Shown one piece after another: positions 1 to 64,000 of a DNA stretch of 64,000 nucleotides. Position 1 is the stretch's first letter; every line of letters begins with the position of its first letter. The DNA is from Elsinoe ampelina (taxonomy: Eukaryota). A program made the position numbers and the translations under genes. The notes under the pieces were generated by a model, which saw only the letters and a program-made list of their open reading frames with translations, searched no databases and had not been told where the DNA came from. The stretch covers positions 124,001 through 188,000 of the forward strand of contig ML992504.1 of assembly GCA_010093995.1 (NCBI GenBank), in the 5' to 3' direction.

Positions 1-52
1 CGGCTCGGAGCATAAGGAATCTCTCAAGGCCGACCCAAAGACTTTCTACACC

Positions 53-1537
53 ATGCAGCATGTGTCGGGTAACAACGACAAAGACCTCCCGCCGCCACCG
101 CCCCAGACTACCATGCAAGCAGTCAAGAAGTTTTTGAACAAGAAGGACAACTTCGCCGAAGAGCCACCCAACGGAGGCATAGTCGCTTGGTTGCAAGTCC
201 TTGGATGTTTCTTGGTTTTCATGAACAATTGGGGTCTAGCCTCCAGCTTTGGTGTCTATCAAGCTTACTATCAACTCCCCACTTCTTCACCCAGTCTTTC
301 AGCTCAAGGCAAGACTGCATCTCAGATCTCTTGGATCGGTACTATTCAGGCTTCATTCACTCTCATTTTCGGAGTGCTCTCTGGACCACTGTTCGACAAA
401 GGCTACTTCTTCCAGACTCTGGTCGTTGCTTCAATCATGATGTGTTTCTCCTTCATGATGCTCTCACTTTGCGATCAATACTGGCAAATCATCATCGTGC
501 AAGGTGTCTTGCAAGGTATCTGTTCTGGACTACTCTATATCCCATCTGTTGCGCAAATCCCTCAGTACTTTACGACCAAGCGAGGCACTGCGCTTGGCCT
601 TGTGACCGCTGGAGCACCATTTGGTGGTATCATATATCCGATCATCTTCCGAGAGCTAATCACACGGTACGACTTCGCGTGGGCGACCCGTGCTATTGGC
701 TTTGTTGCACTTGGTCTGCTCGTCATTTCGTGGATCATCTTGAAGCCTCTCAATCTCAAGAACAAAGTGGAGAAGGTGCTGCATGATCCGGAAATGTTCA
801 AGGATCCACCGTACCTATCTTTTCTGGCTGGTTCGTTCCTCCTCTTCTGCGGTATGCTCATTCCATACGTGCTGTGCGCCACCTACAGCGTCACAGTCGT
901 GGATGGCTATGACCGTAGCGACTTTGCTCGCCTTGCCGCAGCGACTGCACAAGGATCAATCTCCGTGGCAGATCGAGCTCGCTTCCTGAATGTTCAAGAC
1001 ACGGCGTTCTATACCGTCGCAATCATCAACGCCGGCAACTTTGCTGGTCGTATCATCCCATGCGCCATCTCAGATCTAGGTATCGGACCGGAATACATGC
1101 TATTTGCATGCGATCTAGCGCTATCAGTTCTCGGGTTTGTTTGGATCACCATCAAGCAGCGCGCCAACTACAATGCTTTCCTGGTTCTCTATGGCTTTTT
1201 CTCCGGGGGTATTGCATCACTCCCTGCCGCTGCTCTGCCTTATATCTGCCCTCGTCTCGAAGTATTTGCCACTCGACTTGGTCTGGTATATTTCTTCGCC
1301 GGTGTTGGTGTGCTTATTGGAACTCCCATCTCAACAGCCATCGACGCCAGGACCCCTGATCAAGACGATTACCTTGGTTCTCAGCTGTGGGTGGGTATCA
1401 CGATGGCCCTCGGTCTGTTCTGCATCTTCCACTCTGGCTACCACGGCGGCAAGCGGAGAAGAGTTATCCAGGCAAAGGCGAAAGAGGACAGAAGAAGGAA
1501 GCAAGCAGAGAAGAGTGGAGGTGAACTCAAGGCCTGA
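53..1537 (+). CDS. MFS monocarboxylate-porter-like (MCH/MCT family) transporter
   Basis: Single 494-aa ORF with ~12 hydrophobic segments; N-terminal PPNGGIVAW motif, WG-x-x-x-SFGVYQAYY, SGPLFDKG and QYFTTKRGTALG are typical of fungal MCT-like MFS proteins. Confidence 0.9.
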   Translation: MQHVSGNNDKDLPPPPPQTTMQAVKKFLNKKDNFAEEPPNGGIVAWLQVLGCFLVFMNNWGLASSFGVYQAYYQLPTSSPSLSAQGKTASQISWIGTIQASFTLIFGVLSGPLFDKGYFFQTLVVASIMMCFSFMMLSLCDQYWQIIIVQGVLQGICSGLLYIPSVAQIPQYFTTKRGTALGLVTAGAPFGGIIYPIIFRELITRYDFAWATRAIGFVALGLLVISWIILKPLNLKNKVEKVLHDPEMFKDPPYLSFLAGSFLLFCGMLIPYVLCATYSVTVVDGYDRSDFARLAAATAQGSISVADRARFLNVQDTAFYTVAIINAGNFAGRIIPCAISDLGIGPEYMLFACDLALSVLGFVWITIKQRANYNAFLVLYGFFSGGIASLPAAALPYICPRLEVFATRLGLVYFFAGVGVLIGTPISTAIDARTPDQDDYLGSQLWVGITMALGLFCIFHSGYHGGKRRRVIQAKAKEDRRRKQAEKSGGELKA

Positions 1538-2108
1538 TGGTTCATCATCACTCGATCCGGAGGTAGTAATGGCAGATTGCGTCATGTGTAGAAGCCTCTT
1601 CCATAGTTTGTTGAGATTTTGTTCCGATGAATGATAACCCATTTCGTTTCGACCGGCCTCCGGATCCAAGGTTCTACTGTATGAGCCGAGTCGGCCTCCA
1701 GGCTTGGCCCATCTCATGTGAAAAATGAAAAGAGTCGCGGATTGCGATGGATCCACAAATCACCTCGGGCCTGTTTCTTGTCGCCAATTTGCTCTCCACT
1801 CTTGCGGTGTCACTTTCTGGAACTATCCAATGACAGAGGGCCGCGGACAAGTGTCCGGCTCCAGGTACTTTTTGCCCTAACATCAGGGCTCATTCGGACA
1901 CAGGAAATTGCAATCGAAGTATCTTGAAACAAGCATGAGCCTACGCAATTCGTCAAGATCGACAGAGAGGGCTCTAGACTTCCAGCAACGGCAGTTGATG
2001 CTGCATGCAAATCGGTATGTACCTGCATGCGATGAGCTTGGTATATAACCACGCTGCTGGGCGCTCCCCTTACCCATGCGACCTTGGACCGCCGCACCTT
2101 CTCCAGTC

Positions 2109-4044
2109 ATGATTCACACACTGTCCACGGCCCTTGTGGCCTCCTCACTCCTGACCTCAGCACTTGCATTTCCTCCTCGAGGTCCTCGCCCGCAGGTCGT
2201 ACGCAATCCAGCGGGCGTGCAGGCCAGCTACGACTATGTCATCGTCGGAGGCGGAGCTTCAGGCTTGACCGTCGCCAATCGATTGACCGAGAACCCATCC
2301 ATCAAGGTCCTCGTCATTGAAGCTGGCGACTTTGACCAGGCCGAAGACTTCGTCACCATCCCGGCTCTCGCTGGCGGAGCCGTCGGCACCAAATACGATT
2401 GGAACCTGACCTACGTCGCAACACCAGAGGTCAACAACCGGGCACTGTCAATCCCCCAAGGCCGCGTGGTGGGAGGGTCAACCGTCCTCAACCGCATGTT
2501 GCAACATAGGGGTTCCGCCTTCGACTATGACAGATGGTCCGCCCTTGGTAACGCTGGCTGGGGTTGGAAGGATCTACTCCCATTCTTCAAGAAGGTCAGC
2601 ATACTACCCTGGCTAACAAGACTTGTCTGACTTTGACCAGAGTGAGAGCTTCACTCCTCCAAACCGGGATATTGCAAGCCAGTTTGGGGTCCAATTTAAT
2701 CCGGCGGCCCACGGCACCCAGGGTAGAATTCCAGCATCGTACTCTCCTTACTTCTACCCAAGCACAAGTGAGCCATCTCCCTATATCTCCACAAACACCA
2801 CTAACATGTGAGCAGAGAACTACGCTGATGGTTCCCGCGAGCTCGGTATCCGCATTCCCCGAGATGGTCAGAATGGCGAGGCGTTGGGTGCATACTACAT
2901 GACGCACTCGCAAGATCCCAGGACGGTCAAGCGAGTCTCTGCCCGCAATGGTTACTACGATACCGCAGCGCAGCGCACGAACCTTCAGCTCATCCCTAAC
3001 ACTCGTGTAACCAAGATCGTTCTGAACGGAACTACAGCCACTGGGGTCGAGTTCGCCGCCTCCGCGAATGCATCCCGCCAGACCGTCGTGGCGTCGAGGG
3101 AGGTCATTCTTGCGGCAGGCTCTATTCACACTCCTCAACTGCTTCAGCTCTCTGGTATTGGGCCGGCCAGCCTGCTGACCCAAAACGGAATCACCCCAGT
3201 GGTTGACCTTCCAGTCGGATATGGATTCCACGATCACGTCATGGTACCCATCGTCCACAGCACAAACTTGTTCCCGACCAGCGCTCTCCTCCAATCAAAC
3301 CAGACCTTCGCCGCCGAGGCTCGCCGTCAGTATGACACCCAGAGAACTGGTCCGTACTCGTCCGCGACTGGCGACATCCTGTTGTTCCTGCCCACCGTCA
3401 ACTTCACCTCGGCTTCTGCCACACTCAACCAACGTGCGGCAGCTCAGGACCCGAACGCTTTCCTTGCCGCTGATACCCCAGAGTCATACCGCAAGGCATA
3501 TGCAGCTCATCACGCGCAGCTCGTCAAGACCCTCGCGTCCCCAGACGCCGCAATGATCGAGGCCATCCCTGCAGATGGTACCGTCTTGGTCGCCGTGGAG
3601 CAGCCATTCTCCCGCGGCAGCGTCAAGATCCAATCTTCGAACCCGTTCGATGCCCCTCTCATCGATTCCGGCTACCTCAGGAACCCTCTCGATCTCGAGA
3701 TCTTCGTCGAGTCGATCAAGTTTGCCCGCAAGCTCTTCAGCACCAAAGCTTTCGCTGCGACCAACCCTGTCGAACTGGTTCCTGGCGCCAACGTCACCGA
3801 CACTGCAGCTCTTGAAGCTTTTGTCCGCAACAGCGTCACGACCGTCTACCACCCCGTCGGATCAGCCCACATTGGGAAGCGCGAGGAAGGTGGGGTCGTG
3901 GACACACAGCTCAGAGTCTACGGAGTGCAAAAGCTTCGTGTAGTCGATGCGAGTGTCTTCCCCCTCGTGCCTGCATGTCACACTCAGGGAACAGTATACG
4001 CTGTAGCGGAGAAAGCTGCTGCTATTATCTCTGGTCGCCGTTAG
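2109..4044 (+). CDS. Secreted GMC oxidoreductase (CAZy AA3_2-like; aryl-alcohol oxidase/glucose dehydrogenase group)
   Basis: Signal peptide MIHTLSTALVASSLLTSALA; Rossmann motif YDYVIVGGGASG; GRVVGGST; C-terminal VYHPVGS and ACHTQGTVYAVAEKA (His/His catalytic pair). Introns 2595-2640 and 2768-2815 (GT..AG, CTRAC) join the ORF pieces in frame. Confidence 0.92.
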
Positions 4045-4236
4045 GACCACTTGTCTATGATCTTCTTTTTCTTCTCAGATGAATATACATGAATGGAATG
4101 CTTGGTGCAACGCTGTTTGCCAGATTAACTGCCTCACAAGCCCTTCACACACGCCGTCTACTGCCCGCGTGGCTGCTGCTGCTGCCTCTCACTTCTAGCC
4201 CTCAAACTCAAAACTCGGCCCCGAAGCTCCACCTTC

Positions 4237-5120
4237 TCAAGCGAGGTTAATGCGCAACCCGAGGTCTGCCTGAAAGTCAACAGTACCGTAGAACGGCTCC
4301 ATGCCCGCATTCCCGACGTTGACATAGGTCTCCTCGGAAAAAATACCCTGTCTGCTCATGGCCAGCAACCACTCCTTGATATCCCCCTCAAAGTAGCCCC
4401 AGTACTGGTTGTCCCGCGGAGCGAGGAGCGACGACACGGTGATGCCCGTGTCCGCGTTCTTGCCCTGGTACAATTCCCAGCCGTCCTTGCCGTACAGGCT
4501 GACGGTCGCCCTGGGACCCTCGGACCAGCCGATGGGGACTTGGCCGCCCTCGTAGCGGAGCCAGAGCATGAGTTCTTGGGCTTGGCTGGAGGTTTCGTCG
4601 CCTTGGGTGTCGGACGTCATGAAGTCGTAGACGACGTTGCCTTTGTACAGGGTTTGGTTGGTGCGGATCCAGTGGTAGGTGGATGGGATGCTGGCGATGG
4701 CGGACAGTCGGTTGCGGAGGTTCTGGGTTAGGCCGATGAAGCTGTATCCTGCTCATGCGTCAGCGATGCGGACAATGAGCTTCACCTTTTCGGCGGCATA
4801 TGCGTTTGCATACCTTTGACCAAATTCGGCTTGTCGGCTTTGATATCCCAGGTCGAATTCCATTGGATTTTCTGGTCGGCTCCGCTCCCGGTGACGCCCT
4901 TGTAGCCGGTGCAAGCGGATCCGGTGATCTGTTGGTAATTGTAGTTCATCGAGAAGACGATCCATGGAGTACCCCGGATCACTAGAGAGTCGTTTGGACG
5001 GCCGCAGAAGTTGGCTGGGCCCTGTGTGACTTGACGCGAGACATGAGAGGAAGGGAGTGCTACGCTGGAGCCGGCCAGCACTGCAACAGTGGTGCAAATG
5101 AATGACGAGAAGTGAACCAT
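4237..5120 (-). CDS. Secreted GH12 endoglucanase/xyloglucanase
   Basis: Signal peptide; intron 4813-4749 joins NLVKG to YSFIGLTQ; NVVYDFMTS, QELMLWL (nucleophile Glu) and AGMEPF (acid/base Glu) match GH12. Confidence 0.85.
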
Positions 5121-5516
5121 GTTTGTATGAATGAGTGACTTGAAGAGAAAGATTCAGATGATGATACCGCAAGAAAACAGGAAGACGAGGTCAAGCACAA
5201 ACTTCTACAGCTCCCAGACACGATAATCAAAAGTCGCGGATATCAAGATCATTTGGTCCTGCAATGAGTATCCTCAAAGCCCCACCAGAGCTTCCTGGAA
5301 GCTTATTACCCTGTCCAGTATGATCATAGTGGAGTAGCCCTTGTTTCACGTTCGTGGATCAACTCGCTCCCCGAATTTCGGGAGCGCCGCACGGTGGCGT
5401 CGAGTAGCTAGTAAGCACCTGTCGTCACGTCACAGCACACGATGAAACGGAACTCTCTTGTATAACTTTACATCATCTTGGGATCTGCTCGGCAGTGTGA
5501 ATTACCATCCGTCTCA

Positions 5517-7218
5517 TCAAGCTGCCACAGCAGCAAAATTCTCCCTCAACGCCCGGATCGAAGGAGAGAAGAAGTAAGCACCGCCCTTGCTGACGACCCA
5601 TTCGAATGGTCCCAGATTCAGATTGCCTGCCACATCATTCAGGCTTGCACCAGTCATGTTCCTGTCAGTGTCGTCCGCGTTCTGCCCTATGATGGGGTCA
5701 AAACCAGGGTTGGGATTCTTTCCGAAGATGAATCCTTGATTGTTGGCCCATGCTGCATAATTTGTTAGCAGAGTGTCTTTATATGTGAACCGGAGACTTA
5801 CATTTCTGAACAAATTGGAAGCCATGTGAGAGATTACTCTGGTAGCATACGAACAGCAGGCCGCGATCTTCGGTTGTGCGGTGAGTAGAACTCTCTTCAG
5901 GAGTGACTTCTGGTCCGTATGGAATGCCTCGACGAGGGAACAAATGGTTGGTGAGGGCGGTGGTATCGTTAAGCCCGGCAGAGATGAAATCCGTGCGAGG
6001 GTTGGTCTTTCGGATGTGAGCTGCGAATGGACAGACTTGGCCGGGATCTTGTGAGAAGTCAAAGTCGTTGTTGCGAGCGCTGTCTTTTGCAAGCTGAGGG
6101 TCATCCTTGAGCGGAGCGAGTATCACAGGAGCACCTGACAAGTTCAGTCATGTCCACGATGCCCAGTCATGTCCACGATGTTGGCCAGGCTTACCACTCT
6201 TCCATCGTCCGACAAGACGAGCCCCTAACAGCTCTTTGCCATTCTCAACACCTTGGATCTTATTGTTCTCCAAGAATGCGTCAAACTCAGGCACTAGCTG
6301 CGCGAGCTTGCGGAAGCACAGGAAGCTACCATCTTTGGCCCAGTCCGGTCTGGGAATGGCCTGCTTGTTGTCATCGTTGTCACCAGTGCGATCACAAAGG
6401 ACCACACCCTGAGGAATGGGCACTTGACCCTTGTTCGGGGCAGTATCGAGTCCATCGATCGAAGGCAGAGAGACACCATCCTCGAACCCGAAGCTGCATC
6501 TTGTCAGCATGCCGGCCATCGATCAACCGAAGAGACTATTCACTGCTCGTGTCCTTCTTCAGCATCAGGACGCACAACACCAACGATCAAGAATGCCTCG
6601 GTGATGGATGCATTGGGCTGACCTGCACCAAATACTTGCTTCACTTTGTAGATGGCCTCATCGACAGTCGTCTGGCAGTCTCCAGTGACGAGGACCACCC
6701 CATCAATGTCCTGCGAGACGAAACCAGAGTCCCATGCTGGTGTGTATTTCCCGTCGACCGTGGTGCCCTTATCTCCAAGGGCTTGCGCATCGGAGAGCAT
6801 ACCGTCCTCGAAGACCTGATCATTGATCTTGTTCTCGGAGCCATTGAGGCCGAGCTGTAAGTGTCAGACCCGTACTCTTCCTTGAATTGATTGTTTGTGG
6901 TGTACCTTGCTCAGTCCCTGGGTACTGAAAGAGATGTTTACTCCCGAAAGCTTGAGAAGTCCTCCAGCTCGGTTGCGCTTGTGTTGGGCAATCCTGTTAC
7001 GATCTTCAAGGACCTGAGCTCCCGTTGTGATCAGCGGCAGGAAAGACGCCAGGTCGGACTTGAACTTGTTCAAATCTCCATTGATTCTGAAGAATAAGAA
7101 TGTTTCGGTCTTTTTGGGTAATCCAGGGCTAGAGTATTGTATGAGCAAAGTCTCCAAGGTTTGGTGGCGACACCTACAAGATATCTCCCTGGATCATCTC
7201 TGGGATTACTGATGCCAT
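5517..7218 (-). CDS. Dye-decolorizing (DyP-type) heme peroxidase, no signal peptide
   Basis: Multi-exon (first intron 7177-7129). IQGDIL-PGLPKK start, FGFEDGVS (GxxDG), CPFAAHIRKTNPR (proximal His), RRGIPYGPE (distal Arg), GLLFVCYQS and GGAYFFSPSI are DyP hallmarks. Confidence 0.92.
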
Positions 7219-8000
7219 GCTGCACTGTTTTTGAGCTCGAAGACAGAGATATGGTGCTTTTACAACGACAGTGAATAGAAAGAAACCAGCGGAAGCCGGT
7301 ACATCGGGGCATGTAATATAGCTTCCTGCACATGCTTCCAAGAGAATGGCCACCATCTGCACGGCTGAACTGCCCATCTCTGGCAAGAGGTAGGTAAGTC
7401 TGCATGCTTCAAGCTGACTATGATGCGACAGCTGACCTCACGACCGGACAGGAAGGGCCTGTTGTGGTCGTTCGTCGTAATGGGGCTGCGTGCTATTGGT
7501 GGAGGGCGATGAAGTTGACGATAATTGGGGTCCCCGGGTCCACCGTCGTACGACCCCGGTGGATGCTGACAGCATAATGTAGTGTGCTAGAAAGGACCGC
7601 CACAGCGTTCCAGCGTATTTCAAGTTAATGCTGATGATGCTGACAAGCATGTCGGCGTCAAGTGGCGGCATCTGAAGTATCACGTCAGCCTGGTTGTGTC
7701 ACCTCGGATACGATGGCTCGGATTGGCATCTTTCCCAAACTCGGACGATCGCGCTTGAGATCTTCCACCTGGTCTTGAGAATCTATTGATATGCTGGAAA
7801 GTGGAAGACATGGAGTTCGTGCAATTGGGGTGACCCACGGTCAATGTCGACCCCCACACTGTCTGTCAGCAAGCTGACGGTCCTCTCATAGACACGCTTG
7901 ATATGCTGACGACAAGCCACCATTTGCACAATGGGGTTCGTATCTTGGTAACTCTGATTGGAATTTCATTCGTCTACTTCGTTAATGCTTCTATGCTCAG

Positions 8001-9246
8001 TCAGACTTCCTCAACATCCCTGTCAAATTCTTTGCCGTGCTCCAAAACTCCAACCATGACTGCAGGATTTTTTTGGGTATCGTGTTTCACATCAATCGTT
8101 TGCGTATTGCTCAACTCTGCGGCCATGGATGCGGTCGGCTGTCCATGGGTGGGCGACCGTCGATCGATGGGAGACAAAGATCTTGACTCATGCGGACTCG
8201 AAGCGATGCCTCGGAAGAACCTGGCAAAATAAGAGCGCAGTGGTGGTAGACAGCCCAGAAAGATGACAGCCCATTGCTCAGTGATGGCCCAGATACACAG
8301 TGGCACCAAGTCCCCTACGAACAGTCAGAATCTATCTTGAACAATGGGAATAGCACTTACTTGTGGGATCATCGAGACGTTCAAGGATCTTTAAATGTAT
8401 TGCTCGTCCAACAGCAGCGGCGAAAGGGCTAGATCTAGTCAGAAGAGTCAAGAGGTGGGGATTTCGTCTAGTTACATGAGACCGCCTGCCATGACAACGC
8501 TGATACCTAGTTTGGTAGCTTTTGATGTTTTCACGTCCCAGATGATGGTGATGGGATACAGTGCAAGGATGAAATCTGTAAAGGCGGAAAAGGCTATTGA
8601 GAACAGTGAGTGCTGGGTTGGCAGCGCGGGAGTGGCGAAACATACCTCCTTGAAAGTAGCCAAATCTGGTTGATAGAAGAGAGCCTGGGCATTGTCCAGG
8701 TATAGAAGTATCCCACAGTCGATCAAGCGGGTCACACTGGATGACCAATAGTACCGTCTGGGTTACGGCTGCGGCGGAGACAATGAATGCCATGGCCCAT
8801 AGGAAGAAGCGTTCTGCACGTCCGGCAGCATTGGCGACCTGCAAGTACAATGCTATGATTGCAAGTTTACCGAAAGCGAGGGAGAAGATGCCGACAGCGA
8901 TGCCGATCCATGCCCATTTCAATGCCAACGCTATTTGTTCTTGCGACAGCTCTGTCTTTGACCGACCAAGCCCATTCAGAGTGGACAGGAGACCGAGCAA
9001 TTGTAGTAGAATACCAGTCAGCTTGGTAAGGTCAGCACGACGTTCAACTTCATACCCATGCTCGTAGAGATGTACCGTGGCGGCAACGACCCAGAACAGG
9101 TCCCATTTGAAGATATGCTGGCTTCTTGTCTTTACAACTCGAAGACACACGATGCCGATGCCGAGAAATGCCTCGACGAAGGCAATAATGACCAGGACAA
9201 TGGCCGTACCACCAAAAGCCTTGCCACCACCAATGATTATCGCCAT
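8001..9246 (-). CDS. PTH11-like (fungal rhodopsin-domain) 7TM membrane protein without CFEM
   Basis: Multi-exon; KLAIIALY, QCDPLDRLWDTSIPGQC extracellular loop, FTDFILALYP, W-x-x-x-E-x-x-x-x-I-x-x-GCLPPLR final helix, hydrophilic tail. Confidence 0.85.
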
Positions 9247-10677
9247 GAACACTGCCCAAAGCACTGGGGCATCTGTTTATTCCACATAAGTCGAACCGTG
9301 AGAGGGAGAAAGAAAGCAAAAAAGGCGACAGCCAGTGTTTACTGAACTTGGTTTCCTCACATTCAAGCTTCAATCAAAGCCGTTGTCGAAAATGTGAAAG
9401 AGACATCAACGGGACTGATTCGAGAACAATTCGTAACGTTTCTAGTCTCAGAAACGGTGCTGAGGTTCTGCGGAAGGTGGGAACTGCCGATGTGAGGACT
9501 CGCCTTATATGCCCATGCCGATGGAGGCACTGCGGGTAGAACGACATACACAAGTGCAAGGGAAGACGGACGGGTAGATGTAATTGTATGATGGAGTTGT
9601 ACGAAGAGTAGTGATGGATGCATCCCACCACTCCTCGTAACATGACAGTCATGATACAGTAATCATCCAAGTTGCGGAACAAGCCGAGAGGACAGTACTG
9701 TAAGTTCTTCACATGTGTTTTCTGGCCTTGCGGATCCTGCGTGGCAACTGGAGTGTGGCTGAGACGAATCAATCTGATCTCCCGGCTTGTTCCATGCTTG
9801 TGAAACTATTTCGTACGCCAACAGCAATTTTACTCGCATCTCAGGACCTAAGCAGACGCATGTGACAAGAGATCGATCAGGTTCTTCATCGTCACAAGTC
9901 TGCATCTCAATCGCACCACAGTAGCTGTACGATTCATGTTCAATATCAGAGGAATCGGATCAACTAGAGCCGGCGTGCATCACCGGACGTCTTCTCCTCT
10001 GCGACATGTCAACACAATGATCAAAAACATCTCACCAATTCTATCGACACTCCTGTAAGTCAGCACTTTTGAATGAACACTCGTATCCATAAGCGAACCA
10101 GCGCCGCATCAAATAGTGTGCAATGATCCCGCACATTCAAGTCGTTCGGGCCCAACCTGCCCCGACTGGATACCGAAATTTGATGGTTTGCACGGGCGAC
10201 AGGGCGGTCTAGGTCCTCAATAATTCATGACAATCGCGGCATGGAATTGCTCATGCGGCGCAGTTTGACAGCTACGGCATCAGCTCCGAGAACTCATGGT
10301 CCACATGGCCTTCGGAAAGGCCGTTCAGCAGCTTCAGCCCTACTGATCTCTGCATGGTTTCCTCGCGAAGAAGCCTCGGCAGTGCCTCTTTTCCTACTTT
10401 GAATCACTGACTAGTCAGGTGATCCCTCAATCTAGCAGGTCAGACTTGCTTAGCTTGCATAACTCCAGCCGACTTGTGCAGACCCTGCCCTCTGCCGTTC
10501 TATTGACCCAATGATCGACACCACGCCTCCGGTGTGCCTGGAAATTGGTAGGCACGATCTACCTGCTACTGCACAAGGTGCCATTCCAGATCTCATATAA
10601 GCAATGTGTCGCCTCACTCGTGGAAGGCCTCTTCATAGCAAAGCACTTGGCCTCGGACATCGCAAGCGCACTCCATC

Positions 10678-12300
10678 ATGAAGGTCACTGGGATATCACT
10701 ACTGTTCGCAGTCGCCAATCCCGCGGCATCGCACCTCGTCAAGGGTCGACAAGATGATATGAGAATCAGCCTCTCCCAATTCGCTGGTCTACCTCCTCAG
10801 CAGCAAGTCTGCGAGGTTCTACGCAAATCCTATCCCAACTTCACATCATTCCCAAACTCTACAGCATACACTGCTGACAACACGGGTAATGTGTGCTGTC
10901 CATCCTCAATTGACTTCTGCTGACCTTGCTTAGACTACTGGACTGCCGCATCCTCTTTGGGACCAGCATGTATCTTCGCCCCGAACCGAGCGCAGGACCT
11001 AGGCACCGCTATCCTCTTGCTCAGGACAGCAAAAGCCTCCTTTGCTGTTCGTGGCGGTGGTCATATGCCCATCGGCGACTTCAACAACATTGACGCTCGA
11101 GGTGTGCTTCTCTCGAGTTCCAACTTCAAGCAGCTTTCATATACCGCAAACAAGGCGTCTGTCAACGTCGGTCCGGATAATCGCTGGCAGGATGTCTACA
11201 AGTTCATCTCACCGGATAACTTGCTGGTCGTTGGAGGCCGGGTCGGTATTGTTGGCATCCCAGGCTTCTTCCTCGGAGGCGGAGTCAGCTTCCTTGGCAA
11301 CCAATACGGATGGGCAGTCAACAACCTCGTCAGCTTGACGGTCGTCCTTGCCACTGGTAAAGTCGTCACGATCAACTCCCAGAATCAGTACTCGGACTTG
11401 TTCTGGGCCATGAAGGGAGGCGGCAATTCTTTTGCCATCATCACCAATCTGGAGCTCAAGACGTACGCCACAGCTGGTACTACCATCGGAGACGTCCAGT
11501 ACGGTGCGGGTGAGGATGTGAAGAACAAGTGGATCAACGCCGTTGTCACGAATGCGCAGAATGGCAACCAGGATGAGAAGCACGGTGTCATTCCTCTGGC
11601 TGTCAAACAGTCTCTTCAACCTGAAGTCGGCATCACCTATCAAGCATCACTGTTCTACAACGGCGACAATCAAGCACCGGCCGTCCTTGCCAACTTCACC
11701 GCACCGAATTTCCCAACCTTGACGAGCTCATTCGCAAGGAAGTCACTCGGAGACTACGTTCAGGAAGGTGCCGCATCACAGCCTCCTCCAGGAATTTTGC
11801 GCCAGCGCTTTTACTTCATGAGCATTCCGGCCAGTGCTAGCGCACTTCTCATCGCCCATGACACCTTCTTCGCCAAGGTCGACCAAAATCTGAACGGCAA
11901 TGTACCTTTCTACGTCACCGCATTCGCCGCCATGTCCATGCCGACATCCTTCTTCCAAAACGCCATCAACCGCGGCGGTGAACCCATGAGCATCCAGCCT
12001 TCCGGCGGTCCTCAGATCTGGATTGAATTCTCCCACACATACCAACGTCCAGAAGACGAGCCCATCATCGATGCGTACCTCCGAGACCTGGATAGCACCC
12101 TTCGCGCGGCCCTCACGGCCAACGGCACACCCCCGAACAAGTTCATCTACCTCAACGACGCCGACAAGTTCCAAAATGTCTTTGCCGGCTACCCGGCCTC
12201 CAGCGTGCAGCGCCTCAAGTCCATCAGGAATAAGTACGACCCGAGCAAGGTCTTTACCACGCAGCAGCCGGGAGGGTGGAAGGTGGATGCCGCTCGGTAG
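10678..12300 (+). CDS. Secreted FAD-linked oxidoreductase (VAO/PCMH, BBE-like, AA7-type)
   Basis: Signal peptide; intron 10886-10933; PACIFAP, FAVRGGGHM (flavinylated His), VGGRVGIVGIPGFFLGGG, DLFWAMKGGG, YLNDA and KYDP motifs. Confidence 0.9.
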
Positions 12301-12572
12301 AATGTCGTCGGTCGGTACTGCTCATGGCCACTCTGATGCGCACTTTCACGACCAGCTTTATGACCCGTAGACCGTAATCAAAAGATATCGTTCATCGTAT
12401 CTTGAATCTCTATATTGGCCCACCCCTCCCGGCGTCTTCCAAAGCCGTGCAAAAACAACAATTGACCCCTTCTCATGATCTCGCAAACAGAACTCCACTC
12501 CCGGTTACTCGAAACATGATGATTGTCCCATGGTATCTCCTCTAAAAGACCGTACCGTCCAACAAAGTTCCT

Positions 12573-13824
12573 TCATACCCCCCTCGGCCGAATCTGACCA
12601 TGGTACGCAGCCCGCGGGTACGGCCCACCGAAATCCGAGTCGGCGCTGGCCTTTTCCTCATCCACCACGACCGTCACCTCGCGCTTGATGTCATGCAGGA
12701 GGTACGCCTCGCCCGCGTTCTCCGTGGCCTGGTGATCCGTCGACCGCGCGACGTGGCGGGACCCCATGATCCGCGGCCCGCCCATCCGGGAGCCCCCCGT
12801 CGGGTGGTTCTTGCTGGGTTGTTGTTGTTGTTGGTCTTTCGTGCCGCCGAGCGTCGATGCGCCGCCCTTGACGCGGAGTACGCAGGCGTGGAGCAGCGGG
12901 CGGGTCATGGCGAGGTTGGCGGCGATGACGCCGATGGAGTGCTCCACGATGGTCCACTTGCCGACGTCGAAGATGGACGCGAGGTAGTTTTCCCGGGTGA
13001 CTGGTTTGACGAGGAGGCTGAATCGGATGGTCGAGGCGATGCCGCCGACGGTGCCCATGACGAGGAGGGCGCAGGCGGGGAGCTTGGTGGTGAGGGGGAG
13101 TTTGGCGCGCCAGAGGGCGTAGACGGCCATGAGGGTGAAGGTGTAGTCGGATCCGATGGAGACGATGGAGAAGGCGTAGAAGACGCCGGTCGAGACGGGT
13201 TGGATGGGACAGTTGACTTCGCTGCCGGGGGCGATGATCAGGGCGGTGCAGGTGAAGGAGGCGAAGGCGAAGTATGCGAGGCCTGTGATGGTCGACAGGA
13301 TGCACAAGGCGGTGATGGAATATCGTTGCATCTTTTTGTGGCTGAAGATCTTGAGGAAGAAGAAACCGAGAGAGATCTTTAGGGCAACCAAGGCCAGCGC
13401 GAACATTCCTGTGCTGAATTTCGAGAGCTGTCGGTCGGTGTGAGTATTGTGGTTTCATCATGGCGTGGAGATACATACATGCATGGTGATGTTCCTCGCT
13501 CTATGATCACCATACGCCCCGCGAATGCCAAAAGTGACGACCGCTATCGCTATCGAGCATTGCGTCGCACTAAACACCTGTGATACTCTATCAGTGGAGA
13601 ATGGCAGGGTAGTAGAGCATACTGACAAAAGCAGCAAGCATCGACCAGTCTTCGAGTCCAAATTGACCCAGCATCTTGATGCGGACATAGAATCTGATGG
13701 CGACGGACAGGACGACAAAGGCCAGTAAGACGGCTGCTAGATTTCTTATGACGAGGGTGTCGGTGACGACAGAGTCGAGAAATGCCCGGGCAGCTGCGAT
13801 GGAGGCTGGCGAGGTGGCGGCCAT
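12573..13824 (-). CDS. Second PTH11-like (fungal rhodopsin-domain) membrane protein
   Basis: Multi-exon; RFYVR...FGLEDW, LKISLGFFFLKIF, LWRAKLP, ASTIR and WTIVEHSIGVIAANLAMTRPL motifs. Confidence 0.85.
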
Positions 13825-14920
13825 GGCAGTCTGCCGGAGCCACCTCGGTGGCTAGACAGTATATTTCGATGCGTGAAGAGCCTTGAGATTGCAGCGGCGG
13901 TGGTTCTGCTTCGAGTCTTCTGTATCAAGGGGAGGTGTACATAAGAAAAGCGAATTGATCAGGTCGGTCTACTTCACCTACCAGTGCTTGTTGGACCTGC
14001 AATACGAGACGAGTGGCTACCGAGGACGCATCTCGAGTTTCAGTGGTCAAGAGGATGCGCATCAGACGATTGTGATTGGGGCTTAAGCCAGCACACGCAC
14101 CGTAGTAGGCCTGACCATGCCAAACCTGGGAAGCCTTCGCAGAAACGCAAACTCAAGAGGAGGGAAGAAACACCATGCAGGTCCCCCCTAGGATGTTGTG
14201 CAAACCCTTGACTAGAGCTGCATTGGCGGCTTGAGTAGCGTTTCGACTTGCAAGAAGTGGAGACAGCCATGCCCGGTTCGCGAGGTCCGAGGTCCAGACC
14301 CAGCGCTGGTCGACAGAGGACACTTGAGCTCATGACTATGGACCACCTGTCATCCATTTGTTCTCAATGAGATTGGATGTAGCCATTTGAAGCAGTGCAG
14401 GTGCTGTCGTGGAACTTGAGGATGCATAATCCGAGGGCAAGACGACCGACGGGAAGATGCAAGTCCGGACATGCAGCAGGCGGGGCCACAGGTGGCGCCG
14501 TGAGCGTGGACAACCCTCGGAACCTCCACTTTGGTTGTGATACCCTCGTGCGTTTCTGTGCAGCTGGGAAATCTGCATATCACTTCTCCAGATCGTAAGA
14601 AGACCTAATTATATCCACTTTTGCTCCATTCTTGCGGAAAGGAAGGTCTCCGATTGCTCAGATCCGCTCTTTCTCGGCCACGGCCGCCGCTAAAACTGGC
14701 TGAGAATTTTCACCAGATTAGGGAATTCATACGTACAGTATCATACCCCCGCAATATGCCACGCGATTCTGCAGTACAATATGTAACAATGTCTTAGGGG
14801 CCAAACGGCAGTGTGATGTATGACGATGGCCGTGCAGGCGAACAACCGGAGACACTGACCCTTTCCTTGTCGCCGACACTTGTGCAGTATCAGGGTCGTC
14901 AATTATTGACGGGTCGGGTA

Positions 14921-14988
14921 GACGAGAACACGAGAACCCTGACGAGAACCCTGACGAGAACCCTGACGAGAACCCTGACGAGAACCCT
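14921..14988. repeat. 12-bp tandem minisatellite (GACGAGAACCCT)n, 4 perfect plus 2 partial copies
   Basis: Read directly: gacgagaaca cgagaaccct followed by gacgagaaccct x4 (14941-14988). Confidence 0.95.
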
Positions 14989-15604
14989 CCAGGGCTGAGG
15001 GCTCATGTTCATGTACAACCTTAAGTCAAGACAGACGCCCCCTTGAAAAGCAGAGCGATTCTGACCAATGGTTGTGCCCGAGCTCGGCGAATGGCGGCCT
15101 GGCTCGATCGGGCAGTCCCCGAGAGAGCCGCACTCGGACCAATTAGGTTGAAATGTCCAATCTGCTTACGTAGTGCTTCTCAAGGTCGTGTTCTGTATGC
15201 GACTCAGCTCGGCGACCAAGCGAGTTACGAAGAACAGATGTCATGGCTTGGGATGGCGGCACAGCTTCAATCAAAAGAGCTGTCAAGTGTCAATCGTCAA
15301 TTGATACTCGGTAATATAGAGCAACTTGAAAGCAGTCTGCGGCGGCTGTCTGCCATTGGTCCAGCTTTGACCGACTCAGCGTCTTCATACTACCTCTTAC
15401 CATCCTTCACCACCGTCATCGTCGCTCAGACAGGCCGTCTTCCTCAATGCGCTCCTAGATCATGCATCCTCCTTCTTCTTCTCAGCTCGACTTCTACCTC
15501 GAGGGACGAGTAGAATTCCGGCATGAAACGACGTACACCCGTTGTCAAAACGGCCCTGCAGCACCTCCCTCGTGCACTTTCCCCTGACCACAACCTCCAC
15601 GAAA

Positions 15605-17016
15605 ATGCACTTTTGTCTCCCGGTTTGTTGATCTTCCCATGCGGTAAAGACTGCCCAAGATGCATGCAAAGCAGCAGTCTGTCCTGCCCGGCATCATTGC
15701 TGGCTTGTTCGTATCTACCATTTCCTTGATCTGTATTGTTCTTTGGGTTCGTCCTCCACTACCAGCTATCCCAGCACCCATACTCCACTTCTTCAACAAC
15801 AACAACACCGATCACGCATCAGACAAATGGACTTTCGATGCAGAGCGCGACCGTACAGCTCACGGCCTCACTCACGCCCAATGCGACATCGCATTCCCCC
15901 TGCGCGCCGAGATCAATAGGTCCGCCATTTACTGGAAAGACGGCATAGTCTCAGCAGCCATCAACATCACGCAGCGCAACGTGCCAGCCTTGCGAGTTCT
16001 GATATACGATCAGCAGGTAAGACTCTCCTCATAACCGCACTCGCCCTTCTCATTCTTGTCAGCTCTACATCATCCAAGCCAAAGGAGCATTCGAGCCATG
16101 GAGAGATCGCATGATCGGCACTCTCGGTCAACTTCATCGAGCTATAATCACTGCCCCGGAGCCGGTTCCCAACATCGAATTCTCCATGTCCGTCAAGGAC
16201 GACGCCCCAACTCCTGCCTCGATGCAAAATGCCATTTTCAATTTCAATCGCAAGTTTACGGAGCCAGGACAAGATGCGCTATGGCTTATGCCCGCGTTCA
16301 ACTACTGGGCATGGAAGGGCGTGGTCGGATCGTACACACCGTTTCAGAAGATGCTGAAGGAGACGGATAAGCAGGACATGGCAGACAAGAAACCAGTGGC
16401 CGTGTGGAGAGGGGCTGTCGGCGTCAACCCACCCCTTCGCGAGCCTCTCCTGAAGGCCGCAGAGGGAAAAGAGTGGGCAAATGTTGCAGGCGTGGACTGG
16501 GGAAACAAGACCGACCTCCAGGCCAAATGGATCGACATGGCCGACCATTGCGACTATGCTTTTCCCATTTATACTGAGGGGACGACCTGGTCTGGTCGAC
16601 TGAAATATCTGCTCAACTGCCGCTCGGCGCTGGTAATGCCAGAATCAGAGTGGATCACGCCGCTACACGCGCTCCTCCAGTCAGAGGGACCGGATCAGAA
16701 CTTCATCTCAGTACGACGCGACTGGCAGGATCTGGAGGAGAGGATCACCTACTATCAGGCCCACTGGGACGAGGCACAGAAGATCGCCGACAATGCTGTG
16801 GCGACATTCCGAGATCATTACATCACACCTGCTGCAGAAGCGTGCTACTGGCGGCAACTGTTCAAGACATACGCTACTGTCGCGTTCAAGCCATACCTGT
16901 ACGAGGACGAAGAAGAGCGGGGTGTGTATGATGCCAGACGACAAAAGGTGCGAGGCATGACATATGAGGAATGGTCGATCAAGCCCGCCGACTATCATGC
17001 AAATTACCACGGCTAG
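15605..17016 (+). CDS. GT90/CAP10-domain glycosyltransferase (type II membrane protein)
   Basis: N-terminal TM helix; QCDIAFP, PVPNIEF, KKPVAVWRG, DHCDYAFPIYTEGTTWSGRLKYLLNC, FRDHYITPAAEACYWRQL. Intron 16017-16062 is clear; the start is either 15605 (with an intron 15623-~15674) or 15660. Confidence 0.85.
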
Positions 17017-17112
17017 GACCAAGACAATACAAGCGTATGAGCAATCTGGCACATGATACCACGTAGAGTGATGATAATTCCAAGCATTCGCATCCAGCTC
17101 AAACGGACTGTT

Positions 17113-18737
17113 CTACCGTCCAAACTTCTTCAACTCGACCGTCCTGAGGCCATAATAACTCACGGCCGAAAAAGCAAACGCCAACTCGAACCCAACATCA
17201 CCCCCGAACGGCGCCTCGCCAGCGTACTTTGCAATCGGCCCCACGAACCAGACCTGCGACATGCCCATGACCATACCGACAATACCGATGCAAAAGGCGG
17301 ACACGGCAGCGATCCCAACGGGGAGCTCATGCGGCCGATCGTAAATCTCGGGCCTATACCCGCCGAAGCCCTTCTTGAAGAAGAAATGATCCGTCAGCGC
17401 GATGCCCTCGTAAATCGCGAGCCAATACCCGATGAAAACCATAAAGTAATCCAACACCTCGAAGAAATTGCCGTACCCTGGGATGGCGATGGCGATGTAA
17501 ACCGCCGTGCCGACGCCGGTCCACACGAAGCGCGGGACGTTCTGGGTCCACTTGCCGAAGACCTGCACCGTGAGGGCGAACGAGTAGATGTTGGGGCAGT
17601 TGTTGGCCACGATGGACAGGGCGAGGATGACGAGGCAGAACTCGCCGAAACGGCCGAGGGGGGGCACCACGACGGCCGCGAGCAGGCCCCCCGTGCCGGA
17701 CGCGTCGAGGCCGAGCTGGTACGGGTTGTTGCCGTCGTTGGCGGCCGTGGCCGTCATGATGGCTATGCCGAGGAATTCGCAGAAGCAGAGGGGGATGATG
17801 AGGCCGGCGTAGGTCCAGGCGAAGACTTTGGTGCGGGACTGGGTCGACGGTTGGTAGCAGGTGTAGTCGGCCGCGTAGGGGGCCCAGCCGGTGGCGAAGC
17901 CGAAGATGGTGGCGCCGAAGGAGAGGACCGAGCCGAGTTCGCTGGTGCCGACGCCCATGGGGATGTTGATGAAGGCGCCCGAGTGGGCGAAGACGCCGAG
18001 GACAATGAGGAAGATGATGGCCGTGGGGATCCAGGAGTAGAATTCGTACAGGTGGACGACTTTGTACCCGAAGAGGGTGACGATGAAGGTGGCTACGGCG
18101 ATGATGATGATGCCCGCGAAGCCGGGGACGTCCGAGTTGACGGCGTTGAGGAGCTGGGCGCCTACGATGGCGTTGACGGATGACCAGCCCAGGCATGCGA
18201 GGACGTTGAAGATGGCGATGAGCTTGACTCCCCACCATCCGAACCAGAAGCGGGAGAGGACCATTTGACGGAGACCGAATTTGGGGCCAAAGGTGGAGAA
18301 GTAGCACACGGGAATGATACCGATGAGATTGAAGAAGAGGCAAGTCAGGATGGCATCGACGAATCCGAGGTAGAAGGTCCTCTTTGCGAGGAGACCCAAG
18401 GCGAATGCTGAGATGACGAGGTTGGCGGCAAGCCACTGGGCAAGGTCAGGTAATTGATGCTTGGAGGGTATGCTAAAGGACGTACCATTGTGCCCACATT
18501 GAGCAATGCCTTGAAACCTCTGTCCGTCCTCTCATCCTCGGGAACCCTCTCGATACCTCTTTGCTCAATCTTCCACTTTCCAGCCAATCGCTGCATGCGC
18601 GCATAGAGGGAGTCGCCAATCTCGAACGACTCTCCTGGGACGGCGCCATCTTCGCGGACGAGCTCAGCGCCCTTGTGAGAGAAGCCGTTCTTGTGGTTCA
18701 CTGGATTCTTCTCCAGATCAGAGCCGGCGGAACTCAT
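17113..18737 (-). CDS. FCY2: Purine-cytosine permease (NCS1, Fcy2/Fcy21 family)
   Basis: IEQRGIERVPEDER; intron 18485-18436 gives TMWLAAN; FGPKFGLRQMVLSRFWFG, GWAPYAADY, ANNCPNIYS, GGDVGFEL...ELKKFGR. Confidence 0.93.
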
Positions 18738-19710
18738 CTTGGGCAGTTGTCGATCTCAATCGTCGATTCAGATACGGCTGCAGAGGTGGTCGCTTCGAAG
18801 AGAGATGTCGTCTACCGTGGGAAGCGTCAAGGGCCAGTAGACGTAGAGGTCACTACAAACTCATCGAGTGATGCTTGGTGGGCGCAAGTAGATGTACAAA
18901 GGAGAATCGAAGACACGGGATATGCAAAGCTAATGTACAAACCAAAGCTCCGTCGTATCGCGCCGCGTGGCCGTGGCCGGTGCCGGTACTTTTCGTCGTA
19001 TCGCGCCGGAACACATGTGGAGGGACCGAGAGGCGCACAATGACTGAAAAAAAAAAAAAAGGTTTCGTTGATAAGAAAAGTTTCAGGGTGCAAGCTGTTT
19101 CCCTCCTTCTCGCGTGGGACAAATGGCGGAGATCGGCGTGCCGGGAAAGAAAGTGGTGGGAGACGATAGGCGAGATCAGATGCAGGTCGCATGCACCCAT
19201 CATGCTCGAATGTATCCCTTCGATCAGTGTTAAAGTGACAGCGACCATGACCATTTCCAGGACTAATATCTCTTGTTCCCGTCCCGTTCAAGCTGCCGTC
19301 CTTGATGCTTATCTGCGCCAACGTAAATCTTGTCTCGCAAATCATGTCCGTGCGTGGAGCTTGATTCGCCTTGTCGCGTGCTCGAAGAGTAATCAACGAC
19401 GGGTCAACGACGGGTCAAAGACGGTTCGCAGTGTCGCACCAGACTGGTGGGTCAATCTCGACTTTCCAGAAGTCCCAAAGTGGGTCGTGGCAATAGTCGG
19501 GTGGCTCTGCAAGGCAATGTGGACGACGGAGCCCGAGCTCCCCTTTGATGGGTCTATATACATATCGTCCTAGTTGCCATTACACTGTAGTCTTGTTGCC
19601 CTCGATGCATAGCCATCTATGCTCTGCCATGTCTTGAAAATGCTGTCAATGCACGCTTAATACTGATGCAGAATGAATTCAAGCCCGTTGCTTCCACCAC
19701 ATTAACCTCG

Positions 19711-22700
19711 TCATCGTCTGGCGGTCCCGTTGGACACGCTGGTCATGGTAAGCCCTGTGGGAGGAGCCAAGGTCTGCGCATGACCTGGCTTCGGGCTGTG
19801 TGCTCGACTGGGTGCTGCACTTGGAGCCGCGCTACGGTTGTGGGCCATGTGGGCACGCACGAGGTGACCAGCGGCAAGGGCGCTGCAGAGAGAAAGCTCG
19901 CCGGCAAGAACACCGGCGGCGATGATTTTGGCGAGTCTCCGGGCGTTGTCACCGGGGCTAGCTGGGTGTGCGCCGCGTACACCAAGAAGATCGAGCATAG
20001 CCGCTTGAGGCTCGAGAATGGTACCTCCACCAATTGTACCCACTTCGATACTGGGCATGGAGACGGAAATCTGGAGATTGCCGTGAAGACTGGAAAATGT
20101 TAGCAACGCATCGCATCTCGCAGTCTTTCAAACTTACTTCTTCATGACGGTGATGCAGTTGGCGCTCTCCACAACTTGGGCAGGGTCTTGGCCGCATGCG
20201 AGGAACATTGCCGCAACAATGTTCGATGCGTGCGCATTGAAGCCTCCAATACTCCCAGCCATGGCACTACCAATCAAGTTCTTCGACACGTTGAGCTCAA
20301 CAAGAGCATTGACATCGCTCTTCAATACGGACCTCACCACATCACCAGGAATGATGGCCTCAGCTACAACGCTCTTGCCACGACCATCAATCCAGTTGAT
20401 GGCAGCGGGCTTCTTGTCAGTGCAAAAGTTGCCTGACACGGAAATGATAGCCATGTCTTCAAAGCCGGACTCTTTGGCCATGACGTCCAATGCCTTCTCA
20501 ACACCCTTTGAGATCATGTTCATCCCCATGGCGTCGCCGGTAGTGGTCTTGAACCGAATGTACACATAGGTACCAGCAAGAGATGTCTTGAGTTGTTGAA
20601 GACGGGCAAATCGGGAAGTCGAGTTAAAAGCATCCTTCATGACCTTTTGACCTTCCTCAGAGTCAAGCCACAGCTTTGCGGCAGCAGCCCGTGCCAGGGT
20701 CTCGAAACCAACGCAAGGACCGCGAGTCATACCGTCCGCAGTCAGAACCGTGACCGCACCCCCACCCGCGTTGATAGCCTTGCATCCACGAGAAGTGCTT
20801 GCAACAAGGACGCCTTCTGTCGTCGCCATGGGCAAGAAGTAGCTTTCGCCGTCAATCGTCAAGGGTCCGGCAACGCCGACGGGGAGAGGCATGTAGCCAA
20901 TGACGTTCTCGCAGCAGGCTCCAAACACCCTATCATAGTCGAAATGTTGATATGGCAGATTAGATGACTCGAGCAGACGAGAGCGTTTGGTTGTTGCCGG
21001 TGTTCGCGCAATCATGGCTCTTCGGACTTTGACAGCCCGAGTCTTGTCCTCGAGTGTCTTCTCGAGCGCATATCCAGGAATCTTGCCACGCAGTGACAGA
21101 TCAATCAATTCCTCGTCATTGAGCAGAGGCGCCTTCTTGTCCTTGAGCATAAGCTCGCAATCTTCTCGGTTCCTTGGCTTGCCATCTTCAGTCGGATCTT
21201 CGATGGCACTTTCGTCAATAGTCGAGGAACCACCCTGAATGGCATGGCCATTTGGCTTCGGCCCACTGATCGACTGCCTGGGAACAGGCATCTTCAACTC
21301 CTTGATCCCCAGACCTTCGTTGGCCGTCAGCTGATGCTCGGGTTCTTTGATGCTCCATCGTGCGGCGTTGAAGAGATATCCGTTCAGCGCCAGACTCATT
21401 GCCAGTGCGATGACGACCCACTTGCCCAATGCCGGATCGTCAAAGCTCTTGAGGACACCCTCCACCACCTTGCCGCCCATGGTGGAGAAAAGCCCGTCCG
21501 CATAATCCGTGTTGAGAAAGGTCCAGTCATCTTCGGCAGGTGGGCTGTAGTGAACAGAAGGATATTGCAGCTCATACTTGATGGGCTGCAAGACACTGAC
21601 GATATGAGGAGTCTTGGTTGCCACTGCACGGCTGTAGATGAGATCCAGACCAGAACTCGCGACACGGAAGGGATCGAGAGGCGGTTGAGGTACGATACTT
21701 GCCCGACTTTGCCTGAGAAGGGGTGCCACGTTCTTCACGTTGTGCCGGAAAGGCATGGTGCAGAGATTAAGGACATTGATCAGGATAAAGCCAGACACCA
21801 TGAGGACCTTGAAGCGAGGGACACTCGAGTCGCGTGCCTTGCGGCCAAAGATGGAGAAACTGGCTGACCCATTGTAGCTGCCGTCTTTTCTCGGCCAGTC
21901 ATTGCTGGAGGCGACATTTTCCGCGACGGTCCGACTGACGCCGTCTTCCTCGAGAGCCTTGCGGAGAGCAACGTGTCGCTTGATTCTGTTGACTTCCAGC
22001 TTGATGGTCAAGATCGAGGTGTAAAAGGTGAAGAGCAGGATGCAGTCGAAAAGCATGGTCCAGGCCGCGAGAAAGCAGAATTGGCGAAGACCGCCTTGAA
22101 TGCCCGATGCCGCACCAATGCAAAGGATTGCAATTTCGATGGCGTAGTCCCTGACAATGCCGAACCCTCGTTCTTGAACCGCGGTCTGAACTGCATTTTG
22201 AATGGTCCGCGGTGCGCTCTCACCATTAGCTGGTGTCCTGGGCGATTCTGCCTGTCGCGGGCTGATCGCAGCCGAAAGTACAGCTTGGGTAAGAATGATT
22301 GGCTTCTCAAAGCCGACTGTGACCACGAGGAACGGCAAGCCCTCGGAAAGAAGGATGACGTTCACAGGCACACCAAGCTTGATAGTCACCATGAGACCAA
22401 AAAGAAAGGCGAAAGCGGAGGAGAAGAGGACACTTGTGGCCAGCCAGAAGTTGGAGCCCATGCGCCTCATTGAGAGGAACAGAGACACGAACGTGAGATG
22501 CATAGCCAGGTAGCCCAGTGCCATGATGACAATGTCCAATGTATCCGCATTCTTTAGTAGGTCAACAAAGGCAGTCCATGAATTGGAGACCCATTCTTGA
22601 ATCGAGGTTGTCTTTGAAGGAGCGCGAACTGCCTTCATGAGCCATTTCTTTTGCTCTGGCACATCATCGATTGTGCCGGACTCATTACCGTCAGATGAGG

Positions 22701-23322
22701 GTGCAGGGATCTCCTTGATTGAGGAAAGGAACGCCGGAATCTGGTCCGAGGGCACAGCGAAAGCAGCAGAGGCTTCGTGCGCGAGGGCAGTCAATCTCTC
22801 GGCTGAAGGAGGGAGAGGCTCCGCCGAAGTGCCAGTGGGTATCCGTATGGACTTTGCGTCTGGTGCGCTCTCGCCAGATGTGGATAGCCCAGAGTTGGCA
22901 AAGTTGAGTGTCACGAGTGAGATCTGTCAAGGTGAGTCAACTACCTAGTCAAGTTTGAGGACGGTAGCGCGTACATCTTCTGCACCGGAGAGCTTCAATG
23001 CCGAATCTTCGAGCTTCCACTTCCATTCCGTGCTCGGTCCAAGATGCAGTCTTCTTGCGCCGGCCTGCAGAGCTTCCACATCCACTTTGCCATTCAATGC
23101 AGAGGCAGATGGCTCGAATAGACCGGTCTCGAGAAGGCCGATATACATGGAGCTTGCCAGTATGGAGAGGAAAGTGATTGTGTGAATGGGGTGGGTGCAA
23201 GCCTTTTTCGACACGGTCTGTAGGACGGGGGTGACCTGTCTGTTGTACCAGCCAGGCTTGCTTGGGTCCTCTGGATCGTAGAATGTGCGCCATCTGGCGG
23301 GAATGAGAGAGGAGCCGAGCAT
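19711..23322 (-). CDS. HMG1: HMG-CoA reductase
   Basis: HPIH N-terminal motif, sterol-sensing domain ([17 protein letters not shown]), catalytic [40 protein letters not shown] and HMAHNRS; introns 22974-22924 and 20137-20090. Confidence 0.98.
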
Positions 23323-23923
23323 GTTGAAGGCTCGTAGAGGATGGAGGCGTGGTAAAGGAGCGTGGTTGTTGATCGCGTGGCCGTATCAAAGGGAGCCAAA
23401 CGCGGGAGGTGTGTTTGGTATTGTTCTACAAGTCTCGGTGTTTTACCACTTGTTCAGCATCTTTGTCTTGCTCTTAAATAGCTGTGTCACGTAATTGGCC
23501 AGCGAGCAGTGTAGATATGGAGTGCCGAGGTGCTGAAAAGGAGGTCCAGAGGAGTCGTAGGAGATGCGGTATAGTAGTCGCGTCGAATGGTGCGGAGGAG
23601 ATTCGAGAAGGCGGCGCGGAAGCAACAAATTGTTGAAGATGTCGACGGCGGTGAGGATGCACGTCTTGAATTGGCCCGCACTGCAGATCAGGGTGAGAAT
23701 GGGAGTGGATTCCCTGTTGAGAGTGAAGTTGGTAAAGGTTGACAATGGGCGGGAGCTAGCCAGCTTGACGGAAATTGAGAAAAAAAAAGATCAGTCCACA
23801 CTGAGCCAACTCTAAAAGCTTAGCTCTGGCCCTGGATGGTGGGATGTTCCTTGGTCGTTTCTGATTGCCATCTGCCGGTGACAAAACGATCACCATCGCG
23901 AGCAATGCGAGCCAGCCTCTTTT

Positions 23924-23933
23924 ATCGTATCAT
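23924..23933. promoter_or_regulatory. Candidate SREBP (SrbA-type) sterol regulatory element upstream of HMG-CoA reductase
   Basis: ATCGTATCAT fits the fungal SREBP consensus ATC[GA][TG][AG][CT][GC]AT as I recall it, ~600 bp upstream of the ATG; a single short match. Confidence 0.35.
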
Positions 23934-24424
23934 CGTCGCCGTCACCGCGCCTGGATTCGCAGTGCCTTGTGCCTTTGCTTCTGGGTCACACGGCATGGAT
24001 AGACAAACAGAAACAGGCCTGGTTGGACGGTGACGACACCCTCTTCGCCCCTGGCATGAGATCCATCACAATTGCCATGATTGATTGGTCTTTGTTCTAG
24101 GGAGGGGACCGCAGAGCCGCACTTTGACGGTTCCTTTGATCTTGTCAAGAAGTGGCACCGCCTCACGACGCGTCAAGTGCTGTAAGTGCTGTGTGGTATA
24201 CAATTGCCGGCTATTCTGCTGCCTGCCGCTATTTCGTCAGTTCAACCACTGCTCTGTCACTCAGCCACAGCACACCATAATTAAGTCCAGGTGAAAATAG
24301 TAAATTAATTAGATCTATACTCGCAAGCCCTGTGTGCCGCTATGCCTGTCCTTATGCCTAAGGTATGTATGCTGTCGTGCCTTTGCTTTTCCTTAATCAA
24401 AAAAAATCATTACGTCTTTTCCAA

Positions 24425-26746
24425 CTACCTATACGAGTTGTACTCTGATTCGTCGTCCCGCAGAGAAGTAGGACTCATGTCGTTGGAATAGCTACTGTCA
24501 AAGCTACCCTTCAGTCGGGAGAACCATCCATTTCCGCCATTAACCCCATTGCTGTCAGATGTTGGCAGCTTAGTCTTGAGCTGTGGCACATGGGTCGTCG
24601 ACGGCAACATCTCGTATCCATCATCCATTTCCATCTCGGCGCGAAGCTGATTGCTGTCAGACGCCTTGATACCGACCGTCTTGACATAATCGATGACCGC
24701 CGCAGTGAGGTTGGCGGCGGCCGCATCAACCAGCGAGACAGGTGAGAGACCATCGGACGAAACAAGATTACGGGTAGCTGTGATCAAGCCAGTCGCATTG
24801 CGAGCAACACGAGCCTTGAGAGTAGCTTGAGTCGGCGGTGCCCCATTCAATTGCGGGCTCATCGGATTGGGTGATTCTGCAGGGGAGGGTAGACCGGTGT
24901 AGTCCTTGTTGCCGTTGTTGGTAATGTGCTGGACATGTCCAATGACCACCTTCATCTTGTCCAACGTGTCATCGGCTGAATTGCGGCGAGCAGTCTGTAA
25001 AAGTTCGTCGATGGACATCTGGTAGTTTGTGACATCCATGTCATTGACGAGACCTTCATGCGAAAGGAGTTGATGTCGAGAAGCGAGTGCATCCTTTGCC
25101 ATGTTCTGAAGCGGCAGCCCAATTGACGAAGCCTTGAGGGTACGGAGCTCAGTCTTCGTCTTTGCGTATCTCATCTTCCAGTCCTCGACTTCTGCTTGGA
25201 GAGCTCTGATCTGACCCTGCAGCTGCTCTTCCTTCTCCAGTGCGGCCTCGCTCTGCTCTGATAAGGCACGCATCTCTTGCAGAAAATGAGTGGCATTTTC
25301 TCGGACCTCCTCGGTGACTCGTCTTTGTTGCGTCAGCTCGTCTTGGAGCATCTCGACCTGTTCGCGCCATTCCTCAGCATTTTCGTTCGAGCTGGGACCG
25401 CCTTGTAGCTTGAGCAGAGAATTCTCCGAGTGCAGCGAGTCGATTTGCCCTTGCAGCTCGGTCACTGTCTGTTCCAATTGGTCGCGAAGGCCCGCTTCCC
25501 GCTTCGCATGACTCTGGTGAGCCCGGTCCATCTCGGCGTGATGGCTTGTAGCTGTTCCCTGCAGCTCCGCCACCTGGCGTTCCAGCTCATGTCTGGCCTT
25601 GCTCCATCCTTCTCGTTCAGTGATCATGCCTTTGTCGTGATCTAGCTTGTTGGACTCGAAGTTGTGAATCTCGACATCTTTCTCCCTGAGAGAAGATTCG
25701 AGTCCTGAGATCTTGGCTTGCAGCTCAGCGATCTGGTTCTCGTACGCTTGTGCCTGCTCTTGATCCACACCCCTACTCACCACCGGGCTGTCCATGGGGC
25801 CCTCGTCTTCAGTGTCGTCACCCTCGACCATGGTCGACTTGTTCGGCACAATTGTATTACTCTGGAAGGTCTTCGGTAGCGGTCTGCCATAATCGTTGCT
25901 AGAAGATCGTGTGGGAAATTGGGCTCGTTCTGATGGAGGGCCGCGGCCACCTGGTCCACGACTGCCAGGCCGTGATGGACCGGGTGGACCAGGCGGACCT
26001 CTCATGCCGGGAGGTGGCGGTCCTCGAGGCCCACCACGGTAGCTACTAGTGGTGCTCATGGCTGGACTGGCTGCTCGGTCGATATTGGCGCCGCCGATTC
26101 GAGGGACTCTTCGTTCGAGTTCGAAGTAGACGTCGGTAGCTAGCTGTTTGAAACGCTCTGGAGGGAGAGTGGATAACTTTTGACGGGCTTGGTTCCTCTT
26201 GGGGTGGAATGATTTGGCGGGCAGAAGATAGCGTGGAACGTCTGGACTCAGCCTCTGCCTCTCGTCTTCTCTTCTCAGGAGTTCGTCGTACACATCTGTG
26301 CTGAGTTCGTGAAATTGCGTCGGTGACAGTCGGAGTAATTTATCCCGTGCTCTTGTCGACTTTGCGGCCGCATCTTGCCCAAGAGATGCTCCCAAGAAGC
26401 CTTTGAGTATGTGATAATGTTCCAAAAGTGCATCTTCATTTCTCGGACCGAACGAGCGACCGGACTCGCTCATGACTGGGGAGTACATCCCGTTGCCTTC
26501 GCTAGACCGAGCGACGGAGCTCGCTGATGACAGGTGTGAGCCGGGAGATCTGCTTGACGTCGATCGTGAATGACCGTCGGTAGTGGATCCGCTGGGATGT
26601 TGGGACAGCGGCGGAGAAGTCTGCTGTGGTTTTGCTGCTCCGTATGGATTATCGTTCGGGTTCATTAATTGGTAGCGGGACAGAAATGATGAATCGTTGC
26701 TCTCCATTGACAAAGGCGAGACCTGGCGCGGTCGGCTTTGTTGCAT
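24425..26746 (-). CDS. SPA2: Polarisome scaffold Spa2/SpaA
   Basis: Two Spa2-homology (GIT) repeats ARDKLLRLSPTQFHELSTDVYDELLRR and ARQKLSTLPPERFKQLATDVYFELERR; PLPKTFQSNTIVPNKSTMVE; coiled coil; C-terminal GLSPVSLVDAAA. Confidence 0.93.
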   Translation of the reverse strand: MQQSRPRQVSPLSMESNDSSFLSRYQLMNPNDNPYGAAKPQQTSPPLSQHPSGSTTDGHSRSTSSRSPGSHLSSASSVARSSEGNGMYSPVMSESGRSFGPRNEDALLEHYHILKGFLGASLGQDAAAKSTRARDKLLRLSPTQFHELSTDVYDELLRREDERQRLSPDVPRYLLPAKSFHPKRNQARQKLSTLPPERFKQLATDVYFELERRVPRIGGANIDRAASPAMSTTSSYRGGPRGPPPPGMRGPPGPPGPSRPGSRGPGGRGPPSERAQFPTRSSSNDYGRPLPKTFQSNTIVPNKSTMVEGDDTEDEGPMDSPVVSRGVDQEQAQAYENQIAELQAKISGLESSLREKDVEIHNFESNKLDHDKGMITEREGWSKARHELERQVAELQGTATSHHAEMDRAHQSHAKREAGLRDQLEQTVTELQGQIDSLHSENSLLKLQGGPSSNENAEEWREQVEMLQDELTQQRRVTEEVRENATHFLQEMRALSEQSEAALEKEEQLQGQIRALQAEVEDWKMRYAKTKTELRTLKASSIGLPLQNMAKDALASRHQLLSHEGLVNDMDVTNYQMSIDELLQTARRNSADDTLDKMKVVIGHVQHITNNGNKDYTGLPSPAESPNPMSPQLNGAPPTQATLKARVARNATGLITATRNLVSSDGLSPVSLVDAAAANLTAAVIDYVKTVGIKASDSNQLRAEMEMDDGYEMLPSTTHVPQLKTKLPTSDSNGVNGGNGWFSRLKGSFDSSYSNDMSPTSLRDDESEYNSYR

Positions 26747-27814
26747 GGTATGGTCGACAGGTAAAGGAGAGGAAGGGGGAGAAAATGCGGGCGCGTAGGA
26801 GGATGTGATTGCCCGCGGATCGGGGATCTGTCAGAATGTACCGACGAGACAAGATGATGAGACAATCGGCCTTGAAGCAGGACAGGAGAGAGCGGTATTG
26901 GTCGGTCGGGAGTTGCGGCCAGCGCCTGGCTGGAGAGGATAGGACAGGAGAGGGAGAAACAAAGGATGCAAGACGAAACAAGCGCCCTGAGTCTTGTGCG
27001 TGAAGGGTCGTGTCTGACCTTGTGTCGGTGTCGGCGGGCTCGAACAAAGGAGTGTGTGGAAGAATTGAGAAGCCAGAGAAGAAGATGAGCAGGTCTGCTG
27101 TGCCAACCAAGGCGTGCCTGGCCGGAGGAAGTGATTTCTGGTTCTACGTCGCGTGCAGTAGTTTTTGCGAGAGAGCGGCCAAAATGCCAATCTCGAGGCG
27201 TTTCCCGTTCTTCTGCCAATCAGAGTTCGACCCGGCGTAATCCAAAAGAGCCGTGCCCCTGATTCTGTGGATCGCCTTGTTTCTAGTCTTGCGGGTGATT
27301 GGTTCTACTTTGAAAGTTGGTGGTCCGTGAAGAAATTGCCGGCGTGAGAACAAGAGATGAGAGAGATGACAGAAGAGATGACAGCCAGAATAGGCCTTTG
27401 CAGAATGCCAGAAAATGTGGTGGGTCTGTTTGCTCATTTCGATACAGATACATTTCTGCCTGAAAGAGACTCTGTATACGCGGGGAATACACGTGTGGGT
27501 ATCGTGATTGTGTGGTCTGTTGCTATATCCTACCTCCCCTCGTGTATAAGGTTGCATCGCACGCCGATCTCTTTGAAGCGTATCATTTGCAAATGTCCCA
27601 TCTATCGATAAACCCTGTGTGCCATAATAGGAAGACCCCCGAGCAGGCAAGTTGCCCCCACTGGCCTCCCCACGCTTTGACGGAGACCGTTGATGCCGGC
27701 AACCCAATCTCCATCCCCAGCCACGATAAGGCGAACCTACGAGTATACACACTGTCTCTATCATTGACCTGTCGCGTCTCCGTCATCCTTGATTCTCCAA
27801 TCTCGCGTCAAGAG

Positions 27815-28552
27815 ATGGATGACGTCGAGCAAAGTCAACCCTACTGGCAAGTCAACGTGCCCGAGAAAGACTGGCCAAAGACTTGTCCAGATTTCCTGAA
27901 GGGTATCACCGACAAGCAGAAACACATCCTAGCAACTCTGGACAAAGACTACCACATTCTGTCGTGGGATGAGGTCAAGGATGTCGTTGCGAGAAACAAG
28001 CTCGATGCCTTTCAGCGGGTCCCAACAGATCTCCGTCGCTATCTACAATACATGTTCAAGATCAAGAATGACTGGGGATCCATCATGAACTTCGTCCTCA
28101 AGGAGCGTATCCGTTGGACTGACTTGACACCGTCCGGAGCGCCATTCAAGGATCCGAGTACTATAGCACCCGACTCTCGAGGCTCTGCATTCCACTGACC
28201 TGCTTCAGCTGATATCAAGATCCTCTACAACGACTGGCCGTACGGGATCGATGAAGATATCGTCCACCTTGTCGTATGGACCAAATTCGAGTCGGAAGAG
28301 GATCCGTCGACGGGTGACTTGACAGACAAAGCTCGGAATCAAATAGATGACTATGTGCAGAAGACGTTCCGCAGCCGCTTCCAACCAGATCACGTGGTGT
28401 GGTTCAAGAACTGGCGCAGTTTGAAGAGCGTCGAGGCGGTCGAGCACTTTCATGTCATGCTTTTCAAGCCGGATAAGGCAGTCATTGCTGAACTGACTCA
28501 CAACGACATGCCATTGAACGAGAAAGTTAAGGCGGCTGGAGGAGCAGCATAA
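27815..28552 (+). CDS. GIG1/DUF3605-family (N-acetylglucosamine-induced protein 1-like)
   Basis: PYWQVNVP...CPDFL, FQRVPTDLRRY; intron 28158-28208 gives DIKILYNDWPYGID..IVHLVVWTK; WFKNWRSLKSVEAVEHFHV (HIT-like HxH). Confidence 0.85.
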
Positions 28553-28800
28553 TGATCAAGCATCGCAAAACGTGTTCGCAAGTTTCGGTGTCGTGGTTCG
28601 TGACTTGACGTTGCTGGGACGACGGCTATTTGTGGACCTCTTGACAAGACAATTCCGTCCAAACCGCGCCAAGGCCGCAAAAACGTCCATCTCATGACTT
28701 GGGTCGCTGTTGTTTGGTGATTCGACACTTCATTGATGTTGTCTGATGATTGCAATACACTCGTCGACACTTGACTGATCGCGCGCTCAGGTAGACTGCC

Positions 28801-31800
28801 ATGTCTACCACGATCCCCACCACTGGCGCATCCTCAATCACCGTCGCTGTTCGCGTTCGTCCCTTCACAATCCGCGAAGCAGCTCAATTGACAAAATCCG
28901 ACGACGGTCCCCTGTTCCTCGGCGATGGCTCTCTTGCGGCCGCTCCTACACCGAAACTGGGCTCGAAGGGAATCAGGTCTATTATCAAGGTTGTCGACGA
29001 TAGATGCCTGTAAGGTCTTCCCGCCCAAGGTCAACAGCCCCCACTAACACTCTAGTGTTTTCGATCCACCCGAAGACTCTCCCGTTCAACGATTCTCGAG
29101 GTCAATAGTACCGACCGGCAAAAGGACAAAAGATCAGACATTCGGCTTCGACAAAGTCTTTGACGAGAACACGACACAAGCAGAGGTCTACGAATCAACC
29201 ACCAAGAGCTTGCTTGACAGCGTGCTGGACGGCTACAATGCGACTGTCTTTGCATATGGGGCGACTGGGTGTGGCAAGACTCACACCATCACGTACGTCT
29301 CTGTTCTCAACCCGACCGTTACATGCTGACACGCGACAGAGGAACTGCGCAACAACCCGGCATCATTTTCATGACCATGCAAGAGCTGTTTGAGAGAATC
29401 GGCGAGTTACAGGACGAGAAGGTGACAGAGATATCTCTATCCTACCTGGAAATCTACAACGAGACCATTCGCGATCTCCTCGTCGCGACAGACAAGAAGC
29501 AAGGCCTCATGTTGCGCGAAGACGCCAACCAAGCGGTGTCAGTCGCTGGCCTTTCGTCACATCACCCGCAGAACGTACAAGAGGTCATGGACATGATTAT
29601 TCGCGGCAACTCTTCACGAACACAATCACCCACCGATGCCAATGCCACCTCATCACGATCCCACGCAGTTCTTCAGGTTAACGTCGCCCAGAAAGAGCGT
29701 AATGCGGCCATTTCTGAGCCGACAACCATGGCCACTCTCTCCATCATCGATCTCGCCGGCTCCGAAAGAGCATCTGCCACAAGGAACAGAGGAGAACGGC
29801 TTCTCGAAGGCGCCAACATCAATAAATCACTCCTCGCACTCGGCTCATGCATCAATGCTCTCTGCGATCCGCGCAAGAAGAACCACGTCCCGTACCGCAA
29901 CAGCAAGCTCACTCGACTGCTCAAATTCAGCTTAGGTGGAAATTGCAAGACCGTCATGATTGTTTGTGTCAGCCCAAGCTCTGTACATTTTGACGAGACT
30001 CAAAACACCTTGCGATATGCCAACAGAGCGAAGAACATCCAGACCAAAGTGGTCCGCAATGTTTACAACGTCGATCGCCACGTCAAGGACTATCTCAAGA
30101 AGATCGACGAACAGATGGCTCGGATCAACGAACTCCAAGCCCAGCAGAAGGAGTATGAGACGCTGGCAATGTCCAAGTTCAGGAAGATCGAAGAGAAGAG
30201 ACAAACCATCGCGAAGGAGAGTGTTGCCAGGATACGCGTCGCATACGATAATGCCAGCGACGAGAGACAAGAGCGGATGAATAACATGAAGAGACTTCGG
30301 CATATTGAGCGCAGGATCGGACTGGTTACTGCATGGGTGGGGGGTTTTGACCAGGTCTGCGAGACTCGTGAAGGCGAGGAGCCTCCGAAGAGTTTGACCG
30401 CGCTACGGCAGACAGCACAAGGCATTCTTGCAGAGCTTGAGAGCAGTCGACAACATTATCACCAACGACTCTCGAAGAGCAACTGGGATCGCGGCATGAA
30501 TACTGCACTTCAGAACGGCATCCGACAGGTGGAAGAAGCAGATGCTGGTGCAAGTGTGAATTCGGCCGAGATTACAAGTCTGAAGCGTGAGGTCGAGGTG
30601 CTCAAGGGAAATGCTGATCGCGAAGCATACATGGCAGTGCTCGAGCAGGAAAAGGCAGGCGAGGCCGCGCTGGTCCAGGTCTTATTGCAGGCGCATTTCG
30701 AGACAGTCGCCATCCTTGGCCAAATCATGCAGATGGACGAGCAGGATGCCGTGAAGGCGGCCAGGGATGTTCTTGGAAAGCTCCTGACATCCAGCATCGA
30801 AGCCACTTCGCAGATTATCCGACCAGACGGCGGTCTACACATTGTCCAGCCAGTGCCTCCATCCAAGAGCGGCACGCCGAAGAAGCGCAAGCCGGTGAAT
30901 CTGCTCGGCCCATCACCAATGAAGAACAAGATCAAATCTGACCTCCTGGCTGCCCCATCATTCCACGAAAGTCCTGCATCGGGGCCTTCTCCCGCAAGAC
31001 CTTCTCCCATGAGGCGGAAGCTGGGTGGTGCACGTAGAGGCATTGCTCTCGTAGGATCTCCACGAAAACGGTCGCCCGTCAAGGGCAAGCGAGGCGTTCG
31101 ATGGCGGGACGATACCGAGGATGGCAAGTTGGCAGACTATCAGCCCACACCAACAAAGCTGGACTCGACGCCCGATTTGCCCTCGCATGATGAGTCCGCA
31201 ATATGGACTACAGAGACGCCAGAAGTGGCCATTGACGAAGTCGATGATGTCGACTCATCACCCTTACCCCCGGCGCCTTCAACCAGCCACGATCTCAAGC
31301 ACAAACCAAGCAGATTCGACACCAACTTCCTTTCCAAACGTAGTGATCTTTCACCTGCCCCTCGAACGTCGATGCTCGGACTCCGTCAACAGTCGCCTCT
31401 GCAAGAGATCGCCGGCAACAGCGCACCACAGCGATCACCCCTTCACCAATCTCGCAACGTCTCGTCGCCGTCCGAAGACGGAGTGTCTTCGTCATCCGGC
31501 GACGAAGCGAAGAAGCCGTGGAAGTCAGACAAGGAATCGGCGCGGCGTATCTCTTCAGCCATCAAGATCAAAAGAACTTCTTCGATAGGCGGCAAGGATG
31601 GTGGTATCAGACGGGAGCACCGTCGTCGCAGTCCTGGCGCCAGTGCCTCTCCACCGCCTGAGGGGATCTTCTCTGCAAGTCATGCGAGAAGGATGGTCAA
31701 GAGTGAGAAGGGCGAAGAGTGGCGGAACAGCGTGTTGAGTCCGCGGACAGCGCCAGTGATGAAGGGTCCCAGCGGAGCAAGAAGGACAACGTTCAATAGC

Positions 31801-31893
31801 GAGAGCACTCCGAGAGAAGTGAACAGGGGCCCAGTCAGGATGAGTGTGGCTGGCAGAGCGAGCGCGGTGGGGACAAAGGCGGCATGGCGGTGA
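28801..31893 (+). CDS. KIP3: Kinesin-8 motor (Kip3/KipB)
   Basis: ITVAVRVRPF; introns 29010-29055 and 29293-29339 give FAYGATGCGKTHT (P-loop); SSRSHAV, IDLAGSERA, HVPYRNSKLTRLLK, ETQNTLRYANRAK. Confidence 0.95.
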
Positions 31894-32437
31894 ACGTTGT
31901 ATGATTATAGAGCTGTATGCTACTGGCGGATCGGGTATGCATGGATGAGGGGCATGGCGGGATGGCGTTTGATATGGTGACACCGTTATGAATGCGGTGA
32001 CTGGCTCACTGGCTACGGGCACGGCATAATGATAGCATGGAGACATTCACGAATGAGGATTGACATTGTCAAATATGTCTCCGGGTTGCATTAGTAATCC
32101 AAGACCTTCGGATGTATTCCGATGCACAATTTTGTGGAATGCATTCCATCAGCCAATCAAAGGGCGGCTCGCATAATATACAGGATGACATCTTCGGGCA
32201 TTTGCAATGACATGGTCTGCCCCTCCTTGAGTCTCTGCCATTGAACCCCACCTGGTCTGTCCCGATCATAGCCATACGGTAGAACATTCTGTCCGTCTTG
32301 TCCGGTTTGTCGTCTCAATAAGTATTCTCCCTTTGCTTCAGGTTCCGACCACATCGTCTGTCGAGTTGGGGTCCGCAAAGCAGTGCTCAATAAAATACCA
32401 GGATCAGTCGTATTGACCACCCCATCATCACCGCAAC

Positions 32438-33605
32438 ATGAAGGAAGCAATCGTATGCCGGTATATATTCTGTACACATCAGACCGCCACTGACATATAA
32501 CAATCAGGTCAAAAAGGGAACCATCGTGGAGATTGTCGACACGGAGATCCCAAAGCCAGGCCCAAGTCAGATCCTCATCAAGGTCGTCTTTTCCGGCAGC
32601 AACCCCAAAGACTGGAAAATACCAGAATGGATGAACACGGAAAGTAACACCGGCGATGACATTGCTGGTTATGTTCATGAACTCGGGCCTGGTGCAGAAG
32701 ACTATGGCTTTAAAGTTGGCGATCGAGTCGCCGCCTTCCACGAGTATGTTGGGATGTCCCCTCTGCCTTTGCATACCTCTCACACTTTTGACAGGATGCG
32801 TACATCTGGCGGATCTTTCGCCGAGTACGCCATCGCACCGGCACATACCACCTTTCACCTCCCAGCCGCCACCTCTTTCGAGGAGGGCGCCTCCCTACCA
32901 CTGGCCGTTCTCACGGCAGCAGTGGGGCTCTTCAACCGCCTCGGTCTCCCAGAGCCATGGCGCCCAACTACTACCACTACGCCCCTGCTCATCTACGGCG
33001 GAGCTTCAGCAGTTGGTGCTTACGCTATCAAGTACGCATTGCAGAGCAACATCCACCCCATCATCGCCGTTGCTGGACGTGGCATTCCATTTGTCGAGAG
33101 CCTGATCGACAAGTCCAAGGGCGACATTGTCGTCGACTACCGCAACGGTGACGACGCAGTGGTTCAAGGGATCAAGGATGCTCTCAAAGGTCAGAAACTC
33201 GAATACGCCTTCGACGCCGTCAGCGAGAATGGAAGCTTCATCAACATCGGTAAGGTGCTCGAGCCAAAGGGCAAGCTCACCCTCGTACTACCAGGCGACC
33301 ACTCTGGTGTCCCCGAGAGCATTGAGAAGACCTTCACCACTGTCGGGAGCGTCCATCAAGATGCAGCAGTGGAGCAGGCTCCTTCGCCTGTCGGGCACAC
33401 GCCTGATAACAGGGAGGCAGGGTTCGTGCACAGCCAGTGGTTGACTAGGGCGTTGAAGGAGGGCAAGATCAGTGGGCATCCGACTGAGGTCATCCCTGGG
33501 GGGCTCGAGGGGGTGCAGAAGGGCCTGCAGAACTTGAAGGAGGGCAAGGCAAGTGCGGTCAAGTATATCTTCCGCATCGCGGATACCCCTGGAGTAAAGG
33601 CATAG
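32438..33605 (+). CDS. MDR-superfamily quinone oxidoreductase / trans-enoyl-reductase-like protein
   Basis: MKEAI joined to VKKG by intron 32453-32507; GSNPKDWK; GDRVAAFHE joined to M by intron 32744-32794; LLIYGGASAVG NADPH motif; GKASAVKYIFRI. Confidence 0.9.
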
Positions 33606-33669
33606 TGTCACAGTCTAGCATCCAAAATCAATGATAACAGCATGAATTCCCTCATCCATCCACCTCTAC

Positions 33670-34275
33670 TTATCCCTCAAGCGGCGGGAACTTCCTCAAG
33701 AAATGGCTCGGGCATTCGTAGCCAGAAGGCGTTTTCTCCAGATACCTCTGATGATAATCCTCAGCATCCCACCACTGACCCGCCGGCAAAACCTCCGTCA
33801 CCACCTTCCCCTGCTTCCACCACTGCTCCCCGACCAACTTGGTGACTTCCTTTGCCACCTTCTCCTGCTCGGCATCGTGATAAAAAATCCCACTCCTGTA
33901 CTGCGACCCGGTATCCGGGCCCTGCCTGTTCAACGTGGTCGGATCATGCATCTTGTAGAAAAACTCCAGCAACGTCCTGTACGACACCTTGTCCGGATCA
34001 AACGTCATCTGCAGCGCCTCGGCGTGCCCCGTCCTCCCCGTGCACACGGCCCGGTACGACGGGTTCGACGAGTCCCCGCCGATGTAGCCCACGCGGGCGT
34101 CCAGCACGGCGTCGCGCGGGAAGTGGTGCCGGAAGAGGTGCTCGACGCCCCAGAAGCAGCCGGCTGCCACGGTGGCTTTTTGCGCGTTGGGCGGCACTGG
34201 GCCCGTGGATTCGGGGGTGAAGTGCATGGTTGTCGAGGAGAAGGGGCGCATGAGGCGTTGGATGATGTTGGACAT
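33670..34275 (-). CDS. msrA: Peptide methionine-S-sulfoxide reductase MsrA (AUG-initiated form; a CUG-extended form from 34332 is proposed in findings)
   Basis: Catalytic GCFWG, VGYIGG, GHAEA, HDPTTLNRQGPDTGSQYRS, AEDYHQRYL and resolving Cys in GYECPSH; intronless. Confidence 0.97.
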   Translation of the reverse strand: MSNIIQRLMRPFSSTTMHFTPESTGPVPPNAQKATVAAGCFWGVEHLFRHHFPRDAVLDARVGYIGGDSSNPSYRAVCTGRTGHAEALQMTFDPDKVSYRTLLEFFYKMHDPTTLNRQGPDTGSQYRSGIFYHDAEQEKVAKEVTKLVGEQWWKQGKVVTEVLPAGQWWDAEDYHQRYLEKTPSGYECPSHFLRKFPPLEG

Positions 34276-34657
34276 GGTGGGGGCGGTGATGATGGTGAGG
34301 AGGGCGAGGAGGAAGAGTGTGAGGGGCTTCAGGTTGGGTATATGTGTTTGAGGAGAATATCAGGCGTTGGGTGAGCGGGCAGTGAGGTGCTGGACGGAGG
34401 TGTGGCTGTGGGAAAGATGTCAAATAAGATATCTTTGCCCCTCAAATCGGAGCCGCGTCGAGCTGAAGGTTCTTAACTTCTTCGGTGTGCGGCCGCAAAC
34501 GTGATGTCATCATTTTCGGGGAAGCTGTCGTGCTGACACCGACTTCGACTTCGCCACTCAAGGCGGGCAAGGATTTGGAATGCTGGCACTGGTAGTTCAT
34601 TTCATACATTCGTAACACGTCTATGGTATATACATAAACTCCACTTCTTGCGTGATA

Positions 34658-37417
34658 TCAAAACCAGTCACTCGTGCCCATACCCATGCCGCTGTTAGCA
34701 TTGCCAAAATTCGACCATGTTGACCCTGTCCAACCAGGAGCCTGGCCACCTGTTCCAGCTGCTGGATCAACATCCATGCCATACTGTCGTACCATGCTGT
34801 CGAAATTGGCCCAGTCCAGATCCCCGTTGGCATCAAAGGTCATGTTCACATCGCCACCAATCTGACCGGGTTCGGCCATGGGCATTGGTGAGAGGCCAAA
34901 GTTGTTCGGGTTGTCTACACCAAAGGCACTTAAATTGTTGTTGCCTACGTCGACGCCCGCTGTGCCCATGTTTGGCCATGTTGATACCGAGGTGAGAGTA
35001 TTTGGCGTAGGTTGCGGTATTGAGCTTTGGGAGAAGGACCGAGGTGATTCTGTTTGTTGTGTCGATGTCATACCTATCTGATCTTGCATTTGTGGTCCAA
35101 CGGACCCAGGTGATTGAAGCAGCTTGTGGGAATGTGTCATTCTAGATCCAAACGTGGGCTGTGGCGTAGACGTTCCGGATGCTAAACTTCGGTGCAGTGG
35201 TGAGGTCGACGACCTCGATCCCTGTCTGGACATGTAGTCGAGCACCGACCCTGGTAGGATCTGACCAGAAGGGCTCTCACCCGAAGTAGGTCCCGTCTGC
35301 TCAGTCCGACCTTCTTCTTCCAGTGCCTTCAGCCTTGCAGCGACAGCCTTTTGGTGAAGCCGCTCCAAGGGTCGCCAAAGCACACCGGACCTACCAGCTT
35401 CATCCTTCATGTCGCCCCACCTACCATCCCGGATCTTGTTGATGGCAAGCCACGCCCTTTCCACCAGAGGGCCCTTAGTCTTTTTCGTGAGTTCGTTCAG
35501 TATGAAGGCCATGGCGTGCCACTGCATGTACGTCTTGAACAGCCAACCCCACTTCATGGTCCTCGTTTCCGTCTCCAGGAGGAGGGCGTACTCGATGTTT
35601 TCCAGACTAGTGAGGAAGAGCTTATCCTTTATATCCTGAGGCAAAGTACTACCACCATCCTGTCTCTGGTAGGGGTGATACACGATCAGCCACATTTTGG
35701 ACATGATAAGCCGGGCCACCGTGGCGGTGACCCAATACAGTGGTACGGTCATATCGCAGTGCTTCAAATATTTCTCTTCCAGCATATCATGACATTCCTG
35801 GATCCACTTCTCCTTTTCCTCGCGACTGACTGTGGTGTAGAAGTTGTTACAGCCTTTCGGTCCTGGCGGGACGTAGTTGAGGCGGCGGAAAGTATTGGCT
35901 ACCTCAAAGCGGATTAGGCAGAATGACATGTCAGTACAGCCTCGATGTTCGTTTGGGAAGTCCTTCATGCCCGGGTGCATGTCGGCGTCGTTGATGTTGA
36001 GTGGCATCTTTGTGTCGAATGACTGCTCGACTATGGTAGGATCACAGCCATGATCCTCCGAAGCGCGCACGTCTAGGATGCATATCTGCCACCATAGACG
36101 TCTACGCATCTCGACTTCGAAAGGCGGTAATCCAAAGTGTGTTCCATCGCGGTGAATGCCAACAGTTTGACTCATGCGTACTAGGAGCCCAGTCAGGGTC
36201 CAAATCACCCGAGCATCGCTGTTGCGACGTAGACACATCAGGAATATGACAAAAGCTTGTAAGATGACAAGCTCCTCCGCCGTTAGGAAGTTGGCCCGCG
36301 CGAGTGCCTGTTCAACTGCGAAGCGATATCTCGAAAGTAACACAGATCGATCCTCGCCTAGCTTGGATAAACATTCTTCTGGCGACAGGCTGGTAGTTGC
36401 TCCATAGTAGATTGCGAACAATAGTGCCTCAAAGCCCTTCGATAGATTGGCAAGGTGAGACGCGGAGGTCAGTATGGTGGGAGTGATGCTGGGAATATGC
36501 AGGACCTTGACCAATGGATCGACCCTGTCTTTATAGATTGACCAGTATGTTTCGATCTGCGCAGGTATCGGATGCAGAGCTAGCATATCGACGCTCTGTG
36601 AACTGAAGCTGAACATCCAACCCTGGTGGTGTCCCGGTACATGGGTATGCGATCCAGGCGAGGCGTCATCCTCATCATCCGACTCTTCGTTCAGGATGCC
36701 TTTGAGATCTTCCACCTCATTACTGAGACTTGCCCAGAAGGAGGTATTGACATAGCGGGACCGACCTTCACTGACGACTAAGCGGCCAAACCGATGCTCC
36801 AGCTGCTTGGGATTTCTGGTACCCTCGGGCCCCTCATCTCGAGACAAGGTGTAGTCCTGACTGCGTCTCGTCGGGTGCTCGGAATGCGGCGAGCTACCTG
36901 TACTGTGATCCTCATGTATCCTAGCATCTTTGGCTGTGTGTTCCCCTGATTGTCCTCCGGAAGTGTCAACGTCGACCCCCAAACCCTTGACGACACCTTC
37001 CAAGCGCCTCAGTCGCTCGAGTAGCTCGCTGTCTCTACCATCAGTATGCTTGCGTGGTCGCCGCGGAGCTCGTCCAGGTGTGGGAAAGACACAGTCGATG
37101 TGTGCCCTGACGCAGTTGGCGCATGGATGTGACTTGTCACACTTGACCTTTCTACGGCGACAAGTGACGCAAGAGCGGGGATTAAGAACGCGTCCATGGG
37201 AGTCTACCACGGGGGCGGGTGGCTGAGACGTCGAGTTGGACCTATTTGGAGGAGGTGTGTTCGTCTTATGAGATTGAGATCCGTCTTGTACACCCAGGGC
37301 TTGCAGCGAAGCACGATGCGATGCCTCGGGAGTAGACGTGTTCGTGACGCCGTTTGTACCTGAGTGGGGGAGCGGATCAGGTCCGTTGAAGTCGAAAGGC
37401 GCCGAAGTATCAGACAT
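34658..37417 (-). CDS. Zn(II)2Cys6 transcription factor with fungal TF middle-homology domain
   Basis: CVTCRRRKVKCDKSHPCANCVRAHIDC; VDPLVKVLHIP; GIHRDG...EMRRRLWWQICILD; DTKMPLNIND. Most likely AUG at 37417 (MSDTS); the ORF track extends to a GTG at 37477. Confidence 0.93.
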   Translation of the reverse strand: MSDTSAPFDFNGPDPLPHSGTNGVTNTSTPEASHRASLQALGVQDGSQSHKTNTPPPNRSNSTSQPPAPVVDSHGRVLNPRSCVTCRRRKVKCDKSHPCANCVRAHIDCVFPTPGRAPRRPRKHTDGRDSELLERLRRLEGVVKGLGVDVDTSGGQSGEHTAKDARIHEDHSTGSSPHSEHPTRRSQDYTLSRDEGPEGTRNPKQLEHRFGRLVVSEGRSRYVNTSFWASLSNEVEDLKGILNEESDDEDDASPGSHTHVPGHHQGWMFSFSSQSVDMLALHPIPAQIETYWSIYKDRVDPLVKVLHIPSITPTILTSASHLANLSKGFEALLFAIYYGATTSLSPEECLSKLGEDRSVLLSRYRFAVEQALARANFLTAEELVILQAFVIFLMCLRRNSDARVIWTLTGLLVRMSQTVGIHRDGTHFGLPPFEVEMRRRLWWQICILDVRASEDHGCDPTIVEQSFDTKMPLNINDADMHPGMKDFPNEHRGCTDMSFCLIRFEVANTFRRLNYVPPGPKGCNNFYTTVSREEKEKWIQECHDMLEEKYLKHCDMTVPLYWVTATVARLIMSKMWLIVYHPYQRQDGGSTLPQDIKDKLFLTSLENIEYALLLETETRTMKWGWLFKTYMQWHAMAFILNELTKKTKGPLVERAWLAINKIRDGRWGDMKDEAGRSGVLWRPLERLHQKAVAARLKALEEEGRTEQTGPTSGESPSGQILPGSVLDYMSRQGSRSSTSPLHRSLASGTSTPQPTFGSRMTHSHKLLQSPGSVGPQMQDQIGMTSTQQTESPRSFSQSSIPQPTPNTLTSVSTWPNMGTAGVDVGNNNLSAFGVDNPNNFGLSPMPMAEPGQIGGDVNMTFDANGDLDWANFDSMVRQYGMDVDPAAGTGGQAPGWTGSTWSNFGNANSGMGMGTSDWF

Positions 37418-38534
37418 GATGGTGAAATTGACAGAGCTGTCGTCGCCGCGGTGGATGCTTGTTCCACTCGCGGCCACACCGGCTCACTTGTACATTCTTC
37501 AGTTGCAGGAAGATGAGAAGGAAGACTTTGGTAAGTGTCAGAGGCTTTCGAGATTGCAACGGCCGCAACACGACCCTGACCTTGCGAACAGGTTCTGACA
37601 ACGGATCTTGCCGCACGTAAAGGTTCGCACGCGCAAAAGAATCTTGGAGATAGAAAGTGATTTGCTGTCAGCGCATGAGTCTTTTTTAGCCAGATCTGCA
37701 AGGCCCTAGGACGGACCTTCCTGGTTGCTGCGGGGCATCATCGTGAAGCAGCAGAGAACCGAACAGTTCCAGATCCACCTTAAGTTACCGTGTGTACATT
37801 GCCAATCCAGGGACGACGCTCGCTGCCATCTGCAATGCTCGAGATATGGCTATTGTCTTGCAATCGACCTTTCCAAAGAGAAAGTCTAGCAATCGGAGTG
37901 ACCTGTGAGCACTTGAGCGTGGGACATGCCGCTAGAAAGGCTAGAAGGCCACTAAGGACAGTAGGCCTGAATGCCACTGTACTGGTGGGGTCAGTCCTGT
38001 TGCGAAAAGTACCCTTGGTAGTCGTCGGGGAAGGGAATATATGGACATGCCTTGAGAAGAAATAGCGATCGAAAGCAAATAGTCAGCATGCTTCGTGCTA
38101 TCCTTGCGACAAAGGGCCCGGCTCGGTGCAATCTCCCCTTCTGATCGTCCTGTCAATCCAGCCTGGATTGATCTGCATCATCTGTACCAGTTGGAACTCA
38201 TTGCGACGTTGGTCTACTGTACCTCTCAGTGCTTTCCCCGCGTACCGAACCCTGACAACGCACATTTCACCTTGCTCCAACTCTTCCCTTTGTGCCAGCC
38301 TTACAGCGTGACATTTCTAATTCGATCTGGTTTGGACGTTGCACGCGAGCAGATGTCGACACAAGACTGCTGCAGAGCTCGATGAGAGTGAGCAATGACT
38401 GTGGACTGGAGACTTGACCCTTGAACATCAGCTACCGCCAGGGGACGCTATTCTCAACCACCAGAGCTCGCCAGAGACAGTTTGGTTTCGAGCAGCTTCT
38501 TGGTGGAGGGCTGTATCCATTGCGACCATTCAGT

Positions 38535-41365
38535 ATGCGTCGTGGACGTCATGCGCAGGCTGCAAAGGCCAATGCGTCTCCAGAAATGATATCGCCGGTG
38601 CGGGCCTACTACTCAGAGTCCAATCTGGCACGACCCGTCAGACCCTCGCCATTAACCGCGTCGACAATCGAAGGCTTGCCTCTTGAGCTACTAGACAGGC
38701 TCCGCTCGTTCCCTCTCTTCGCGTCTGCGCCAGACTCCTTTCTTACTGCCATTGGCAAATCCCTTAGACCTCAACTTCATCAGCCACACGACCCTATCTT
38801 GGTTGAGGGTGAAGATGCGCGATCCATGTATTGGTTGGTGCGTGGCTCTGTCAGGGTCACCTCAAGAGATGGAGAAAGTACATACGCCGAGCTGAAGCCG
38901 GGCGCCTTCTTCGGAGAGATTGGCATCCTGATGGACATTCCTCGCACAGCTAGCATTTCGGCGAGCGCTAGATCACTCGTGGTCCGGCTGAACAAGGAGG
39001 ACCTCCAGAAAGAGTTCCCAAACTACCCCGCTGTCGAGAGGGCTATCAGGGAAGAGGCTGTTGAGCGACTGGCCATCCTGGAACAGAAGAAGAAGCAGGG
39101 GTCACATTCAGTGACAAGCGGAAGCTCTTTGAGGAAGCGATCGAGAGACTACATGTCTGGTGACATCGAAATGGGGGATGCGCACGACGTGACTGAGATT
39201 GAATACCTGGCGGCGAAGAAACGGAAATCTCCCAGTCCCAGCATCGCCGAAGCAGCAGCATCTAGTGCCTTTGGCAAGTCGTCAATGCCCATTCGCCAAA
39301 TACTCCAGAGCTTCCCACTCTTCTCGAAACTGCCATCGGACATTCTGCATTTCCTAGGTGTCAATGCACAGCCGTGCACATTCCCTCCCTTCACCGAGAT
39401 CATCCAGCAAGGCACCAGTGGCCGCGAGGTCTACTTCATCGTCCAAGGTGAAGTCGAAGTTCTCACCGATGCTCACGGACCAGATTCTGTCATGGGAGGC
39501 GTTGACATATCTGACTCTTCTCGTCCAGTGCAAAAGGTGCGAGCGCGGTTCAGACAAGGTCAATACTTTGGCGAAGTGGCGAGTTTGCTGCTGGCGCCCA
39601 CCCGAACAGCTACGGTTCGGTCTATCGACAAGGTCGAATGTTTGCGCGTGACGGGAGAAACGCTGGATGAGTTGTGGCAAAAAGCCTCACCATATGTCAG
39701 ACAAATGATGGAAGTCGAGGCGAAGAAAAGACTGGACGGAGCATTCACACCAGGCGAGGCACAACTTGAGCCATTCTTCTCAACACCTTTCAAGGACACT
39801 TCCCAGAGGCGCATCACACCTACAGTCACGTTCAGCGAAGTTGGCTTCGAAGCGCCATCCATCTCAGAGCCGTCTCCTCCAGTTCAGGAACCCATGGACC
39901 CAGACCCATTCTTTGGCACTGAGCTTGATGTTCCTCGCATGAAGTCCAGGCGCAGCTCTTTAGCACCTCCTGATCCCGAAGCCGAATCGCTACTCTCCCA
40001 GGACTACGAGCCGGCAAAACCATCACCTCTTGGTTTGGGCGCAGTCTCCGTATCACCTCGCAAGATGCGATCGGCGCAGACTTCGGCACCACCCTCACCG
40101 TCACTTTCACCTGGTCAACCAGCAACCAAAGTGCCCTCTTTCCCAAGCAAGGCCGGAAAGGGCATACTCCCAGACACCATCCTCGTACTGGTTCTCCAGC
40201 AATTGAACTTACCTCAGCTCATGCGTATGCGCCGTGTGTCACTACATTGGCACCACCTCTGCATGACCCACCCGGACCTCGTCAATCATCTGGATCTAGC
40301 CAGCTGCAATCGATGGGTAGACGATCAAGCACTTGTCAAGTACATTGCACCATTTGTCGGATCACGCCCTCGTTATGTCAACATGAATTCCTGCTTCCAC
40401 GTCACAGATGAGGGATTCTCAGCCCTGGCCGCCGCTTGCGCTTCGAACGCTCGGATCTGGAAGATGAAGTCGGTATGGGACGTGACCGGAAATTCCATTC
40501 TTGAGCTTGTGTCTAAAGCGCCCCACTTGGAAGAGATCGATCTCAGCAATTGCCGTAAGGTCGGCGACAATCTGCTAGCCAGAATCGTTGGGTGGATCAC
40601 ACCTTCCCAGCCGCCTGGAAATGCTTCCACGATTGGTCTTGGGATTGCCACGCAAAACAATGCCAACAATGCCGCTGCCAACACGTGCGGCTGCCCAAAC
40701 CTAAAGCGGATAACACTCAGCTACTGCAAACATGTCCAAGACAGATCGATGGCACACATCGCTCAACACGCGGCGAAGAGGCTAGAAGTCATCGACCTTA
40801 CTCGCTGTACTAGCGTGACTGATCATGGATTTCAACAATGGGGCATGCACACCTTCCCACTATTGAGGAAACTGATTCTGGCCGACTGTACTTACCTGAC
40901 TGACCAAGCCATCGTCGCCATTGCCAACGCAGCAAGGAATTTGCGGGAGCTTGATCTGGTAAGCATATATTCACCATGAAAAACAAGCTTGACTAACAGC
41001 GACAACAGTCATTCTGCTGCGCTCTTTCCGATACTGCCACCGAAGTCCTTTCACTTGGTCTCACTCAGCTCACGCATCTAGATCTGGCATTTTGTGGCTC
41101 GGCTGTATCGGACTCATCATTGCGCTGCATCGGCCTGCATTTGCTTGAACTCCGATTTCTCTCTGTGAGGGGCTGTGTGCGCGTCACTGGACAGGGTGTT
41201 GAGGCTGTGGTCGAAGGCTGCAGAAGTCTAGAAGTGTTTGATGTCAGTCAGTGCAAGAACTTGGGCAGCTGGCTTGTACTTGGAGGTATTCAGAACTTGA
41301 GAAGTAAGGGGTGTAGAACAAAGTTTGATCTTGTGGCCGATGGGAGTTGGAGGGCAGTGATCTGA
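38535..41365 (+). CDS. Protein with two cyclic-nucleotide-binding domains, an F-box and AMN1/FBXL-type leucine-rich repeats
   Basis: FFGEIGILMDIPRTASI and YFGEVASLLLAPTRTATV phosphate-binding cassettes; LPDTILVLVLQQL...MRRVSLHW F-box; Cys-containing LRRs (LEEIDLSNCRKVGD, LKRITLSYCKHVQD); intron 40959-41008. Confidence 0.9.
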
Positions 41366-42347
41366 TGGATATACCACGACTTGTGAATGACACAATATGA
41401 CTTGGGGAAATGGTTGGAGTACATCGTCAACACATGCAAGATATGGAGATGCATCAGCGTGGGCAAGGGAGACATCTAGCCAAATACCGCATTCAAGGAG
41501 GCCTTGAAGTCATCAATGCGATCAGTTTACCCGATGGACTAGAGCTAATGACTAACATCTTGACCGTTTGAGAGTGTGAACAAAGATTCGCCTCTTTATC
41601 CCTCTATCTTGTCCACAAACTAATCATTCGGATAGTACTACCCGATCGAGTAGAAGATCTTCACCCGATCCGGGCAAAAGATACAGGGCCTACAGAAATT
41701 CGCGGACCTCAGAGCTTCAAGGTCGCAATCCTAACACCTCTAGCCGCTCGACAAAGCTCGCTTGTCCGTCGCGAGGGTAGCAATGAGCGCCTCTTAATAA
41801 GCACCAAGATCATTTATGATTCTCGAGGTCGTCGAATTTCGGTGAGCAGATGGCGCTGTATCGATCGAATGCTGATGATATCTAACACCCAGTCACGACG
41901 TAGAAGAAGCCGTCTTGAAGCGTGAGAATGAAGCAGACCGCGCTTCTTGCGATTCACTCTTTATGCAAGTATGGGGAGCAACTTACTTGTCTATTCGAGG
42001 TTCGCGGTGCCGCGTGGATGACAGCCCAACTACAGTGAGTATGGAGGCGTAGTCAAGCGCATGTTGGACAAGATCAGAGCCAAAGCAACACGTATATATA
42101 TCCGGTTCTTTTCTGGATGATGCAACAGACATAACGGCATCAACAGCGCTCGCATATGTGGGAAAATGTTTGCAGGGAAGTAATGCCCGAAAGTGCAATG
42201 GTAAAGTGCCTAGGTATGTAAAGTCTCGCCCCACGGGTTCGGTTCAAGGTGTTGACGCCGCTTCCGTCCCAAAGACATACTTATCTTACTGTATCGCATA
42301 TCTTGCTTGCACGACCGTGTTTCTCTATCTAGCACTGGACCTTCGAG

Positions 42348-44399
42348 ATGAAGCGGGCTCGATCCACAAAGTCGCACGGCGGCTGTGCTCGCTGCAAATC
42401 GAAGCGGATGAAATGTGACGAGACAAAACCACAGCGTCGAGCTTGCCAACGAGCTGGAGCAGAGTGTCCCGGATTTGTACCACAGTACAGATGGTCGAGG
42501 AAGCACGAGAAGTTCTCGCAGCTGACCGTCCGTCCAGCAGAGTCCTCGATCAACAGTAGCACCCCAGACGAACCCATGCAGGATGAAACTACCCCGGCTG
42601 AGCAATCCGAGAACCTATTTGACCCGCACTCCATCATAACAACTTCGGATGAGGTCACCGCTCCAGGGACGGCCGAACCCAATCCACTCGTCATTGGCAC
42701 TCCAGGTGGCTCGAGTTTGCCGTCCAACCTGGACAATCACATTTTCGACTGGCTAGACATGGACATGGGGGGCTTTGACGACTTGTCCTTGTCAATGATA
42801 CAGCAGAGCCTTGCACTGGCCGAGAATCATTCTGTCGACTAACTTCCCGGTCAAGATACCTTTGCACCAACACCACTACAGATCAACAATGATGGCATTT
42901 CTGTTACTGCATTTCCGAGACAGTCATCACCAACAGTCAATGACCCAGTCACTGTATTCGAAGGTAGACAGCCCACTATGACATTGAGTATTTCGCATCC
43001 ACAGCATATGAGCTTACCGCCTACCAGTGGCTTGCTTGGGACCTTTTACAGACTCTCATTACCCAGCACCACAGCGAGGTTCTCTGGTGAAGATCTGCTC
43101 GACTATTACTTCACCGAAGTTTGCCCATTGTACTCCTGCTTCGACGGCGAATGCAATCCTTTCCGCACCATTGTCCGCGAGCTGTGGAAGACATCAGCCA
43201 CTGTGTACCTTCCTATACAAAGCATGGCTGTGGCGACCATATCGAATCACTATCTCTACATGGCTCCGATCGGGCATGCAAAAAAGTCGCAAGCCTGGAA
43301 ATCGCTCCAACTTGACCTCCGTCTTCATCGGGCAGGCAAGCTCTCCCTTGAGACCGTCTTGATGGGGCTCCTTCTGTTAGGCCTCTCCTCTCCGTGGCAC
43401 AGACCGGCAGATTTGGGACTGAAGCATCTCTTCATAGCTCGTAATCTTGTACAAAACTACCTTCGCGGTGACGGTACTCATGTGCCGATGAAACATGAGG
43501 CCTTCTTCATGGATGCCCTCATGTACTGGGAGATGCTAGCGAGCTTTGTGGATCCGGTGCCTTTGATGACTTTTCCAGGATTCGGAGCACCAACGCCACA
43601 GATCCACAAAGATGACACGCAAGTGTACCCGCATCCTTGGACTGGCGTCCAACCTAAAGTACACTTCGCTATTGCAGAGATCGGACGACTTCTTCGACGG
43701 CGTCGAAGACAACAAGCTGCTCTCGTCAAGACACCTCCCGGTCCAGGACAGAAAGATTGGTGTCAGGACGATGAGTCCTGGGCCGTAGATCTCGAGCGCT
43801 ATCTCAAAAACATACATATCCCCGGAGTAGCCAACATCGCCGAGTACGATGATGAAGAAACGCCGAAGCTAGACTTGGTGAAGACTGCTCAAGCTAACAG
43901 ACTTATGGGCCTCCTAGAGCTCTATGCAGCTTTTTCCCAGAGACTTGAGAAGGAACTCAGCACTGACTCAAACTTCTCCGCTTCATTCGGTGATGACTTT
44001 ACCACTTCGTTAGACCACACCTCCTACTGCAGCATTGTTGAATCATGGCTATGCACCATGGCTCTTCACACACTGCACCATTTGCAAGACATAGCCATCA
44101 GCTCCTCCGCCTGTCGTTCACATCCCTTGGTACTGCTCTCCTGCGCCTCGCAACTTCGCCTACCAGACAAAGCCACACCTGGAGACGAAGCCTCCGATAG
44201 ACGGCAGGAACAAGTATCCGGCGCGCGAGAGTGCATTGAAGCGAGAGTCTTAGCACTATCGAGGAATAATCCTCAAAAACAGCAGCTCCAGATACTGGAT
44301 ATCATCGAGGAAACGTGGCAAAGACTCGATGACAAGAGTGCAAACGCCCATTGGCTGGAGGTGACTCATGATAACGGGTGGCAGACCATGATGGGCTGA
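42348..44399 (+). pseudogene. Zn2Cys6 / Fungal_trans_2-type transcription factor, apparently disrupted
   Basis: ORFs 42348-42842 and 42978-44399 share a frame, separated by a single TAA (42840-42842); the fourth Zn-ligand Cys is Arg (CGT); the downstream part has YYFTEVCPLYSCFDGECNPFR, YWEMLASF and HPWTGV motifs. Confidence 0.7.
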
Positions 44400-44423
44400 A
44401 ATAGAGCGCAAGGACATGTTTAG

Positions 44424-45059
44424 ATGAGTAACGACGATGAACGAACGATGGAATCTCTCCCGCAGGTCAGAATTGTTGATGCTTCTTCTTCCGTTGTTGA
44501 AGTTGATCCATGTCATTCGAATGCTAGGTATCCCATTCTACCCAGCATTATACCAACCCCGAAACTCTATCCACCCGTTCTCCACCATGGACAAGTTCAG
44601 CCCAGGATTGGCATCAACGTCGATACTAATGGTATACTAATGGTATACATGGCGAACGGACCAAGGCGGCGTCAGCACACGACTCATCAACCAGAACTTG
44701 GACGTGCTCAAGAACAAAGCCACACAATTTCGGCAGCCAAGGCCTCGACCGCCGCCGAAACATTGAGCAAGGCGAGAGCCGCCGCGCAGAACAAGCTTTT
44801 CGACATTGTTCAGTTGCAGAAGGAAGCTGGTGATGCGAACTTGAATGCCGAGGAGAGACAGAACTCTAAGGACAAGATCGAGAGGAAGTACGCCGAGCTC
44901 AAGGAATTGCAGGACAACGCACAAGCAGCCAAGAAGGCGAAGAACGCTGCGGACAAAGCTGTAAAGGATACGGCGAGCGATGTCGAGAAGCGAAAGAAAG
45001 AACTTGCCGAGATGCGCAAGAAGACCGGAGAGGCCCGGAAGAAGGCTGCGGAGGAGTAG
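44424..45059 (+). CDS. Hypothetical Lys/Ala/Glu-rich coiled-coil protein (5' end uncertain)
   Basis: The 3' ~115 codons have coding-like codon use (AAG/GAG/GCC) and helical composition; the 5' part looks non-coding or degenerate. Confidence 0.45.
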   Translation: MSNDDERTMESLPQVRIVDASSSVVEVDPCHSNARYPILPSIIPTPKLYPPVLHHGQVQPRIGINVDTNGILMVYMANGPRRRQHTTHQPELGRAQEQSHTISAAKASTAAETLSKARAAAQNKLFDIVQLQKEAGDANLNAEERQNSKDKIERKYAELKELQDNAQAAKKAKNAADKAVKDTASDVEKRKKELAEMRKKTGEARKKAAEE

Positions 45060-45182
45060 TAGAGGAGATTTGCGTGAGCCGAGAATCTGGTCATTGTATA
45101 GTCGCACATAGCGTCGTGACCCAACAAGTCTTTTAGTAGTACGCTCAAAGTTCTACATATCAAGACCATTCCACTGGTCCCA

Positions 45183-46694
45183 TTATGTATGGTTCTCCCG
45201 CGCTCGTTTTGTTCTCCTTGCTTCTCGCCTAGCCAAACCTCTTGCCTCCTTGTTCTTCTGACTTTGCGACACAGCAATCTCCACAGGCACTTCCTCGAGC
45301 GTGGCGCTCCGGCGACGCCGCGTCCCACGTATCATTGGGAACGAGGTCTCGCCTTTGAGAACATGTTGAAGCCCATTTGTGTATACGTCGTGCATGAACA
45401 GGGAATTATACTTGCCTGAAATGCCGCGGAATAGATCTTCCAGCATTTCGGCAACCATGAGATCCCACTCCGGTGCCTCCCCTATATCGCTCCAGAGCAT
45501 TTCGAAATTGACCAGGAGACTCCAAAGTCCTCTGAGGAACTCTTTCAGCGCAGCAGCACTGCCTGGCCGCGCCACAGGATTGATAGCCTCCTCATCACAA
45601 CCGGACTCTCGGGCATTCATGATGTCAACTTCCGTGCGGTTCAGTCGCACCTCCTGATCTTGAGATGGCTGGCCGAGGGGTTGTGAAATGCTGTCGGCAC
45701 AAGATATGGTAAAGTTCTCGTTCTTGGCCGGATACAGGTATGGGACGTACATGGTAGATTGAGGATGGTGACTGTGACCCTTGTTGACCAGATGCAACAG
45801 TCGGCGCCAGCTTCTTGTGTTCATGTACTTCGGCCTTGGGAACAGCGGGTCTCGGATGAGCCGTTTGGCCCAGACGTCGATGAATGGTGTGCTTTGGTCT
45901 TCGTCGCATACCCTAGAACCAGCTTCTCTCATGGTGTAGACCAGGTTGAAGTAGATATAAGCCTGCAGCGCAGCTTCAATGATGCATACAATACCGCTCT
46001 CCATGTTGCAGCACTGATCGCATTCAGAAGTCCAGGCTTTGATTGAGTCTTGTAGGCGAGGGTGATGGACAAGTAGGAACAACGTGTCTAGATGCTCCCG
46101 CTCTTTTGAGCTGCCAGCGTTTCGGACAGTCTGACGAAGCTTGAGCGGGGTGGTACACATTGCGGCGTCCATCATCAAGAGCTTGATAACATCTGTCCAA
46201 GCACCGACCCAAAGGTCTCTTGTGTACCAATATGGAGAGGTTGCAACAGGCCTACCAGACTCATCGAGGACACCTGGAGCCCACAGTCTACTTCCTTCCA
46301 GCCAGTTGTCAATGTTCTGAGTATTTCCACGCAAAGTATCTTGAGAATCCATTGCCCAGCGTGCTGTCCAGACATTTTTGTCGTGATCAGAATAGACCTT
46401 TCTTGTTTCCGCTTGCTTAGCCTGGCGTCGTCTTGTGCTAGTCCCCTCATACTGCTGCGAGGTCATCCATGTAGAGGCACGCTGACGAGAGTCCTTGGCT
46501 GGGGCGTATTTGCGTCGTTCGATGCCGGCATTCTCACGCAGATTCGTGGCAAAGACCTTGGCGAAGTGGACCAACGACTTTGGCTGTGTTGGCAGATCTA
46601 ACGCCCAAATGTCCAAATTGTTGCCAGCATTCCTCTTGACATCGAAATTGCTAGCAAGACTGCCCCACGGGAGATTGTGTGCTTGGTGTGCCAT
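45183..46694 (-). CDS. Hypothetical protein beginning MAHQAHNLPW
   Basis: ~500-codon open frame; the N-terminus resembles uncharacterised Pezizomycotina proteins (from memory); internal CDQCC motif; basic C-terminus. Confidence 0.7.
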   Translation of the reverse strand: MAHQAHNLPWGSLASNFDVKRNAGNNLDIWALDLPTQPKSLVHFAKVFATNLRENAGIERRKYAPAKDSRQRASTWMTSQQYEGTSTRRRQAKQAETRKVYSDHDKNVWTARWAMDSQDTLRGNTQNIDNWLEGSRLWAPGVLDESGRPVATSPYWYTRDLWVGAWTDVIKLLMMDAAMCTTPLKLRQTVRNAGSSKEREHLDTLFLLVHHPRLQDSIKAWTSECDQCCNMESGIVCIIEAALQAYIYFNLVYTMREAGSRVCDEDQSTPFIDVWAKRLIRDPLFPRPKYMNTRSWRRLLHLVNKGHSHHPQSTMYVPYLYPAKNENFTISCADSISQPLGQPSQDQEVRLNRTEVDIMNARESGCDEEAINPVARPGSAAALKEFLRGLWSLLVNFEMLWSDIGEAPEWDLMVAEMLEDLFRGISGKYNSLFMHDVYTNGLQHVLKGETSFPMIRGTRRRRSATLEEVPVEIAVSQSQKNKEARGLARREARRTKRARENHT

Positions 46695-47166
46695 TGGTGA
46701 GGACCTGGTTTTTTTATACTCGAGCCAAAGAAACCTGATCTTGGGAGAAGGTGGAACAAGCAGGAGAACGATCACTTACCAAGCGCAGCGAAGCCGACCG
46801 CAAGTGCGGTCAAGTACTCCAAGTGAGTCATTGTTTGACAGTCACCCTCGACTGCGCCGCCGAGAGGCACAGCACACAGTCATTCACTGGATGCGCCATG
46901 GATACGAATGCAGCACATAGACCACGATCCTTGCTGTCGGGTTGATACTGCTTTGGGTATCAAGAAATGGGATAGGCAGAGGTGAGGAGGACGAAGTGCA
47001 CGAAGATTGTGGTGGTCGGGTCATGGCGTCATCGCACAGCCGAGGCCCACATTCCCGCTCCACCACCTGCATTCCGATGCTTGTCGCTTCCAAGGGTTCG
47101 TCCTTACAAACCAGGTGAACTTGATAGAGGGCTCTATATCGTGTTTGTAATAAGTTGAACGGCAGT

Positions 47167-48894
47167 ATGACACCCTACATCGATGATAGGGAGATCTATC
47201 AAGTCACAGAGTCTGGCTACCCTGTCAAGCGAGCGCGAACGACCGCCACCTCATCGGGAACGAAGGGTCGTCGCCACGCCATCGACTTGCCGAGCGAGAT
47301 CGTTACGATTATATGCTCGTACCTACAGAGCTCGGATCTCAATCACATCGCAACATGCTGCAAAGGCTGGTCAGAAACAGCGACAGACACCCTCTATCGC
47401 AGCATCGAGATCCACGAGTCGCACAAGTGCTACGATGGAGACAATCTTACAGAACATACCAAAGAGGGCAAAGACTGGGCCGCTCTGGTAGTTCTGACGA
47501 CACAGCTTCATGCCAAACCACATCTTGCGAGAAGGGTACGAAGCCTGAAAGTATCACGATCGCTTGATCGACAACATCCTCCTGACTTTCCACGGTGGTT
47601 GAGAGAATCGGCCCAGGCTGAGGCCAACGCAGCGAGATTTGACCGCATCATACGCACTTGGAGCAGCTCTGAAGACGAGTACGAGGCGTGGCGAAGAGCA
47701 TTGCTCGGTCGCGATCCCAGCGCATCGTGTACAAGGATTGGGGATGCGTATCTGGCAGTGCTCTTGACCTGCCTGCCTATGCTTGAGGATCTGGACCTCA
47801 TGATCGGACATATGGAAAGCGCACGACGCACTGAGAACGCCGCTCACATATTGGAAGATATGCAGTCTTTCACTGCCAGCGTCTTACTCCGACCCTGCCT
47901 CCCAGCCCAATCATCTGCACCATTTCCAAATCTTCACAGGCTATCGCTTTCGGGGGAATTATTCAAGAAAGATGGAACCACTTCGGGCTTCGAGCTTGAG
48001 GCCGACGGAATACTGACAAATGTGGGACATCTTCCGCAACTGAAAGAGCTCACGCTGTATTGCGGCTATCTGACCGTACGTGCTTTGCGGAACCTCCATC
48101 TTCCGTCATCGCTACAAACACTCAAACTTGATATCTTCTCTTTCCTCGGCTCTCTGGCAGACCTTACCGCAATCTTATCGGCGGGCCCGCCTTTGCGAAC
48201 GTTGGTTATCACATTCAAGTCCGAATGGCAGGGTCCGGACGAGCTGGAGCAAGACATTGACGCCGAGCTAATCTTCGCAGCATTGCTACGGCATGCGTCT
48301 ACACTGGAGAATCTGCGACTTCGCTTGCCGCTAATGGATGGTGAGGCTCCTTTCACGACCACACTGCCACCTTTGAAAGAGTTCACCCGTCTTCGCCGTT
48401 TACACATCAATTCTGGCTTCGTGTTTGGTGATAACATGTCTTGGCTGGATCCAACTACCGGACACGAGCGATTTCGAGGCGAAGATCCAACAGACCGTCT
48501 GGTTGATTTGCTTCCGGCTTCGATAGAAGAAATTCGTCTCTGTCGCGGAGACCACGAGACTTCGATCACAGCTCAGGCTCTCAAAAAGGTACTAGAACGA
48601 AGAGCGACTCAATTTCCAGCGTTACGTATTCTGATATGGGTAATGGAGGAGGATGTTGTATACATCGTAGACCGCAAGGACAACGAGACGCTGGTGGCGG
48701 CGGCAAGGGAACACGGAGTCGATGCTCTCATCTTGGCGAGAGATCTCGACATGGACATCTGGCGAGCATTGCCGAGCGTAGAGCTACCTGTCGAGGACCA
48801 TTTCTGGGCAAGCGAAAGGACAATGGCGCTGATTGATGCCAGCGGTCCGAGCATTAGGGCGAGATGGCAGGAGGTGGCCACACAGGGTATCTGA
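47167..48894 (+). CDS. F-box protein with degenerate leucine-rich repeats
   Basis: LPSEIVTIICSYLQSSDLNHIATCCKGW F-box; LYRSI; repeated LxxLxL units (LEDLDL, LHRLSL, LKELTL, LENLRL); LVDLLPASIEEIRL typical of expanded fungal F-box/LRR families. Confidence 0.8.
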   Translation: MTPYIDDREIYQVTESGYPVKRARTTATSSGTKGRRHAIDLPSEIVTIICSYLQSSDLNHIATCCKGWSETATDTLYRSIEIHESHKCYDGDNLTEHTKEGKDWAALVVLTTQLHAKPHLARRVRSLKVSRSLDRQHPPDFPRWLRESAQAEANAARFDRIIRTWSSSEDEYEAWRRALLGRDPSASCTRIGDAYLAVLLTCLPMLEDLDLMIGHMESARRTENAAHILEDMQSFTASVLLRPCLPAQSSAPFPNLHRLSLSGELFKKDGTTSGFELEADGILTNVGHLPQLKELTLYCGYLTVRALRNLHLPSSLQTLKLDIFSFLGSLADLTAILSAGPPLRTLVITFKSEWQGPDELEQDIDAELIFAALLRHASTLENLRLRLPLMDGEAPFTTTLPPLKEFTRLRRLHINSGFVFGDNMSWLDPTTGHERFRGEDPTDRLVDLLPASIEEIRLCRGDHETSITAQALKKVLERRATQFPALRILIWVMEEDVVYIVDRKDNETLVAAAREHGVDALILARDLDMDIWRALPSVELPVEDHFWASERTMALIDASGPSIRARWQEVATQGI

Positions 48895-50811
48895 CACGCG
48901 TGCATGTCGCTGATCTGCAAGACCAAAATGGGCCGGCGTGGAATAAGAAAGTGGATACCTCCAACAAACGGGAATACATGCTGTCCGACATTGAATATCA
49001 GGTATCGTGACCGAGGCAGAAGTGCTTCTACTCCGGTGGGATGAAAGAAGAGACCGATGATGCGCATCTGGATGAAATGCTTTCTCAAATCGAGACCACC
49101 AAATGGGACGCGGATGAACGATGAAGTGAATTCTCCAGCAGATCCAAGATGTGGTCGTTTTCACGCACTGTTTTGTCACCTATGGGACGCTTTTCATTTC
49201 GCGGCAAATAGGAGAGTCAAGCAGACAAGGTTGTCACGCCAGCTCCGTCGCGATTCAAGCAAGACTCACGAAACCATTATGTGAGCCATTCATACCCACC
49301 TGTCTGGCTAGATGCACGCTGTCAACACCTCATAGGGAAGTTGCCTCGTTTCAAAGTCATGCAAGACTCCTAGCGAAGGGTTCGAGCGGCTGCCCTTTGA
49401 TGAAAGGCGAATCCATGCCGAGGCCTAGAGGTATACCCCAGCGGGCTTGAAATGGCCTAGATCTCTCTTTGGAGGCGTGGGGCGTACCTGCAGTACGTCA
49501 GGCACACATCCTTGTGATAGTTAGAATTACCTCTCCACTCAACAGGACGGCCTCTGGAGCACAACGAGTCATCGTCGATAGTGAGTAGAGTTCGTGTAGA
49601 GCACCCCAGCGGACTTTGTCACGCGCCCAGGTATTCGGTGCGACTGGAGATACATGACATGTACAACCCTCGCAACTTTCTCCACGTTCTGTGCGCATGT
49701 AGGATGACTGACAGCTGCAGCCTGCAGCCCAAGCTTCCGATATGGCACCATGCTGGTCATCCGACAGCAACTGCCCGGTGAAGGATCCGACGGGGATTGC
49801 AGGAAAACTTTGTTCAAAGATCGCTTTAGTCGGACCGAATGGTGTTCCACCACGAGCACCCAAGATTGCTTGTTTTTGTTGCTCTGCAGGAGGGGAACGA
49901 AAGGCTTTTGTGTATGCACTACTACTGCAAAGTCCGTGTAAATTTGTGAAGCCTTTTCATTGGAAACCCGCAATTGTCGTCGGACACTGTCATTGGTCGA
50001 AGATCTGCGGCAAGTCATTGATATTATTGCACCACATTTACGATTCTTGTGTAGGCAGAAGCATTCCTGGAGAAGCTCACATCTGAACTTGGCGGAGGCA
50101 CACTGCTGTGCAACCTTTGATACGAACGCGAGGCGCGTGTAGCTCGTTACACTTGGATCAGGTGAACAAATAAGCATCGCCCCCAAGCTGATCAAACTCA
50201 CCACAGCCAGCATTGTCACACACGTGAGAACGCCGACTAGACGGGTTATCGTCCGGGATGCACGGGGGAGCGAGAAGGGTGGTGGCGGAATCGCGGATAG
50301 GCCGGTGAGGCGCGAGACAACCCCTGACGTGAGGCTGGCGGCGGTACCACCCGTCATGCCCTGACTCGAACGCACTTTTCAAGCAATCAGAAGCTTCAAA
50401 TTCCGCCGCCTTGGACATTCAGCCTAATCTGATAGATCCTTCTACAGTCCCGCATCGACAATCGTTGGGTACCGAGGTGTTCGGTTGGGTATCGGCTCTC
50501 GCATTCTTACAAAGACTTCTCAAACTCTCAAACAGTAGGACGGTTCGTTGGACTTGGCAACATCGCACTGCAATTTGCTTGTCGCGATACCAAGAAGTCG
50601 ATATGAGCAGTTCACGTCAAGATCAGCATTGGCATCAGTCGTGAGACCAAAGGTGCGGCGGACTAGGGGTAGACAGCAGACTGTGGATAGCGATGGTAAT
50701 GTATAAAGAACAGACAGGTCCAGCATCAGTTCTGATGAAACCAAGTCATTCGTTCTCTTTACATTCTATCATTCCTTCACGTTCATTTCAATCGCCTAAA
50801 CGAGCATCAAG

Positions 50812-51596
50812 ATGAAGTTCCTCGCAGCAGCCGGTCTGCTCAGCACCGTCGTCAATGGCCATTACATTTTCAGCCAGGTTCTTATCAAGAACGGCAAGGC
50901 CGTTGGCAAGGACTACTCCTACGTCCGCAAGAACACCAACACCTACATGCCCTCGTACACCAGCGAAGTCGTCAACTCTGCCGAATCCCGCTGCAACAAG
51001 GGAGCCACCCGCGCCGGATCCCAGACCTACGACGTCAAAGCCGGCGACAAAATCGGCTTCAAGCTCGCCTACAATGAGTTCATCGAGCACCCCGGCCCAG
51101 CCTTCGTCTACATGTCCAAAGCCCCCGGCTCCGTCAACAGCTACGACGGCAGCGGCGACTGGTTCAAAGCCTTCCAGAGCGGACTCTGCGGCGGCTCCCC
51201 CGGCACCGACGCCAGCTGGTGCTCGTGGCAAAAGGACCGCATCGAGTTCACCATCCCTCTCGGGATCGAGAACGGCGAATACCTCGTCCGTCCCGAGCAC
51301 ATTGGTCTCCATGAGGGTCACGTCGGAAAGGCCCAGTTCTACATGGAGTGCGCCCAGCTCCGCATCACCGGTGGCGGCGGGGAGAAGCCCTCCGTCACGG
51401 CCAAGATTCCTGGTATTTACAAGGCCAATGACCCGGGTATTGCGTTCAACAAGTGGAACAACCCGAGGTAGGTCCGATGAGGAAGGACATTGCATGTTAC
51501 GCACTGACGTTTCTTACCAGGAGCTATGTCATGCCTGGCCCGGCTGTGGCTACTTTTGGTGGTTCCAGCAAGCGCGAGGTCGAGTTCAAGGCTTGA
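50812..51596 (+). CDS. AA9 lytic polysaccharide monooxygenase
   Basis: Signal peptide ends before His1 (VNG-HYIF); second brace His in EHPGP; GEYLVRPEHIGLH; axial Tyr in QFYMECAQL; intron 51468-51520 gives YVMPGPAV...KREVEFKA-stop. Confidence 0.95.
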
Positions 51597-52611
51597 ATTC
51601 GGTTCCAGAGTTCTGCTCGTTCGGTTCGGTTGTGAGCTGAACGATGGTTCTTTTCGGGCCGATTGAGTCTTTGGTGTGGGGTGGACTGAAGGTTGTTACC
51701 AAGAAGTCAAAAAGTTGTGGGACTGGGTCAGCATTGTGAAACGTCCCTGCCTTTCTGGACTGGTTGGTTTGGTGGAGACGCGGGTCGTCGTGGTGTAGAG
51801 TTTACCTTGCAACATCTCTAATAGGGGCTTGAGGATGACAAACTATGTGCTATGTGAGGAAGTTCCAGCTCAAGTGATAGATTTGTGTTTGAAGATCTTG
51901 TCGCACCTTCAAATCAATCATCTTGTGTTTTCAGTGGCTATCCACCAGTGATCAGATTCCCGGCCTCTTGTGAGAGTAGAATATGCCATATACGCCACTT
52001 CATGCAATCTTTCATGGGCATGAGACTTCTCGAGTCACTTACCGAGGTCGTGGTGATTGTATTCGCTTCAGTCATCTTGACATCATGGCTCGGTTAGCAT
52101 AGCCCTGTGGTCTGTCCTCAAAGCTTATTGCGATATCTTGCAAGACCTCATCTACCAGAACTTGTACCGTGTTCGACTCGCACAGTATCGTGTGCATCAA
52201 TCTCCACCACGTGCCATATCTTTCCATGGCCGGTTATCGCGCGAGGAACTAACCGTCGCTGTGTGGAGTGAGACTAATTAACACTACTAGCGTACGAGAT
52301 GTTCTCAGAAATGGATCGATCACGGGTTCTAGACTCTCCAGAGCAGTGTGTGCCATACTGACGTGCAAGTCTCACCTTTGATGGGATAGAGCACATGACT
52401 GTCGTGGTAAGTATGTAACAGAGTATGAATCTAGCAATCTCTTGGTAATGGCAGGAGTGCTGAAATATTGATTGTGCTAAATATTTGAATTCCACGTCCA
52501 CACGACTTGGGACCCCTTTCTCAGAATTGAAAACTCGCCCGCGGATGGAAATATGTACATCTTGGCTGGTAGCTGTCCTGACGTGACGACTGATGTCTCT
52601 CAACCGACAAC

Positions 52612-53568
52612 CTACCTCTGCAGAGTCAACAAGGCAGGTCTGTATGGCAACTTGTCGTATGCAGCAGATGAGCTTGGGTTCCTTCCCTGGTACAAGAACT
52701 GCAAGTTGCAAGGATCCACAGTAAATGTCTGATCGTTGTTGGTCCTGACGAGGTCTCCGTGGCTGATGTCGTTGGTCCATGTCACACCAGTGTTCGATTT
52801 GCCGGCGAAAGGCGCGTTCTCCGAACCAGCATTGAGGGTCCAGCTGCCAGACAAGCTCGTCGCGGTGAAGGAGCGAAAGTAGCGACCCTTGGATCCCTGA
52901 GCCTCGACGATCATGAGGTATTTGTTCAGTCCCTTGAGAGTGTAGACCTGCACGGCTTCGAAGAGGTTATCCGTGGAGTCGCTCATGACGGTGGTGTAAG
53001 ATGTGCCCATGTTGCCTGGGAAGTTGGCCAGAGGCATGCTGGCACGGTAGATCTTGCCATTATCTCCGGCGAAGAAGAGGTACATATTGTTCTTGTCGGC
53101 GATAAGAGTCTGATCAATGGCTCCAGTGGATGATCCAGTGATCTTGCCAGAGAAGAGCGGCTGAGCAGCCGACCATCCATTGGCATTGGTGGGGTTGGAG
53201 GAAGTGCGGTAGGTGAATGTGGTAGGTCCCCACTGGTATGCAAGAACCCAGATGTTCTTCGGAGCAAAGTAGAACAGTGTTGGAGCGACGGCTGCGAATG
53301 GGGTGGCGACCTGGGATGCAGACGACATCTGGTTGTAGCTGCTGAAGGCACCGAATGTCATGGAGCCATAGGCGCTGCCAGTGTACATGGAGGCGTAGAC
53401 AATGGGTTTGCCATTGTAGTAAGTGGTGGTGAAATCCTTGAGAGAAGCCCAGCCATTCTTCGGGCTGGTCAAAGGACCAGTCGAAGTCCACTTGTAAGTG
53501 GTAGGCAGAGCGCACTGAGCGGTCGCCAGCGATGCCGCAGAGGCAAGAAAGGAACTTTTGAAAAGCAT
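52612..53568 (-). CDS. GH62 alpha-L-arabinofuranosidase
   Basis: Signal peptide; [64 protein letters not shown] and LPYRP. Confidence 0.96.
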
Positions 53569-53701
53569 ATTGACAAAGAAGGTCTGGTGATGGAGTGGCG
53601 ATGGAATGTGATGGAGGTCACTTACCTTGTTGCGGACACGGTCATCTTATGCCTCGAGCAATTTGATACAGATCAACGCCACCCACCGGCGCTGTACCAC
53701 A

Positions 53702-54117
53702 GGCTAATAAGGAATACCATGAAACATAAAAATTGGAAGGTACCCGATGCCGTGTTTCTGGAAATGAAGGGTACCTACCCCACAGATCGATTCGGGCCGA
53801 ATGTCGTCGCTGCGTCTTTTTATGATCTGGTTATGAGCGGGGTCTAAGCGTGTCCGAGCGAGTTTCCCGGTGGGTTCGCAGTGCTTCCGAGTGCAACAAG
53901 ATTGACAACAAGCATGACAAGGCAGACAAGCTTGTCCTGCAGCCGATCACATCTGGGTCTCGCCAGGGGGATCAAGCTCTGTCGGGAATTTCGGACCCTC
54001 TACGCGCCACAAACCAGGCCTGGCACGTCAACTTCAAACACTCCATCTCCAGTCTGTGGAGCCCTGATATCCACTCCTGTTTTATCCTTTATACAACAAG
54101 GACCATCGCTTTTAGCC
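53702..54117. promoter_or_regulatory. Divergent GH62/GH10 promoter with two XlnR/Xyr1 sites and CreA-like sites
   Basis: GGCTAATAA at 53702-53710 and TTTTAGCC (GGCTAAAA on the - strand) at 54110-54117; SYGGRG at 53837 (GCGGGG) and 54056 (GTGGAG); TATAAA at ~54179 before the xylanase. Confidence 0.65.
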
Positions 54118-54270
54118 TGGCCGAACGACAAATGATGCCAAGCATGAGCGGAAGTGATTATGCCCGGGAGCGAGATGGTATAAAGACCAGCCCGCCGTGA
54201 TACCAAGTCAACACCAAGCCTTCACCGAGCTCTCAGCACAAACGCCCACGTTCTTTTCAAACTTTCCCAA

Positions 54271-55357
54271 ATGCTTCTTGCCAACCTTCTTTCTGCCTCC
54301 TTTGTGGTTGGCGCGCTGGCCGCTCCCACCGCCCTCGAGACCCGCCAGACGGCGTCCATCAACAACGATCTCAAGGCTCGTGGCAAGAAGTACTGGGGCA
54401 ACATCAGCGACCAGCGTCTGCTCCAGAACTCGCAGAATGCCGCCGTCCTCAAGGCCGACTTTGGCCAACTCACCCCTGAGAATTCCATGAAGTGGGACGC
54501 CACCGAGCCATCCAAGGGCAATTTCCAGTTCTCCGGTGCTGACGCCTTGGTCAACTTTGCTACTTCCAACGGCAAGTTGGTCCGCGGCCACACTCTGCTC
54601 TGGCACAGCCAACTTCCATCCTGGGTCAGCGCCATCAACGATAAGAACACCTTGACGGCGGTCATCCAGAACCACGTCAAGACCATCATGACCAGGTACA
54701 AGGGCAATATCTATGCTTGGGTAAGCCAGATACTCCATGTGCCAGTTGATTCCAAGCTGACGAGCATTCAGGACGTAGTCAACGAGATTTTCAACGAGGA
54801 CGGCACTCTCCGCTCCTCCGTCTTCTCCAAGGTCCTCGGCGAGGATTTTGTCCGCATTGCCTTCCAGGCCGCTCGCGCTGCTGTAAATCCAAAGACCATC
54901 CTCCCTGCCAGAACACCCATACTGACCCACATCCCAGGACCCCAACGCAAAGCTGTACATCAACGACTACAACCTCGACAACGCCGACGCCAACGCCGCC
55001 AAGCTCGAGGGCCTCGTCAACAAGGTCCAGCAATGGCGCAGCCAAGGCATCCCCATCGACGGCATCGGATCCCAAGCCCATCTTTCCGCCGGCATGGGTT
55101 CTGCCGCTCTGGGCGCCCTCAAGGCCCTGTCCGCCGCCGCTCCCGAGATCGCCGTCATCGAGCTCGAAATTGCCAGCGCTCCTTCCAATGACTACGTTGC
55201 TGTGGCTAACGCCTGCCTCCAGATCGCCAACTGCGTCGGGATCACGAGCTGGGGTGTCAGGGATCCGGATAGCTGGAGGGCTAGCTCGAGCCCGTTGTTG
55301 TTCGACTCGAACTACAAGCCAAAGGCGGCGTACAATGCTTTGATCGCTGCTATCTAA
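54271..55357 (+). CDS. GH10 endo-1,4-beta-xylanase
   Basis: Signal peptide/propeptide; [25 protein letters not shown]; introns 54721-54771 and 54883-54937 give WDVVNE (acid/base) and [20 protein letters not shown]; nucleophile in VIELEI; GITSWG. Confidence 0.95.
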
Positions 55358-56634
55358 GCTGTGATCCGGTTTTGAGGGGATGTTGAGACGTCCTGGTATC
55401 TTCTCCTGAATATAGCTTCCCGTTGAATTGACTCTCACTGTGTGAGCCTGGAAAGGTCTTCAAACTCGATCTCTGCATGCCTTGTCAAGGTGGAAGTACA
55501 ATCTTGCCCCTCTCGCTTGATTTGTTGTTCTCGACAGACTCTCATAGTAATTTGCGCGTCAGTAAGCCTTGCAGCTACCAGGATAGACATATCCGCGGGC
55601 CGTTGTGAAGATACATTGCCTGTAGTCGACATCAACCCGTAGTGTCACCGTTTTGCAGCTGGGCCAACGAATGCTGATTATCGGAGTGTCGCAAGAATCT
55701 TGTGATCGCAAATGTGAGCACGAAAATGTATGTCGGTAAAGCTCAATTTGCTGTCGCAGAATGAAGGTGAGAAGAAAAATCACATGTTTTTCGCCGCACG
55801 CGCACAAGTGGCTGAAATTCTCCCCTTGCACTGGCAGTCATCGTTGAGACTTCTACACCTTCAATATTCCATCAGGAACGTAAATCAATCTGTCCCTTTG
55901 ATTGCCTTTGTTATCGCGATGGTGATAGTCCGATCATCGACAGGTGGCCACCCTCCCATTCTGCCTCAGGTCGCACAGATGGGAGGGGTTGAACAGGTGC
56001 GTACTCAGCCTAGGATAACGACCAGAAGCTCCTCTTGATGTGTGAATAATAACCTGCTCAATCACCACCATACTCCAAGGACGACTGTATCTTATATGTA
56101 AGCATAGCTGCATCTCGCCGGCAAGTCATTGGCTCTCCTTCCTCGTTCTCTTAAATCATGCCTGCCAAACGCAACATCCCACCAGGACTCCAGCAGTATC
56201 GCCGAAACGCGTACCCAGACTCCCACTTCCGCATCATTCCCAGACTTCCCGGAGATGGAAGTCCTTATCACAACTCTGTGAACGGCAGCTTGTTACCAAG
56301 AGGCCTGGCCGTCCAACCAATCTTCAACTCTGCAGTCGACTGGTCGATCATGTGAAGTTGCAGCAGGTCATGAACGCTTCACTTGTCTAGCGTGCAGACA
56401 TGGTTCCAAACACCTTTCAAGCGATCACGGATGATGACAACATGAGCCTGCGTCGTCATGGACGCTTCTCTCAGCTGCGCGGAGTCGTAGCACGTTGACC
56501 CAAGCATTCGAAGGACTGGACGGTTGAGCAGATAGGTGCATTCATTAGGGTATCACTCATAAAATACACACTTTCTCCATTGCCAACTTTCCCCATCATA
56601 CCCAACCTCTGCGCCCTCACATTACCAAGCACCA

Positions 56635-59600
56635 CTACTGACCCGGCGTAGCACTCTTCTCCCTCTCCCCTCGTCTCCCCATGAAGCTCTTCCTCAACGT
56701 CTTCCCACTCGGACTGGTACCTCCAGACACAAAGCTCGCGGCATCAACTGCTTTGCCGTCGGAAGTGCTAGGCGGGGCTGGCTCAAAGCTACTCCTCACC
56801 ACCACCACGCCGCTGCCGACTTTGACAGACTTTTCACCTCCCGTGCCTTGGTCGTCGATGAAGAAGGCAGCTTCACCAAGGTCTTCAGAGCCGCCGAACG
56901 TGCTATGGTCGTAGACGGCGAGTCTGAATTGGGCATCGGCGGAGGTGGGCACCTTGATGGTAGCAGGGTGCTTCTCTTCTTCCCAGTTCACCTCGCCCGT
57001 CTTGGTCTTGATCGGCTTGGTCTTGAGCAATTCCTTGAGGCCCTTATTATTGTCATGGAGAACGGCGACCTGGACCTTGGTGCCTGCAGGATAGCCCGAC
57101 GCGGAGATAATGCTGATATGCGCCGTGCCCGTGTCGACTCCAATGTTGGGGGAAGCACCGCCCCCGATACTACGGCTGCGACGATTAGATGGGGTGGCGG
57201 GAAGATCCTTGGTAGCATAGTCTGGTCCCCCATTGCTATTTCCTCGAGGAGAGTCGAAAGAACGTTCGTGTTCGTTCATTGGCGATTGGTCACCATTAAC
57301 GGCAACGGCAGGAGCACCGGCATCTTCGGAAGAGGTCCTATCCTTCTTGCCTCGGAAACTACGACCGAGGAAAGTGGCGCCCTTGATGACATTCCCACCG
57401 ACAAAGGCACCCGCCTTGCCAACACCTTTGACTGGAGCGCCGACAATCTTGCCAGGAGTGGCAAAGGTGCCGGAGAAGGTCGAGCTGCCTTGTCGTGATC
57501 GTGTAACATAGTCCGGCTTGAACAGCATGCCAAGGCGAATAACACCACTCGTTCCGTCCAGTTGAAGCTTGATCTCCTGCTTACGGAAAGGCTCCAGCAC
57601 GTCGAGATTGATGCTTGCTTTGCCCAAGAAATCGTCCTTGCCACCAAAGTCCCAGTCGAAGACGCTGACCTCAAATTCGGCGGCTGTGCGACTTCTGATT
57701 GGCACCTCGAAGAATTCATTCCAGGCGGGATGAAGAGTCTTCTTTTGCACTTGGCTCTTGAAAATCTCCTTGCCGTCCAGCACAAATTTGCAGAATGGAT
57801 CAGAGTAGCCATTACGATCCGCGGCGGGGAGATCAGCAGCGTCGAGAACTTCAACGCGAAGGTTGCCTTGATTGTTGACGGATTCTGCCGGGTCGAGCTT
57901 CATCTTGACTGGAATAAATTTCAGGCTAACGGTGATCTTGCTTTCGCGACCGTGCTTGTCCTTGAGTGTGAGCTGTGTTGGTGTGTACTGATGATTGTTA
58001 GCCTGGTCCATCACAATAATTTGTGGGCGTCCTTACCAATGCTTGACGCAGCACGGTAAGAGTGTCACCGGTCAATTTGGCTTTGATGACATCGTCATCG
58101 CCTTCGCCCTTCTTGTCAATCTCATCCACCAGACGGAGGGTGATCTTGGACAGGTCGAGCTCTCTGACCATGCAATCTCCAGCTGTGGGCAGTCAGCATT
58201 TGCATGCATGCTACATGTGCTTTACGTACTCTCATTGAATGAGTACTGTTTCGACTTGGTCTTGGCGGATGAGTAGGCCGGGAACAAGTTGTCATCCATA
58301 ATGACTTCGAGATGGCAGCCGCTGTGGGCCATGTCTCCGTCAAGCAATTTGAAGACAAGCAATCCAGATTCTGTTTCTAATTAGCCCGGCTCACGGAATG
58401 TGACCTTGCAGCCACTTACCATAGTTTGCCAAGTCTTGAGAAGTCAACTTGATCTTCGGGGCCTCCTTTGGACCTTGCAGTTCGCTGGTCTCGCCTTGCT
58501 CCTTTTCTCCTGCAGCAAGTTGCTTCCTCATCTCAGCATCGCCGTTCACACCATTAGTGCCGTTGACGGAAGTCGTGCTGGTCCTGAGGGAACTGATAGT
58601 GCCGACAGTGCCAGACCTCGATCGAGTAGCCTCGAGGCTCTTCTTAGTATCTGTCTCCAAGCTAGCTCTCGAGGTGTCCAGGCTCCCTTTACCCGCGTCA
58701 CGCTCCTCATCATCGGGGTCGGCGAACGGAATGGCCGGGAAGAACGAGACTGTGTAGTTCAATGTACCCTTGTGAGGATGCCTCGGACCTTGTGAGAGCA
58801 ATGATGCGATCGCTCGCTTCGAGTCATTAATTTCGTACTCGCCGGTCTGACGATCTTGTTGGACGTAATCGGAGGCAGCAATCTCAACGGAACCGAGCGA
58901 ACGGTCCTTACCCAACTTTTCCTCGTCCAAGACTTCAACAATGAGCTTCTCGCGGTTCGTGTGTACTGGAACGTAGATGACCTCGTCCCAGTCGGGGTCA
59001 AGGTTGTTCTTGAAGGTGACAGTCCTGCCTTTCTGGATGCCCGACAACAGCACACGAGCGTATGGATCGGACTTGCCCATAGTTTCCAGATTGCGAAGAT
59101 CTTTCGCGGACTTTAGGTGGATGCGCATAACACCGATCGGTGTCACATAGCCCCCGGAGCCGCCGAGACTACCACTGAGTGCCACTGGCTTCCATTGGAG
59201 AGTCATCTTGGTGCGGCCACTCTGAACACCTGCGAGACTGTACCACTCTTGGCCCTTCTCCATGAGCTCAAGCATGTCGGTCATCTTGATCTGGTAAGTA
59301 CCGATGATAGGATCCGCGGCAAGATCGCGGTCGTCCTTGATGACAAGTCCAAGCTTGGCCTTCTTCTTATCGGTGATCAAGAGTTCCTTTGTGGCATCAG
59401 GCCAGATGGGATTGTTTGTACGCTTCAGCTTCTGACTGATGTGCACCTCCTTCCCATTAAGAAGCAAGACTGCGTATGGATTGAGTTGACCGATCATGCT
59501 CTTGCTGCCGTCAAGCTCCTTGGCACTTTCGACGGTGAATTTGGCGATACCGGTGTTGGACTCGGGCGGAGGCTCCTGGGTTCCGTCCGGTAGCTTGACA

Positions 59601-61391
59601 CCTTCGAGAACGGGGAAGAATCTTATATCAGCCTGTACGATGCCGCGTGGTCGTCCCGATGCGATAATTTCCAGCTGCTGGTTCTCATGCTCGTGATCAT
59701 TCTCCAGCTGTTCCAGCGCAAAAGTTGCTTGCCCAAGCTCTTTGTCCTTGCGGTAGTCGTTGAAGTCGAAGACCGAGATAGTCAAATTATCCTTGAGACT
59801 TGTGAGGATGACGTTGACGGTCTGATTCCAACGAGGATTGGCATTCTCATGCACGGTCTTTGTCTTGCCAAGGACATCCCGATTGTTGATGGATACCGTT
59901 GCGTATGGATCAGGGGTGCCAGAGAATTTGTCGGGATTCTTGAGACCTTGAGCACCGTGGAAGGTGACTTGCAGCACGCCGATAGCTTGATCAACAGGAC
60001 TTCCAGCCAGCATCTTCGCGATCTCGATAGGGAAGACGTTCGGGTCATACATCATTGGCTCCAGGTTTGCGTGGATCATGTCCATGATGAAGGTCTCTAG
60101 ACCGGGAATGAAATTGATGTCGAAGCCAAAGGTGTCACCTCCGAGGGGCTTGCAGACATAGTCGATCGTAGGCCTTCCGAGGAAACAGATCTCCACCTTT
60201 TCTATATGTGGGAAAGGTATCTGCAGCTTCATCTTGACACGCATGAGACCGGAAAAGGCCATATCCTCAACAATGACATCGAGACCCTTGCTGATCATGG
60301 CTTTGCCGACGCGGACCTCGAGTACGACTTTTGGGTTGACCTTGTTTTTGATCTGACGGGCCGTGAGATCCTGGACGTCGTTGGGCGTGAAGCTGAACTT
60401 CCAATCCATGAGCACAATGTCGTCTTCTGCCTTGGGGTATGTCTTCACGTGCTCGAGCCTCGGTGGTTTCGTGCCCAGAGTGAAAAACTTCATGCGCATG
60501 CTGTCTAGGAAAGCAGGAGTCGAGGTCGAGAGAACCTGGTCGACGGAATTGACAATGGTCGCGCAGAGCACGGGTGCATATATGGGCCAGAACTTTGCCA
60601 TGAAGCTGTTCATCCATTCCAGAGACTCGTGGTCAGTCTCCAATTTCTGCTTGGCGAGCTGACGCACAATGTCGTCGCGAAAGTTCCTGCGTACTCTTCG
60701 GATGGAGGTGCGGTAGTATGTGCCGCAAACGACCATGATCAAGATGATCGAAGCGAGCCCTCCACCTAAAATAGCCACGACCCACGAGGACAGACAGGCG
60801 AAGATGATTACGCCAGTGTTGTGATACCAGTCGCCGAAGAATTTCTCATCGAGCTTGGATTCCAGAAGCGTCTGGTGGTCAAGCAGCGTGCCTTCGTCCT
60901 CTTCTTTGTCGGCGGGATTGCCGAATCGAGGTGCCCATCCGACCTTGTTCCATTCTTCATCCTTTTCGATCTTTCCATTGGCGGTGGACTCTGTTGGCGA
61001 AGTTGGCGCAGCGAGGGCGCCGGCTTTGGACGGAGGAGGTAAATCGTAGCCGGCTGTTTGCCCATCGTCTTGGTCCGATGCCAAAGCAGCTACCTTGTGT
61101 TTGCGTATGTTCTGGAGCTCCGGCGGCACTCGCTGTGGAGGGAGCTATTAGCTGGCCGGAATGAATAGGCAGATTACGAGCGCGACTTACAGCCTTGGCT
61201 TGCTGGGCCTTTTCCTCTGCAGTAGCGTTCGGATCGAATTGAAAGGCGGAAGCGCCTGCAGCCTTTGCCTCGTCAAGTACCTTCTTCTCTGCAGCTTCTG
61301 CAGTCACGGACGAGTTTGGATCGCGCGAAGCCTCGAGGGCGCCTTGCTGCTTGAGCTCCGACGCGCGATCCCCGTGGACGCCCTCGAGCAT
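56635..61391 (-). CDS. Tricalbin / extended-synaptotagmin ER-PM tether (TM hairpin + SMP + multiple C2 domains)
   Basis: Introns 61190-61133, 58419-58371, 58229-58183 and 58036-57988; DWYHNTGVIIF membrane hairpin, ESLEWMNSFMAKFWPIY SMP domain, C2 motifs GTPDPY, GKSDPY and DRNGYSDPFC. Confidence 0.95.
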
Positions 61392-62690
61392 ACTGGCGGT
61401 GGCTACGCTGTACAACTTGAAAGATGTGAGAGGGAGAACGGGTGTCGAGGGAGCTTGAGGTGAACTTCGGAGCAAATGATCGGAGGGCGGGCGAGGGAGA
61501 CGTGGCAGGGCGGCTAAAGATCGAGCTCCAAAAGTGCCATGCAATGTGCAGCCGCTCGTGATTGAGGTGCGGGAGAGCTGAGGGCGTGATTGACAAGACC
61601 GACGGTGAGAGAGTGAAGTGAAAGACAATCAGTCAGCAGGAATTGGAAAAGAATTGGTATCGGATCACGCACGAGAAAGTTGGTGGATGGTCAAGAAGTG
61701 GGATTCGCGGTTGCATTATCCGGATCGAGAATTGACGTCGGCTGGAGCAAGCTCCCAAGGAGTCTGAACGCTCGGACCTCTGTGGGCATCTGGGCATCAC
61801 CACGAAGCCAACCTTTTAAATCGACAGCTGAGCCAAGCCCGCTCTAAAGGAACGGCCCGGGGGCCAATAAGGAACAGTGGAGCATTTGCATTGCTTTCTT
61901 ATAGAGAGGCACGTGGTCGAAACCACACCTGGTCGAAACTACAGACATTTCCACACTCTTGCTGTGTTCCAGTGCTCGACTTGTCGCCTGCCTCTATTTT
62001 CGGCCACAAGTAGAGTGCAGATTGGGAATGTTGGTGAATTGTTTGGTGTAGGCCTTGCATCTATCGTCGAATTTGGCATGAGGAGCTCCAGCACACTTGA
62101 ACATGGTCAGACACACTGATATAACACAAGACACGCTCGCTAGACTTACCACCACGAGGTCAGTTCGCCCGTTGATGATCGTGCCTTCAACATCGCTACA
62201 TGCTGCTTCAGTGGCAGAGACATCTATAGGCTTCTGAGGAGATCCGTCCTGACGGCAGCGGCAAGCCAAGGTGGTACTGTACGTCAGAGTCAGCTGGTCG
62301 CATCTTTTGGTTGAGGGAAGGGCGTAGCCTAGTGAGCCTGGCAGGCAACATGCTGGGCTATCAAAGCGCGAAGGAAACCCGAGGCGAAAGTTGAATCCTA
62401 GGCGGCATGATGACCACCTAGTCACGCTAGGAAAGTATCGTACCTTGCAAGAAGAAGCGTGATCAGGGCTGGAATCTGCATTGTGCTCGCGGTTGAAATT
62501 GTGATATTATGGTGGGTGGATGAACACAGAGTTGTCGAGTTGAGTGTTATTGACTAGGCTGGAGAGTCATGCCGTTGTTTAAATACCTGACAACGACGAC
62601 TGATCGTCTCACACGCCGACGCAGCAGAGGAGAACTCCTCCGTCATGGTTTTAATGCCCTATCTCCTCACCAAAGACAAGTGACATGATA

Positions 62691-62838
62691 ACGTTCACCA
62701 CGGGGAAACGAGGACCCCCCTAAAAACGAGCACCCTCGCCGAATGTAGGGCTATACCCTAGGATCTTCTCGATCTAATTGGACAAGTGCACAGGTATGCT
62801 CGTTTCTAGGGGGGTGCTCGTTTCCCGGTGGAGGACGT
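62691..62838. mobile_element. Non-autonomous MITE of the Tc1/mariner pogo/Fot1 group
   Basis: 42-bp terminal inverted repeats (62691-62732 and 62797-62838, 5 mismatches) beginning ACGT, flanked by TA on both sides (62689-62690, 62839-62840), each TIR holding two AAACGAG direct subrepeats. Confidence 0.85.
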
Positions 62839-64000
62839 TATCTAAGGATAGAGGTAAAGGGCTTAAAAGCTTCTCTAGTCTTAGAAGCCTAAGATAGGGA
62901 GTGATCTACTGTAGTACAGACCTTGTCCTCTAGCACGTATTACTATGTAGAATTCCTCTGTTATAGTTTTAATACCCCGTCTACTTATTAAAGGCAAGTA
63001 ACATAATATCTAAGGATATAGATATTTCTAGAAATCCTAGAAGCACTTAATACATAGAAGTAAAGGGCTTAAAAGCTTCCCTTACTACTTAATATCTAAG
63101 GATATAATATTCTCTATAGAGTTAATATTCTCTATAGGGAAGTAAGTACTCCTCTAGAAGTAAGTACCTCCTCTACTTACTATACCTAAAAGGGTTAATA
63201 GAACTAGCTAAGCTAATTAGAGGTACTAATTCTACCCTAATACTACTACTTAATTAAGTAATTAAAACTCCTATAAGCTCTCTCTCTTATAGCTAGAACT
63301 CTTTACCTATTATAAGTTACTTATCTATACTATTATAATATATAATTAAATATAAGCTTACTATAGCTATTTATAAGTATTAAGCCTCTAGAGGTATAAC
63401 TAGTCTTTCCTAGCTATAAAAGTACTTTTCTCTAGTTAGTTATAAGACTCTAAGTTATAGGCTTAAGAAAACTTAATTAGTATAGTAAGAAGTATACTAA
63501 ATTTAGTAGTGTCTTATACTAGGCTAAGAGACTACTCTTATAAAGCTACTTAACTATCTAGTAGCTAGAGGCTTTAATTTAAATAATTACTAGCTTACTA
63601 AATATATATACCTTCTACTATTAAGAACTCTATATAAGGACTAATATAGTAAGTATACTATACTAGCTTACCTTAGAGATACTATTCTCTATAGGAGAAT
63701 AAAACACTTCTTACCTATAGAATAGATAGAGTAGAGATTAGTCTATAATAATTAAGAGTATACTTATATAATATCTATTCTATACCTATATACTTATCTT
63801 TCTAGCTTTTATATTCTATCTCTATTATAATTCTAATCTCTCTTATATTCTATTAGATAGAGCTATATAGATAAGATAGTACTCTATACTTAGTACTAGT
63901 AGAATAACTAACTACTACTAGAGTAGTATAAGTATAGATAACTCTCTAATAGCTTAGCTATTAGTAAGATATTTACTAAATTAGCTATAACTCTAGAGAT
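62839..64000. repeat. RIP-degraded, AT-rich transposon relic (continues past the window end)
   Basis: Abrupt drop in GC, TpA saturation (TAG/CTA/TAA throughout), near absence of CpA/TpG, no ORFs in the track; internal repeat GTAAAGGGCTTAAAAGCTTC at 62854 and 63060. Confidence 0.9.

Follow-up and report, generated by a model that had tools for sequence, protein, structure and literature searches.

The fungal system that most resembles the one described here is 6-phosphogluconate dehydrogenase, a housekeeping enzyme with a cryptic targeting signal in its annotated 5′ UTR (Kremp et al. 2020, PMC7214817). According to the available text, that signal is conserved across species and relies on near-cognate codons, as does the msrA leader that we report, and one mRNA was shown to give dual localisation; it differs in being a PTS2 for peroxisomes with the start AGG AUU, experimentally proven in Ustilago, whereas the msrA leader encodes a hydrophobic, signal peptide-like segment with a putative CUG start, placed atop a mitochondrial-type presequence and recognised by sequence comparison only. 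The Pezizomycotina, which are the same group of fungi, offer a further case in cpc-1, where a CUG or ACG in near-optimal context (A at −3) is conserved, the frame from there to the main AUG is free of stops and the main frame is itself conserved; cpc-1 and msrA have all of this in common (Ivanov et al. 2017, PMC5487733). As described in the available parts of that paper, the cpc-1 extensions are ~180 residues long, contain no targeting signal and allow an inhibitory uORF to be bypassed, and their translation was proven in vitro and by ribosome profiling; the main text, as available, makes no mention of MsrA.

Methionine sulfoxide reductases themselves offer a second set of comparisons. In animals, alternative N-termini yield mitochondrial, cytosolic/nuclear and ER forms (the last in human MsrB3), but these arise from alternative first exons, and the available text describes neither a non-AUG start nor an ER form of MsrA (Kim and Gladyshev 2006, PMC1431549); here, in contrast, the gene is intronless and the choice would fall to the scanning ribosome. 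Current accounts, as far as their available text goes, assign fungal MsrA to the cytosol and mitochondria and regard secreted fungal proteins as not repairable. Among 709 annotated fungal MsrAs, predictors called 44% mitochondrial and 6% secreted, the latter mostly from Aspergillus and Penicillium and treated as rarities (Hage et al. 2021, 10.1101/2021.02.26.433065), and an MsrA-like candidate secreted effector, RL4_JR_9102, was listed for Raffaelea lauricola (PMC7441637). Judged without their sequences, these secreted-predicted MsrAs are probably AUG-started versions of the extension described below, as in Xylariales; the available text of both papers differs from our account in making no mention of a conserved non-AUG version where gene models begin at the downstream AUG. 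Our literature search, which lay largely outside subscription journals, found no earlier account of a fungal MsrA with a hidden leader, whether non-AUG or conserved. In PTEN-Long, an unrelated animal protein, a CUG start upstream of the AUG reportedly alters a secretion or membrane signal. An upstream CUG likewise does so in the mammalian neuronal pentraxin receptor, which is also unrelated and, from the available text, has no nested mitochondrial presequence (10.1101/2024.02.16.580719).

We analysed msrA on the minus strand of a 64,000-nt stretch of the Elsinoe ampelina genome (GCA_010093995.1, contig ML992504.1, positions 124,001 to 188,000), hereafter the window (Table 1). The encoded protein scores 209.1 bits with PF01625, for which the curated cut-off is 23.7 (E 5.2e-62; profile positions 1–152 of 153, residues 52–206 of P0001), and the catalytic Cys lies in the GCFWG motif (G58-C59-F60-W61-G62 of P0001), which does not vary among the 21 sequences aligned. 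An initial annotation of the locus had reported that the msrA frame stays open for 28 codons 5′ of the AUG, up to a TGA, and that a CTG with A at −3 lies within it; both observations hold with all coordinates, the TGA standing 10 codons 5′ of the CTG and the CTG in the context cccaacCTGaag, with C at −4. Because of this TGA, no upstream AUG could start the extension on an unspliced leader. A search of the leader from 34444 to 34276 found no ATG in any frame, and the CTG at 34332 is its sole in-frame CTG, GTG, TTG or ACG. The 18 codons 3′ of the CTG translate to KPLTLFLLALLTIITAPT, a Leu/Ile-rich segment.

Table 1. Features of the msrA locus, in window coordinates.
Feature	Position	Strand	Basis or remark
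5′ leader upstream of the CTG	34333..34444	-	without ATG in any frame
In-frame TGA	34360..34362	-	frame reading; contigs without joints
Start site CAAC CTG AAG: C at −4, A at −3 and −2, Lys codon next; conserved core	34327..34336	-	
Putative extension, 19 codons: CUG, Lys, hydrophobic core, small-residue end (KPLTLFLLALLTIITAPT)	34276..34332	-	
First AUG (caccATGt), annotated start	34273..34275	-	orthologue models of ~200 aa begin here
Presequence-like N-terminus of the AUG form, without acidic residue, ending R-P-F-S (34248-34237)	34237..34275	-	
Second in-frame AUG, Met17 (acaaccATGc), 5′ of the catalytic domain	34225..34227	-	in part of the orthologues only
PMSR (MsrA) catalytic domain, GCFWG motif at 34147-34161	33715..34179	-	PF01625 match
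Stop codon TAA	33670..33672	-	frame reading
Short 3′ end	33628..33669	-	contigs of three runs (two studies) all stop at 33628

Contigs from four public runs of three studies (X1, X2, X3 and X15) cover the gene from 33628 (33600 in X1) to 5′ ends at 34386, 34406, 34423 and 34444, and all include the CTG. Over msrA they have no joint, no intron and no upstream ATG; the gene is intronless in the window, as first proposed. The initial annotation would have been undermined if every transcription start lay 3′ of 34332; these contigs reach 54–112 nt 5′ of the CTG, although contigs cannot place a transcription start and a second start 3′ of the CTG is compatible with them. While none of the four runs is recorded as RNA, the depth in X1, which is 505 over msrA, 3.7 between genes and 82 over the next gene, suggests that its contig cover is RNA-derived. 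X2, X3 and X15 have no cover from their contig 5′ ends up to ~34700, which is not evidence for a transcription start.

An open frame in this leader means little by itself, because a C-rich, G-poor tract running from ~34440 to 34170 leaves two of the three frames without stops. As to codon usage, 16 of the 18 codons of the extension after the CTG end in C compared to 2 of 9 between the TGA and the CTG, as had been noted, but the likeness to the coding sequence is partial, as third bases over the whole msrA CDS are G 96, C 70, T 23 and A 12 (of 201) and C-ending codons are concentrated at its start (19 of the first 30), the only part that is C-rich. Among orthologues, we compared 34 fungal msrA leaders (the window and 33 of 80 metagenome loci), calling a leader open and hydrophobic when the 20 codons 5′ of the ATG are stop-free and the best 11-residue Kyte-Doolittle mean is at least 2.0. 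Frame 0 qualifies in 27 of the 34, compared to one of 34 in each other frame. Over the same 20 codons 29 leaders are stop-free in frame, and all 24 leaders to which a start codon was assigned, by eye, are open from that codon to the AUG.

The assigned starts are CTG in 20 cases, ACG in three and GTG in one (L005), and they share a context with A at −3 (23/24), C at −4 (19) and A at −2 (19); inside the extensions, CTG makes up only 9 of 127 Leu codons. As a control that is independent of start assignment, all 12 occurrences of CTGAAG in the 150 nt upstream are in frame, and A-N-N-CTG is found 23 times in frame compared to five and one in the other frames. Nucleotide identity between related pairs is 0.38–0.58 over the 60 nt 5′ of the start codon, 0.54–0.84 over the extension and 0.68–0.95 where the CDS begins (its first 60 nt). 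The pooled pN/pS, a weak measure based on six loci and 15 codons, comes to 0.65 for the msrA frame and to 1.46 when the frame is shifted. Extension lengths vary among lineages, always keeping the frame. The leader alignment across related fungi that had been put forward as a check thus comes out in favour of the extension, with the in-frame CTG and the hydrophobic codons conserved and the leaders not broken by stops or frameshifts.

The seven leaders that fail the joint measure over the 20 upstream codons are of three kinds: L011 has a TAG immediately 5′ of the ATG, L017, L018, L021, L022 and L024 have divergent leaders, and in L020 a hydrophobic extension of 19 codons is present, but codon 20 is a stop and no CTG, GTG, TTG, ACG or ATG precedes the hydrophobic core. 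At the other end, L010 and L012 have an AUG instead of the near-cognate codon, and NCBI models for Hypoxylon, Xylaria, Poronia, Anthostomella, Apiospora, Whalleya and Salinomyces have an AUG at the start of the extension.

These data bear directly on the simplest objection, that nothing is translated 5′ of the AUG and that a C/T-rich leader only mimics Leu and Ile codons. The C-rich, G-poor tract does open frames by composition, and 30 of the 34 leaders have a shifted frame with no stop; yet hydrophobicity is confined to frame 0, CTGAAG is invariably in frame, conservation falls at the CTG, length differences between lineages stay in frame and AUG-started orthologues exist. Mimicry is contradicted by the comparative data already in hand, and we regard it as very improbable. 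The conserved frame-specific hydrophobicity and in-frame CTG in the compared orthologues go far beyond chance.

Even less credible, to the point of being negligible, is that the extension belongs to a longer protein begun at an AUG in an upstream exon and spliced onto this frame. Models for Aureobasidium, Stemphylium and Gallowayella do start far upstream, at AUGs from which they read across the extension, but in the window the in-frame TGA precedes the CTG and no contig has a joint, and the sequence 5′ of the CTG is not conserved. In-frame stops lie 4–14 codons 5′ of the CTG in the window, L009, L014, L052, L029, L023, L007 and L062, and two of these, L007 and L009, are spliced, cDNA-like contigs, which further argues against such an exon. 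Together with L005, L006 and L010 they lack the intron of the genomic loci; all five include the start site, and none has an out-of-frame uATG. An upstream splice acceptor in the window was also considered and rejected, there being no joints and the TGA lying 3′ of the candidate sites seen by eye.

Across the compared Dothideomycetes, Sordariomycetes, lichen-forming and other ascomycetes, the start site and the hydrophobic leader are conserved, the extension as coding sequence and together with its start codon and context. The hidden, CUG-initiated, signal peptide-like extension missed by AUG-based annotation that was first proposed for the window is thereby strongly supported: its frame, hydrophobicity, start codon and Kozak context are conserved in orthologues, an AUG occupies the position of the start in some lineages, and contigs contain the CTG. 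We infer actual translation from the CUG, and hold it highly probable that the extension is coding and CUG-initiated.

The form started at the first AUG has the features ascribed to it initially, with no Asp or Glu in its first 16 residues and an R-P-F-S. The R-3 presequence motif consists of R-x-(F/Y/L) followed by S or A in a basic, acid-free N-terminus, and R-x-F-S is present in 151 of 166 proteins, a near-universal occurrence that fits the predicted mitochondrial form. Less general is the cytosolic form proposed to start at Met17. The AUG at 34227 is present and in good context, but a second Met is found in only 19 of 27 DNA sequences and 76 of 151 proteins, so that a cytosolic Met17 form cannot be a general rule. 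Mouse MsrA uses a second AUG for an alternative form. A near-cognate Leu codon in place of the second Met was rejected, the Leu codons there being CTT, CTC or CTA.

We propose that the msrA mRNA would begin ~55–110 nt 5′ of the CUG at 34332, which stands in the strong fungal start context CAAC CUG A, and that a minority of scanning ribosomes would initiate there. The product would gain 19 residues: Met-Lys, then a Leu/Ile-rich core of ~12–14 residues, then small residues. Cleavable ER signal peptides are laid out in this way, and here the segment would directly precede the presequence found in the ordinary form. The majority of ribosomes would bypass the CUG and initiate at the first AUG (34275); their product, with a short, basic presequence that closes with R-P-F-S, is predicted to be mitochondrial. 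Some ribosomes may reach the AUG at 34227 to make a form with no signal at all. One intronless mRNA would in this way encode nested N-termini. We infer the ribosome share of each start, the entry into the ER, the cleavage and every destination from these sequence features, and put the chances of the entire explanation, including the role as ER signal peptide, at about even.

What the extension does is the part on which the evidence divides. Read by rule of thumb as n-, h- and c-regions, the 24 extensions carry net positive charge ahead of the hydrophobic stretch in 22 cases and have a median best 12-residue hydrophobicity of 2.58 (range 1.84–3.30), with small or polar residues just before or after the canonical Met, read directly from the translations. 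The same proteins have an uncharged span of 18–30 residues (median 20.5). In 23 of 24 this span continues 5–11 residues beyond the canonical Met, and in 21 of 24 two Lys/Arg come within five residues after it, an arrangement that fits a transmembrane signal anchor equally well. The extension might thus be real and CUG-initiated but uncleaved, anchoring MsrA by its N-terminus in the mitochondrial outer membrane, in the manner of Tom20, Tom70 or OM45, or in the ER: the extension and the first 5–10 uncharged residues of the AUG form would make up one span of ~20 residues, the basic R-x-x-R motif in the presequence would supply the positive flank, and the catalytic domain would face the cytosol. 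Outer-membrane signal anchors are of moderate hydrophobicity and ~20 residues long, with positive charge within five residues on the C-terminal side, and the AUG-started forms of Xylariales, in which long polar N-termini precede an Ala/Ile-rich, moderately hydrophobic stretch, are in keeping with this. MsrA requires a thiol reductant and thioredoxin is available in the cytosol, an access that a cytosol-facing enzyme would keep; for the ER lumen or the extracellular space we know of no reductant for MsrA, which counts against an ER or secretory role, as does the lack of an ER retention motif at the MsrA C-terminus.

On the other side, the cores of Dothideomycetes are Leu-rich and strongly hydrophobic, with best 12-residue means up to 3.3, which by the rule for anchors just given favours SRP and the ER, and in many lineages a polar or Pro-containing stretch breaks the span just 5′ of the canonical Met. 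An AlphaFold2 model of the window protein likewise has a helix at residues 3–15, a break at 16–20 and a separate helix at 21–27 rather than one long helix, at low confidence (pLDDT 73, 61 and 55 over the first three ten-residue blocks). We consider the uncleaved anchor possible but less likely, and an ER signal peptide is the role suggested by the features of the extension that we favour; under either reading, part of MsrA probably goes to a membrane or into the secretory pathway. Searches with the N-terminus itself gave little: with residues 1–45 the best ESM Atlas scores were 0.80, the noise level, and a protein search with residues 1–60 of P0092 returned only P0092 and one relative (2 of 10 candidates), not reaching Aspergillus or Penicillium.

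A purely regulatory role, in which initiation at the CUG or the nascent hydrophobic peptide tunes the supply of ribosomes to the AUG, or in which the long product is degraded, appears improbable. Near-cognate starts that are regulatory are conserved in Pezizomycotina cpc-1, from the available text (PMC5487733), and selection on the msrA extension is only moderate, as its pN/pS indicates. Yet what is conserved is hydrophobicity with flanking positive charge and no specific peptide, the signature of a targeting or membrane segment, and in several lineages an AUG has replaced the near-cognate codon, which would make the long form abundant and which a mere throttle should not tolerate.

To our knowledge, no enzyme other than MsrA repairs the S form of oxidised methionine within proteins, and filamentous ascomycetes have a single msrA gene. 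The conservation of start site and leader across ascomycete groups implies that selection would have maintained a third form, membrane or secretory, over a very long period. Tentatively, and at somewhat less than even chances, filamentous ascomycetes as a group may use a conserved CUG start to direct some of the MsrA from their only gene into the secretory pathway, with three nested starts on one intronless mRNA serving three compartments. The extension is also present in saprobes and lichen fungi and is thus not a pathogen adaptation; that extracellular MsrA acts in repair under a host ROS burst, as the initial annotation suggested, is speculation. If the proposal is true, there would be methionine-sulfoxide repair in the ER lumen, the cell wall or the medium or, without reductant, a methionine-oxidising activity, and either activity outside the cytosol would contradict the assumption in the field that it is absent. 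Annotation misses the extension in most genomes, and msrA is a well-supported addition to the few fungal genes in which a non-AUG start conceals a putative targeting signal. Whether fungi, among them plant pathogens that are exposed to ROS or produce them, repair proteins outside the cytosol would thereby become directly testable.

The window encodes a plain MsrA (PF01625, 209 bits, residues 52–206 numbered from the CTG), whose top database match, MsrA of Elsinoe fawcettii (87% identity), has a 201-residue model that begins at the counterpart of the first ATG, which places the window in a related dothideomycete. The initial annotation proposed that the 19 codons ahead of this ATG form a hidden, CUG-started leader, and the positions, frame and contexts it gave are reproduced in the minus-strand readout. 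The 18 codons 3' of the CTG translate as KPLTLFLLALLTIITAPT and end in C in 16 cases, compared to 2 of the 9 codons from the TGA to the CTG. The preference for C-ending codons is thus as described, but its likeness to the coding sequence (CDS) is loose, since 70 of its 201 codons have C as third base and 96 have G. The open frame by itself is no proof, because a C-rich, G-poor tract (roughly 34440–34170) keeps frames open through composition.

Features of the msrA locus and its neighbours (window positions)
Feature	Position	Strand	Context	Remark
msrA frame, stop to stop	33670–34359	-		
In-frame TGA 5' of extension	34362–34360	-		bounds 28 open codons upstream of first ATG
CTG, candidate start	34332–34330	-	cccaacCTGaag	
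Extension	34276–34332	-		19 codons
First ATG	34275–34273	-	caccATGt	
Second in-frame ATG	34227–34225	-	acaaccATGc	
Convergent ORF	32442–33605	+		convergent with msrA (32442–33672 region)
Upstream gene	34658–37483	-		long ORF

To place the CTG relative to transcripts, we aligned contigs of four public sequencing runs from three studies to 33600–34750. X2, X3 and X15 each gave one contig of 760–820 nt, all starting at 33628 and ending at 34406, 34386 and 34444, respectively, and the X1 contig ends at 34423 with a word depth of 505, compared to 3.7 in intergenic sequence and 82 over the upstream gene. These contigs are likely RNA-derived, as they are gene-sized, share a 3' end and show a hundred-fold depth contrast; the records of the runs do not list RNA. 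In all four runs the CTG lies within the contig, which continues 54–112 nt further 5' without any joint. The covered stretch upstream of the CTG contains no ATG in any frame, and the CTG at 34332 is the only in-frame CTG, GTG, TTG or ACG in the leader stretch. The neighbouring genes lie close. By eye, the convergent ORF looks like a medium-chain dehydrogenase/reductase; the contigs of three runs end at 33628, 23 nt from its stop, and that of X1 spans both genes, so that the two 3' ends abut or overlap. Roughly 215 nt separate the stop of the upstream gene, which carries a Zn2Cys6-type cysteine motif near its N terminus (by eye), from the outermost msrA contig end (34444), so the msrA promoter is either very short or overlaps the 3' end of that gene.

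A metagenome scan returned 80 loci, 37 of them fungal-type (L001–L033, L035, L042, L052 and L062) and 43 bacterial-type or without a fungal N terminus. Leaving out L004 (truncated four codons 5' of the ATG), L016 and L033 (duplicates of L015 and L032, respectively) and L025 (presequence not recognisable), we obtained 34 leaders, that is, 33 loci and the window. Breadth across fungal classes is taken from named database proteins. In the 20 codons that precede the canonical ATG, the main frame lacks stops in 29 of 34 leaders, and in 27 it is strongly hydrophobic as well (best 11-residue Kyte–Doolittle mean of at least 2.0), against 1 of 34 for each of the other two frames, one of which is stop-free in 30. 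The stops or frameshifts expected if a CT-rich leader merely mimicked hydrophobic codons are therefore not the rule. The misses include the divergent L017, L018, L021, L022 and L024, and L011; in L020, a stop limits a hydrophobic extension to 19 codons. L011 is a spliced, cDNA-like orthologue in which a TAG abuts the ATG (186–191); it has no extension, its lineage having either lost the hidden leader or always lacked it. L017 (85–130) and L018 (16–75) have only a short, weakly hydrophobic in-frame stretch that starts from an upstream ATG rather than a CTG, and may be of the Aspergillus/Penicillium type that predictors call secreted.

Across ten related pairs, nucleotide identity is 0.38–0.58 in the 60 nt before the start codon, 0.54–0.84 in the extension and 0.68–0.95 in the first 60 nt of the CDS; conservation stops at the start codon. 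Pooled pN/pS over six loci with equal-length extensions, a small sample, is 0.65 in frame compared to 1.46 in a shifted frame, a value in keeping with the relaxed selection usual for hydrophobic signals.

In-frame CTG, GTG, TTG, ACG and ATG codons were catalogued for 28 leaders, and in 24 a start was assigned by eye as the codon immediately 5' of the hydrophobic core: CTG in 20, ACG in 3 and GTG in 1. These codons have A at −3 in 23 of 24, C at −4 in 19 and A at −2 in 19, and most are followed by AAG or AAA (Lys). Of the 127 Leu codons within the extensions, just 9 are CTG and 87 are CTC, and the start CTG is therefore not ordinary codon usage. As the starts had been picked by eye, we made a blind count over the 150 nt upstream of all 34 ATGs: CTGAAG occurs 12 times, always in frame, and A-N-N-CTG is found 23 times in frame, with 5 occurrences in one of the remaining frames and 1 in the other. 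In eight sequences (the window, L007, L009, L014, L023, L029, L052 and L062), an in-frame stop 4–14 codons 5' of the CTG means that no AUG can serve as start. P0097, a metagenome gene call, starts Val-Lys directly ahead of the hydrophobic stretch, its prokaryote-style gene caller having chosen GTG AAG where most fungi carry CTG AAG.

Most genomic msrA loci have an intron whose position is conserved, within the conserved T-G-H-A-E stretch (L002, L003, L012, L014, L015, L026, L028–L032, L035, L042 and L052), and this intron is read through in frame in L013, L014 and L015. L005, L006, L007, L009 and L010 lack the intron that their relatives carry and are thus spliced and cDNA-like; all five include the start site and at least 36–54 nt further upstream, with no out-of-frame upstream ATG. 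The window and L001 are also intronless, which points to intron loss in their lineage.

In some lineages, an AUG replaces the near-cognate start, which is a textbook indication that an extension is translated. An in-frame ATG lies 5' of the hydrophobic stretch in L010 and L012, and a profile search of NCBI gene models found a start Met, the same stretch and then the canonical Met in Hypoxylon (five species), Xylaria, Poronia, Anthostomella, Apiospora, Whalleya, several unnamed Xylariaceae and Salinomyces. Among the best 120 database homologues, 13 have at least 221 residues; the extra length is N-terminal in 12 of these, and in all 12 the hydrophobic stretch abuts the canonical Met. In the model from Aureobasidium pullulans, 10 of 18 positions match the extension of the window in an ungapped comparison (counted by eye). 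Two fungal-type MsrAs at 68–77% identity are filed as plant, P0006 (Corymbia citriodora, 1419-nt contig) and P0037 (Carpinus fangiana), and probably reflect contaminating fungi or endophytes in plant assemblies. Overall, comparative sequence evidence argues strongly that the extension is coding.

Its cellular role we infer from the features of the encoded peptide, and we somewhat favour a cleavable endoplasmic reticulum (ER) signal peptide over an uncleaved anchor. The extension sits at the extreme N terminus with a Lys after the start, a net positive charge precedes the hydrophobic run in 22 of 24 sequences, the core is rich in Leu, Ile and Val (median best 12-residue hydrophobicity 2.58, n = 24), and the junction with the canonical protein is a short polar or small-residue stretch, Met-Ala in other clades. 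AlphaFold2, with a 21-sequence alignment, places a helix at 3–15, a break at 16–20, a second short helix at 21–27 and the catalytic domain from 51, at low N-terminal pLDDT (73, 61, 55 and 40 for the first four ten-residue blocks). Layouts with a long uncharged run and a basic flank fit signal-anchored proteins, some of which reside in the outer membrane of mitochondria. Here the uncharged run spans 18–30 residues (median 20.5), passes the canonical Met by 5–11 residues in 23 of 24 and is followed within five residues by two Lys/Arg in 21 of 24, so an anchor that would leave the enzyme facing the cytosol, close to thioredoxin, is a less probable but real contender. Neurospora MsrA (NCU10029) is reported among thioredoxin-bound proteins, and the TRX1 thioredoxin of Neurospora is predicted to be cytoplasmic and/or ER-located (10.1101/2025.04.24.650474), making TRX1 a possible reductant for MsrA, a lead and nothing more. 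For the favoured signal peptide, some annotated fungal MsrA extensions have been called secretion signals by predictors (10.1101/2021.02.26.433065; PMC7441637).

The AUG form has the acid-free, basic N terminus ending in R-P-F-S that the initial annotation read as mitochondrial, and the pattern R-x-[FLMIY]-[STAN] recurs in 151 of 166 homologues; 44% of 709 fungal MsrAs are predicted to be mitochondrial (Hage et al., 10.1101/2021.02.26.433065). A second Met follows within nine residues of the motif in 76 of the 151 motif-bearing proteins. Among 27 DNA sequences (1 unscored), 19 encode it, usually after ACC or ACA, and 7 lack it, with Leu codons unable to start in its place. The proposed cytosolic form from Met17 thus holds in part: a signal-free product of the second AUG is plausible in the window's lineage, but not general.

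Non-AUG starts that supply a targeting signal are of a known kind. In fungi, one adds a PTS2 to 6-phosphogluconate dehydrogenase (PMC7214817) and others extend cpc-1 (PMC5487733), and animal Msr enzymes are distributed through alternative first exons (PMC1431549). For fungal MsrAs, Hage et al. (10.1101/2021.02.26.433065) report secreted forms as predicted, AUG-annotated and rare, and a later preprint considers Msrs most likely not secreted. In the literature searched, no hidden leader conserved among the MsrAs of fungi is described, and the extension would add a case to this known group. Its phylogenetic support is unusually strong, and it touches on an unsettled question in the redox biology of fungi.
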